Shown here in pieces: positions 1-64,000 of a stretch of 64,000 bases of DNA; position 1 is the stretch's first letter; the number at the start of each line of letters is the position of its first letter. A program made the position numbers and the translations under genes. Source of the stretch: a virus (taxonomy: Duplodnaviria; Heunggongvirae; Uroviricota; Caudoviricetes); the IMG/VR virus record IMGVR_UViG_2548876947_000004. One strand, 5' to 3'. The notes under the pieces are model-generated. The model was given only the letters and a program-made list of their open reading frames with translations, was not told where the DNA came from and did not search any database.

Positions 1-1413
1 CGTGCTCAACAGGGGGATCTTTTCACCGCTTGTGCCAAGTTCTCTTAAACCAAGGTATTGGATAACGGCCAGTGTGCTTGTTTTAGCCAGAATATCGCGA
101 CCGACTGACGTTAAATCAGTCTGAGCTACCGTATCCTTACCAGTGAAATAAGGCAGTTTGTTTGCACCAGTCGCAAGGGCAGCGAGAGCGGTTAAAGTTG
201 CATCCAGAGGCTGTTTGCCTGCCAGCGCATTTGTCATTGTTGTCGCAAAGTTCGGGTCATTGCCAAGTGCTGCGGCAAGCTCATTCAGGGTATCAAGAGC
301 TTCTGGTGATGAACCAACCAATGCGGATATGGCAGCTCTTACATAAGCGGTCGTAGCAATCTGCGTGTTATTCGTACCCTGTTCAGCGGTAGGCGCAGTA
401 GGTATTCCCGTTAATGCAGGACTTGCTAAAGGAGCTTTAAGAGCCAGAGCATTGTTGATAGTTGTGCTGAAATTCGGGTCGTTATTGATCGCAGCAGCTA
501 TTTCTTTAAGCGTATCCAGTGTGCCAGGTGCACCGTTGATAAGTGCCGTTATAGCTGCCTTAACAAAGGCTGTATTTGCGATCTGCGTGCTATTTGTACC
601 TTGCGCTGCCGTCGGCGCGGTTGGCGTTCCTGTCAGACTCGGGCTTTCTATTGGCGCTTTGGTATCAGCAAGATCTTTTACAGACTTAACGGCTTTAGGG
701 GTAGCCGCCATTGTTTCGCTGTCGCTGTTAGTTTCGCTACTGAGCTGAACTAATCCCTTTTGCGTTGTGCTTGCATCCTGCGCCGTATACTTGCTTTTCG
801 CCAGATCGTAGGCTTTTTTAACTGCCAGCGAACTTGCAGCAACATCACTTCTGCTACTGGTTACAGAGTCTGAAATATCAATGCCGATCGTGCGGTTAAT
901 ACGCTCGGATGTATCAATCATCTCCTGGGTAATGGCTGATACTCCAGCAGGGATATTCACCGTACAAACAAGCAGCTCCCCATCTCCTAACTGATATGAA
1001 TCGGTATAGGTTCTGGTAACAAATTCAGCCGCATGAATATGTGACGCGGTATTAACCTGATAGGTATCCTCTCCAAGGAGGTATCTTCCCTTCAGCACAA
1101 TTGCATATTTCTTACCTGCGCTAAGTGCAAGAGAAATATCCTTACGATGCTGAATAGTTACCTGGTAGAATTCACCAATATCCACTGACGCTGCGCCAGC
1201 AGTTTTATCACCATCCACAGAGGTGATTAACAGGTTCATCCCACCGCCAGGCTTAGGTAAGAAACCGGCATAAAATCCCGGGTCAACAATCCCCCTGAAT
1301 TTTCGGTTTAGCGCGGCTGACAGATATGGTTCGTGGTATTGCACATCAGCAACCAGAGCCAACGACTCGGGTGATGGGTAAGTAACCGATGTAACAACTG
1401 TAACGTCATTCAT
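1..1413 (-). CDS. S: Tail fibre protein, N-terminal (constant) part; partial, 3' end lies beyond window start
   Basis: Minus-strand ORF from ATG at 1413-1411 reads without stop to position 1 (MNDVTVVTSVTYPSPESLALVADVQYHEPYL...); contains tandem ~30-aa repeats PxLTGxPTAPTAxQGTNxTQIAxTA(F/Y)VxAAIxAL typical of myovirus side tail fibre shafts. Not in the ORF track because it has no stop in the window. Confidence 0.75.
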   Translation of the reverse strand, partial: MNDVTVVTSVTYPSPESLALVADVQYHEPYLSAALNRKFRGIVDPGFYAGFLPKPGGGMNLLITSVDGDKTAGAASVDIGEFYQVTIQHRKDISLALSAGKKYAIVLKGRYLLGEDTYQVNTASHIHAAEFVTRTYTDSYQLGDGELLVCTVNIPAGVSAITQEMIDTSERINRTIGIDISDSVTSSRSDVAASSLAVKKAYDLAKSKYTAQDASTTQKGLVQLSSETNSDSETMAATPKAVKSVKDLADTKAPIESPSLTGTPTAPTAAQGTNSTQIANTAFVKAAITALINGAPGTLDTLKEIAAAINNDPNFSTTINNALALKAPLASPALTGIPTAPTAEQGTNNTQIATTAYVRAAISALVGSSPEALDTLNELAAALGNDPNFATTMTNALAGKQPLDATLTALAALATGANKLPYFTGKDTVAQTDLTSVGRDILAKTSTLAVIQYLGLRELGTSGEKIPLLST

Positions 1414-1424
1414 CAAGCATATCC

Positions 1425-1859
1425 TTATGCTGTAGTCGTGTTTATGGCCATAACTGCGGTATATGTTTTGCCCACATACAGCGAGTCCTCCTGGACACAA
1501 ATAATGGCGATTGGCTTGTTCTCGTTATCCAGAACAACCAGAGTGTTGAATGGGTAGTTTTTCCCTTCCTGCAACTGGCTTTGATCAAGGTCCATTCGGA
1601 CAGTAATTATCCCACCTGAGTAGGTTGGCACGAGGTTGATGGTACAAAATTGGCTGGTCAGTTCTGCCAGATCGAAAGCCTTTGGCAGTTCTCCAATCTC
1701 ATAAGTGCCATCTCCTTTCTTAGTAACCAGAGAACTGGTACCGAAAACGGCCTTGCTGATTAAAAATCGAGAGCCTTTGTTAATGGACGATTCAGCGCGC
1801 CGCTGATAGTAATAGTCCAACAACTGACTCTTATAGAGGTTTGTTGAGACGTCAGACAT
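1425..1859 (-). CDS. Tail-fibre-associated structural protein (144 aa), position of P1 gene R
   Basis: Complete ORF immediately upstream of the fibre gene on the same strand; assignment by position only. Confidence 0.4.
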   Translation of the reverse strand: MSDVSTNLYKSQLLDYYYQRRAESSINKGSRFLISKAVFGTSSLVTKKGDGTYEIGELPKAFDLAELTSQFCTINLVPTYSGGIITVRMDLDQSQLQEGKNYPFNTLVVLDNENKPIAIICVQEDSLYVGKTYTAVMAINTTTA

Positions 1860-1937
1860 GATTTTCCCTAATCAATGTTGTGAAGCCTCATTGTAAGAGA
1901 AGTAACTTGTCACCCCGCCCTGCGGACGGGGTGATTG

Positions 1938-2777
1938 TCAGGCGTCGCTATCCAGCAACAAATCATCTGCGCGGGTGCGATCAAACGTAGGTGTCGCTTT
2001 CACAATAGTGCCACCAGGCGTTGCGGTGATCGGGGCGCTAATCGACGTAACTCCAGTAAGCGAAGTTGTATCCGAAGTTTCAAACCAGCAGAATGCTTTT
2101 TCGGTATCAGAAATCTCGTTCAAAGTGATCATGTCGGCCTGTTCATTTACAACAACCGACAAATAGAGCGTAAGCCCATCAAACACTATATGCAGTGGCA
2201 GTAGAGGCTTTACGAACTGATTAAACTTTCTGAGAATTTCTTCTGTAATTGCGGACTGATCTATCGTGCCAGTAATACCCATTGTCCGGGCCAGGTCGTT
2301 TATGGGAATACTGATCATCCCTCTGGAAGTCAGAAACATCTCGCCGAATGTGCCGCCGGTAGTCTCCAATGTGCTTTCTGGTATTAGAACTGTGCCATAG
2401 GGATGACGCTCAAGGTCCACCGGTGCATATATCGGATCCCATAAAACAGAAATACCGTTAAATTCGCGGTAAATTGTCTGGTTTATAGGACGTTCAGTTC
2501 CCTTAAAGTGGATCTCATCAAGCCGCTGTTGTAACAACATCGGAACGGAAGATGAGTTCGAGGTTCTGATAGTAAAGAACTGGCCAAGTTCATTTGTCCT
2601 GGTCTCCAGATCCTCCTTGCTCATGGAGAAAATAGACTTCCGGTTGGTAATTCGCTCCAACCATGGGTCAACAAAGGTGTCCATCATTGACTGAATCAAA
2701 TCAGCCAATGATTTATAGAGCAATGACTTTTGCTTAGCTGATGTAAGCCGGTTATTAAACCAGGAACGCTGCATCAC
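1938..2777 (-). CDS. Baseplate/tail structural protein (279 aa)
   Basis: ORF in co-oriented structural block; stop overlaps start of upstream gene (translational coupling). Confidence 0.4.
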   Translation of the reverse strand: MMQRSWFNNRLTSAKQKSLLYKSLADLIQSMMDTFVDPWLERITNRKSIFSMSKEDLETRTNELGQFFTIRTSNSSSVPMLLQQRLDEIHFKGTERPINQTIYREFNGISVLWDPIYAPVDLERHPYGTVLIPESTLETTGGTFGEMFLTSRGMISIPINDLARTMGITGTIDQSAITEEILRKFNQFVKPLLPLHIVFDGLTLYLSVVVNEQADMITLNEISDTEKAFCWFETSDTTSLTGVTSISAPITATPGGTIVKATPTFDRTRADDLLLDSDA

Positions 2778-4207
2778 TCCTCCTCATACGAAATATTAAA
2801 GGTGGAGTTTTCTGTATCCAGATAAACGAAATCGTAAAAGCCGTTGGACTCATTCCACTCGACAAATTCCAGATAAAAGTCGCGGAAATAACCCAGCGTT
2901 TCGATAAACGCCCAAACGTCTTTTTTCTTAATCAGGATGTACTTCCCGACGCGGTTCGGATCAAAGAAAGTTGAGTCGCGCCCAAATTTTGTTTCCAGCG
3001 CCGACTTCAGCTCATCGGTCACATTCTCAATGGTCAGGCTTGCCGATATCCGTCCGGTGATGGTTATCTTAAATGGTAGTTTTCTGACCTCTTTATACGA
3101 GAATTTCTTGTTCAACTCATTCGGCACCTTCTTAAAGGCAGCCAGGATCATTTCTTCAAGCTCTGACTGGCTTTTATTTGGATGCCACCCTGAAATAAAT
3201 ATCTTATTGATATTCCGAACATTATAAGCACCATCTAATTTCTCTTGCCGGCCTTCGCCCCATGCCTTTACCCAGGACAGTCCCGGGATGTTACGCACCA
3301 GAAAATACGTATAGTCCCCGCCCCATACGACCTGATCATCATAGGCAAGGTAATATTGTGCACGGTTACGTGTGATCTCCGTTGTTTCGGCATCGGTACC
3401 TGCGGTTATAGGTGTCGTTGTCTTAACTGAAATCATATTAGCTAAATTAGCCGCAGAATCGACAGGCGTCAGGTTTTGGCCAGCAACCAGGGTTATATCG
3501 CCGTTGGTGCACCATACCTTAAGCGTAATGGTCGAGCCTTCTGGCGGTATTTGCCCAATTAGCCCATCACCGAATCGAACCCCCAACTGCTCGGATGGTT
3601 TATAAAACTCAACGTAGACCTGGCTTTTACTACCGGCTAACCGGAACATAGTGCTGGAAGACCACTGCGTGGTCTTACCATCGGTCGTCACGAATACTTC
3701 CAGCTTATAGCAGACAGCAGTGAGAGCCTTTGATAACACGACTTCCAGAAATTCTTTGGCTGCCGTAACGGTATATGTCACCTCCTGGATTTCCAACTGT
3801 GCCACTTCTACCGTACCGGTGCCGTCAACCAACCTGCATACATCCATAGTCATGTAAGGATACTGGTCGTCAGATATTAAAGGCATGTTTTTGGGGATTA
3901 CCGCTGGGGCATCTTCACTTGTGGCGGTGATCTCAATCATCCCCGATGACGGTGTTGGCTTGGTACCAACGTAACTATTCGTTTCTGCCGCTGCCAGGAT
4001 AGAAGAACGCCGCGTCGCGGTCGATATAAAGCCTTCAGCCAGCGCCGCATCGGCATACTGAAAGCACCTGTAGACAATCTGGGTAATAAACAATGTCAGC
4101 ATCGAGACAAATTGAGAGCCGACAAACTTCGACCAGAATGAATCTTTCTCGACAAGCTCTTCAAACTCTGCACGAATACTGTCTTTAGTAGGTGTTGTTT
4201 TACTCAT
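2774..4207 (-). CDS. Baseplate structural protein (477 aa)
   Basis: Long ORF, 4-nt overlaps with both neighbours; position between small baseplate protein and fibre genes. Confidence 0.4.
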   Translation of the reverse strand: MSKTTPTKDSIRAEFEELVEKDSFWSKFVGSQFVSMLTLFITQIVYRCFQYADAALAEGFISTATRRSSILAAAETNSYVGTKPTPSSGMIEITATSEDAPAVIPKNMPLISDDQYPYMTMDVCRLVDGTGTVEVAQLEIQEVTYTVTAAKEFLEVVLSKALTAVCYKLEVFVTTDGKTTQWSSSTMFRLAGSKSQVYVEFYKPSEQLGVRFGDGLIGQIPPEGSTITLKVWCTNGDITLVAGQNLTPVDSAANLANMISVKTTTPITAGTDAETTEITRNRAQYYLAYDDQVVWGGDYTYFLVRNIPGLSWVKAWGEGRQEKLDGAYNVRNINKIFISGWHPNKSQSELEEMILAAFKKVPNELNKKFSYKEVRKLPFKITITGRISASLTIENVTDELKSALETKFGRDSTFFDPNRVGKYILIKKKDVWAFIETLGYFRDFYLEFVEWNESNGFYDFVYLDTENSTFNISYEEE

Positions 4208-4563
4208 AGCACCACGTCCTGTGTGATAGTTATATCCCTGATACGAATGGATATTTTCAACTTATCAAAAGCATCTCCCTCGGCTACTGACAAGCCAGAA
4301 ATCGGTATGTCGGGTAAATCTACCGTCAGTTTTTGCAAAAGCATTGCTTCAACCGCAATTTGAACATGCGACAAGTTGGTCGGTTCGTGTTTAAACTGCG
4401 GTAAAACATTGCCCCATGACGGATCTCCGTATACCTCACCCTGATAAGTGTTTAGCCACTCATATAAACGAGCGCCCCAGGCCTCCTCCTGGGACTCATA
4501 CGTTTTTACGCCGGATAACTCCAGCGTCAGCAAAGGATCAATTTCGTTATTGTTGGCCATCAA
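4204..4563 (-). CDS. Small baseplate protein (119 aa), possibly gp25/GPW-like
   Basis: Size and position immediately downstream of tape-measure gene; weak resemblance to baseplate wedge proteins. Confidence 0.35.
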   Translation of the reverse strand: MMANNNEIDPLLTLELSGVKTYESQEEAWGARLYEWLNTYQGEVYGDPSWGNVLPQFKHEPTNLSHVQIAVEAMLLQKLTVDLPDIPISGLSVAEGDAFDKLKISIRIRDITITQDVVL

Positions 4564-7500
4564 TCAACTCTCGCGTAGTCATTCATCAACGGATCATCAA
4601 TTGACAGTGGTACCGTGCGCATAACGCCCGGCTGAGGCGTGCTGACCTTTACGACAGTTCCCTGGCCTTTCGCCGAGTCTTTAGTGTGCACTTCAATCCT
4701 GGCAAGCAATGAGGTCATCTGCGCAAACAGCCGCTTCGTTTCACCATCAAGTGAAACGGTATTATCAGCCAACTGCATTGTCGGCTTGGCACCGGAGCCG
4801 CCAAGGTCACTAATAACCTGTCCGTCTATCTGCATACGACCGGTTGGTTGCTGCAAATCGTTGGCGGCAGTCGTCACCTGGAACGTGGAGGCTGGTTGAG
4901 GAGAATTATTTGAGCGCATTCCCCGGGCATTAATGAGTTTGTCATACAGTCCATCAATCCCCATTTGTGCGCCGAGCTGGTCAAAGTAACTTGAGTTGCT
5001 GGCCACCGGACGCGCCTCTTCAACTGGCATCGGAGTATCAACATACACATTGCCAGCTGCTGTTGCGGTCCCATTTCCTCGTGCACGTTCTTCGAGGGTT
5101 CCCTGGACGACTTCTCGACGCATCCCCCGACCATTCATGAATTTGTTGACCAGATCGTTAACGCCAACAGCATTACCGATTTTGTCTACCAGACCGCCCT
5201 TCTCAAACGGGCTATCACCAGGGGTAAACGCCAGGCCAGTAGACTGATCGATAACGGCGTTATCAGGCAGTGGTCCCCTCACTCCATATTGCGCCCCCCC
5301 CTGTGCTCCTGCCCCTGGTGTATAGATTTCACCACCTAAATAGCGAGCACGATGAGTATTGACCTTGATCGCGTACTCACGGTTTTCTTTCGATAAGTCA
5401 CCTGTGCCTTTTTTCCACCTATTAATAGTGCCAAACCCAGCGTTATATGCAGTGATGGCCTCGTTTAAGTCTCCATTGGCTTGCTTCAGATACTTGCTCA
5501 TGAGAAGAGCCGCAGCTTCTGCCGATTTCACAGGATCAAATGCATCCGGTTCCGATATCCCTGTCTCTTTACGAGCAATACTCGTGAACTGGAACATCCC
5601 GAGTGCGCCACCACTTAACTTTCCATCTGGTGATCTTGTAAGCGGAGACTTTGCGTTAGGATCCCCTCCTGATTCAGTTGCAGCAATCGCGTAAAGAGTG
5701 CCTTCAGGAAGACCATATTTATTCTCTAGTTCAGCAAAATACGGAGCTAACTTATCGAGATTTGCCTTACCTTCAGCGCCAAGGCTTCCGACTTTTACAT
5801 CTAAGTTGCCATTATTGTAGGTATCAGCAGCTTTCTGAATGTCATTCCCAGTGCCGGTGGTATTACGCGACGATGATGACGAGCTATTTTGTCCAATAGC
5901 TGAATCAATTTTCCGCACCGCGCTATTGCCCGTTTCTACGGCATTTGCATTGATAATCTGATTGGCAGTTTCTTTAACTGTTTTATTGCTATCTTTCGCC
6001 GTGTCCAGTGCCGCATTTATCACGCGGGTAGCAATATTAGTCTGTTTAGCATCGGATTCAGTTTTAGAATCAGATGTCTCCTGGTGGCTATTAACCGGAG
6101 CTTTTAACTCTGGAGTGATTTCTTTTGCATTAGCCTCGCCGATCGGATTGGGTATTTTTGATACAATCATTGCCGCAGGGGTATTTTTAACGGCATCAAC
6201 CGCTGCATCTAATGCTTTACCGGGTAAATTTTTAACCCCATCCCAAATATTACCAGCCGCCTCTTTAATGTGTTTCCCTGGGTTCTTAATGAAGTCAATT
6301 GCACTATCAATTGCATCACTGAAAACCTGTTTCAGGTTATCGACAGTAAAGAAGTCTTTGATGGCATCCAGCTTTTCAAGCAACTTATTAGATGTATCGC
6401 TAAACCATGCTGAAACAGCATCACCAATCTTTGCTGTGTAATCATCGAACTTGGTAGAAATGGTGTCGCCAAGGTTAGAAATATATGTTTCTAAGTTGGT
6501 AACCCCGCTATCAATGGCCTGGGCAATACTTTCCGTCGAAAATGATTGCAACATATTGCCGATATCCTCAAATCCAAGTGATTTGAGAACATCACCAATA
6601 GCACTGCTAATACCAGATACCAGTCCCCCCAAATCAAGAACATTGGCTAACGTATAAGCGGCTTTTTGCTGGAATGATGGATCTTGTCCTGATTTAAGCC
6701 CAAACGCCCGACGTTGCGCTTCTGTATCATTCCAACCGGTTACCGCATCATAAATACCTCCAGCCACTGTGCCGACCAGGGGAATTGCGCGTAACGCCCC
6801 TTTACCAACTGCCTTTAATCCAAGTTTACCTGCTGCCCGGGCAGCCAAATCTCCGCCTTCATGGGCGAGAGTCTTCTTGCCCCCACCGCGTAGCATTCCT
6901 ACGAGTCTCTTTGCCCCCAGAGCGCCAAAAGCGAGTGCTCCAGCTTTTTTCAGCATGCCACGCCCCATTAACAACGACGCGACGCCACCGGCCCCCTTCC
7001 CTAACAGGCTAAATAGTTTAGACAGCAAGCCGCCCTTCTTTTTCCCGGTGTTTTTGGCTATCTGATCAAGGGCGCTGAGAATCTTGTCATTGCCCTCTTT
7101 AATTTCGCTGGTCTGCTCCTGAAGATCCTGAACCGTCCGTTTTTGGGTGTTAACCTGAACGACATCGGCACTATTTTGCGATTTACGCCTAAAAAAACCT
7201 TTTCTACGGCTGTTATCGTCATTGCCACGAATCACATCGGCAATAGACTTTCTGGCACCATTAAGCGATCCACCAACTTCTTTTGATATCCCGCCAAGCT
7301 CCTTCCCTGCTGCCCACAATGGACCAGCAACGGCATAACCTAACGCATCGACGGCACGAGTCTCTGAAGGGTTACCTATGCCTTCAGCTACTTTTGACAG
7401 TTTTTTTAATAAACCTGATTCAGCATTTAGACGCTCATCATCCTCTTTGCGCCTGGCCTTTTCTGCTCGTTCAGCACGGGCATCTTCCGCTGCGGCCTTA

Positions 7501-7982
7501 CTCCCTGACTTTCCAATAAAACGACCACGCGCATCGCGTTGGTTTTGGCTTTTTTGCGCACCGCCTTTTTGACCGAACATTTCGCGAGCGTGTTCGGCTG
7601 CTTCGGTCCGTTGCACCTTTACATCTTCTGTTATAGCCTTCTTGCGTCGTTTTTTACCCTTTCGCGTAGTTGATTTGGCCTGCGGTTCCTGTAGAGCAAC
7701 ATCCTCCTGAACTACACGAGAAACGTCCCCTAAATTAAGCCGTTTCATTGCGTCAACAATAGGGTCTACGGATGGCGCTTTGGCCACAAAGTCAGGCCGG
7801 GAATTTTCGATTATGCGATTTAATGCCGACACGCTGCGAGAGACAGGATCAACAGTTGCAACGCGTCCCCCTTTCAAATCTTCAACAGCTTCCCGGATAC
7901 CTGCAAGCTCTTCCAGCTCTTTTGCGCTGGCGGTTTCAACTATCCTTATAACATCGTCAATGTTGGCGTTTTTTCTTTCCAT
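4560..7982 (-). CDS. sit: Tape-measure-like injection protein with soluble lytic transglycosylase domain (1140 aa)
   Basis: Long ORF with Gly/Lys-rich coiled segments and an SLT-type motif region (...AIAATESGGDPNAK...GALGMFQFTSIARKETG...AITAYNAGFG...); size and context match P1 Sit as I recall it. Confidence 0.85.
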   Translation of the reverse strand: MERKNANIDDVIRIVETASAKELEELAGIREAVEDLKGGRVATVDPVSRSVSALNRIIENSRPDFVAKAPSVDPIVDAMKRLNLGDVSRVVQEDVALQEPQAKSTTRKGKKRRKKAITEDVKVQRTEAAEHAREMFGQKGGAQKSQNQRDARGRFIGKSGSKAAAEDARAERAEKARRKEDDERLNAESGLLKKLSKVAEGIGNPSETRAVDALGYAVAGPLWAAGKELGGISKEVGGSLNGARKSIADVIRGNDDNSRRKGFFRRKSQNSADVVQVNTQKRTVQDLQEQTSEIKEGNDKILSALDQIAKNTGKKKGGLLSKLFSLLGKGAGGVASLLMGRGMLKKAGALAFGALGAKRLVGMLRGGGKKTLAHEGGDLAARAAGKLGLKAVGKGALRAIPLVGTVAGGIYDAVTGWNDTEAQRRAFGLKSGQDPSFQQKAAYTLANVLDLGGLVSGISSAIGDVLKSLGFEDIGNMLQSFSTESIAQAIDSGVTNLETYISNLGDTISTKFDDYTAKIGDAVSAWFSDTSNKLLEKLDAIKDFFTVDNLKQVFSDAIDSAIDFIKNPGKHIKEAAGNIWDGVKNLPGKALDAAVDAVKNTPAAMIVSKIPNPIGEANAKEITPELKAPVNSHQETSDSKTESDAKQTNIATRVINAALDTAKDSNKTVKETANQIINANAVETGNSAVRKIDSAIGQNSSSSSSRNTTGTGNDIQKAADTYNNGNLDVKVGSLGAEGKANLDKLAPYFAELENKYGLPEGTLYAIAATESGGDPNAKSPLTRSPDGKLSGGALGMFQFTSIARKETGISEPDAFDPVKSAEAAALLMSKYLKQANGDLNEAITAYNAGFGTINRWKKGTGDLSKENREYAIKVNTHRARYLGGEIYTPGAGAQGGAQYGVRGPLPDNAVIDQSTGLAFTPGDSPFEKGGLVDKIGNAVGVNDLVNKFMNGRGMRREVVQGTLEERARGNGTATAAGNVYVDTPMPVEEARPVASNSSYFDQLGAQMGIDGLYDKLINARGMRSNNSPQPASTFQVTTAANDLQQPTGRMQIDGQVISDLGGSGAKPTMQLADNTVSLDGETKRLFAQMTSLLARIEVHTKDSAKGQGTVVKVSTPQPGVMRTVPLSIDDPLMNDYARVD

Positions 7983-8063
7983 GATCTTATCGCCTACCGT
8001 TTCGGTTTAAGTTTTTCTTCCAGTTTCTCCAACAGGAAAAACGCATAGGATTCAGTAAGCCTT

Positions 8064-8945
8064 TCAGCGTCCTGAATCGGTATACCCCCATACAAAACCA
8101 GGTTGGACACTAAGGTCTGATAGCTTTTCAATCCCCACCTGTGGAATGAAGTCGGTAGCCCGAAAGGGCACCCACAGACGGGTATACGCACCCTCTGTGG
8201 ACTCCTTTTTATCCTGATTTGGGCATTTATGCGGCGGGAGACGAAGACGCATTTCACCTTTATCGATGTAGCACGGTAAACCATGTTCGAGCTTTTCATG
8301 AGCCAGTCGGATGTGTGCCGCCAGCTTCATAAATTCAGTATTAATGGCCATCCGTTTAATCGTTTCATAACGACGCTCAGCCTGATCTTCACGAGTACCG
8401 CTAACATCGTTATAAAGCTCACACTGATAAGCGAATTCCCAAAAACGCAAATCAACGATCGCTTCTTTGAATTCCGCGTCGTCTTCAGGTGGCAATGCTG
8501 CACGGCGCATCTCCAGCATTTCCATTGCCCAACCATCAAGCGGCACGATACGCCATTGATAAGGCACGCCCTCTACAGACACCTCAATATCGTCAATGAA
8601 CGGTTCCACTTCCAGGACCTGGATATCTTCAGCCAGAGCATTCATATCGCAATCGTAATAATGCTCTTTACCGCAATGTTTACAGGTGTAGGTGAATGTC
8701 TCGACCGGTGTTTCACGGGAGCCGGTAAATATCCACCATAACGCGGTAATCCGGTCCTGTGCCGTCCATTTCAGTGGATCATGTTTCGCAGGTTCAGCCA
8801 GCAAGGCTTTTAAATACGCCGTTGTCTGCTGTTCTTGTTCCTCCGGTGTTATCGAGTTGAAACGCATCGCATCAGCAATATTTGGCTGACGGAACTGGAT
8901 TAATTCAGTTGGCCGCGATGGTAGCGGGAAAAGGGGTAAAAGCAT
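8064..8945 (-). CDS. Hypothetical virion-associated protein with CxxC-x-CxC motif (293 aa)
   Basis: ORF in tail block; contains YTCKHCGKEHYYDCD zinc-ribbon-like motif. True start uncertain. Confidence 0.4.
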   Translation of the reverse strand: MLLPLFPLPSRPTELIQFRQPNIADAMRFNSITPEEQEQQTTAYLKALLAEPAKHDPLKWTAQDRITALWWIFTGSRETPVETFTYTCKHCGKEHYYDCDMNALAEDIQVLEVEPFIDDIEVSVEGVPYQWRIVPLDGWAMEMLEMRRAALPPEDDAEFKEAIVDLRFWEFAYQCELYNDVSGTREDQAERRYETIKRMAINTEFMKLAAHIRLAHEKLEHGLPCYIDKGEMRLRLPPHKCPNQDKKESTEGAYTRLWVPFRATDFIPQVGIEKLSDLSVQPGFVWGYTDSGR

Positions 8946-8959
8946 CCTTGCTCCTTAAT

Positions 8960-9571
8960 TTAAAGCGAAAAACTAAAGCCCAGAAGGGAAGCTAAAGAAC
9001 TTGAGGATTGGTTAAACGTGCTGTGCAATGCGAAGGTCATTGGGAATGACTTAAATTCCGTAACCTGATCCCGCGCATAGGTGACATCGCCGGTAGTGAC
9101 CGGGAATACCGTCATCTCATTTTCCAGTTTGGTTAAACCGGAGGACAGCAACCGATAAATACGCACATTGAGCAAATATTTAGACGGTATATTCCCGGTA
9201 CCGTCCGGATTGATCACCCGACTTTTTGCCGTCTTAAACCAGTCCAAAACGAGGCCATCAACGGTATCCCTGACCATCATTGTTATCTGCCCAGGCGAAC
9301 GCTCAGTTGGCTGAAGGATATTCCCTCCGCCGATTTTAATCGTTTCATATTCGATGCTGTAATCGTGGTAGGTAATGTCTTTAGCAAAGAAGTCTGCCCC
9401 CTCCAGACCATCAACTTCGACAGAGAACTGCCATCCTTGCGCGAACAGCATTTTGTTCATGATGATTGACGTCAGCTTACCAACTTCCCGCTCACCAACG
9501 CCGGAGCCAAATAATGTCGTCGTTAATGCCGAAGATACATAAGACTTTACTGAAGCAACATTAAGCCCCAT
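8960..9571 (-). CDS. Hypothetical structural protein (203 aa)
   Basis: ORF, co-oriented, compact spacing. Confidence 0.4.
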   Translation of the reverse strand: MGLNVASVKSYVSSALTTTLFGSGVGEREVGKLTSIIMNKMLFAQGWQFSVEVDGLEGADFFAKDITYHDYSIEYETIKIGGGNILQPTERSPGQITMMVRDTVDGLVLDWFKTAKSRVINPDGTGNIPSKYLLNVRIYRLLSSGLTKLENEMTVFPVTTGDVTYARDQVTEFKSFPMTFALHSTFNQSSSSLASLLGFSFSL

Positions 9572-9581
9572 ATCAGCTCCC

Positions 9582-10172
<591 letters not shown>

Positions 10173-10302
10173 TTAACCGATTCTACGAGTTGTCATTTGT
10201 TACCGGTCAGTCTACACATTTCAGATACTACGTTAAAACAACTCAAGTGCTTCAAGTAGCACATCGTCATCAACATCCAGCCCCAAGGTACGGAGATAAA
10301 AT

Positions 10303-11487
10303 TCAAGCCTTAAGAGGCTTTGTGTATGTTCGTGTAATCCATCCAGTAATAAACTCGTCCCCTGATTTAACCTGCACGAAAAGCCATTGGCGATCTTTTT
10401 TATCTAAAATAGCAACAATTGTGTTTTTGCCAATGCATTCAATCACTTCACTGTTTAAAGAAGGACTGACATGTAATCTTACGTTATCACCAGTTATAAA
10501 CCTAAAACCATTGAGATCTTCCCACTTAATTTCTGTGTTTTCTTTAATTAATTTTTGTTTTGATATTGGTGTATCCTCATATAGGGATACAGAATATGAT
10601 TCTGTCTTGTGTATTTGCGATAAGATTTGTTCTTTTGCATAATCAGCAATGGCACCAAGCACCACTTCTGTTAAAAACCACATAATAATAAACTGAAGCG
10701 GGTGAGGGAGCGCCTTAAATGAGTCAATAAACGTCGAACTGGATTTATTTAATCCTTTGTTTTGAACATCACTTTCGTTGTGAGATGTTTCAATAGCACC
10801 TTCAACATAATCCTGAGCAATTGTTGATAGACCTTGCTCCATTATTTGATGAAATGAAGCATTTTGTTCTTGAATATGTTTATTTAATAATTCTTTTATT
10901 TCATTGTTTGAATCTATCTTGTGAGTTACATTTTGCCGCAGGTACTTTAGTATCTCCTGCACGTTATTTAAACCAGCTTGCTTATTAAGCATATCGGACT
11001 GGTTTCGTAACGACATAGAAACTCTTACCTGCCTCCTTAGCATTTTGTATATATTTGCATCATGAGGGGGGTAAGCCTTGTTCAGTTTCTGTAAAATTTC
11101 AATATGGTTGCGATACTCATTGCCTACTTCTGCCAAAATCGACCTACTCGAAAACTGTTTTCGAATGTAATCACGAATTAAGGCCGGTGTATTCAACCTT
11201 GCAATTTGCTCTTGAGCATAGCGTCCTATTCCTAACTGTTTTTGCAATATTTCTACATGCTCTTTATACGATGGAATCTTGCCTACGTTTTTTTGCAGTT
11301 TCGCTAACTGTTTAGCCAAATTATTAGAAGCATATTCTGATTTTAATAAATCACTTACCGATTTGTATTCTGGTGTTTTTATTTTATTTAAATAATCACG
11401 CAAAATAATATTTGCATCTTTATTATAAAGCTCGCTTACTGAGCCAAGAGCAAGTTTTTTAATGTCCTTCACTTTATTCACCGTCAT
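10303..11487 (-). CDS. Lys/Asn-rich protein with one hydrophobic segment and C-terminal SH3-like domain (394 aa); cassette gene 3
   Basis: ORF in markedly AT-rich DNA (a hand-counted 60-nt sample is ~32% GC); hydrophobic stretch LQFIIMWFLTEVVLGAIA; C-terminal ...GFRFITGDNVRLHVSPS...WLFVQVKSGDEFITGWITRTY resembles bacterial SH3 domains. Start overlaps upstream gene by 14 nt. Confidence 0.5.
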   Translation of the reverse strand: MTVNKVKDIKKLALGSVSELYNKDANIILRDYLNKIKTPEYKSVSDLLKSEYASNNLAKQLAKLQKNVGKIPSYKEHVEILQKQLGIGRYAQEQIARLNTPALIRDYIRKQFSSRSILAEVGNEYRNHIEILQKLNKAYPPHDANIYKMLRRQVRVSMSLRNQSDMLNKQAGLNNVQEILKYLRQNVTHKIDSNNEIKELLNKHIQEQNASFHQIMEQGLSTIAQDYVEGAIETSHNESDVQNKGLNKSSSTFIDSFKALPHPLQFIIMWFLTEVVLGAIADYAKEQILSQIHKTESYSVSLYEDTPISKQKLIKENTEIKWEDLNGFRFITGDNVRLHVSPSLNSEVIECIGKNTIVAILDKKDRQWLFVQVKSGDEFITGWITRTYTKPLKA

Positions 11488-11980
11488 CTTGCTTTAAGCA
11501 CCCATCATTTTTAGCTTCCTTGTAAATACTTGAAATGCCATCAAGAGAGAATGATGTAATTCGACGCGCTCCGATGTATACATCCATGTTTTTTTCTTTT
11601 GTGTCTGATGCTGACTTCCAAAAAGAATACCATTCCCGACGATTAGGAGCAGTGTTTTGCGTGCCAATATTAAAGCCATCCTGACCAACAATTAAGGTAA
11701 TTACATTAGCTTTACGAGAAATTGTGTCGCGTGTAGAAAAATCAGCATTCTCTTTCCCTCCGCTTACATACAAATGTCTTCCAGCGATATGATCTTCGGA
11801 ACCTTCCCTTGCTCCAGCATCACAAGAAAAGTTAATTGTATAACCATCGTCATTGGTTGCAGAGATTTCTCTCCACCCTTGCTCACCTCCTACCGTCCAA
11901 ACGGTAGAACCTGCCATTGCTGATAATGGCAGAAAAGAGGACATTAATAAAAAGCTATACAATGACTTATACAATTTCAT
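11474..11980 (-). CDS. Secreted protein with Sec-type signal peptide (168 aa); cassette gene 2
   Basis: N-terminus MKLYKSLYSFLLMSSFLPLSAMA|GSTV is a classical signal peptide; AT-rich codon usage. Confidence 0.5.
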   Translation of the reverse strand: MKLYKSLYSFLLMSSFLPLSAMAGSTVWTVGGEQGWREISATNDDGYTINFSCDAGAREGSEDHIAGRHLYVSGGKENADFSTRDTISRKANVITLIVGQDGFNIGTQNTAPNRREWYSFWKSASDTKEKNMDVYIGARRITSFSLDGISSIYKEAKNDGCLKQDDGE

Positions 11981-12068
11981 ATTTTTATCCTTTTGGTTTC
12001 AGATATTATAGGCATAGTCCATATTGTTAGGTCCACTATGCCCAGAGAATTTAATATTATTCATTAAA

Positions 12069-12560
12069 TTATGGAGCTACACCCGGCCCCCTGGCTCGTT
12101 CTTCAAGCGTACCCTGCACGCTTTGATGGCGCATTCCCGGGGCATTTCTGATTGAGTCAATGCCATTTCTTCCAACATCTTCTTTATTCACGGCATTGCT
12201 CGCCACCAGCACACCCCAGCTAGGGATAGCAAAATCAGGAGCGGTTTCGCATGCCTTTACCATATAATCAAAAGTGCTTCGATTGATCTCGTTCGCGTCC
12301 GGATTTAACAGGCGAGAATATTGATATTTAGCATTTTCGTTGGTTGCGACTTTATACAGTTCTTGCTGCACCATCGCTTCAGAAAGTTTAAGGCGTTTCA
12401 TGTCTGAAAGTAACTTCTTGCGCATGGATTCGTCTTGGCTGACAGCAAAGCCGTAAACGTGCCCAAGGTATTTCGTGTAGTCGGTACAAATATCCTTTAC
12501 GCTTGATGCTGCATTAACAGTCCCAGCCATAAATAATAACGGTAGTAATAGTTTTCTCAT
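12069..12560 (-). CDS. Secreted protein with signal peptide (163 aa from the Met with an SD); cassette gene 1
   Basis: Start chosen at internal Met preceded by AGGTGAGG; MRKLLLPLLFMAGTVNA|ASS signal peptide. C-terminal 22 aa (GMRHQSVQGTLEERARGPG) resemble an internal motif of Sit. Confidence 0.5.
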   Translation of the reverse strand: MRKLLLPLLFMAGTVNAASSVKDICTDYTKYLGHVYGFAVSQDESMRKKLLSDMKRLKLSEAMVQQELYKVATNENAKYQYSRLLNPDANEINRSTFDYMVKACETAPDFAIPSWGVLVASNAVNKEDVGRNGIDSIRNAPGMRHQSVQGTLEERARGPGVAP

Positions 12561-12646
12561 TATAACCTCACCTGCCTTATAACTCATTTAGGGTACATAT
12601 TTTCGCCTTTAAAAAAAAGAGGTTATTAGATCCAACTGTGTATTTA

Positions 12647-12663
12647 TTAAACAAATAATGCTC
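12647..12663 (+). promoter_or_regulatory. C1 repressor operator (Op51-like) upstream of c4-icd-ant
   Basis: AATGCTCTAATAAATTT, 16/17 match to the P1 C1 operator consensus ATTGCTCTAATAAATTT. Confidence 0.7.
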
Positions 12664-12857
12664 TAATAAATTTGTCTTTTTAAGTCACGAATGCTATCTT
12701 TTCGCATCATATTGACCTTTTAATCGTTCAGGCTTATAGTTCCGCCGTCGTAGCAAATTCTGCGACCGGGTTTAGCAGCCTGAATACTTACGCGGACAAC
12801 CGCAGATTTCCGATATTGCGGTATTTTTGTGTCCGTAAACCACGTTACGCCCGAATT

Positions 12858-12940
12858 ATGGTGGGGCGTGATGGGGAGGCTTCGGCCTGCTGGTTTCGTA
12901 AGTGCCAGTCTGCTAACCCCGTCACGTCCTGCCACCTGTT
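12858..12940 (+). ncRNA. c4: c4-like antisense RNA (immI regulator), copy 1
   Basis: Between operator and icd: 10-bp closing stem (cgtgatgggg / ccccgtcacg, one G-U) around two hairpins (aggc-ttcg-gcct; ctgg-tttcgtaagtg-ccag). Loop tttcgtaagt is complementary to acttacgagg covering the icd SD at 12967-12976. Boundaries approximate. Confidence 0.45.
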
Positions 12941-12985
12941 TAGCAGCGGGTCGCAGGTTGTTTATCAACTTACGAGGCCGTAACT

Positions 12986-13207
12986 ATGGTTAATGCCAAT
13001 CCTTGCGCACGCCAAGAATTCATCTGGCGTTTCTATTCCTGTAAAAAACACCACTATCACTTCGTTATCGCAGCAACAGAAGACGAAGCACGCTCTCAAT
13101 TGCCTGATGGCCCCTGCATTTTTACTGCCCGTTTTTCAACTAACTCGCGCAATTCACTTAGTTACTGGAGCCTCCCCTTCTCTGCCGACGTTCAGGGGGG
13201 TTTATGA
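12986..13207 (+). CDS. icd: Icd-like small protein (73 aa)
   Basis: 73-aa ORF directly upstream of and overlapping (ATGA) the antirepressor gene; a second divergent copy is at 61200..61421. Confidence 0.6.
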   Translation: MVNANPCARQEFIWRFYSCKKHHYHFVIAATEDEARSQLPDGPCIFTARFSTNSRNSLSYWSLPFSADVQGGL

Positions 13208-14238
13208 AAACACCTCTCGTCACCCGTAATGAAATAGCCGAAGCGATCGCCTTGCATACTGCCTGTATGCCGACACGGGAGATCCCCGGCGCAATTGCTA
13301 ACTATTTCATGATAACCAGACGTTTTTATACCCGAACAGATAAGGCTGTGATCAACAGGCTACTGATAGCCGAGATCAGGGATTATTTGATTGAACAAGG
13401 ACGTCTACGTTACGCAACAGTGGCAGCAGAAATGAGAAAGGAGGCACATAGAATGACCGGTAATAATTTAAATGTTGAAAAACCAGCACCTGTTGCTTCA
13501 GCTACGCCAGCACCAGCCCTGAATGTCATCCCCAACACCGGAGACACAATCGACAGCCAAACATTGTTGAAGATGGTCAATGAGGCACGGAAATTATGTA
13601 GCGAAAAACCAGTTCGCAACAATGATTTCATTGCCAGAGTTAAGGATGAGCTTGAAGGAGAAACCTACGAAATTTTCGTAGGTCAAAAAAACGGCGCAGA
13701 AATAGATATTATAACCATGACCTACAAACAAGCCCTGCGAGTTGCCGCGCGCGAGTCAAAAGCGGTCCGCCGTTCGCTGATCGACAAACTGGAAGAATTA
13801 CAGCAGGCAAACTCCCCTACCCCATCGATCCCCAAGACATTACCAGAAGCCCTACGCCTGGCTGCCGAGTTAGCAGAACAGAAAATGCAGTTGGAACAAC
13901 AGCTGGTGGCCGCAGCCCCTAAAGTCGATTTTGCCGACCGGGTATCAGTGGCCAATGGAATCCTGATCGGGAACTTTGCAAAGGTCGTTGGACTTAAGCA
14001 AAACGCCCTTTTCTCATGGTTGCGCCAGAACGGCATTCTCATGGCTTTTGGTGCGCGCAAAAACGTACCGCGCCAACAGTACATCAACGCCGGGTATTTC
14101 ACGGTGAAAGAAGTTGTGCTGGATGATGAAAATGGCTACCAGATACGGCTGACGCCCCAATTAACGGGTAAAGGCCAGCAGTGGTTAACTCGCAAGCTAC
14201 TTGATGCTGGTTTGTTAAAACCAGTAGCAATAGGTTAA
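13204..14238 (+). CDS. ant: Antirepressor Ant (344 aa)
   Basis: C-terminal ~140 aa (...LPEALRLAAELAEQK...PKVDFADRVSVA...GKGQQWLTRKLLDAGLL) is the conserved phage antirepressor C-terminal domain; immI context. Confidence 0.7.
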   Translation: MKTPLVTRNEIAEAIALHTACMPTREIPGAIANYFMITRRFYTRTDKAVINRLLIAEIRDYLIEQGRLRYATVAAEMRKEAHRMTGNNLNVEKPAPVASATPAPALNVIPNTGDTIDSQTLLKMVNEARKLCSEKPVRNNDFIARVKDELEGETYEIFVGQKNGAEIDIITMTYKQALRVAARESKAVRRSLIDKLEELQQANSPTPSIPKTLPEALRLAAELAEQKMQLEQQLVAAAPKVDFADRVSVANGILIGNFAKVVGLKQNALFSWLRQNGILMAFGARKNVPRQQYINAGYFTVKEVVLDDENGYQIRLTPQLTGKGQQWLTRKLLDAGLLKPVAIG

Positions 14239-14250
14239 CAAAAGAAAAAA

Positions 14251-14277
14251 ACCTGCCAGCAAACTGGCAGGTTTCTG
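14251..14277 (+). terminator. Intrinsic terminator after ant
   Basis: acctgccag-caaa-ctggcaggt hairpin followed by T-rich tract. Confidence 0.5.
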
Positions 14278-14316
14278 AGCAGATCGTCCAACCCGATCTG
14301 GATCGAGTCAGAAAAA

Positions 14317-14333
14317 TTTGCTCTAATAAATTT
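14317..14333 (+). promoter_or_regulatory. C1 operator (Op53-like) upstream of kilA-repL
   Basis: TTTGCTCTAATAAATTT, 16/17 consensus match, ~70 bp upstream of kilA start. Confidence 0.7.
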
Positions 14334-14402
14334 CGTTTTCTAAGTGCAAAGAATCACCATTTCGAGCTGGTGATTGAAGGTTGATGCAAATTTGGAGAAA
14401 AA

Positions 14403-15203
14403 ATGCAACAAACATTCAATGCGGATATGAATATATCAAACCTTCATCAAAATGTCGATCCTTCAACCACTCTGCCCGTTATTTGTGGTGTTGAAATTAC
14501 GACCGACCGCGCTGGCCGTTACAACCTTAATGCTCTACACAGAGCGAGCGGACTCGGTGCCCATAAAGCGCCAGCTCAATGGCTAAGAACGCTGTCAGCT
14601 AAACAGCTCATCGAAGAGCTTGAAAAAGAAACTATGCAGAATTGCATAGTTTCGTTCGAAGGCCGTGGCGGCGGCACTTTTGCCCATGAATTGCTCGCAG
14701 TGGAGTACGCTGGTTGGATTTCTCCCGCGTTTCGGCTGAAGGTAAACCAGACATTTATCGACTATCGAGCTGGAAGATTACAACCTGCTATTCCGAAGAG
14801 CCTCCCAGAAGCTCTCCGTTTGGCTGCCGACCTGGCAGAGCAAAAGCAACGGCTGGAGCAAAAAATGCTGATGGATGCACCTAAAGTCGAATTCGCCGAA
14901 CGCGTTGCTACCGCCAGCGGGGTTCTAATCGGCAACTATGCCAAAGTGCTCGGCCTGGGCCAAAACTATCTCTTCACCTGGTTGCGTGATAACGGAATTC
15001 TGATCGCAACCGGTGAACGCAGGAACGTCCCCAAACAAGAATACATATCCCGTGGGTATTTCACCCTTAAAGAAACCGTGATCGATACAAGCAATGGAAG
15101 CAGGATTTCTTTCACGACTCGTATAACCGGCAAAGGTCAGCAGTGGCTGATGAAGCGATTGCTTGATGCTGGTGTGCTGGTACCTGTCGCGGCAACGCGC
15201 TAA
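14403..15203 (+). CDS. kilA: KilA (KilA-N-like N-terminus fused to antirepressor C-terminal domain, 266 aa)
   Basis: C-terminal domain paralogous to Ant (...IPKSLPEALRLAADLAEQK...GKGQQWLMKRLLDAGVL); position upstream of repL. Confidence 0.6.
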   Translation: MQQTFNADMNISNLHQNVDPSTTLPVICGVEITTDRAGRYNLNALHRASGLGAHKAPAQWLRTLSAKQLIEELEKETMQNCIVSFEGRGGGTFAHELLAVEYAGWISPAFRLKVNQTFIDYRAGRLQPAIPKSLPEALRLAADLAEQKQRLEQKMLMDAPKVEFAERVATASGVLIGNYAKVLGLGQNYLFTWLRDNGILIATGERRNVPKQEYISRGYFTLKETVIDTSNGSRISFTTRITGKGQQWLMKRLLDAGVLVPVAATR

Positions 15204-15232
15204 CAGACGTAGTAAGAACCACCAGCATTGTA

Positions 15233-16078
15233 ATGCTGGCTAAAGTCACTTTCCTGAGCTGTATAACGATGAGCGATTTTACTTTTTCTGGCTATGAATT
15301 GGCCTGCTTTGTAACACACTCCGGTCTATCCCGTAGCGCCGGGCATATCCTGTCGCAATGTGCAAATCTCGCGGCAACAACCAGTGAATACTTCATTCAC
15401 AAGCCTCACCGCCTGATCGCGGCAGAAACTGGTTATAGCCAATCAACCGTCGTTCGTGCATTCCGTGAAGCTGTAAACAAAGGAATCCTGTCAGTAGAGA
15501 TTGTTATCGGCGATCACCGTGAACGTCGCGCTAACCTGTACCGGTTTACACCATCCTTTTTGGCCTTCGCACAACAAGCAAAAAATGCGCTGATTGAAAG
15601 CAAATTAAAGATCTCTTCAGCGGCAACCAAGGTTAAAGCTGTTCTCGCTAATACATTGGCTTTATTTGATTTTTTATCCACCCCCCCATGTCAAAATGAT
15701 ACCCCCTCCCCCTGTCAGGATGACGTGGCAATAAAGAATAAGAAGTCACAAATTAAAAAAACAAAAAGATCAGTTTCCGGCGGTGCCGGAACGACCAGGC
15801 TCAAAAATTTGACTTCCTGGATCGCTGAGGCAAAAGCAAAGGCTGACAATCTGCGGTTATCCAAAAAACGCGCTCAAAAACATGAGTTCAAGCAGAAAGT
15901 AGAGGCGGCAGCGCGGAAATATGCTTACCTGAAGGACAAGCGTTCTCCTGATATTGGCGGGATATCAAACTTCGATAATCTGCCGCATTGCATGACGGTA
16001 AACGAAGCTCTTAATGCGGTTTTAGCCAAAAATAAAGATAACGAACAATGGGGTATACCGGCAGGATTCAGAGGGTGA
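15233..16078 (+). CDS. repL: Lytic replicon initiator RepL (281 aa)
   Basis: 281-aa ORF downstream of kilA under a C1 operator, matching the P1 L-replicon arrangement; a lytic origin inside the gene is expected from P1 biology but not verified here. Confidence 0.65.
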   Translation: MLAKVTFLSCITMSDFTFSGYELACFVTHSGLSRSAGHILSQCANLAATTSEYFIHKPHRLIAAETGYSQSTVVRAFREAVNKGILSVEIVIGDHRERRANLYRFTPSFLAFAQQAKNALIESKLKISSAATKVKAVLANTLALFDFLSTPPCQNDTPSPCQDDVAIKNKKSQIKKTKRSVSGGAGTTRLKNLTSWIAEAKAKADNLRLSKKRAQKHEFKQKVEAAARKYAYLKDKRSPDIGGISNFDNLPHCMTVNEALNAVLAKNKDNEQWGIPAGFRG

Positions 16079-16128
16079 TAGATTGCTCTAATCTGGAGTC
16101 ACCTGGCGTTTTCAGTTTGAGGTCGGAG

Positions 16129-16374
16129 ATGCAATCTGATTTTTTACAGTTAGCGATCGCTTTTGCAGGATATGTTTGTATTGGCTTCTGTGTATACATG
16201 ATCAGCCGAAAAATGCTTGTCGATATCGACCGCAAAGAACGAACAGAGGAGATCTTAGTATGGATTTTCTTTGGCGCGGTCTGGCCATTAGGGATCATGT
16301 TTGCTGCAACATTTCTTCTGATGTGGATATTCACCCTTCCAGGTGATTTCTATAGAAAAAAAGCCAGACATTGA
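16129..16374 (+). CDS. Small membrane protein (81 aa from Met with SD)
   Basis: Start at ATG preceded by GAGGTCGGAG; two hydrophobic segments. Confidence 0.35.
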   Translation: MQSDFLQLAIAFAGYVCIGFCVYMISRKMLVDIDRKERTEEILVWIFFGAVWPLGIMFAATFLLMWIFTLPGDFYRKKARH

Positions 16375-16497
16375 TACAATCGTTGCGGGTGCTTGAGGCT
16401 ATCTGCTTCAGGCATTACCCGAAAAGCAGATAGAAGAAAGCCCCAGATAACATTACGCGTCCTGCAAGACGCTTAACATTAATCTGAGGCCATATCT

Positions 16498-16704
16498 ATG
16501 CTTAGCATACGTAGATTAGCCTCTTACCGACCAAAAGGTCAAGGAGAAGCAGGCTATGAAGCAGCAAAAAGCGATGTTAATCGCTCTGATCGTCATCTGT
16601 TTAACCGTCATTGTGACGGCACTGGTAACGAGGAAAGACCTCTGCGAGGTACGAATCCGAACCGGCCAGACGGAGGTCACTGTCTTCACAGCCTACGAAT
16701 CTGA
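16498..16704 (+). CDS. mok-like overlapping reading frame of the hok locus
   Basis: 68-aa ORF overlapping the hok-like gene in another frame, as in hok/mok/sok loci. Confidence 0.3.
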   Translation: MLSIRRLASYRPKGQGEAGYEAAKSDVNRSDRHLFNRHCDGTGNEERPLRGTNPNRPDGGHCLHSLRI

Positions 16705-16711
16705 AAGGTAA
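16556..16711 (+). CDS. hok: Hok/Gef-family type I toxin (51 aa)
   Basis: MKQQKAMLIALIVICLTVIVTALVTRKDLCEVRIRTGQTEVTVFTAYESER is near-identical in pattern to the Hok/Gef (HokC) family; SD AAGGAG upstream; GC hairpin ggcgggga-gaga-tccccgcc at 16719-16738 typical of the hok mRNA 3' fold. Confidence 0.75.
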   Translation: MKQQKAMLIALIVICLTVIVTALVTRKDLCEVRIRTGQTEVTVFTAYESER

Positions 16712-16785
16712 GAGACCTGGCGGGGAGAGATCCCCGCCACTCTTCGTGTGTCAGGTATCCTCAATGCACCCTTTCCTCTCCAAAT

Positions 16786-16812
16786 AAAAAAGCTCCCGAA
16801 GGAGCTTTAAAA
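16786..16812. terminator. Bidirectional intrinsic terminator
   Basis: agctcc-cgaa-ggagct hairpin flanked by A-run upstream and T-run downstream, between convergent hok and structural genes. Confidence 0.55.
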
Positions 16813-16827
16813 TACAAGGGATGACTC

Positions 16828-17337
16828 TTAATCCCAATCAATCCAGTTGTAGACGATACGAAGTGACGGGCGCACAGCGGCAGTCACATCTTCGGTACTA
16901 AAGTCGATTGCATCACTGTAGATTTTGCAGTCCAACATTTCAATTGTTGTAGCAGCTTTTGTCACAGCGTTAACCCCGGAAGATTTGGATTCAGGGGTAG
17001 CAGCCATCGTGATATCAACATAGTCCTTCGCCGCAATGCGATCCTTGATGAACTGAAGAATATCGCCTTCGATAGTCTCCACGCACTGGACCTGGATTTC
17101 CCCAGAGTTTCGAATTGGACCGTGCTGGTTGAACTTCACACCATTCGGACCATAGTCCTCCACATCCTCGCGGGTCATTTCAGGAATTTGCGACGTGCGA
17201 ACCAGTACGCTGATATCTTCATGGCCTGCAAAAGTGAGCTGGAATTCAGAAGATACCAGTCGTTCGCCTTTGGCCGCGTTGGCAGTATAGCGGCCCTTAA
17301 TAAATTTACGGTTTCCCTTAGTGTTATTGTGCCCCAT
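16828..17337 (-). CDS. Virion structural protein (169 aa)
   Basis: ORF in co-oriented block downstream of the putative sheath gene; exact role not determinable. Confidence 0.4.
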   Translation of the reverse strand: MGHNNTKGNRKFIKGRYTANAAKGERLVSSEFQLTFAGHEDISVLVRTSQIPEMTREDVEDYGPNGVKFNQHGPIRNSGEIQVQCVETIEGDILQFIKDRIAAKDYVDITMAATPESKSSGVNAVTKAATTIEMLDCKIYSDAIDFSTEDVTAAVRPSLRIVYNWIDWD

Positions 17338-17348
17338 ATAAAATCCTT

Positions 17349-17930
17349 TTACTGGAACGCCCGAACAATATCGGAGCTGTTATATATCGAAGAACCGGTC
17401 AACTGGAGGTTGACGGTGTTTTTCAGGAAATGCCCATTGCTGTCCCTGGGCGCATCGAGATCGAAACTTATGTCCTGGATAGCGACATCAATGATGTTGA
17501 TCCGGCGACCAATGTTTAGCGTCACACGCTCCGGGATTCGACCACCAATACTGGCATCTTTAAGTTCCGGGCTAATCATCGCTGACAATGCGGCGATAGC
17601 TCCTGAAACCTCCGTGAATGGGTCAAACAAAGCGATGAAAGTTACTGGCAGCGTGAAAGTCGGCGGTGTTCCCCCCTCCCAAACCATTAAGCTGTTCCAA
17701 CGGGCCACCGACGTTGTTTCAGTACCAACCTGCGCAAAACCACTGAAAGCACCAGCAACAGACCCCATGGACATACCGGTAAACGGCGCTTCCCAATTCT
17801 GGGCCATGTTCATTGCTGCCCCCTGGCTGATATATCCGGTAACCTGGTACTGAGAGTTCGTTAAAGTAACTTTCAGAAATGGCGATACACCGTCAGCCTG
17901 GCTGTAAACCCCATAAGGTATAGGTGCCAT
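17349..17930 (-). CDS. Virion structural protein (193 aa), possibly tail tube
   Basis: ORF, tight spacing in sheath-proximal block. Confidence 0.4.
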   Translation of the reverse strand: MAPIPYGVYSQADGVSPFLKVTLTNSQYQVTGYISQGAAMNMAQNWEAPFTGMSMGSVAGAFSGFAQVGTETTSVARWNSLMVWEGGTPPTFTLPVTFIALFDPFTEVSGAIAALSAMISPELKDASIGGRIPERVTLNIGRRINIIDVAIQDISFDLDAPRDSNGHFLKNTVNLQLTGSSIYNSSDIVRAFQ

Positions 17931-17937
17931 TCAAGTT

Positions 17938-17962
17938 AAAGGCCGGAGTTCTCCGGCCTCCT
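17938..17962 (-). terminator. Hairpin downstream of the 271-aa gene
   Basis: ggccggag-ttct-ccggcc hairpin followed by T-rich tract on minus strand. Confidence 0.4.
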
Positions 17963-17965
17963 CCT

Positions 17966-18781
17966 TTAGCCGAGGCGCTTACGGCGCAGTTTCATTGACT
18001 TTTTGCGGGCCAGTTTTGCCGCGCCGGTCTGGGCTTTACGGCGTGCTTTTTTCAGCGCCGATTTTTGAGCCGCAGTCAGACGTTTTTTACGCAGGCGTTT
18101 ACGGATGAGTTTGATCTCACCATTACGAACAACCTTCTTAAATGCTTCAGTCAGCATTTCATCAGAAGTGCCAGCAACAACAAACGCCGCTTCCAGTTCG
18201 TCGCGGTCGTCGCTATCTAAACCAGCGATAGAGGCACCAACATCAGCAGCTGCGTCGTCGTCTTCATCGTCAGCCAGTGCTTCGATCAGGTCATCATCTA
18301 CACCGCATGCTGCGAGGAAGTCAGCAACATTTGCCCATGCTTCGTTATATGCATCGTCCTGTTCTTCTGTAACTTCGGAGTCGTCGTCATCAGAGATACC
18401 AGCGATAGCCTGAACGAAACCATCAAGGGAGTCGAAAGTCAGATCACCGCTATCAGCCCAGGCGAAAACGGCGTCGGCCGCATCACTCAACGCATTCTGC
18501 ATAGCACTTCGATTTGCAGCTTCCAGAATCATCTGGTGCGCCTGTTCGACGGTCCATTCTTTACCGTCTTTCCCTTCCAGGATTTGCTCAGGAGCCGGGG
18601 CAGATGGAACGTTATCGTTAGTCTGTGCCGCCGGTTCCGGATTATTATTAATAACCGGATCTGTTGGCGGTTCGGCGCTTGCTCGGGCAGACTCCATCAG
18701 CTGCACAGGATCAGAGTTCAAAGCGAAACGAGACAGTCCATTCCCCAAAAATGCCCCGGATTGAAAAAAGTTTTTGCTCAT
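17966..18781 (-). CDS. Acidic protein with Lys/Arg-rich C-terminal tail (271 aa)
   Basis: Asp/Glu-rich centre and RKRLRKKRL...RRKRLG tail; position between putative sheath and smaller structural genes. Confidence 0.4.
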   Translation of the reverse strand: MSKNFFQSGAFLGNGLSRFALNSDPVQLMESARASAEPPTDPVINNNPEPAAQTNDNVPSAPAPEQILEGKDGKEWTVEQAHQMILEAANRSAMQNALSDAADAVFAWADSGDLTFDSLDGFVQAIAGISDDDDSEVTEEQDDAYNEAWANVADFLAACGVDDDLIEALADDEDDDAAADVGASIAGLDSDDRDELEAAFVVAGTSDEMLTEAFKKVVRNGEIKLIRKRLRKKRLTAAQKSALKKARRKAQTGAAKLARKKSMKLRRKRLG

Positions 18782-18790
18782 TGTATTCCC

Positions 18791-20380
18791 TTACTTAATA
18801 AGCAGCGGTACGCCCTGGATACGACGGGCTACGCCAGTCGGGCAGCAGGCCCAGACTACTTCCCATTTATCGAATTCCACCTGCGTAACTTTCAGCACAT
18901 ACGGTTCTGTACCGTCAGCATCAGGATCACGAGGAGCCACCAGAGCGCCGGAGGCGACAAAGCGATCTAAAAGTTTGGTCATCCCTTTAGTCAGGCCAGC
19001 CGCAGTAATACCGTCCGGGCTATGCTTCATCTGTCGGGCTAACTGGACAAAGAAACGGCTGATTGCATTCATCAGGGATGGGACGTGCTGGAAGTGCAGA
19101 TAGTTATCCTGCGTGCAGCAAGTTAAAGCATCGTCGATGATCATCTGGCCAGAGGTGCCAACAGATACTTTATTGAGACGGCCCTTAACCATTGCTTCTT
19201 CGTCCGGGGTATCTTCCGGATACAGCGGTTGAATTGATGCACGAGCAATGACGGCACGTTCTTCACCAGCCGGTGAGTAATGCCAACCGCCGACATCAGA
19301 GTTTTTCTTGACGCCACGAGCTTTCGCCGCATACGCCACGCCAGACAGACCAAAGACCACACGGGATTGGGTCCATTTGTCTTTGCAGGAGAACGGGTAG
19401 TGATAGACAGAACAGCTTACATAATCGGTACCAAGTAAACCGGTATCCTCAACAGCTGGTAGTGCTTCTGCGTACGTTAATGTCGGTTTGACATCAAAGA
19501 AGCCATCAATCAGGCGATCTGCACAGATTTTACCTAATGCGGTGATAGCCGCATTGTCATAGCAGCCCAGGCCAAGAACAGCGGTGTACATGTACGGCGC
19601 ATTGTTCAGCACCTTAACCGCACGCAGGTAGGCTTCGGTGGAGATTTTCGACTGATCGCCGTTGGTACCGCCAGTGAACGCCAGTGATTTTTTATTTGTT
19701 ACTTTCGCGGTCGAAATCAGCTCTTCATTAACAACCGCGCGCAGATATTTAGAACGGGCTTCCAGAGCCGTAGGCAGATAACACAAGCGGCCCATGTCAT
19801 CTTTCGCTTCTTCCGCCAAAGACACAGTGTGTATCTCCAGGGTCGTTACCACGCCGAGCGAAGTCGTCTGGGTCAGTTTTAAGAGGAAGCGTTCATTACC
19901 CGCGCTGTCCGCTGTTGCCGTTTCGATGGTTAACTCACGGGTAGGTGAAATACACGGATCACCATCATCAACGTAGATAGCAAAGGCTTCGCCACTATCA
20001 AGTTCAATTTCAGAACCGTATGGCAACGCACTGTAAGCCGGTTCGCCTGATTCATCGAACATAATAATCGGGAACTTCGCATCACCCGGAACAGCACGGA
20101 CAACATAACCAGACGTTTGCTGAATAGCTTCGTACACATGGCGAATTGGTTCGAACTGTGAGCCGGAAGACGGCTTCAGCGGTTCGCCGAGAACATCTTC
20201 GTAATTGGACTCAGTAACCGCAAGAACAGTAAACGGCTTGCCACGCGCAAATACGCCAATACCAGCCCACAAGCTGCTATTTAATGCAACACCGGTAGAT
20301 AACGTCGCATCGGCATTGATCGGGCTAACCGCGACGCCGGATGCATTACCTAATGACTGTTGAATTGAATATTGAGACAT
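18791..20380 (-). CDS. Putative contractile tail sheath protein (529 aa; P1 gene 22 position)
   Basis: Size and position; internal region resembles sheath-family sequence. The sheath versus capsid assignment is from remembered P1 gene order and is uncertain. Confidence 0.45.
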   Translation of the reverse strand: MSQYSIQQSLGNASGVAVSPINADATLSTGVALNSSLWAGIGVFARGKPFTVLAVTESNYEDVLGEPLKPSSGSQFEPIRHVYEAIQQTSGYVVRAVPGDAKFPIIMFDESGEPAYSALPYGSEIELDSGEAFAIYVDDGDPCISPTRELTIETATADSAGNERFLLKLTQTTSLGVVTTLEIHTVSLAEEAKDDMGRLCYLPTALEARSKYLRAVVNEELISTAKVTNKKSLAFTGGTNGDQSKISTEAYLRAVKVLNNAPYMYTAVLGLGCYDNAAITALGKICADRLIDGFFDVKPTLTYAEALPAVEDTGLLGTDYVSCSVYHYPFSCKDKWTQSRVVFGLSGVAYAAKARGVKKNSDVGGWHYSPAGEERAVIARASIQPLYPEDTPDEEAMVKGRLNKVSVGTSGQMIIDDALTCCTQDNYLHFQHVPSLMNAISRFFVQLARQMKHSPDGITAAGLTKGMTKLLDRFVASGALVAPRDPDADGTEPYVLKVTQVEFDKWEVVWACCPTGVARRIQGVPLLIK

Positions 20381-20440
20381 AACTTTCCCTGTTATGCGCC
20401 CCGCACGGGGGCGCTATGTTAAACGGAGAACTTCCCCTGA

Positions 20441-22168
20441 TTACTCAGAGTCACCGGCATCAATCGTGTCGCCGCTTATGAAGTTAAGCCCGCCTTTTTT
20501 GGCCATTGTCAGCGTTACACGAGTGAAGTAATCAGCGCCGTTGCGTGGGTGCATATCGTTGATAGCCGAACCCCACAGTGTGGTACGGTTGACCAGCGCC
20601 GGAGTGGTCGGATGCTGGAACGGGATAGCCGGGACAGCATCACCAGTCACGAAGCCTGCTTTACCCGGATTTTCATCACGGACGTAGCACAGCACATCCA
20701 TCGAGCTGAACTGAATGTTCTCTGTCGTTAAGTTCTTACAAATACCAGCAGGTACTTCGTACACTTTCACGTTACCGAACAGGGTACCGATGTAGTGAAC
20801 ATACGGAGTCTGGATATAGTCTTCGGCTGGCTGGAAGAAATCCTTCGGCAACTGTTTGAAGAAAGATGCTGCATCAGCACCAGCAAACATCCCCATCGCA
20901 CCAGAAGATTTAACGCGCTCAATAATGTCGCGATATACAGTCTGGAATTTGCCACGAATGATGGTTGCCCATACATCAAAGGACTGGTTAACCGGCAGAG
21001 CGATGTCAAAGGTGTCGGTCGCAAGAGTGCGCCAGATCATGATGCGAAGACGCAGCATATCCTGTTCATGAGACAGGTATTCCTTCAGGGTGCGGAACTG
21101 TAGGGAACCCAGGTCCAGACCAAATTCACGCTGTGCTTCATACGCCGCCTGTACCGTGTGCTCAGCCGCGATAACGAACTGACTTGGGAACAGGGTGTAT
21201 TTCTTCATTTCGTGGTTGATCAGCGGGATCAGCTCAGGAGCGGCTTCAATATTGATTTCCGTCTCAATTGCGATCTCAGTGCCTTTATCCGGCGCTTTGG
21301 AGAACGACAGGGCAATCTGACCAATGTTGTAGTTCAGAGAGCAAGTAACAGTGATTTGCTCACCAGCAGCATTAGTAAACGAGTGAAGTAGGCTGCCGGA
21401 ACCGTTATCAACAACAGACTTAATACGGTTAACGTAGATGTTAGTGCGACCTTTTCGGATTGGTACATTCTGGCCTTCGAAGTCTTCCATCTTGAAGGTT
21501 GCGGTTTTGCTGGTGCCATCGGAGCTTGCCACCAGCACATAGCGGCGGCGTAACTGGCTGTACACACCGACGGATTGCATGTCCAGAACATCACCAGCAG
21601 CATAAGAACCAAAAGAGGAACCTGCCACGTTAAAGACTTCATAGATGTCGGACTGGTCACGCGTAACCGGAATGAAGGTACACGCATCAGCGGTAGCTGC
21701 CCCCAACTGAACAGGCAGGATCATCGCGAGGAATAAAGGCAGACGCATAACACCGTCAGAAACGCTCATCATCTCTGCTGCGACGGATTCCAGCATCGCT
21801 TTATTAGTGGCATCCATGCTATTGCGGGTGGACTCAATCAGGCAGTTTTCCAGCGTCTGGTGGCAGGAGGCCAGAATTTCCGGACGCGGCATAGATTTAT
21901 GTGCTGCGGCGTAGTCAGCCAGTGCACTTGCCCACGCTGTAGCGATTTGAGCGGTGGCATTATCAGAGATACCCGCAAAAACCGGGTCTTTACGTGCAGC
22001 TTCAAGGATAGATGCGGCACGCGCGGCATCATCTTTAATGAATTGGTTATCAGTACCGAACTGCGCAGTGCTTGCCCAGCCAAGCACAGCTTTAGAGCGT
22101 TTTGCGATATCTGCAATACGATTCTGGTATTCGCGTAAGTTACTCAAGTTACTCTTCCTTAAACACAA
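20441..22168 (-). CDS. Putative major head protein (575 aa; P1 gene 23 position)
   Basis: Largest structural ORF adjacent to the par locus; assignment by size and remembered P1 order. Confidence 0.45.
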   Translation of the reverse strand: MCLRKSNLSNLREYQNRIADIAKRSKAVLGWASTAQFGTDNQFIKDDAARAASILEAARKDPVFAGISDNATAQIATAWASALADYAAAHKSMPRPEILASCHQTLENCLIESTRNSMDATNKAMLESVAAEMMSVSDGVMRLPLFLAMILPVQLGAATADACTFIPVTRDQSDIYEVFNVAGSSFGSYAAGDVLDMQSVGVYSQLRRRYVLVASSDGTSKTATFKMEDFEGQNVPIRKGRTNIYVNRIKSVVDNGSGSLLHSFTNAAGEQITVTCSLNYNIGQIALSFSKAPDKGTEIAIETEINIEAAPELIPLINHEMKKYTLFPSQFVIAAEHTVQAAYEAQREFGLDLGSLQFRTLKEYLSHEQDMLRLRIMIWRTLATDTFDIALPVNQSFDVWATIIRGKFQTVYRDIIERVKSSGAMGMFAGADAASFFKQLPKDFFQPAEDYIQTPYVHYIGTLFGNVKVYEVPAGICKNLTTENIQFSSMDVLCYVRDENPGKAGFVTGDAVPAIPFQHPTTPALVNRTTLWGSAINDMHPRNGADYFTRVTLTMAKKGGLNFISGDTIDAGDSE

Positions 22169-22189
22169 GGCACTTGTGTGAATCCCTTT

Positions 22190-22400
22190 TCGGAAGAGAT
22201 TTTATTGAAAGTCACTTGTTGACTTTCTCGCGAAAAGTAATTTTTTAAATTTTTTGTGCGGGGAAGTGGACGGTGAATGCAGGCGTTAAATCGTGGGAAT
22301 TTCAGTCTGAAATTCTCCTAAAAAACACATGCAAATCATAAGGTTAGTAATGAAATTGGTGCGGGACATTTTAGGAAGGGGAGGGGCTAACACCACCTCC
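22190..22400 (-). promoter_or_regulatory. Candidate partition site (parS-like centromere) downstream of parB
   Basis: Non-coding AT-rich region directly downstream of parB with an 8-bp-arm palindrome gaaagtca-cttgt-tgactttc (22206-22226) and several GAAAT/ATTTC heptamer-like motifs; canonical P1 box sequences not clearly matched. Confidence 0.3.
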
Positions 22401-22411
22401 CACCAGCGGGA

Positions 22412-23377
22412 TTATTCCCCAGCAGACATTTTCCCAATGATTTTTTTTATTGCTTCGTCAATTTCAGTTTGCACTCCAGACGGGAGTCTGGAGAACTCGT
22501 AGGCGACAACCCGTTTTTTCGGATCGGACTTCTTTCGAGCATATTGGCGACGGTCAGAGAAGTCTCGCAGCTTCTCAACCACCACAGATTTAACCGGCGC
22601 GGGCTTCAGGCTTTTGCTTTCCGCTTTGAAGATAGCCAGTATCTTCGCTTTATCCTCTTTCGCGCCCTCAGTCTCTGCAATTCGTTCGCGCACCGTATCA
22701 ACCAGCTCTTCAATAGGCACGCTTTTAGCGTTGGCATCCTCGGAGATCTGGAGCAGTAACTGGTAATCTGGCAGGGCGAGATCGCTGGCAACAGGGAAGA
22801 CAGCAATCATCTCATCCGGCACCGCTGCCGCCTGGAACGCGCGCGTAACTTTAGCCTTTGAAATGTTCTCAGCGCGGGCGATCTCTTCTTTGGTCATGCT
22901 CTTACCATACATAACCTCGAAGCGTTTACCCAGTTCGCGCAGGGTGTGTTCGCGGGCTGTCTGGATATCAATGGCCAGCTGGCGTGCATCCGCCAGGCTG
23001 ATCTCATCTTTCGTCACCAGAATCTCAAATTTCGTTTCATTGAAGATACACGCAGCGCGGCGACGTGATCCGTCCAATACCTCAATGCGCTCCCCAACCA
23101 TACGACCGATAGCCGGGAAGAACTGTTGCAATTTAATGGTGCGGGAAATATCGCTTACCGACTCAGGGGTGAGCAGAGACTGATCGCGGCCGTTAACTGC
23201 CGGGTCAACGAACGTGCGCGACTCAATCTCACCACTCAGCACAACGGTAAGCAAAAATTTAGCCTGGCGGCCAGATTTTAGGGTAAAGGTTTTGGTGCCT
23301 TCACTGCCTTCAAGCATGCGAGCAAACTCGGAGCTATTCTTGCCCAGCACTCGTCCACGGGAAACTATTTTTTTCAT
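22412..23377 (-). CDS. parB: Partition protein ParB (321 aa)
   Basis: ParB-family motifs (...ILDGSRRRAA...) and position downstream of parA. Confidence 0.85.
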   Translation of the reverse strand: MKKIVSRGRVLGKNSSEFARMLEGSEGTKTFTLKSGRQAKFLLTVVLSGEIESRTFVDPAVNGRDQSLLTPESVSDISRTIKLQQFFPAIGRMVGERIEVLDGSRRRAACIFNETKFEILVTKDEISLADARQLAIDIQTAREHTLRELGKRFEVMYGKSMTKEEIARAENISKAKVTRAFQAAAVPDEMIAVFPVASDLALPDYQLLLQISEDANAKSVPIEELVDTVRERIAETEGAKEDKAKILAIFKAESKSLKPAPVKSVVVEKLRDFSDRRQYARKKSDPKKRVVAYEFSRLPSGVQTEIDEAIKKIIGKMSAGE

Positions 23378-24585
23378 GCCGCCTCACCCCTAACAAACTC
23401 AATTCGATCAAACACAGCCTTAGTGAAACGCTCGGCCTCGGTTCGTGCCTTCTTCAGCGCCTCTGCACTGCCTGGATACGATTGCGGGTTGGCACTGATT
23501 ACGGTGTCGAAAGACTCGCCGCATCGCTCAAATCCATCCAGACGAGGCAGAGAAGAGTCCAGAATGTTGCTGGCGTAAACCTCACGCGCAAGGCTGTGTG
23601 ATGTCTCGTGATCGCGCTTGCCGGTCATCTTCGACATAAAACCAATGCTGGCGCTTAAACGCGGTTCTACGCCTTCCTCCTCCAGTTGCTCCAGCATTTC
23701 TGGCAGACGGGTGAGATATTTCAGTGTTGAGTGGAAGTCAACCTGGGCTGGTGGGGTAGGGGTAAGCAGCAAATCGCTGGCCGCCAGACCGTTGAGCAGG
23801 AACGGATCCAGGTGTGGACCGGTATCAATAAAGATAAAGTCATAATCATCCGCAACACGATCAATGATATTGCGTCGAAGGATTTCGTACTGATTTTGTC
23901 CGGGAAGATGCTCTTCAACCAGCTCTTTCCATTGGCTGGCAACAAAGCCATCGTCGATAGAGGCTGGAATCACGTCTACGCCAGGAACGATGGTCGGACG
24001 AATCACCTCTTTGCGTAGCGTCTCCGCGTCCAGGTCGTTCAGCATCGCCTGCGCGGCGGTTTCCAGGATGGAACCAATACTGTGAGTATGGTCGAGGAAC
24101 ATTGTGCTGGATGCCTGAGGGTCAAGGTCAATTACCAGAATGCGCAGATCGTGACGCAGTAAATCCTGATGCACACGCAGAGCGTGCGCCAACGTGACTG
24201 TGGAAACCGTTTTGGATACTCCACCCTTCAGGTTTACGACAAAAATAACGTAAGGCGATTTGTGAATGTCGCGATATTTTGGGATCTTACGGTGGGCATA
24301 GATATCAATGACGTTCTGGATGGTCAGCGCGTACTGTTCAACGTTACCGACCTGTTTCTTGTTGAACTGGTACCCATCATCTTCCATCTCTTTGATGGCC
24401 TGCTCCACAATGCGGCGGCTCAGCTTCGGCAACTTTGCCACAGCGTTACGAGTGAACGTCTGATAATACTCGGTCTGATTGAACTCTTTGCGCTGATCTT
24501 CAATATCCTGACTCATGGCCTTAAGTAATGCGCTTGCACGAAGAGCTATGGTGCCGACACCGCCGTAATCGCGTTTCATCATCAT
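23374..24585 (-). CDS. parA: Partition ATPase ParA, type Ia (403 aa)
   Basis: Deviant Walker A KGGVSKT, long N-terminal DNA-binding extension, LVIDLDPQ motif; overlaps parB start by 4 nt. Confidence 0.9.
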   Translation of the reverse strand: MMMKRDYGGVGTIALRASALLKAMSQDIEDQRKEFNQTEYYQTFTRNAVAKLPKLSRRIVEQAIKEMEDDGYQFNKKQVGNVEQYALTIQNVIDIYAHRKIPKYRDIHKSPYVIFVVNLKGGVSKTVSTVTLAHALRVHQDLLRHDLRILVIDLDPQASSTMFLDHTHSIGSILETAAQAMLNDLDAETLRKEVIRPTIVPGVDVIPASIDDGFVASQWKELVEEHLPGQNQYEILRRNIIDRVADDYDFIFIDTGPHLDPFLLNGLAASDLLLTPTPPAQVDFHSTLKYLTRLPEMLEQLEEEGVEPRLSASIGFMSKMTGKRDHETSHSLAREVYASNILDSSLPRLDGFERCGESFDTVISANPQSYPGSAEALKKARTEAERFTKAVFDRIEFVRGEAA

Positions 24586-24637
24586 CTCCTTATCATTTCG
24601 TATGAGTGAATTGTACGTTTGATTCTGCTACGTGCAA

Positions 24638-24685
24638 CTTATTTTGATTCGTGCGTAAATTATTGCACGTAAAGAAATGGCGATG
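24638..24685. promoter_or_regulatory. Candidate par operator/promoter (imperfect inverted repeat)
   Basis: acgtgcaa ... ttgcacgt inverted repeat 55-95 bp upstream of the parA start. Confidence 0.4.
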
Positions 24686-24689
24686 AGGC

Positions 24690-24980
24690 TATTAGATGTG
24701 TGCTGGAGGGATGATGCAGGACCAGAATGTGCGATAGAGGGAAGTCGCATTGAATTATGTGTTGTGGAGGGATCGCTGGTATCAAATATGTGCGCTGAAG
24801 GGAAAGATAGAAGATTAGATGTGCGCTGGAGGGAAACTTGGATGGTTAGATGTGTGCTGGAGGGAATGTCTGGGCAAACTGCGTGGCGCAACCCTCCAGC
24901 GCACACCAAAAACAGGAAAATGGGCAGGCATTCCCGGCAGCGCACATTTTTCAAATGCAGCAGCCCTCCAGCACACACTT
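24690..24980. repeat. incA-type iteron array (nine ~19-bp RepA-binding repeats, six in one orientation and three in the other)
   Basis: Repeats of TGTG(T/C)GCTGGAGGGA(A/T) and variants at ~24700, 24730, 24762, 24790, 24820, 24850 and three reverse-complement copies at ~24894, 24935, 24965; immediately downstream of the repA stop. Confidence 0.8.
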
Positions 24981-25839
24981 ATTCGGGAAGTTTCAGCTTT
25001 GGATTGCGAGAATGGACGATTACAAAACTTTCCCGGCCTTTCTTCTCAATTGAACAGTCGAGATAGCCGATTGTTTTAAGCTGTTCTATCGCTTTCTTAA
25101 TGATACGGTTTTGCTCGCCAACAGCTGACTGCAAAGCCAGGCGCTCACGGATTCGCGCGAACGATAGCGGCAACGGGTTCTGCGGAAGGCTTTCGATGAA
25201 AGTGTAAATGGCTTGTGCAGCTTCTTTCTTCGGAAGGGCACGCAAGGCGTGGTGTTGCAACAGAACGCGATAATCAAGCTGGAACAGCTCCCACAGCTTC
25301 GAATCAGCCTCCAGCTCTATCAGATCAAGGTCAGCATCAAAACGCCCGACCTTCAGCAGACCAGTCTGATAGCCGCCTTTAGCATCTTTTCCGCGCTTAA
25401 AAGCGATACCCTTGTTACGCAAGCGTCCAAGTGATTCATGAATGGTTAAACGCAGTTTCGCATCCAGACGTTTTGAGGGGAAACCACAGGCTTTAGCGAA
25501 TTCCTGAAACGATAACTGGATGGTGTTTGAGGACAAGCCGTATTTGCTGAACGCGTAGATGACACCGATCCACGTTTTGAAATCAGTATCCATATCGAGT
25601 CGAGGACCGGTGATTTTAATATCATCGTAACCCTCGGCTTTAGCTATCTCCAGCTGGGAAAACGCTTTGGTGGCATCAATCTCTTTACTTTCTCCTTTGC
25701 TCTTTGATGGCTTCGGAACGAATACCCCCAAGCGCATCAACGCTACAGGCTGCACAGTGTTGTTTGAATTAACTGTTAGTTCTTTTGCCTTACTTTCAAT
25801 GTCTGCGTAAAGAATATCGGAGATAAATGATTGATTCAT
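24979..25839 (-). CDS. repA: Plasmid replication initiator RepA (286 aa)
   Basis: 286-aa ORF flanked by iteron arrays on both sides; sequence matches my recollection of P1 RepA. Confidence 0.9.
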   Translation of the reverse strand: MNQSFISDILYADIESKAKELTVNSNNTVQPVALMRLGVFVPKPSKSKGESKEIDATKAFSQLEIAKAEGYDDIKITGPRLDMDTDFKTWIGVIYAFSKYGLSSNTIQLSFQEFAKACGFPSKRLDAKLRLTIHESLGRLRNKGIAFKRGKDAKGGYQTGLLKVGRFDADLDLIELEADSKLWELFQLDYRVLLQHHALRALPKKEAAQAIYTFIESLPQNPLPLSFARIRERLALQSAVGEQNRIIKKAIEQLKTIGYLDCSIEKKGRESFVIVHSRNPKLKLPE

Positions 25840-25894
25840 ATTACTTTTTCCGAATTATGTGGATAGTTTTTATAAGTGGTGATAACTACCCAGG

Positions 25895-26000
25895 CTTTCC
25901 CGTCAGCACACATCCTATATCCCGCCAGCACACATTAGCAACCCGTCAGCACACATTTTTATCCCGCCAGCACACATCGTTTTCCCTCCAGCACACATCG
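25895..26000. repeat. incC-type iteron array (five direct repeats) within the plasmid origin
   Basis: Five copies of (a/t)tccc(g/t)(c/t)cagcacacat spaced ~21 bp apart immediately upstream of repA. Confidence 0.8.
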
Positions 26001-26034
26001 CGATACACTTCTAGGCCAGACGTGGCGCGGCCTG

Positions 26035-26120
26035 CAACGATCAGGGATCTATATGGATCTAATTGGGATCTGTATGGACCTAATTATTGGATCTACTCAG
26101 TGGATAATGTGGATAAGTGA
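26035..26120. promoter_or_regulatory. Plasmid origin core: GATC-containing heptamer repeats plus tandem DnaA boxes
   Basis: Five spaced repeats of (g)gatct (one degenerate ggacct) at 26039-26095, followed by AGTGGATAA and TGTGGATAA (DnaA box consensus) at 26099-26116. Confidence 0.75.
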
Positions 26121-26157
26121 AAAACCGGCCAACAAAGCCGGTTGGAAGGAAACCGTA

Positions 26158-26550
26158 TTATTCTACGCTTTCGATAAGAAGACCATGTTCATAACATTTA
26201 AGCTCATCGCCTTCGTACAGGAATTGGTATCCAACACCACCATCTTCATGGACATTAGGGAATAACTCATAACTCACTGAAGAGCAAATCACACCAATGC
26301 AGCGATCAACTCCCTCTCGTTCTTCAGTGCTGAAAAAATCCTCTTCGGTTAGAACATGAGTACATTGCTCATCAGCATAGGTCGGAAATACATGCTCAAT
26401 GCAATCCGGGTGTTTTAAACCAAGCTGATCGGCAAGCTCGAAAGCACGACGGTATTGTTCAGATCCTGGCTTGCCAACAGTGATTTGCTCAATTTTGTAG
26501 ATTGAAGTCGCTTTGTTGATAGTTTGCTTTACTGTTACTTTATCAGACAT
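26158..26550 (-). CDS. Hypothetical acidic protein (130 aa)
   Basis: ORF with plausible spacing; no family recognised. Confidence 0.4.
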   Translation of the reverse strand: MSDKVTVKQTINKATSIYKIEQITVGKPGSEQYRRAFELADQLGLKHPDCIEHVFPTYADEQCTHVLTEEDFFSTEEREGVDRCIGVICSSVSYELFPNVHEDGGVGYQFLYEGDELKCYEHGLLIESVE

Positions 26551-26561
26551 AAAAATCCCTT

Positions 26562-26894
26562 TTAGTTACCGCTGATAGCGCGGTTGTAATCATTAACGTT
26601 GCGATTCTTCCTGTTAATCCCCATCAGCATCGTTTCTGTATCGAGGATATACGCTGGCAGATCATCAAAATATTCACTGCTAAACTCCGGCATCCTGCAC
26701 ATAAATGCACTTTTGGGGGCAGGGTGGTTAACCTCTGTCGGCGTCGGCGTTAAATTCGCTGATCGACTCCCGGAGCAACCGCTGAGTGTCAACAGGAATG
26801 CGCTGGCGAACACTACCCGATGCAACCAGTTGTTTCTGAACTTCAGCTTTTCGTTCCATTTGTCTGTCTGCATACTTCGCTTGTTCTGATTCAT
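26562..26894 (-). CDS. Lipoprotein, candidate outer-membrane spanin (start possibly at internal Met)
   Basis: Lipobox LLTLSGC followed by Pro/Thr-rich TPTPTEVNHPAP; 5' part overlaps the 3' end of the upstream TM/coiled-coil gene in another frame. Confidence 0.4.
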   Translation of the reverse strand: MNQNKRSMQTDKWNEKLKFRNNWLHRVVFASAFLLTLSGCSGSRSANLTPTPTEVNHPAPKSAFMCRMPEFSSEYFDDLPAYILDTETMLMGINRKNRNVNDYNRAISGN

Positions 26895-27150
26895 TTTTCA
26901 CTTCCTGGCTGTGAAAATGTTGATCCGCTTTATTTATCGTCTCAATGGTCTGGTTAAGATCAATGATTGACTTATCGCGCTCCTTAACAGCCTGATCAAG
27001 GCTGCCAATTTTTTCCAAGGCTTGCTTTAACTGATAACGTTCCCATGCAAACCCAGCACCAACAAGTGCGCAAATCAGGACAAGAACACCAGTAACAGCA
27101 AGTTTCTCCTTCAAAGACAAAGCTGTTTTTAACGTTGAAAAAAACGACAT
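26728..27150 (-). CDS. Membrane-anchored coiled-coil protein, candidate inner-membrane spanin (140 aa)
   Basis: N-terminal TM segment (LAVTGVLVLICALVGAGFAW) followed by charged, helical periplasmic region. Confidence 0.45.
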   Translation of the reverse strand: MSFFSTLKTALSLKEKLAVTGVLVLICALVGAGFAWERYQLKQALEKIGSLDQAVKERDKSIIDLNQTIETINKADQHFHSQEVKNESEQAKYADRQMERKAEVQKQLVASGSVRQRIPVDTQRLLRESISEFNADADRG

Positions 27151-27189
27151 TTCTTCCTCCTGAAGAAAAATTATCTGTGAAGTCCTTTG

Positions 27190-28035
27190 TTAAAGTGTCG
27201 CCTTGTTTAATTCATCAAGAACAGAATCAGGAACCAAAGCTGCGACTGCGCTGGCTGTGCTGGCCTTATTTGCTGATGCTTCCGCAAGCGCGGTACCGAT
27301 AGCATGGTTATAAGCAGTTATGGCTACGTTGGCGCTTTCATTCGCTCGTTCATACTGCTGTTGTAACGCAGTTGTGGGCGCTGTTGTCTGGTTGAAAACA
27401 ACCCCAAACTGTTCAGTTGCTACTTTCAGAGATTCAATTTGCTCTTCTGTTAGTGCTGGTGGGGGAGTGGCTGTGCCGCCGCCTGAACCAGAGCCTGACG
27501 AGCTTCCTGAGCCAGTGTTAAGGGTCTGGTTAATCTCCCCCATAGCAGCGACTAAACTTGATGTATTAAGCGCGTTAACAGCGTCCTCAAGCGATTTAGT
27601 AATATTCACATCACCAATGGCAATAGAGATCGGCAGTTCTGAAACTTCTCGCTCATTAGCACGGCAGTAAACATCCCAACCAATATCGAGTTGAAGCAGC
27701 ATTGACAGATCTGCATAACCAGCCAACAGGTCCGCGTGCTTAGTTGCCAGTTCTCCAATGTTCGTTAAGCCGGTTGTGGTTGTTCTGATCGTTGAAACAT
27801 AGCTGGTAATAGTGTCGGGATAGACAATTGTATCCAGAATTAATCCGGTCAATTCTTCTGCAAGCAGTTTTGCTGTGTTAGCACTGTTTCGTGCCGATGT
27901 TATGGCACCAGGTGTTTTCATCCCACCGGCGGCGGCCAATTTTTTATATGCGGATAACTGGTAGTCTTTTTCCAGCATGATATCTCCTAACTTACCTGAA
28001 CCAGGCCGTCTCCGGACGCTACGGTAGAGCCGCAT
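27190..28035 (-). CDS. Hypothetical protein with Gly/Ser-rich linker (281 aa)
   Basis: ORF; central SGSSSGSGSGGG linker between two helical halves. Confidence 0.45.
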   Translation of the reverse strand: MRLYRSVRRRPGSGKLGDIMLEKDYQLSAYKKLAAAGGMKTPGAITSARNSANTAKLLAEELTGLILDTIVYPDTITSYVSTIRTTTTGLTNIGELATKHADLLAGYADLSMLLQLDIGWDVYCRANEREVSELPISIAIGDVNITKSLEDAVNALNTSSLVAAMGEINQTLNTGSGSSSGSGSGGGTATPPPALTEEQIESLKVATEQFGVVFNQTTAPTTALQQQYERANESANVAITAYNHAIGTALAEASANKASTASAVAALVPDSVLDELNKATL

Positions 28036-28271
28036 GAAACAGGGTCACCAACGCATACGACCCCTTTACCATTGACGGTAAACCATGCCCTGGTTGATAT
28101 AGCTTGCCCACCGTGCGTACTGTTTCCATCGGTATGCTGTGCATATTGCTTACCATCAACTAACACTTCGACTCCGTTGACTTTAAGTAGTGGTTCACTC
28201 TCTACAGGAGGCCTATATGGGAATCCTCCGTGCCCCGAACAAATGCTGTCTTTTGTTGCAATACTTGCCAC
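27987..28271 (-). CDS. PAAR-like protein (94 aa)
   Basis: Pattern ...CSGHGG...VNGVEVLVDG...HTDGNSTHGG...VNGKGVVCVGDPVSCG resembles PAAR-repeat spike-tip proteins. Confidence 0.4.
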   Translation of the reverse strand: MASIATKDSICSGHGGFPYRPPVESEPLLKVNGVEVLVDGKQYAQHTDGNSTHGGQAISTRAWFTVNGKGVVCVGDPVSCGSTVASGDGLVQVS

Positions 28272-28352
28272 GTCATCACCAATGATTTGCTCTGATTTTC
28301 GTTATTTTAACTCAGGTTGTTTGTGGTCTACATGACGTTTACCTATTGCAAA

Positions 28353-28369
28353 ATTGCTCTAATGAATAT
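28353..28369 (+). promoter_or_regulatory. C1 operator-like site upstream of the rdgC-like/methyltransferase operon
   Basis: ATTGCTCTAATGAATAT, 14/17 consensus match. Confidence 0.5.
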
Positions 28370-28440
28370 TGTTTTTTATGTCGTATTTTCGGTACCATTC
28401 AGCCATCGCCCTTCAATGGGCATTTGTTTGGAGTCGTCAG

Positions 28441-28725
28441 ATGCAGATGGAGCTAATAAGCCGCAAGGAGTTCGATAGCCGTGTAACCAGCGGTGAACTC
28501 GACAACTTGCAGGCTATCAAGGTGAAAGAAGGCTTTTGCCTCATTGGGAATCAGAGCGGAACAAATCGCGTTTTTATGCTTCGCCGTACGGATTTGAAGC
28601 CATTTGTCTGGAAGAACGAAATTGGTCCCAGCTCATACGCTCAAACGAGGGGGTGCCACAACCTGGCCTTTTTCTACAAAGACGAGCTTTCTGTGGTTGA
28701 TATTCAAGGGTTACAACATGTTTAA
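28441..28725 (+). CDS. Hypothetical protein (94 aa from Met with GGAG SD)
   Basis: Start chosen at MQMELISRK preceded by GGAG; overlaps the rdgC-like start. Confidence 0.4.
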
Positions 28726-29623
28726 GCACTGGAAAAACATTACTATTTATAAACTTTCTCGTGAGGCGGATCTGACCGACTTAGAAGATAAAAAGAAAAT
28801 GATCCTTTTCACGCCATGCGGTAGTCAGGATATGGCCAAGTTCGGTTTTGTATCGCCATTTGGTGATAATTCCGAAGTTATCGCTATGCATGGAAATGGT
28901 TTTATCCTTGTTGAAGCAAAGCGCGAAACAAAAATTCTTCCCCCGCCGGTTATCCAGCGAGCTATTCAAGAAAAAATTGAAAAACTTGAGCAAGAACAAG
29001 CGCGTAAACTGAAGAAAACAGAGAAGGACTCCCTGAAAGACGAAGTTCTGCATTCTCTTCTGCCACGGGCTTTTTCAAAGTTTTCTGTTATCCAGGCGAT
29101 CTACGACGGTTCAACTAAACGTATCTATATCAATGCCAGCGCGCGGCAGGCAGAGGATATGCTCGCGCTTATGCGTAAGTCTCTGGGTTCTCTTCCTGTT
29201 GTTCCCCTGAGTGTTGAAAATCCCATTGAATTAACGCTGACCGACTGGGTACGTGATGGTAGTGCTCCACAGGGATTTCAAATGGGGGATGCGGCAGAAC
29301 TTAAGGCAGTGCTTGAGGATGGCGGTATTGCCCGAGTGAAAAAGCAGGATTTGGGAAGCGATGAAATTTCCACACACCTGGAAGCTGGCAAGCTCGTCAC
29401 TAAGTTGGCACTCGACTGGCAGAACCGCATTAAATTTACACTGGACCATAACTTCAGCCTTACCAGCGTCAAATTTGCGGATGAATTGCTTGAGCAGAAC
29501 TCTGATATTGATAGTGAAGATGTAGCGCAGCGACTGGACGCAGATTTCTTCCTGTTGACCAGTGAAATTTCGTGCCTGGTTGATGCTCTGGTAAATGCCC
29601 TTGGTGGAGAGGCTAAGCAGTGA
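28718..29623 (+). CDS. hrdC: RdgC-like recombination-associated protein (301 aa)
   Basis: N-terminus [19 protein letters not shown]...[17 protein letters not shown] matches the RdgC family signature; start at internal ATG 28718 rather than the ORF-track start. Confidence 0.8.
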
Positions 29624-32600
29624 AAGAGCTGTGCTATGGATCTGTTTGCAGTGGAATTGAAGCTGCGAGTATTGCTTGGGAACCTTTGGGTATGCGTCCG
29701 GCCTGGTTTGCTGAAATTGAGCCTTTTCCATCTGCCGTTCTTGCGCACCGTTGGCCTCATGTCGCCAATCTTGGCGACATGACAAAACTTGCCAAAAAAG
29801 TCCTGGCAGGGGAAATCGAATCCCCTGATGTGCTGGTGGGAGGGACACCATGTTTTGCCGCGGGCCATATGGTTCTTTGTAAAAATGGTTATAAACCAAT
29901 AGAAGATGTTTGCCCAGGCGATTACGTAGTCAGTCATCTCGGGCGGTTACAACAAGTAAAAAGAGTTGGTTCAAAAATAGCTAATACGGGGTTACTTAAT
30001 GCCGTTGGGCAGCCTTTAGGTATAAGAACAACCAATGACCATCCCTTCCTGGCGGTTCGGTGGAAAGCCCAAAACACCCGGAAAAATGGCACATATTTTA
30101 AGAGAGAGTTGTTGTCTGAACCGGAATGGCGAGCAGCATGTGATATGCCGGGATATCAATGGTGTGCTCTAACTAATTTCAATATTGCATCTCCAGATAT
30201 TTGTTCTCGGTTCTTGTCTGAAGAACAGGCTATGTATCTTGCGGGCGCTTATGTTGGCGATGGATATATTAGGAGATGGAGAGGTAAATCTAAGAAGGCG
30301 GTTGTTTTTGGCATAAATTGCCAGAAATTGAGAAAGTTTCATTGCCGCATACCAGAAAACATATTTTCCGTGGCAAGCGAAATCCGAGGGAGCATCAAAG
30401 TAACCTTGAATGATACGTGTTATGCCAATTGGCTTAATGAACATTTTGGCGAGTTAAGCCATGCTAAGCGTATCCCTGCATGGGTGATGTCGCATCCATT
30501 GCGTCATGTGTTTTTACAAGGCTATCTTGATACTGATGGGACACCAAGTGGTAAAGCGGGATTTAGAATTAATAGTGTTAGTCCTGCGCTTGCTTGGGGC
30601 GTTGCGGAGTTGTCACAGACTTGTGGTTATGTTTCTTCGGTCAGCTTTATTGAAGTTGAGCCCAAAAAAGTGATTGAGGATCGCGTGGTAAATCAACGGA
30701 ATTATTATCAGGTAACAATCTGCCCGCAGAAATTGTCACGTAAATCAAGATTGGCTCATGGAATGCTTTTACGAACAGTCAAAGAGTTTAAATCGGTAGG
30801 CCTAGATACTGTATACAACATAGAAGTCGAAGGTGATCATTCCTATATCCTCAATGGTGCGGTGGTCCATAACTGTCAGGCATTCAGTATCGCTGGATTA
30901 CGTGGTGGGCTTGATGATGAGCGTGGCGCGCTAACTTTAAAGTATGTGGAGCTTGCAAATGCAATTGACGACAAACGGGCTGAGTCATTTCTCAAACCAG
31001 CCGTTATCGTCTGGGAAAATGTCCCAGGAGTCTTGTCATCGGCAGATAACGCCTTCGGATGTTTCCTTGCCGGATTGGCTGGAGAAGATGCGCCATTCGA
31101 ACCAGGTGATCGACCTGAATCAGGAAAAAGTAACGCGTTCTGGCGGTGGGATGTCAAAACCGGTTGCCATGCTCCAAAGTGGCCGCAGTGTGGTTGTATT
31201 TATGGACCGCAGCGAAAAGTGGCCTGGAGAATCCTTGATGCCCAATACTTCGGAGTGGCACAACGACGCCGACGCGTGTTTGTTGTCGCAAGTGCTCGAA
31301 CAGACCTCGATCCCGCAACGGTACTTTTTGAGTTCGAAGGCGTGCGCCGGAATATTGCGCCGAGCCGAAAAAAGAAGGAAATCGCTTCCGCCATTATTGC
31401 AAATGGCGCTGCAATCAGTGGCGAAAGCCTAAATCCATGCCTACACGCTGACATGCCACCCGGTATGAAATCGACGAAAGCCGTAAACGCTTTCAGGATG
31501 GCAGCATTTGGGGAATATATTGACGATGAAACCGCATCGACAGTAAAGGCAAGAGATTTTAAAAATGCCACTGATCTTGCCGTTTTTAGCAGCACAGGAG
31601 CAGGTTTTTGGTCAGAAGGGCATGGTACATTGCGGGCACGTGAGCAAGAAAGCCATGAGCATCTTGTTACATTGGCTTTTCCTGAGCGTATAAGCGGTAC
31701 ACAACATGCTGCAACTAAGAATACTTCACCATCTCTAATGGCTAAAAATCCAACAGCTGTTTGCTATGAAGTAAGAAACGCAGAAGTAGCTGTCCGCCGT
31801 CTTACCCCTGTCGAATGTGAAAGGCTGCAAGGTTTTCCTGATGGGCATACGTTGATCCCTACGGAAAAGCGTAAAAAAGTTAATTCAGATGAACTGGCAT
31901 ATCTTCGCAATCACTATCCAGATTTAAGCGAAGAAGAGGCCGCGATGCTTGCAGCTGACGGACCGCGTTACAAAGCGATCGGCAATAGTATGGCGATACC
32001 AGTAATGTGCTGGATTGGCGATCGGATTACTAAGGCCGTATGCCGGCAGAAAGAAGGAAGTGAAACAAAAGAGCGAAAAGTTAAACCAGCGGCAGAATTC
32101 GAACGGTCCATATTCAAATGGGCTGGTGGAAAATTTGGTGTTCTGGAACAAATCTTTCGCTATTTGCCAGAAGGGAAGCGCCTGATTGAACCTTTCGTTG
32201 GTGGCGGAGCTGTCTTCATGAATGCCGGATACCAGGAAAATCTGCTAAATGATGTGAATGCTGACCTGATTAACTTTTACAAGACTCTGCAACGCGAGGC
32301 GCATTCACTTATCACTCTGGCACATCGTTTCTTCCTGGACTACAACACCCAGGAGGGATTCCTGGCAGTACGGAATGCGTTTAACAAACAAGTCTATGAT
32401 GATTTACATCGCGCAGCGGCGTTTTTGTTCCTGAACCGACATTGTTTTAATGGATTGACGCGCTACAACCAGGCCGGTGAGTTCAATGTCGGTTATGGGA
32501 AGTATAAAACTCCGTATTTCCCATTACAGGAGATGGAAGCCTTCCTCGGTGCGGAAGGGCGGTCTGAGTTTGTATGCGGTGATTTTGCAGCAGTGATTGA

Positions 32601-32907
32601 AGCTGCCGGAGAAGGAGATGTCATCTTTTGCGATCCGCCGTATGAACCGCTCCCCAATACAGAGGGGTTCACGAACTATTCCGGTCATGACTTTAAGTTT
32701 GAAGAGCAAAAACGCCTGGTGTCTCTGTTGACGGATGCTCATCGCCGAGGTGCAAAGGTACTCATTACTAACAGTGGCGCGCCAAACATCAGAGAGCTTT
32801 ATCAGGACAGTGGCTTCAGAGTGGAACCTCTCTTTGCCAGACGTTCTGTGTCTTGTAAGGGAGACACTCGTGGTGTTGCTCATGACGTTATGGCAATATT
32901 GCTCTAA
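29620..32907 (+). CDS. dmt: Bifunctional DNA methyltransferase (C5-cytosine domain followed by Dam-like N6-adenine domain), interrupted by an intein; 1095 codons
   Basis: C5-MTase motifs GGTP|CQAFS (IV, split by the intein), [20 protein letters not shown]; then Dam-like KWAGGKF...[10 protein letters not shown] and DPPY. GTG start overlaps the rdgC-like stop. Confidence 0.85.
29851..30873 (+). mobile_element. Intein with LAGLIDADG homing-endonuclease domain (341 codons) inside the methyltransferase gene
   Basis: Begins with Cys (CFAAGHMV...), has block-B-like TTNDHPF, two LAGLIDADG-type motifs ([21 protein letters not shown]), ends ...[20 protein letters not shown] followed by Cys+1; removal restores GGTP-CQAFS. 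Confidence 0.8.
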
Positions 32908-32924
32908 TAAATTTATTAGTGTAA
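32898..32924. promoter_or_regulatory. Bipartite C1 operator (two overlapping sites in opposite orientation)
   Basis: ATTGCTCTAATAAATTT (perfect 17/17) overlapping the reverse complement of ATTACACTAATAAATTT; immediately after the methyltransferase stop. Confidence 0.7.
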
Positions 32925-33582
32925 TATCGCCTCAATGAATCGTGATTTATAGAGCGATTTAGCTGTTAGCCGCGACAGGCGCGGCGGCAAGTATGGCGGG
33001 GTAGTGACTCCTTCCCCCTCATGACGCCGAGTTGCCAGGTTGACCATACGCCTAAGTGGCAACACCGAAGTGCGTTACGAGCTTCCAGTTTGCCCATCTT
33101 CGGGTGGGCGTTTTTTTCAGGGTTTTCGTCATGGTTAGCGACTTTGCGGCGGTTTAGAAACTGACCATTAAAGTAAATGCAAACGATGATCTGATGATGG
33201 TAGCGGCCTAAGAAGCCAGATGCCACGGGGTATGAGTCGTCACCCGTCAAAAAATCGACCGCAGAGTGTCCCCGTCTGTGTATTAGGGAACGGGGAGGCA
33301 CAACAGGTAAGGGCGCTGGTGTGATTAACCAGATGAACGAGAAGGGGCCATCTGTTGGTCAGCGTCCTTTCCTGTTGCGTCTTCTTTTCAGCGTAACAGC
33401 GGTGCTTAACAGCACTTTGGGTACAGTTCCACGAATTTACGGGTATATCCCGTCATGCTGAAGGCGCTAATCACGCTGGAAGCCAGGGTTATGCATCCCC
33501 TGTTACCGAATTGCAGTCAGGGCGCGGTGCGCCGAAAAGCATACGGAGGTGGAAGCCCTCGCCGGAGACGTACCCGGCAAGT

Positions 33583-33658
33583 GATGGTGTAGCTCAGTGG
33601 TTAGAGCGGTTGACTGTTAATCAACGGGTCGATGGTTCAAATCCATCCACCATCGCCA
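33583..33658 (+). tRNA. tRNA-Asn (anticodon GTT)
   Basis: Cloverleaf folds by hand: acceptor GATGGTG/CACCATC, D-arm GCTC-AGTGGTTA-GAGC, anticodon loop CTGTTAA, T-arm GATGG-TTCAAAT-CCATC, discriminator G, CCA encoded. Confidence 0.85.
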
Positions 33659-33660
33659 AT

Positions 33661-33736
33661 GCCGGTTTAGCTCAGTTGGTAGAGCGCCTGCCTTGTAAGC
33701 AGGATGTCAGCGGTTCGAGTCCGTTAACCGGCACCA
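33661..33736 (+). tRNA. tRNA-Thr (anticodon TGT)
   Basis: Acceptor GCCGGTT/AACCGGC, D-arm GCTC-AGTTGGTA-GAGC, anticodon stem CCTGC/GCAGG with loop CTTGTAA, T-loop TTCGAGT, CCA encoded; 2 nt after tRNA-Asn. Confidence 0.85.
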
Positions 33737-34471
33737 ACACAACAGGTAAGGGTATTTTGCGACGTCGGAGATCGCCGTGCTTGGCAGAGGGTTCGAATCC
33801 CTACGAAGTACCCTTACCGTTGTGATGAAGTGCAGCTCTTTGAAGCAACCAGAAGATAAGCATCTGGCTTCACAACATAAACCGCAGGAACGACCAATAA
33901 ACGGTAGTCCGTATGGAGAACACCCCGTTGAGGAAGAGGCCTGGCCGGAACCGTAACCGGCACTACAACGTTGAGAACACTGGCGTAACGGGGTCATATC
34001 CCAATCTACGAATAAATGTTGCGTTGCAGCGTGACAACCAGTGTTCTCAACATTGTGGTGAATGCACAGGCTGATGTGCCGCAACTACAGTAGCGCGCGC
34101 TTTGTGGGGCTTGCTACAACCCTGTGTCGGAGTTCAGCACCGACCATCACAGTTTGATTCTCTGGCATGAGCATAACGCTGAAATAAGTCCAGTCTGGTG
34201 CGGTCTGATCACCTGCCGTTAGCTCCACGAAACGGAGCACGTAACAGGTAAGAGCATTCTCCTGTAACGGGGTCATATCCCAATCTACAGGTCCACCAAG
34301 AATGCTCTTTCCGTTGCGGTGAATGCGGCTAAGCGCATGCGGGGAAATGGTTATATCTGTCCATTATTTCTCCTTGTTTCCCCGCCCACGGTGGATAACC
34401 AGCCAAAGGACACTGGGAGGCACCCGGCACCGCAATCTAATAAATATGTCACTTTTATTGAGGGATAACCA

Positions 34472-34906
34472 ATGTTCGGTAAATTGTTCGGCAAGAAAGT
34501 TGCTTCTGCAAAAGTAGAGCTGAAAAAAGTTGAGAATCGCGATCTGATGGAGGCCATTATCGGTGGCTGTTTGTTGGTGTCTGCCGCTGATGGTGAAATC
34601 GAAAAAGAAGAAACAGCGAAACTTGATCAGCTTGTCCGCTCTAATCCGCGTCTTAGTCATTTTGGTAACGAAATTACTGCAACAATTACCCGCTTTACCG
34701 AGCAACTGGAAGCTGGCTTCCGTGTTGGTCGCATGAATATCCTTCGCGAAATTGAAGATATCAAAAACGATCCAAAAGAAGCGGAAGAAGTATTCGTTAA
34801 CATGCTGACAATTGCAGAAGCGGACGGTGAAATCGAGCCAGCAGAACACAAAGTACTGGAAGAAGTAGGCCGTCGTTTAGGTCTTCGTGTGGAAGATTAT
34901 CTGTAA
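34472..34906 (+). CDS. tciA: TerB-like protein (144 aa)
   Basis: Two AADGEIEKEE / EADGEIEPAEHK repeats characteristic of TerB-family proteins. Confidence 0.65.
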   Translation: MFGKLFGKKVASAKVELKKVENRDLMEAIIGGCLLVSAADGEIEKEETAKLDQLVRSNPRLSHFGNEITATITRFTEQLEAGFRVGRMNILREIEDIKNDPKEAEEVFVNMLTIAEADGEIEPAEHKVLEEVGRRLGLRVEDYL

Positions 34907-35070
34907 TGGCAAGCAAGGCACGTATCGCAATCGCCATTGGTTTTCTCTTGCTGTCCGTGCTGGTGGATTTCACCAGCACAATCCTGTCAGTTTTATCGGA
35001 CGGGGCGTTGGTGGCAGTAGCTGTAACATTGGTATGGCCGATATTTAAAACAGCTTCGAAGGATCAGTGA
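34906..35070 (+). CDS. Small membrane protein (54 aa)
   Basis: ATG overlaps upstream stop (TAATG); two hydrophobic segments; not in the ORF track (<60 aa). Confidence 0.4.
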   Translation: MASKARIAIAIGFLLLSVLVDFTSTILSVLSDGALVAVAVTLVWPIFKTASKDQ

Positions 35071-35177
35071 TGGGCTTCTGGGATTTTGCTGACAAGTATC
35101 CAATTGTTCTCATTATTATTGTTGCCATAGTTGTAGGCGGCATTGTTAGCGCCATTGAAGCACTTAGTAAACAGTAA
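35070..35177 (+). CDS. Small membrane protein (35 aa)
   Basis: ATG overlaps upstream stop (TGATG); single hydrophobic helix. Confidence 0.35.
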   Translation: MGFWDFADKYPIVLIIIVAIVVGGIVSAIEALSKQ

Positions 35178-35180
35178 TCC

Positions 35181-35256
35181 GGCCCCTTAGCTCAGTGGTT
35201 AGAGCTGGCGACTCATAATCGCACGGTCACCGGTTCAAGTCCGGTAGGGGCCACCA
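35181..35256 (+). tRNA. tRNA-Ile2-like (anticodon CAT, lysidine type; could alternatively be read as Met)
   Basis: GGCCCCTTAGCTCAGTGGTTAGAGC...CTCATAA...GGTTCAAGTCC...AGGGGCCACCA closely resembles bacterial tRNA-Ile(CAU) as I recall it; one mismatch at the top of the anticodon stem. Confidence 0.75.
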
Positions 35257-35536
35257 TATTTGGTTGTAACACGGCGTCTGGCACATGCGTCGTTAGCGGT
35301 CTGGTGACGTTAAAGGGGTAACCTTTCCCCTAGCTCAGGCAACAAACCAGGTAGCCGGAATGTGCAAGCCCCGTTCATAGCGTCGGACTGCGGATTCACC
35401 ATCTTGGCGATTCGGTGTGACAGCCGGGAAGAGTCCGGCGAATTAATCCTGATTTTCTGGTGATGACTCATATCGTTAGGAGTGATTTGAGTATGCCGAT
35501 TATATCTGACATTCAGCACGCCTGGGTGGAGTGCTA

Positions 35537-36901
35537 ATGTCTGCATCCCCTCTTGAATCCATGCCAAATTCCCTTAGTGCAGAACAAGCTGTACTTGGTG
35601 GCTTAATGCTTGATAACTGCCGCTGGGATGAAGTGGCAGATCGTATAGTTGCTGATGATTTTTATACCAGTGCTCATCGTGAAATTTTCAGTGAGATGGA
35701 GAGGTTATTAAGTCATGGCAAACCGATTGATTTGATAACACTTGCTGAAGCACTTGAACAGAACGGTAAATTAGAACGCGCTGGTGGTTTTGCGTACCTT
35801 GCGGAGATGTCAAAGAACACGCCCAGCGCGGCAAATATCTGTGCTTATGCGGATATCGTTCGTGAACGCGCGGTTGTTCGTGAAATGATTTCCGTCGCAA
35901 ATGAAATAGCTGAAGCTGGATATGCGCAGGATGGCCGGGGCAGCAATGAATTGATGGATATGGCCGAGCGCCGCGTTTTTGAAATAGCTGAAAAACGACA
36001 AAAGAGCGGTAGTGGTCCAAAAGATATCGCCAGCATTCTCGATGCAACGGTATCTCGCATAGAAGAGTTGTTTCAGCGACCGCATGATGGTGTAACGGGG
36101 CTTGATACCGGATTTACCGATCTCAATAAGAAGACGGCAGGACTTCAGCCGTCCGATCTCATTATTGTCGCCGCCCGCCCATCGATGGGGAAGACCACGT
36201 TTGCGATGAATCTCGTCGAAAATGCCGCAGTTCGTAACGATAAGCCCGTATTGGTTTTTAGCCTTGAGATGCCGAGCCACCAGCTGATGATGCGCTCACT
36301 GGCTTCTCTTGCACGCGTTGATCAGACTCGTATTCGAACAGGGCAACTTAACGACGAGGATTGGGCGCGGGTTTCTGGCGCAATGGGGATTCTGTTGGAC
36401 AAGCAGAATATTTTTATTGATGACTCAAGCGCCCTGACACCTACAGAGCTTCGTTCCCGCGCTCGTCGTGTTTATAAAGAAAATGGTGGTTTGAGCATGA
36501 TTATGATCGACTACCTGCAACTTATGCGCGTCCCCGAGCTGCAAGATAACCGAACGCTGGAAATTGCCGAGATTTCTCGCTCACTGAAGGCGTTGGCGAA
36601 GGAATTACAAGTACCGGTGGTGGCATTGTCACAACTTAATCGATCGCTTGAACAGCGTGCGGACAAACGACCGGTAAATTCAGATTTACGTGAATCAGGA
36701 GCTATTGAGCAGGACGCAGACCTGATCATGTTTCTGTATCGCGACGAAGTTTATCACCCGGATAGCGAAATGAAGGGCATTGCCGAGGTAATTATCGGAA
36801 AGCAACGAAATGGCCCAATTGGCACGGTGAGATTGGCTTTTAACGGCCAATACTCACGGTTTGATAACTATGCCGGTGCTGACTGGCAAGAGGATTATTA
36901 A
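35537..36901 (+). CDS. ban: DnaB-family replicative helicase (454 aa from ATG 35537)
   Basis: DnaB N-terminal domain, Walker A ARPSMGKT, Walker B LIMIDYLQLM, RecA-like fold motifs throughout. Confidence 0.9.
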   Translation: MSASPLESMPNSLSAEQAVLGGLMLDNCRWDEVADRIVADDFYTSAHREIFSEMERLLSHGKPIDLITLAEALEQNGKLERAGGFAYLAEMSKNTPSAANICAYADIVRERAVVREMISVANEIAEAGYAQDGRGSNELMDMAERRVFEIAEKRQKSGSGPKDIASILDATVSRIEELFQRPHDGVTGLDTGFTDLNKKTAGLQPSDLIIVAARPSMGKTTFAMNLVENAAVRNDKPVLVFSLEMPSHQLMMRSLASLARVDQTRIRTGQLNDEDWARVSGAMGILLDKQNIFIDDSSALTPTELRSRARRVYKENGGLSMIMIDYLQLMRVPELQDNRTLEIAEISRSLKALAKELQVPVVALSQLNRSLEQRADKRPVNSDLRESGAIEQDADLIMFLYRDEVYHPDSEMKGIAEVIIGKQRNGPIGTVRLAFNGQYSRFDNYAGADWQEDY

Positions 36902-37899
36902 TGCAATGGAATGAGGAAAAGCCGATGAACATCCTGATCATTGGGCGAAAATTTGAAGCCATCAGTGATGTGAAAACATATACGGAAATGTGGGCTTATA
37001 ACCTGGCCTGCGCCTTTAGTGAGGCAGGGGTAACATTGCAATACCATCGTCCATATTCCCCCGGCGTCGAAAGCCCGGAGGATTATGTTGAAGCTGTGTT
37101 GACCGCTGCGACCTCGTGTTCTGCGAAAGCCATTTTAGCGCCAGGATTGCGGTATTTTACTACGGTGCCCAGGGAAATAGGCGTGCAACTGCGTCGTCGA
37201 TTCACTGGATGGGTAGCCCAGGTATACGACGGTTCTATGCTGGATTCGGCACCAGTCGATATTACTTTTACTGTCCGCGATGATACCTGGCGGTACCTGG
37301 ATAATCCAGGCAGGTTAGAGCGTCATAATCGCTTTAACAAACATGTTGGATGGGCAGCGAATCAGGATCTGTTCCATCTGGAAACCAAAACAGACGATGT
37401 TCTGCGTATTTTTGTAGACCACGCTGCATTTGATGTTAGTGGGTTTGATCACTCCTTAAGTATCCTTATGAACCTTCAGCGTCTGACCGTTCCGTATGAG
37501 GCCAGAACGTTGACCGATGACGGATTGATTACCATTGATCCGGGGAATATATCGGTAACCCCATACAGACGGACGCCGGTACCAGCAACCGAATTTGCAG
37601 CTGAATTGCGTAAGAGTGACGTGTTTATCGTTACGCATCCCGAAAGCCTTGGATTAACTGTACTTGAGGCGGCAATGTGCGGGGCGTTGGTATTAACGCC
37701 TCCCGATTGCCTTCCGCCAGATCGCCTGGCTTTGGTGAACCATATGGTTATCAAGTCGCGGATTGATTGGGATGAGGTTATTGCTCGCGTTGATCGCGTG
37801 AAAAATGCTGAAAAGGTCCAGTGTCACACCTGGTCGGCAATTGCGGAAAAGATGCTTGAGACGTTTATCACGCAGAAACCGTCGCGCGGTAACGGATAA
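36901..37899 (+). CDS. Hypothetical protein with glycosyltransferase-like C-terminal motif (332 aa; alternative start 36925)
   Basis: C-terminal ...THPESLGLTVLEAAMCGALVLTP... resembles the GT-B family-1 sugar-donor motif; tentative. Confidence 0.4.
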   Translation: MQWNEEKPMNILIIGRKFEAISDVKTYTEMWAYNLACAFSEAGVTLQYHRPYSPGVESPEDYVEAVLTAATSCSAKAILAPGLRYFTTVPREIGVQLRRRFTGWVAQVYDGSMLDSAPVDITFTVRDDTWRYLDNPGRLERHNRFNKHVGWAANQDLFHLETKTDDVLRIFVDHAAFDVSGFDHSLSILMNLQRLTVPYEARTLTDDGLITIDPGNISVTPYRRTPVPATEFAAELRKSDVFIVTHPESLGLTVLEAAMCGALVLTPPDCLPPDRLALVNHMVIKSRIDWDEVIARVDRVKNAEKVQCHTWSAIAEKMLETFITQKPSRGNG

Positions 37900-37921
37900 A
37901 AAATTGAACCCGTCATAACAG

Positions 37922-37945
37922 AAAAGCCCGAACGCCGGGCTTTTC
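37922..37945 (+). terminator. Intrinsic terminator
   Basis: aaagcccg-aacg-ccgggcttt hairpin followed by TTTT. Confidence 0.55.
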
Positions 37946-41092
<3,147 letters not shown>

Positions 41093-51392: not shown

Positions 51393-52687
51393 TCACTATT
51401 ACCAAAGAGCGACTACTGACAATCAAGCAGTGGCGCGAAACATACGGACCTGGTAGCAACGTTGTACTGCCAGCAGAAGAAGCGGAAGAACTGGCACGAA
51501 TTGCTCTGGCATCGCTGGAAGCAGAACCAGTTGCTTATATTTTCAAACATCCGGCCGGGAAATTATTCTGGGCTTTAACGGATGAAAGCAATAAAGAGCA
51601 ACCGGACGTTATTCCTGTTTATGCTGACTCACCTGCGCCGGTTGTGCCGGATGAAATAGACGTAAACGATGTACCAAGGGCGGTGACATATTTCAAGACA
51701 CACAGAGATTGTTACGCAGATGGCTGGAACGCCTGCCGCGCCGCCATGCTTCAGTCCGGAAACTTTCGGGAAAACAAGAATTCGTCAACCAATAATTTTC
51801 GGGAAATCGCGGAAACGTCAACCAACTATCCGGTAATTCCTAGTGAGGTGTTGTCCGCAATCCTGAAGGTTGCCAAGATTCGTGCCGATTTCGATGATTT
51901 TGACGGTGACAGGCGAGGTATCGGTGATTGTCTGGATGAGGCTGAGCAAGAGCTTATCGTTACCATTAACAAATATGCCAGTCAGTTGGCAGCAGAACCG
52001 ATAGCGACTAATGACGTTCGAGAGCAAACAGCCGTTCCGCCAGTTCCTGTAATACAGGCTGATGTCGCGCAGGCAATTGAAAAACTCAAACGGAAATTAG
52101 TGGAATGCAATCGCTATAACTACTGCGCAGATGCAGTTAAGGGCGTTGAGTATGCCTGCCACGCTGCCATGCTTCAGGGTAGCCAACCTGTAAGCCAAAG
52201 TAAGACTTACAGGTTGGATTTTGGGCAATGGCTGGAACAGCAACGCGGGAAAATCGATGTGGACTGTGGTTGTGTGTCCACTGAAACATTCATGCACTGG
52301 CTGCGGGTAGCTTACGAGGCTGGCAACTATCCGGATATTCCGGATAGTTCGGTGCCAGCGCCAGGAAAGGGCGTCACCGGTGAACGTATCCGCATTAAGC
52401 CGCATGTTTATCGCGAACTGGTTAACCGTCTCCACGATACAGCGATCAAGTGTGCTGGCACCCAGCAATTACGAGAAAGAATTAGCCGTGTTTTGGGCGA
52501 CGTTATTACGCCATATCATCATAAACAAGCCGAGAAAAGCGGTCTGGAAAGGTGTCATCTTGAGGCAGCATTAAACATTAAGCCGGGGCATACGCTTGGC
52601 ATTATTGATGCACTGTTGGTTCATAAGATGGCCAGGGCTTTATTGTCGTTGGTGGACGCTGGTGATACAAGCGAGGGTGAAGTATGA
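51389..52687 (+). CDS. Hypothetical protein with internal duplicated motif (432 aa)
   Basis: CYADGWNACRAAMLQSG and NYCADAVKGVEYACHAAMLQGS are repeated motifs within one ORF. Confidence 0.45.
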   Translation: MITITKERLLTIKQWRETYGPGSNVVLPAEEAEELARIALASLEAEPVAYIFKHPAGKLFWALTDESNKEQPDVIPVYADSPAPVVPDEIDVNDVPRAVTYFKTHRDCYADGWNACRAAMLQSGNFRENKNSSTNNFREIAETSTNYPVIPSEVLSAILKVAKIRADFDDFDGDRRGIGDCLDEAEQELIVTINKYASQLAAEPIATNDVREQTAVPPVPVIQADVAQAIEKLKRKLVECNRYNYCADAVKGVEYACHAAMLQGSQPVSQSKTYRLDFGQWLEQQRGKIDVDCGCVSTETFMHWLRVAYEAGNYPDIPDSSVPAPGKGVTGERIRIKPHVYRELVNRLHDTAIKCAGTQQLRERISRVLGDVITPYHHKQAEKSGLERCHLEAALNIKPGHTLGIIDALLVHKMARALLSLVDAGDTSEGEV

Positions 52688-53046
52688 GAGTTGCAGATCA
52701 CATCAAACACCTTGAAAGAATTATCGAAAACGGTGAACTCTTAAGAGATCAGATGAGACGCACGGCAGAAGCCAGGGAGGCGATAATCCGCAGTCAGGCT
52801 GGTAAATTAAAGCAATTGTCAGAGATTAACACGCTATACAAGAACAGATGTAACCGGGCGGTGATGCGGCTTCAGAAAGCACGTAATGAAATTAAATTGG
52901 TGGAGGCAAAACTGAAAAAACAGATCCAGCGTTACGATCAGCAAGATGCTTTTTATGCCGCCATCAAGGCGGCTGCTAATGAAATAGGCATCTGGAAGTT
53001 GCTGGTGGAGAAAGCAAAGACGAAGTTAAATGCCAACGAAAGCTGA
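52684..53046 (+). CDS. Coiled-coil protein (120 aa), last gene of the plus-strand operon
   Basis: ORF overlapping the upstream stop; highly charged heptad pattern. Confidence 0.45.
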   Translation: MRVADHIKHLERIIENGELLRDQMRRTAEAREAIIRSQAGKLKQLSEINTLYKNRCNRAVMRLQKARNEIKLVEAKLKKQIQRYDQQDAFYAAIKAAANEIGIWKLLVEKAKTKLNANES

Positions 53047-53121
53047 ACTACAGGTGCCCACCAGCACATACAGAAAATGATTGTTTCCACATCAAGGAGA
53101 TTTTAATGTTTCACTGAAACA

Positions 53122-53259
53122 TTAAGTAAGCCAGTGCATAATTCCATTTTTTACTGACCTTAAAAGCAAAATCAAAACGATGATGAGGATAATAGCCAGA
53201 ATCTGGCTAATAATAGGCGCATCTAAAAATGCACTCAGGAACTGAAAAAAAGCGTTCAT
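53122..53259 (-). CDS. Small hydrophobic peptide (45 aa)
   Basis: MNAFFQFLSAFLDAPIISQILAIILIIVLILLLRSVKNGIMHWLT preceded by AAGGAA; not in the ORF track (<60 aa). Confidence 0.3.
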   Translation of the reverse strand: MNAFFQFLSAFLDAPIISQILAIILIIVLILLLRSVKNGIMHWLT

Positions 53260-54247
53260 TCAGGTGGTTCCTTGTCAAATGTAAAGGTGCACTTGCTCAC
53301 GTTGACGTAGAAACCCAACCCCTATATAGTTGGATTCGGTGAATGAAAGTCGTTAACGTGAGCTTACGGCACATGTTTTCGGAAAAACATCAGGGAACGG
53401 CTAATTCCTTGATGCGGGTGGGGTCTGTAATGCAGACCCTATCTATTAACGTCATGATTGCATCTCAAATTTTCTCCTTATCTTCAATTAATCTACATTC
53501 ATTTCATCTGTTAGCCACCACAATATGTAGAAAATGGCCCTCTTGCAAGTGCATAACTTTGTGGATAACTCAGGAAGGAAAAAGTGGCTTTCGCGCACCT
53601 TCGGTCAGACAAGGTGTCCGGGAAAGTCAACGCAAAGAAAAAAATTGTTAAAAATAACGTTTGTTGGAATTGTATATTTTTACCCCCTTCAATGGTTAGC
53701 ATTCTATTAACATCTTTTTTTAGAGACAGAAAAACATATCGTAACAACATATATACAGTATTAAGAGGCGAGTATTATCCTGCGGTGGGAATTCTGGGCG
53801 CTGTTAGATTCGACTTTCTCAGCAGGATTACATCGTCAACTTGCGACGTTGCCGTATGACTTTCGTGTAATAGGTGACAATGATGCGGCTAGTGAGTTAC
53901 TTGTGAAGTTTTTCGGAAAAGGTTTTGTGGCCTCGGATCTTGATGAGCTACAGCAACATGAAGTGTCTAATTTGATTTTTAGCCATAGCCAATAAGCCTC
54001 CCTCCTCCATCAAGGCCACAATTTGTGACCTTAAACAATTTTTTTTCTGCTTTTTCTTATTTGAGGAAATAACGTTGTTGACAGCTAATAGGCTCGTTGT
54101 TGTTATACATGCCTGTATAGATTATGACCGTAAATTATTAGCGGATTTTAAGCCATATTCACCGTTGTAGAAATTACTCATGTTCCATTCATTAGGAAGT
54201 TCTTTTCTGTCCAATGTATAGTGGCGCACGATATAACGATCTTCATC

Positions 54248-54478
54248 TTATTCGATGGACAGGCGGACATAGCCAATGTGAATCACCGATACGGGCGGTG
54301 TTCGTATTGCATAGATGTCGCGGAGATATACCGGCAGCTCGACAAATGCATCAGGTGCATCTGTGATGCTCGTTTTTTCACAGTATTCATATAACGCATC
54401 GTTGATATCGTTAAGAGATTCATGATCGTATATTTCCAGGTAATTACCGCGATCGCGATGGTACTCGATTTTAGCCAT
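54248..54478 (-). CDS. Hypothetical small protein (76 aa)
   Basis: ORF immediately downstream of and contiguous with the 194-aa gene. Confidence 0.4.
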   Translation of the reverse strand: MAKIEYHRDRGNYLEIYDHESLNDINDALYEYCEKTSITDAPDAFVELPVYLRDIYAIRTPPVSVIHIGYVRLSIE

Positions 54479-55063
54479 TCAAAATCCCCTGTTATCGTTT
54501 TGCATTTCTCTAATCCGGTTCAGAACTACTTCGTGCTGGACTTGGATAGCGGCTTTTTCGTTTTCAAGCCGGGCAATAGACATCTCTAATTCTTTGCTGT
54601 ACCAGGCGAGCTGGGCTAGGTTCATCCGGTTGTGGTCGAGAGTTGGAGACACTTCGACGCGATCCCTTTCTTCCTGCTTTAATGAGAAGAGATTCATCTC
54701 ATCCATTGAGGAAAATTCAGCAACAATTTCTTGTTGATGATCCGGTCGCTGCGGCATCCTCGCCAGTATAAATGGCGGTTCTTTTGAAAACATGAATGTC
54801 GGTTCAGACCGTGTTTTTACCCAGCTTGCCTGCTGTCTTTCGGCAAGTTCACAGGCTTCATCATAGTTATCTGCCAAACAAAGCACGGATGGACGGTCCC
54901 ACGCCCCACCATTCAGACAATAAACTACAATTTTCCCGTCAGGTTGTGTAACCCCATATGGATGGTCCCACCAGGCGTCCAGCTGAGCTTTAGAGCGTTT
55001 CTCGTTAGGAGTGCAGTCAAAATTTTTGGGCAATACAGGATCGAGAGGAATGCGATTAGGCAT
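54479..55063 (-). CDS. Hypothetical protein with C-terminal coiled coil (194 aa)
   Basis: ORF divergent from the umuD-like gene. Confidence 0.45.
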   Translation of the reverse strand: MPNRIPLDPVLPKNFDCTPNEKRSKAQLDAWWDHPYGVTQPDGKIVVYCLNGGAWDRPSVLCLADNYDEACELAERQQASWVKTRSEPTFMFSKEPPFILARMPQRPDHQQEIVAEFSSMDEMNLFSLKQEERDRVEVSPTLDHNRMNLAQLAWYSKELEMSIARLENEKAAIQVQHEVVLNRIREMQNDNRGF

Positions 55064-55237
55064 AGCTAATTCCTTATTAACTGATTGGCAACGAGGTTAC
55101 GCTGATCCCGCGGTGATGAATAGTAGCAAAGAGCACAAAATCATCAGCGGTGGTTGATGTACGTAACGCGTTTGCACCAAAGGTGTCTCTTTAATGTATA
55201 CTGTATAAATGAACAGTATTATTGAGGTAAAAACGCT

Positions 55238-55627
55238 ATGGGCTTCCCTTCTCCTGCGGCGGATTATGTTGAAAGCCGAATTTCTCTTGATCAGCAACTA
55301 ATCAGGCATCCATCAGCAACCTACTTCATGCGGGCAGCTGATAGCCATCACCGTGAGGGAATATTGCAGGGTGCTTTGCTGGTGGTTGATTCCTCGCTTA
55401 CTCCGGTTGATGGTTCTCTGCTTGTGTGCGCTATGGAGGGTGAATATCGCATAAAGAGATACCGAAAGTATCCGCGCCAGCACCTGGAGGATTTAAGCAC
55501 CGGGAAGAAAGAGGCGTTACCAGTAGATGACGATGGTTACACGGGTAGTAATGCTGTTTTTGGTGTGATCACTCATGTCATCAATGATGCCCGGAGTGGG
55601 GAGTTTGATGATTGTCCGGTCATTTAA
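55238..55627 (+). CDS. humD: UmuD-like S24 peptidase-fold protein (129 aa)
   Basis: MGFPSPAADYVE...GALLVVDSS...VCAMEGEYRIKRY matches the UmuD/MucA family. Confidence 0.8.
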   Translation: MGFPSPAADYVESRISLDQQLIRHPSATYFMRAADSHHREGILQGALLVVDSSLTPVDGSLLVCAMEGEYRIKRYRKYPRQHLEDLSTGKKEALPVDDDGYTGSNAVFGVITHVINDARSGEFDDCPVI

Positions 55628-55699
55628 GCTGCAAAGTGCTGGTGCTTTATGCCTGTGAAGTTTATAATTGTGTACACATAACGAGTACACGAGGTGTTT

Positions 55700-55921
55700 A
55701 TGCAATCCATTAACTTCCGTACCGCGCGCGGCAACCTTTCTGAAGTGCTCAACAATGTTGAAGCCGGGGAAGAGGTTGAAATCACCCGCAGAGGCCGTGA
55801 GCCAGCAGTAATTGTCAGCAAGGCTACTTTCGAAGCCTACAAAAAAGCGGCGCTGGATGCTGAATTTGCATCCCTGTTTGACACCCTGGACTCCACCAAC
55901 AAGGAACTGGTTGACCGATAA
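55700..55921 (+). CDS. phd: Antitoxin Phd (73 aa)
   Basis: [73 protein letters not shown] matches my recollection of P1 Phd; SD GAGG upstream. Confidence 0.9.
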
Positions 55922-56301
55922 TGAGGCATATATCACCGGAAGAACTTATTGCGCTTCATGATGCGAATATAAACCGCTACGGCGGCCTGCCGGGAATGTC
56001 AGATCCGGGTAGGGCAGAGGCCATTATCGGGAGAGTTCAGGCCAGAGTTGCCTACGAAGAGATCACCGACCTTTTCGAAGTCTCCGCCACCTACCTGGTG
56101 GCTACAGCGAGAGGGCATATATTCAATGATGCCAATAAGCGTACCGCGCTAAACAGTGCGCTGTTATTTCTACGCCGTAACGGGGTGCAGGTATTTGATT
56201 CACCTGAACTGGCAGACCTTACTGTAGGCGCTGCGACTGGCGAGATATCTGTATCTTCTGTCGCCGACACGTTACGTAGATTGTATGGTTCTGCGGAGTA
56301 G
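55921..56301 (+). CDS. doc: Toxin Doc (Fic-fold kinase, 126 aa)
   Basis: ATG overlaps the phd stop; Fic-type motif region [11 protein letters not shown]; 126 aa. Confidence 0.9.
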
Positions 56302-56305
56302 ATTA

Positions 56306-56485
56306 ATGGCACGCAAATACAACAAATTGTCCCGTGAAGCGTTAAAGATGCTTCTTGATGGCGTGAGTCGCCGCGAGGTAAAGCAATACCTGGTTGGTAA
56401 GCAAATTGGAGCCAGGACTGCTATTGCTGTGTTATGCCGTCAGGAAATGGTTGTGCTTAAACAGAGAATGCCGGGCAGCAGATAA
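56306..56485 (+). CDS. Small basic protein downstream of doc (59 aa)
   Basis: Start at ATG five nt after the doc stop. Confidence 0.4.
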   Translation: MARKYNKLSREALKMLLDGVSRREVKQYLVGKQIGARTAIAVLCRQEMVVLKQRMPGSR

Positions 56486-56512
56486 AGCCCAATCAGTGAT
56501 GAAAGGTGTGAT

Positions 56513-57556
56513 GTGAAAGCCGTAATTACTCCCTTTGTACAAAAAGAGCTTGGCGTCGCCACATTCAAAGTGGATCAGGAAGTCAGAAAGCTGGTGGAGG
56601 CTGGCCGTAAATTTATTATGGAGCCGGTGCCGCGTGAGTTAATCGAGCACATGGACGACGGCCTCGTTGTTTCCGAGCAAACCATGGCAACAAATGAGGC
56701 GTTGCAGCCGTTTTTTAACAGCGATGAGCTGTTTCGTCGTATTGGTGGAATTGACGCGCTGGTGGCGTGGTTGCGCAGGAAAGAGGGGCGATGCCAGGCC
56801 GCAGATCGTAGCTGGTGTGACAACCATATTGTCCACGCTGAACGAGACAATAGCGCGGTGTTGTTGTGCTGGCATCACGATAACCATTACCGGATGCGTG
56901 GTTTTAATGAGCTGAAAGAAACGCTGCATAATAATCGCGTTAACTGGATACTGGATGTCGCCCGTCAGGAAATGGGGCTTTCAGATGGCCATGATTTAAG
57001 TATTCAGGAACTGTGCTGGTGGGCTTTCATGCGCAACATGATGCACCTGATGCCGGAAGAAGTTTGCCGTATATCAATAAATAAGATGAAAGCCGCAACG
57101 CAGGATAGCGGACCTCTGAAAGAGGCGGATATTCGCCCGTATGACGATCGCGCTACAGCATATGTTCAGATGATGGAAGAACGCGCCGCGCCGATGCGTG
57201 CAAAAGTATGCCCTGTGGATGTTGACTCCGACCCTGGCATGGCGCATTTCAAAATACCAAAACTGCAATCGCTAAAATTACCTGAGTACATGGACTTTGT
57301 TGCTTCCCGTCCATGCTGTGGGTGTGGAGCGGCGGGAGCTGGCGCTCACATTACGCCTTATATCGTTCGTCATAGTCGATTATGCGCGCATGACATTTAC
57401 GCAATTCCTCTGTGCCAGTCATGCCAGCGTGATATTGAGCGTGACCGCGATAATTGGGAGAAGACGCACGGTAGGCTGGCGATGCATCAACGATTGTTCT
57501 TTGATTACGCGCTTGGAGTCGGCGCTATCACAAGTCACTCGTCGAGCGTTAGATAA
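56513..57556 (+). CDS. Cys-rich hypothetical protein (347 aa)
   Basis: ORF with CCGCGAAG...CAH...CQSCQ cluster near the C-terminus. Confidence 0.5.
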
Positions 57557-57573
57557 AGTTGCTCTAATGTATT
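57557..57573 (+). promoter_or_regulatory. Weak C1 operator-like site upstream of the 150-aa gene
   Basis: AGTTGCTCTAATGTATT, about 13/17 match; low confidence. Confidence 0.3.
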
Positions 57574-57644
57574 GCTATTTCTTTAATCGAGGGTATTATA
57601 TTCCACGTTGATTAGTTGACATGGGCTAATCAGTAGGTGACAGG

Positions 57645-58097
57645 ATGTTACTTAACTGGCAGGGACGCCACTTCATGGAAATAAATCACTCACGAATAAC
57701 ATCGTACGAGATTGCGGATTACATGATCCGCACTAAATCTCTTCTATCCGCGAAAGAACTCGCAGCAATTCTTGAAAAGGAATACCCGCATCTGGATATC
57801 GATAAGCGCGATGTTTATCTGCGCTTAAAGGCTATCGCTGTGTCTAAGTATTCGTCTGTTTTGATTGATGACAGTACACGCCCACGTAGATTTCAGATCC
57901 ACTCTCTGAATCCTGAATTCTTTCGCCGTAGCCGCGCTCCGCGCCGGTTTGATGAAAAACTCCAGAACGAACTCTATATGACGCAGGACGAAAAGGAACG
58001 CCGGGAGCACCAGCCTTGGGTAATGGCGCGTCAACTTTTCAATAAGGTGGCCCGTCAGCACCGTCATTACGGTAATGCCACATCCGCACGTATCTGA
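57645..58097 (+). CDS. Candidate late-promoter activator-like protein (150 aa; start could be Met11)
   Basis: Position immediately upstream of pacA, as for lpa in P1; basic C-terminus. Assignment by position only. Confidence 0.35.
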   Translation: MLLNWQGRHFMEINHSRITSYEIADYMIRTKSLLSAKELAAILEKEYPHLDIDKRDVYLRLKAIAVSKYSSVLIDDSTRPRRFQIHSLNPEFFRRSRAPRRFDEKLQNELYMTQDEKERREHQPWVMARQLFNKVARQHRHYGNATSARI

Positions 58098-58182
58098 TTG
58101 ATTGCTTGCCCGTTCCGGGCCTTTTGACATGTGACTTTCGTTACCCTCGCGTCAAAAAGAGTTTTTACGAAAGGAAGCATAA

Positions 58183-59376
58183 GTGACCTGGGACGATCAC
58201 AAGAAGAATTTTGCTCGCCTGGCGCGAGATGGTGGTTACACCATCGCACAGTATGCCGCCGAGTTTAATCTTAACCCTAATACTGCACGTCGTTATCTCC
58301 GTGCCTTCAAAGAAGACACCAGGACAGCGGACAGCCGCAAGCCAAATAAGCCAGTCAGGAAGCCACTAAAAAGCATGATCATTGATCACTCTAATGATCA
58401 ACATGCAGGTAATCACATTGCGGCTGAAATAGCGGAAAAACAAAGGGTTAATGCCGTTGTCAGTGCCGCAGTCGAGAATGCGAAGCGCCAAAATAAGCGC
58501 ATAAATGATCGTTCTGATGATCATGACGTGATCACCCGCGCCCACCGGACCTTACGAGATCGCCTGGAACGCGACACCTTGGATGATGATGGTGAACGCT
58601 TTGAATTCGAAGCTGGCGATTACCTGATAGATAACGTTGAAGCGCGGAAGGCCGCGCGCGCTATGTTGCGTCGGTCCGGGGCCGATGTTCTGGAAACCAC
58701 TCTTCTGGAAAAGTCTCTTTCTCATCTCCTTATGCTGGAGAACGCCAGGGATACGTGTATTCGCCTGGTGCAGGAAATGCGCGATCAGCAAAAAGACGAT
58801 GATGAAGGTACTCCGCCTGAATACCGTATCGCGAGCATGCTAAACAGCTGTTCCGCGCAGATAAGCAGTCTGATCAACACCATTTACAGCATCCGGAATA
58901 ACTATCGAAAAGAAAGCCGGGAGGCGGAAAAGCACGCTTTATCTATGGGGCAAGCTGGCATTGTTAAGCTGGCATACGAACGAAAGCGTGAAAATAACTG
59001 GTCAGTGCTGGAAGCAGCTGAATTCATCGAGGCGCATGGCGGGAAAGTGCCGCCCCTGATGCTGGAGCAAATCAAAGCCGATCTGCGTGCTCCTAAGACC
59101 AATACCGATGATGAGGAAAGGCAAACAGCCGTCGGTGGCCCTTCTCTTGAAGATCTGGACAAAGTTGCGCGAGAACGGGCCGCCAACCGCCGCGCCGATG
59201 CCGCATTGTGGATTGAGCAGCGTAGGGAAGAAATCGCCGATATCGTTGATACAGGCGGTTATGGAGATGTTGATACTGAAGGTGTATCAAACGACCCATG
59301 GCTGGAACAAGACCTGGACGAAGACGAGGAGGAAGACGAAGAAGTTACCCGCAAGCTATACGGGGATGATGATTAA
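58183..59376 (+). CDS. pacA: Terminase small (pac-recognition) subunit (397 aa)
   Basis: Contains the pac-type hexamer clusters internally; acidic C-terminus; followed by overlapping large subunit. Confidence 0.75.
58377..58534 (+). promoter_or_regulatory. pac packaging site: two clusters of TGATC(A/G) hexamers
   Basis: TGATCA x3 at 58377-58400 and TGATCG/TGATCA/TGATCA at 58506-58534, each containing a Dam GATC site, about 105 bp apart inside pacA. Confidence 0.6.
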
Positions 59377-60860
59377 TGGCCAGAAGTTGCGTAACGGATC
59401 CTCGTTGGCGCGAGCTGGTGGCGCTATATCGTTATGACTGGATTGCTGCCGCTGATGTTTTGTTCGGCAAAACACCTACCTGGCAGCAGGATCTGATTAT
59501 TGAGTCTGTGCAGGAACAGGGTAGCAAGACATCTGTTTCGTCTGGTCACGGTACCGGGAAATCAGACATGACTTCTATCATGATCATGTTGTTCATAATC
59601 ATGTATCCCGGTGCCCGCGCCATTATCGTTGCGAACAAAATTCAGCAGGTAATGACCGGTATATTCAAGTACATCAAGATAAACTGGGCTACTGCCACCA
59701 GCCGTTTTCCATGGCTTGCTGATTATTTTGTTCTGACAGAAACCGCTTTCTATGAGGTTACTGGTAAAGGTGTATGGACTGTAGTACCGAAGGGCTTTCG
59801 TCTGGGAAGTGAAGAAGCTCTCGCCGGTGAACACGCAGATCATCTTCTGTATATTATCGATGAAGCCTCCGGTGTCAGTGATAGAGCTTTCGGTATCATC
59901 ACCGGTGCTCTTACCGGACAGGATAACCGCATCTTATTGCTGTCACAGCCTACACGCCCAAGCGGCTATTTCTACGATACTCACCATAAACTGGCCAAGC
60001 GTCCTGGTAACCCTGATGGCGTTTATACGGCGATCACGCTTAACAGTGAGGAATCACCGCTGGTAACGCCAGCATTTATCAAAATGAAGCTGGCGGAGTA
60101 CGGCGGGCGCGATAACCCTATGTACATGATTAAGGTACGCGGCCTATTCCCTAAATCACAGGATGGCTTCCTTCTTGGACGTGATGAGGTTGAACGTGCA
60201 ACGCGGCGGAAAGTCAAGATTGCCAAAGGATGGGGCTGGCTTGCATGTGTGGACGTTGCTGGTGGTACGGGAAGGGATAAGTCCGTTATCAATATCATGA
60301 TGGTGTCCGGCCAGCGAAACAAACGCCGTGTAATCAACTATCGAATGCTGGAATACACAGACGTTACAGAAACGCAGCTTGCCGCCAAAATTTTCGCAGA
60401 ATGTAATCCTGAGCGATTCCCCAATATCACCATAGCGATAGATGGCGATGGCCTGGGTAAAGCAACAGCGGATCTGATGTACGAGTATTATGGTATTACC
60501 GTACAGCGTATACGCTGGGGTAAAAAGATGCATAGCCGTGAAGATAAGAGCCTGTACTTTGATAAACGTGCTTATGCCAACGTTAAAGCCGCAGAGGCCG
60601 TAAAATCTGGTCGTATGAGACTGGATAAGGGTAATGAAACTATTGAGGAAGCGTCGAAAATCCCTGTAGGGATTAACTCCGCAGGTCAATGGAAGGTGAT
60701 GAGTAAGGAGGATATGAAGAAAAAACTCAACCTGCACTCACCAGACCATTGGGATACATATTGTTTCGCTATACTGGCGGATTATGTTCCCCAGGATGAA
60801 GTGCTTAGCGTCGAAGACGAAGCGCAGGTTGATGAAGCTCTGGCATGGCTTAATGAATGA
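59376..60860 (+). CDS. pacB: Terminase large subunit (494 aa)
   Basis: ATG overlaps the pacA stop; Walker-A-like SGHGTGKS; terminase-like acidic motifs. Confidence 0.8.
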
Positions 60861-60865
60861 ATATT

Positions 60866-60882
60866 TGCTCTAATAAATTGTG
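60866..60882 (+). promoter_or_regulatory. C1 operator upstream of the second c4-icd-ant-like module
   Basis: TTTGCTCTAATAAATTG, 15/17 match, 5 bp after the pacB stop. Confidence 0.65.
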
Positions 60883-61059
60883 TTTTTTAGCTGCCGATGT
60901 TACATTGAACCTGACCTCTTGCGCCTTGAGGCATTTTCGGTTTATGCTTATCAGGCACCTCATTAAAACGGGTGCCGGGATTGGCCTCCCGCTTAAGTCT
61001 AAGGCGATACAGACGCCGCTCGCGTCTTTTTTTTGTATCGGCGTACACGCACACCTCTA

Positions 61060-61140
61060 CAATGGTGGGCTGTATGGGGCTACCTTCGGGTAGGCTGGTT
61101 ACCTTGGACGCCAGTAAGGCCAACTCCGTACAGTCCACCG
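61060..61140 (+). ncRNA. c4-like antisense RNA, copy 2 (divergent sequence, same architecture)
   Basis: Closing stem ctgtatgg/ccgtacag around hairpins ctacc-ttcg-ggtag and ctgg-ttaccttggacg-ccag; loop ccttggacg is complementary (9 bp, one G-U) to cgtctaagg covering the SD of the downstream icd-like gene (61180-61188). Confidence 0.4.
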
Positions 61141-61199
61141 CCAGCAAGATTGGTCTCTTCTGCGGTGGTTACATACCAACGTCTAAGGAGGCTGCCAAT

Positions 61200-61421
61200 A
61201 TGGCTACTATCCCTACCCCAACTCATCCTGAATTTATCTGGCGCTTTTACTCCTGCCAAAAACGTCACTATCACTTCGTTATTGCACCAACAGAAGATGA
61301 GGCCCGCTCTCAGCTTCCTGACGCCCCATGTATTTTCTCTGCCCGTTTTTCCACTGATTCACGCAATTCTCTCAGTTACTGGTGCCTCCCTGTTAACGCT
61401 TCTGCTCAGGAGGGACTATGA
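61200..61421 (+). CDS. Icd-like small protein, copy 2 (73 aa)
   Basis: MATIPTPTHPEFIWRFYSCQKRHYHFVIAPTEDEARSQLPD... is paralogous to the 12986..13207 product; SD AAGGAGG. Confidence 0.55.
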   Translation: MATIPTPTHPEFIWRFYSCQKRHYHFVIAPTEDEARSQLPDAPCIFSARFSTDSRNSLSYWCLPVNASAQEGL

Positions 61422-62536
61422 GAACGTCATTAGTCACCCGTGAAGAGATGATCGAGGCAATTGAACAGCACACTGCCTGTATCAGTACCAGGGATATACC
61501 AGGCGTTATTGCCAACTACTTCATGATCACCAAACAACTTTACCGGAGAAAGGACAAGAACGCGGTTCACCGTATCCTGTTGTCTGATATCCGCGAATAC
61601 CTGCTCGAACAGGGTCATCTGAATTACGCAACCGTCGCAGCCGAAGCACGCAAGGAGGCACACAGAATGAAAGCAACTAACGTTAAATCAGAAAAAATTC
61701 ATGCACCTTCAGTTCAGGAATCGGAGCTGGTGGTTGTTCAGAATCAGTCTGATGAAATTCCCGTTCTGGAATGGCAGGGAGTGCGTGTAGTGACAACCGA
61801 GACTCTTGCTAGAGGGTATGGGACAGAAACAATCCGTATTCGCCAAAATCATCATGAGAACAAAGTACGCTTTGTTGAAGGGAAGCACTTTTTCAAAGTT
61901 GAAGGAGAATCATTGCGCGAGTTGAAGCACAGAGTAGCTTTAAACTACTCTGTAAAAATTGCTCGCAATGTTCGCTCACTCACCCTCTGGACAGAACGCG
62001 GCGCAGCCCGCCACGCTAAAATGCTCGAAACCGATCAGGCATGGGCATTCTTTGAAAAACTGGAAGACAGCTACTTCCGACAAAAAGAACAGCAACCGAT
62101 CGCAATCCCCCAGACGCTTCCTGAAGCCCTACGCCTGGCTGCCGAACTGGCTGAACAAAAGCAACTTCTGGAACAGAAAGCCCACCAGCTAAATCAGCAG
62201 CTGGTGGCCGCCGCTCCTAAAGTCGATTTTGCCGACCGGGTATCAGTAGCTAAAGGGATCCTGATTGGGAATTTTGCAAAGGTTGTTGGACTTAAGCAAA
62301 ACGCGCTGTTTGTCTGGTTACGGGAGAACGGCATCCTGATAGCGTCCGGTGGACGTAAAAATGTGCCGTTCCAGCAGTACATCAACGCGGGGTATTTCAC
62401 GGTGAAAGAAGTGGTGCTGGATGATGAAGATGGCTACCAGATACGGTTGACGCCTCAATTAACGGGTAAAGGCCAGCAGTGGTTGACGCGTAAACTGCTC
62501 GATGCTGGCTTGTTAAAACCGGTGGCAGCTGAATAA
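61418..62536 (+). CDS. Antirepressor paralogue (372 aa) with Rha/ORF6N-like middle domain
   Basis: N-terminal ~85 aa and C-terminal ~140 aa paralogous to Ant at 13204..14238; the central region differs. Confidence 0.65.
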   Translation: MRTSLVTREEMIEAIEQHTACISTRDIPGVIANYFMITKQLYRRKDKNAVHRILLSDIREYLLEQGHLNYATVAAEARKEAHRMKATNVKSEKIHAPSVQESELVVVQNQSDEIPVLEWQGVRVVTTETLARGYGTETIRIRQNHHENKVRFVEGKHFFKVEGESLRELKHRVALNYSVKIARNVRSLTLWTERGAARHAKMLETDQAWAFFEKLEDSYFRQKEQQPIAIPQTLPEALRLAAELAEQKQLLEQKAHQLNQQLVAAAPKVDFADRVSVAKGILIGNFAKVVGLKQNALFVWLRENGILIASGGRKNVPFQQYINAGYFTVKEVVLDDEDGYQIRLTPQLTGKGQQWLTRKLLDAGLLKPVAAE

Positions 62537-62549
62537 TGGAAGAATGCCC

Positions 62550-62580
62550 GGTTGATGCCGGGCATAATTTATTGCGCGCT
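62550..62580. terminator. Bidirectional terminator between convergent antirepressor and c1
   Basis: atgcccgg-ttgatg-ccgggcat hairpin with A/T-rich flanks. Confidence 0.5.
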
Positions 62581-63420
62581 TTCGGGGTTGTCGTTTACTG
62601 GCTGCCCCTTCTTGGTTTTACGGCTGCGCGTAACTGATGCGGCTGACTTAACCTTTTTCTCTTCGCGAGTGATGGCAATTTGTTTTTTTACATTTTCAAT
62701 ATCTGCCAGGCGATATATTTTTGCTTGCGGCCAGCGGTCGCAGATGATCGGTTCTATGGAGTCATAAAGGCTAAATTTTGCTTTTTCGAATTCACCGTTG
62801 ATGATAATTCCATCACGGAGAGTTTCATCGCAGATAAACACGCCACACAGTGGCACATGGTAACTAACTGATTTACCATCATTGTAGTTAGGGCTACTGG
62901 AAATGTAGTGGACGCGCAGCATTGTTTCGCTAAAGCCGTGTACGCGCATACGGAATTTTTCATCCTCCGGGTACTGCCTCATTAGCTCTTTTGTTGCTTC
63001 CAGGTTCTCTATGTATTTCGCACTGTGCTCATTGATCCCCGCGCTTTTTTGGATGCGAATGTCCTTATCAATCAGATGAATAATGCGGCCAGCGGTCATG
63101 TTGACGCTGTTCACAGCTTCTGTCTGATAAGTTGTAACCTTGCGCACACCGCGAAGGATGTTAGGCACTGGATATAAAATAGTCTTTGGGATATTGAGGT
63201 CTGGGTACTGTTCCAGTTCCCGCGCCATTAAAGTCCATTTATCAATTTCAGCCTGAATGCTGTCAGTTTCTTTGAACGGTAGAACGACAACCGGGCGTAC
63301 AGGACGACCGTCGCTGGCTGTATCAACGTGTTGGGCGCGTGCAACAGCTTTTTTTAGAAAGAGATCCCTGAAGCTGACGAACTCCTGGTACAGTTGTTCG
63401 CCGTAGACATAATTTATCAT
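62569..63420 (-). CDS. c1: Primary immunity repressor C1 (283 aa)
   Basis: MINYVYGEQLYQEFVSFRDLFLKKAVARAQHVD... matches my recollection of P1 C1; cognate operators are abundant in the window. Confidence 0.9.
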   Translation of the reverse strand: MINYVYGEQLYQEFVSFRDLFLKKAVARAQHVDTASDGRPVRPVVVLPFKETDSIQAEIDKWTLMARELEQYPDLNIPKTILYPVPNILRGVRKVTTYQTEAVNSVNMTAGRIIHLIDKDIRIQKSAGINEHSAKYIENLEATKELMRQYPEDEKFRMRVHGFSETMLRVHYISSSPNYNDGKSVSYHVPLCGVFICDETLRDGIIINGEFEKAKFSLYDSIEPIICDRWPQAKIYRLADIENVKKQIAITREEKKVKSAASVTRSRKTKKGQPVNDNPESAQ

Positions 63421-63514
63421 TGATCCTCCTCCAGAATTGACATGGTCAATAACGCCCGGCTGAGAAAACCGGTCATTACTGACCTATATTATAGAGGGAT
63501 CAAACAAAAATAAT

Positions 63515-63531
63515 AGATTTATTAGTGCATT
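63515..63531 (-). promoter_or_regulatory. C1 operator-like site upstream of c1 (Op99-type)
   Basis: Reverse complement AATGCACTAATAAATCT, 14/17. Confidence 0.5.
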
Positions 63532-63740
63532 TATTGTGAGTCTAACTGGTTAGTTGCCATGAGATATTCGATTGTGTCAGTGAGGTCATCCAGGTCGTCT
63601 TGGGTGATGCGGTACTCCTGATTGGATATCTTTGAGTAGTGTTCAGCAATGGCGCGGGCAGCGTCGGTTTCGGCAGGGTCTACAGATAAAGCGTTAGAGC
63701 AATGTCTAACGTCGTCGATGGTTGGTTGAATGAAAGCCAT
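63531..63740 (-). CDS. coi: C1 inactivator Coi (69 aa)
   Basis: 69-aa acidic ORF immediately upstream of c1 on the same strand. Confidence 0.75.
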   Translation of the reverse strand: MAFIQPTIDDVRHCSNALSVDPAETDAARAIAEHYSKISNQEYRITQDDLDDLTDTIEYLMATNQLDSQ

Positions 63741-63978
63741 AATTATGCCTCACTGTATTGACAACACAGAGCCTGAAGCTCTGACCTACTGTTTCACCCA
63801 TGATCCATGCTGGGGTAATCTAACAACATTGCGCTGTGTGTAAGATGAGCAATGCATAGCTGTAATGCCGTTGTATAAGGTTTCCCTGTTTGCTCATTTC
63901 CTTCTGAGCCGCTCTACAACGCTGAAGACACATTAAATAGTGAATCCAAAGTCGTATTACGTAACGACGGCAAAACTA

Positions 63979-63995
63979 TAATTTATTAGAGCAAT
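63979..63995 (-). promoter_or_regulatory. C1 operator upstream of coi-c1
   Basis: Reverse complement ATTGCTCTAATAAATTA, 16/17. Confidence 0.65.
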
Positions 63996-64000
63996 TGTCA

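Follow-up and report, generated by a model that had tools for sequence, protein, structure and literature searches.

The question raised by the locus described here is what occupies the junction between pacB and c1 in a P1-like element. In the reference phage P1 (NC_005856), pacB ends at position 93206 and c1 at 93231, leaving a gap of 24 bp, and in the reference phages P7 and phiW39 pacB is also joined directly to c1. In the 64,000-nucleotide stretch of viral DNA that was analysed (IMG/VR record IMGVR_UViG_2548876947_000004, referred to as the window), P1 homology ends at the stop codon of pacB, and the stop codons of pacB and c1, whose product is 99% identical to P1 C1, are 1,708 bp apart (60861-62568). 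A preliminary description of this locus had stated both that the two genes are nearly adjacent in P1 and that the intervening DNA is extra in comparison to P1, and both statements are borne out. Based on the comparison with P1, this interval is probably a complete second immI-type operon, viz. a paralogue of the c4-icd-ant1/2 unit of P1 with its own antisense-RNA specificity, which would constitute a second, independently specified immunity/anti-immunity cassette. It contains, in this order, a C1-operator-like site, two promoter-like sites, an isrK-type leader with its terminator, a C4 RNA gene, an icd-like gene, ant and a hairpin (Table 1), and all of its ORFs and RNA elements are intact in the window. 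The operator, c4-like RNA, icd-like gene and 372-aa antirepressor with an ORF6N middle domain that had been listed earlier were all recovered, but the Rha domain also named there was not found in a Pfam domain search of the module Ant. The boundaries given earlier (61040-62536) left out the upstream control region (60861-61040), including the isrK-type leader.

Table 1. Features of the pacB-c1 interval, its flanking genes and the canonical immI operon in the window
Feature	Coordinates	Strand	Evidence or remark
Canonical immI operon (operator, a1b1, C4, icd, ant1/2), comparator	12657-14238	+	Rfam C4 70.8 bits, c4-a1b1 56.2 bits
pacB (terminase subunit), left module boundary	59376-60860	+	494-aa ORF; pacB annotated at matching position in RCS47 and P1
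C1-operator-like site (equivalent of P1 Oc4/Op51)	60864-60880	+	TTTGCTCTAATAAATTG; 2 mismatches to consensus ATTGCTCTAATAAATTT (15/17 match)
Promoter-like site TTGTGT-17-TACATT overlapping operator, putative counterpart of P1 P2c4	60878-60906	+	By eye, collinear with annotated P2c4
Second promoter-like site TTGCGC-18-TATGCT, putative counterpart of P1 P1c4 and isrK promoter	60919-60948	+	By eye
isrK-type leader	60955-61032	+	Rfam RF01394, 60.8 bits (gathering score 50)
Upstream C4 target a1, TTGGCCT	60981-60987	+	Within isrK-type leader
Upstream C4 target b1, GTCTAAGG	60997-61004	+	Within isrK-type leader
Leader terminator hairpin, then T8	61011-61027	+	Terminator scan
C4 antisense RNA gene	61058-61145	+	Rfam RF01695, 75.9 bits (gathering score 45)
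C4 b' loop, CCTTGGACG	61102-61110	+	Within C4 RNA gene
C4 a' segment, AGGCCAA	61117-61123	+	Within C4 RNA gene
Downstream C4 target a2, TTGGTCT	61150-61156	+	Complementary to a'
Downstream C4 target b2, CGTCTAAGG	61180-61188	+	Complementary to b'; overlaps icd Shine-Dalgarno AAGGAGG
icd-like gene, 73 aa	61200-61421	+	NCBIfam phage_ICD_like NF033153, 49.8 bits (threshold 25)
Antirepressor, Ant1-like, 372 aa	61418-62536	+	N-terminal part shared with P1 Ant1; ORF6N middle; KilAC C-terminal domain
Predicted in-frame Ant2-like product from Met84	61667-62536	+	Shine-Dalgarno AAGGAGG at 61652-61658
G+C-rich hairpin, candidate two-way terminator	62544-62565	.	9-pair stem, 6 pairs G-C
c1 repressor gene, right module boundary, presumed Ant target	62569-63420	-	NCBIfam phage_rep_C1, 612 bits

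At the head of the interval, a predicted C1 operator overlaps a promoter-like site, as in the P1-type immI operons, and its position relative to this promoter is that of the annotated Oc4 of P1. Sites resembling the C1 operator are strongly enriched in the window (12 observed vs 0.27 expected), and this candidate site is kept in all alleles of the module. Both promoter-like sites are weak matches to the consensus, and a consensus promoter scan yielded no plus-strand promoter in the 60860-60960 region; these sites are proposed due to their collinearity with the annotated P1 promoters. The -10 hexamer of the second of these ends 6 nt before the first position of the Rfam isrK match, so that the predicted transcription start, near 60955, would be the seventh nucleotide. 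The leader which follows scores above the gathering threshold for isrK RNA and has an intrinsic terminator at its end, whereas the overlapping match to the c4-a1b1 model is weak (20.5 bits).

The C4 antisense RNA gene lies within the operon leader, as in P1, and its a' and b' segments show 7-nt and 8- to 9-nt complementarities both to the upstream a1/b1 and to a2/b2 at the ribosome-binding site of icd. Across 16 distinct sequences the C4 fold is 100% paired, with both sides changed in 11 of 27 pairs; the b1-b' pairing is likewise complete (both sides changed in 5 of 8 pairs), as is a'-a2 (compensatory changes in 4 of 7 pairs), and b'-b2 is 90% paired (4 of 9 compensatory), although this covariation derives from few independent events, viz. 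about four plasmid alleles and two chromosomal relatives. These values come from pair counting on an alignment supplemented by a site-by-site comparison of sequences; for a1-a', where a MAFFT gap inside a1 of allele A prevented pair counting, the pairing is documented by the extracted sequences. The observed intermolecular pairing score was not reached in any of 500 shuffles. Prediction of whole-sequence RNA duplexes between C4 and the leaders was uninformative, because such predictions ignore intramolecular structure. At b'/b2, for example, a G to U change in CCUUGGAC combined with a U to A change in GUCUAAGG would convert allele A to allele B. The joint change of the C4 loops and both sets of targets between alleles is, at the level of sequence, strong evidence for what appears to be a working antisense switch.

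The window also carries a canonical immI operon at its usual site, which is followed by a kilA operator at 14317, while the second module is located between pacB and c1. The presence of this canonical operon, and the difference in C4 specificity between the two, had been overlooked in the preliminary description. The two C4 RNAs have different recognition loops, and pairing of either RNA with the targets of the other is not predicted: against its cognate targets each C4 gives full pairing (contiguous pairs 7/7 to 7/9), whereas the canonical C4 reaches only 5/2 against the targets of the second module and the C4 of the latter only 2/3 against the canonical targets, these values being counts of contiguous complementarity rather than measures of in vivo cross-repression. 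Because the module and the canonical immI of this genome do not have the same a' and b' segments, the two operons are expected to be controlled independently, and the element would thus possess two immunity specificities.

In comparison to the immI operons of P1 and P7 (Oc4-c4-icd-ant1/ant2), the module is alike in the order and spacing of the operator, the two promoters, a1/b1, C4 and the a2/b2 targets over the icd ribosome-binding site, and also in the ATGA coupling of icd to ant, the in-frame Ant2 start and the KilAC C-terminus. However, it is found between pacB and c1, whereas the P1-type site is between sim and kilA/repL; the better-scoring model for its leader is isrK, not c4-a1b1; the middle of its Ant is ORF6N; and it is present in addition to the canonical immI. 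Its a'/b' segments (AGGCCAA/CCTTGGAC) also differ from those of P1 (CTGTCAA/CACTAAC) and P7 (CTGCTAA/CACAATC), and the heteroimmunity of the latter two phages is ascribed to small differences in immI (PMC6906374). A parallel for the leader is the isrK-orf45-anrP region of the Salmonella prophage Gifsy-1, which shares an isrK-type leader, a leaky terminator and a short frame that is AUGA-coupled to the antirepressor gene; in the published model for that region, the short form of IsrK serves as a trans-acting activator of read-through mRNA translation (PMC4825925). Gifsy-1 differs in having a 45-codon frame in place of icd, and in both Gifsy-1 and the Stx-converting phages the host element is a lambdoid prophage rather than a P1-like plasmid and the C1 operator is absent. 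In Stx phages the stretch comprising isrK and C4 is about 79% identical to that in the window, and both RNAs are annotated in the record LC710661.

The protein-coding part of the operon is similarly of the P1 type. The icd-like product shares 81% identity with the Icd of the canonical operon in the window, and the stop codon of icd overlaps the start of ant (ATGA at 61418-61421). The coupled ant gene has an in-frame second start, with predicted products Ant1 and Ant2; the two Ant genes of the window and every allele retain the motif ending in RKEAHRM at this start, preceded by a Shine-Dalgarno sequence, and its location matches that of the ant2 start annotated in P1. Both Pfam domains of the module Ant score above their thresholds, viz. 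ORF6N (PF10543; residues 116-202, nt 61763-62023; E 2e-19, 70.1 bits vs 27.8) and KilAC/ANT (PF03374; residues 260-361, nt 62195-62500; E about 4e-31, 107.9 bits vs 25.3). Overall, 56% identity is seen between this protein and the Ant1 of the canonical operon, the ends being conserved and the middle replaced; the N-terminal 84 residues and the C-terminal approximately 135 residues, the latter nearly identical, are common to it and P1 Ant1/2. From these shared terminal regions, and the annotation of a complex of Ant1, Ant2 and C1 in P1 (GenBank annotation of NC_005856), the Ant of the module presumably binds and inactivates C1.

However, as the ORF6N domain replaces the P1-type middle of the protein, the target of this Ant could differ, and the operon could then be a working antirepressor unit aimed at the repressor of a resident prophage or satellite, i.e. 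a device for inter-element induction. In favour of this reading, the leader and C4 resemble those of chromosomal P4-like satellites (84-87%) and Stx-converting lambdoid phages (about 79%) more closely than they do P1 immI, and the AnrP of Gifsy-1, under isrK-leader control, affects a lambdoid-type prophage circuit (PMC4825925). It is nevertheless considered unlikely, as the terminal regions of the protein are those of P1 Ant1/2 and the candidate C1 operator ahead of the operon appears to tie the module to the P1 circuit. Further, an Ant with a P1-type middle is present at the same site in two other loci (L082 and L091) and one Ant containing both middles in a third (L010), which suggests that these domains are interchangeable parts of one protein family.

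If the module functions as its P1 counterpart does (mechanism as in PMC8198154 and in the annotation of NC_005856, where a2/b2 are described as sites of "repression of icd ant translation"), then transcription would begin at the C1-controlled promoter and at a second promoter farther downstream, many transcripts would end at the terminator of the isrK-type leader, and those reading through would give rise to the C4 RNA. The exposed a' and b' segments of C4 would then pair with a2 and b2 on the mRNA of its own operon, covering the ribosome-binding site of icd; as the ATGA overlap couples translation of ant to that of icd, a lysogen would make no Icd, Ant1 or Ant2. When this DNA enters a cell lacking the matching C4, Ant would be produced and the C1 repressor antagonised. 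A resident element of this kind should therefore silence Ant from incoming relatives, whichever of the two types they belong to, and as an invader it could escape the immunity of lysogens lacking one or the other C4.

The ant and c1 genes are convergent, with 32 bp between their stop codons, and the hairpin in this spacer is 7 nt from the ant stop and 3 nt from that of c1. The preliminary description regarded it as a bidirectional terminator, and had suggested that transcription of ant towards the 3' end of c1 could cause interference or antisense effects on the repressor gene. In the corresponding reading, ant transcription passing through the hairpin would lower the repressor by collision or antisense RNA, and the main significance of the module would lie in its position. 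The 9-pair stem next to the c1 stop is present, but the U-tracts are imperfect on both strands (tails AAUUUAUU and UCUUCCAUUAUU), due to which some read-through past this sole barrier between ant and c1 may occur. However, interference with c1 is not favoured and has a low probability. The pacAB genes of P1 already converge on c1 over 24 bp, hence convergence is not specific to the module; in the module two terminator-like hairpins intervene between pacB and c1 (that of the leader, followed by T8, and the terminal one). The terminal hairpin is stable (-18 kcal/mol on the plus strand and -14.6 on the minus strand) and invariant in 59 related loci representing 13 sequence variants. Modules of the same type also occur at other positions, viz. 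ahead of kilA at the canonical site and at a distance of 3-5 kb past c1, indicating that their function does not depend upon abutting c1. By analogy with P1 immI, the operator and the C4 block of icd/ant should keep ant nearly silent in a lysogen, and an effect on c1 would then be expected only after derepression.

The module is found in approximately 268 of 616 pacB-bearing plasmids in PLSDB (about 44%), and among 5,426 complete E. coli genomes it is present in 279. The pacB-c1 locus is represented by at least four alleles (A-D), each of which is self-consistent, and they are deeply diverged within a conserved frame; the window carries allele A of the RNA determinants and RCS47 allele B. The module at the same junction is 99.3% identical in 673R5, 93% in RCS47 and 89% in JL22. 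Hence, although the earlier account of the module as "inserted" holds in that it is extra in comparison to P1, its frequency and the divergence of its alleles leave insertion as such not established; it could have been gained in an ancestor or lost in the P1 lineage, both being possible. Only ATGCCGG is common to the 24-bp spacer of P1 and the module, its distance to the c1 stop being equal to that of the hairpin's right arm, and this is too short to decide between gain and loss. Remnants of the 3' end of ant adjoin c1 in phi456, pEC1515-2 and pLKSZ04 and at first sight suggest a decay series from an ancestral module; however, the cases that were opened are associated with IS elements or large rearrangements and are uninformative regarding P1. 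It is very improbable that the module is a decaying, non-functional hitch-hiker of recombination between P1-like elements, as these remnants, together with an internal deletion in pEM20-18-50_2, a frameshifted annotation in vB_EcoM-673R5 and a Tn3 truncation in another locus (L009), might be taken to indicate, since the module of the window is intact, its ant has dN/dS values well below 1 (0.18-0.45 vs other alleles), which with the intact ORFs point to purifying selection, three-way compensatory changes preserve its RNA pairings, and the truncated cases examined belong to elements that have undergone IS-mediated deletions or been otherwise rearranged.

Taking the pacB-c1 interval as a second immI-type operon, a broader interpretation of its alleles can be put forward tentatively, at somewhat less than even probability. 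In P1-like phage-plasmids the pacB-c1 site may serve as a second immunity lock with multiple alleles, in which at least four C4/target alleles that do not pair with one another and exchangeable Ant middles occur in an otherwise 94-100% conserved frame, with up to three such operons in some elements. This would reflect an arms race between incompatible phage-plasmids, each using antisense-RNA specificity to disrupt the lysogeny of others or to protect its own. Cross-talk with P4-like satellites and Stx phages is also possible, as these carry near-identical determinants.

The insertion at the pacB-c1 junction is itself already on record and is common in P1-like plasmids, a fact missed in the preliminary description; it was described by Venturini et al. 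(2019), who named RCS47 (PMC6906374), and the RCS47 record annotates the ant gene of the module. The "ant" insertions of RCS47, pTZ20_1P, JL22 and vB_EcoM-673R5 are the same module at the same junction. However, these records contain proteins only (ant, Roi, Icd or hypothetical), and the C4 RNA, the isrK-type leader, the operator and the specificity are unannotated in them. For a second immI as such, the only description found in the literature was a one-sentence mention (PMC6906374), and the JL22 paper makes no mention of it. The module is an extension of a well-understood system and not a new mechanism.

P1-like phage-plasmids often carry resistance genes, and their coexistence, displacement and mutual induction depend on their immunity systems. 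The self-consistent series of alleles described here provides naturally occurring antisense-RNA/target pairs that are orthogonal to one another. Should the second operon work as proposed, the immunity typing of these elements would need to consider at least two C4 specificities rather than one, and elements with two or three such operons should have broader ranges of both immunity and "anti-immunity".

The stop codons of pacB and c1 are separated by 1,708 bp in the window, a P1-like phage-plasmid, whereas in reference P1 (NC_005856), with pacB ending at 93206 and c1 at 93231, they are 24 bp apart. When aligned to this region, P1, P7 and phiW39 lose similarity at the pacB stop and regain it at the c1 stop. 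The preliminary description had stated that pacB and c1 of P1 converge with little between them and that an extra block lies at this junction here, and both statements hold.

Features of the pacB-c1 junction, and other elements of the window
Feature	Coordinates	Strand	Evidence or remark
canonical a1b1 leader	12734-12786	+	Rfam
canonical C4	12854-12939	+	Rfam
sok antitoxin RNA (hok/sok-type module)	16387-16561		Rfam
three tRNA genes	33583-33655, 33661-33733, 35181-35253		Rfam
pacA	58183-59376	+	ORF
pacB	59376-60860	+	ORF; left border of module
C1-operator-like 17-mer TTTGCTCTAATAAATTG	60864-60880	+	operator consensus scan
putative promoter TTGTGT-17-TACATT	overlapping operator 60864-60880	+	placed like annotated P1 P2c4
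putative promoter TTGCGC-18-TATGCT	end 6 nt before 60955	+	placed like annotated P1 P1c4
isrK-type leader	60955-61032	+	Rfam, 60.8 bits vs 50
hairpin and T8 closing the leader	61011-61027	+	terminator scan
C4 antisense RNA gene	61058-61145	+	Rfam, 75.9 bits vs 45
icd-like gene	61200-61421	+	NCBIfam, 49.8 bits vs 25
antirepressor Ant, 372 aa	61418-62536	+	ORF6N residues 116-202, KilAC/ANT 260-361
9-pair hairpin	62544-62565	.	3 nt from c1 stop
c1	62569-63420	-	C1 protein vs NCBIfam equivalog, 612 bits
coi	63531-63740	-	ORF

The operator-like site beside pacB is one of 12 in the window, where 0.27 are expected by chance. Neither of the promoter-like sites was listed by a stricter consensus promoter scan, and both are our own reading. 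The icd-like stop and the ant start overlap as ATGA. A 149-aa ORF (60972-61421) running in frame from the leader via C4 into icd is most likely an artefact, the RNA gene being in frame with icd. The window also carries a canonical immI (12657-14238), with an operator at 12657 and, downstream, icd, ant1/2 and then the kilA operator, and the two units can be aligned end to end. Their Icd proteins are 81% identical and their Ant proteins 56% identical overall, with the N-terminal 84 and C-terminal ~135 residues of Ant conserved and the middle replaced; in Pfam, the canonical Ant has the KilAC domain only. The RKEAHRM motif with its Shine-Dalgarno, which is the annotated ant2 start in P1, is kept in both ant genes of the window and in every allele examined. 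Judged from its sequence, the pacB-c1 module is thus a paralogue of immI, present alongside the canonical one.

Guided by the annotation of a1, b1, a2 and b2 in the P1 GenBank record, the equivalent segments were extracted from the other units, a' and b' being the exposed C4 segments, a1/b1 their upstream targets and a2/b2 the downstream targets near the icd ribosome-binding site.

C4 segments and their targets
Unit	a1/a2	a'	b1/b2	b'
P1	TTGACAG	CTGTCAA	GTTAGTG	CACTAAC
P7	TTAGCAG	CTGCTAA	GATTGTG	CACAATC
window, canonical	TTAGCAG	CTGCTAA (P7-type)	ACTTACG	CGTAAGT (third type)
window, pacB-c1 (allele A)	TTGGCCT (a1), TTGGTCT (a2)	AGGCCAA	GTCTAAGG	CCTTGGAC
allele B (RCS47, L034)	TTGAGAC	GTCTCAA	GTCAAAGG	CCTTTGAC
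allele C (L063)	TTGGAAC	GTTCCAA	as allele B	as allele B
allele D (L078)	as allele C	as allele C	GCAAAAGG	CCTTTTGC

The b2 target of the pacB-c1 unit overlaps with the Shine-Dalgarno of icd. When each C4 was compared with each target set for contiguous complementarity, pairing between a C4 and the targets of its own unit was always full (7/7 to 7/9), whereas the canonical C4 of the window reached only 5/2 with the targets of the second unit, and the second C4 only 2/3 with the canonical targets. This weak cross-pairing predicts that the two operons are independently regulated, and the antisense logic of the pacB-c1 unit appears to be intact, with a specificity other than the canonical. The b' of the canonical C4 is neither of P1 nor of P7 type, so that the canonical site likewise bears a further specificity variant.

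Scanning IMG/VR for the Ant protein yielded 79 loci, about 50 of which show the order pacB - icd - ant - c1, and the leaders at this site fall into at least four classes (alleles A-D; the L handles denote related loci extracted for comparison). In all of them, changes in the C4 loop are matched by changes in both its upstream and its downstream target. In an alignment of 16 sequences, the C4 fold had 100% of cells paired and 11 of its 27 pairs changed on both sides, with a covariation of 0.426 (0.188 when shuffled; 0 of 500 shuffles reached the observed value). Both sides had also changed in 4 of the 7 a'-a2 pairs (100% of cells paired) and 4 of the 9 b'-b2 pairs (90%), which jointly scored 0.465 against 0.154 shuffled, and in 5 of the 8 b1-b' pairs (100%; 0.440 against 0.139). 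All of these measures collapse when the partner is shifted by 1-3 columns. Such three-way consistency, though it reflects few independent events, is not easily accounted for unless pairing is under selection. The ant alleles give dN/dS of 0.18-0.45 against the window ant. In a sliding identity profile, two hypervariable cassettes stand out from a 94-100% conserved frame: the region of RNA specificity (60950-61200), where allele classes share 45-70% identity, and the Ant middle domain (61650-62050).

The preliminary description further proposed that transcription of the module toward c1 could cause interference or antisense effects on the repressor gene; its interpretation is supported in part, and interference with c1 is rated a minor possibility. 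The hairpin before c1 is stable and invariant (59 loci). Some read-through is possible because its U-tracts are poor. Convergent transcription into c1 is also not new here, since pacAB of P1 already oppose c1 across 24 bp, and related elements carry the same kind of module elsewhere too, for instance before kilA (the canonical site) or 3-5 kb past c1, so that its role is independent of abutting c1.

ORF6N-type icd-ant modules at these other sites, or in further copies, were seen in L028+L057, L036+L067, L032+L077, L065/L072, L068 and L010; several contigs have two copies, some in tandem, and some P1-like elements may have three immI-like operons. A P1-type middle replaces ORF6N at the pacB-c1 site in L082:2676-3731 and L091:3001-4035, and at the canonical site of pW46_1 (L010:1734-3143) a 469-aa Ant has both middles in series. 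Only the last 150-530 nt of ant are left beside c1 in phi456 (L004, where the stub is labelled 'Ant2'), L005, L006 and L007, the rest having been lost, along with pacA/pacB, in IS1-associated or other deletions.

The insertion itself is already on record: it was reported for pTZ20_1P and RCS47 by Venturini et al. 2019 (PMC6906374), the RCS47 record annotates it as 'ant', and PGAP gene names for the module are present in hundreds of records. At least 80% of a 2-kb junction query is found in 268 PLSDB plasmids (the pacB 3' kilobase in 616), and at least 80% of the module in 279 of 5,426 complete E. coli genomes. Leaders of the isrK and C4 type are common among Stx-converting phages too, with both RNAs annotated in one record, and occur in chromosomal P4-like satellites. 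In two of the latter (L011:3003-3272, L012:2977-3243; with integrase, AntA/AntB, 'ash' and primase) this stretch is 84-87% identical to the module, and it shares a' (AGGCCAA) but not b' with it; the satellites and P1-like plasmids could conceivably cross-talk. In records such as NZ_CP040069 (L009:1722-1841), PGAP places a 120-nt 'ash family protein' CDS over the C4 RNA gene (window 61058-61180). In Gifsy-1, the first AUG of 'orf45' lies at +107 relative to the start of isrK (PMC4825925); its counterpart in the window is the ATG at 61061, within the C4 5' end, so a C4-like RNA may underlie the published orf45. In the papers searched, we found no description of the pacB-c1 insert as a complete second immI that has an operator and a C4 of its own, of a specificity unlike that of the canonical immI in the same genome, or of a multi-allelic pacB-c1 site with compensatory changes.

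In P1, Ant1/Ant2 form a complex with C1, which itself represses the operon through the operator, and C4 pairing at a2/b2 shuts off icd/ant expression (NC_005856 GenBank annotation; PMC8198154). P1/P7 heteroimmunity is due to small immI differences (PMC6906374). By analogy, the module most likely works in the same way. C4 binding is said to lead to premature transcription termination downstream as well (the work of Biere, Citron and Schuster in 1992). A lysogen would hold Icd and Ant off through C1 and the cognate C4, whereas in a cell without the cognate C4, Ant would be produced and C1 counteracted. With two C4/target sets that do not cross-react, a resident element would silence incoming relatives of either type and, as an invader, would override the immunity of lysogens without either C4. 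A second immI of distinct specificity at a multi-allelic site is an extension of a known system and not a new one.
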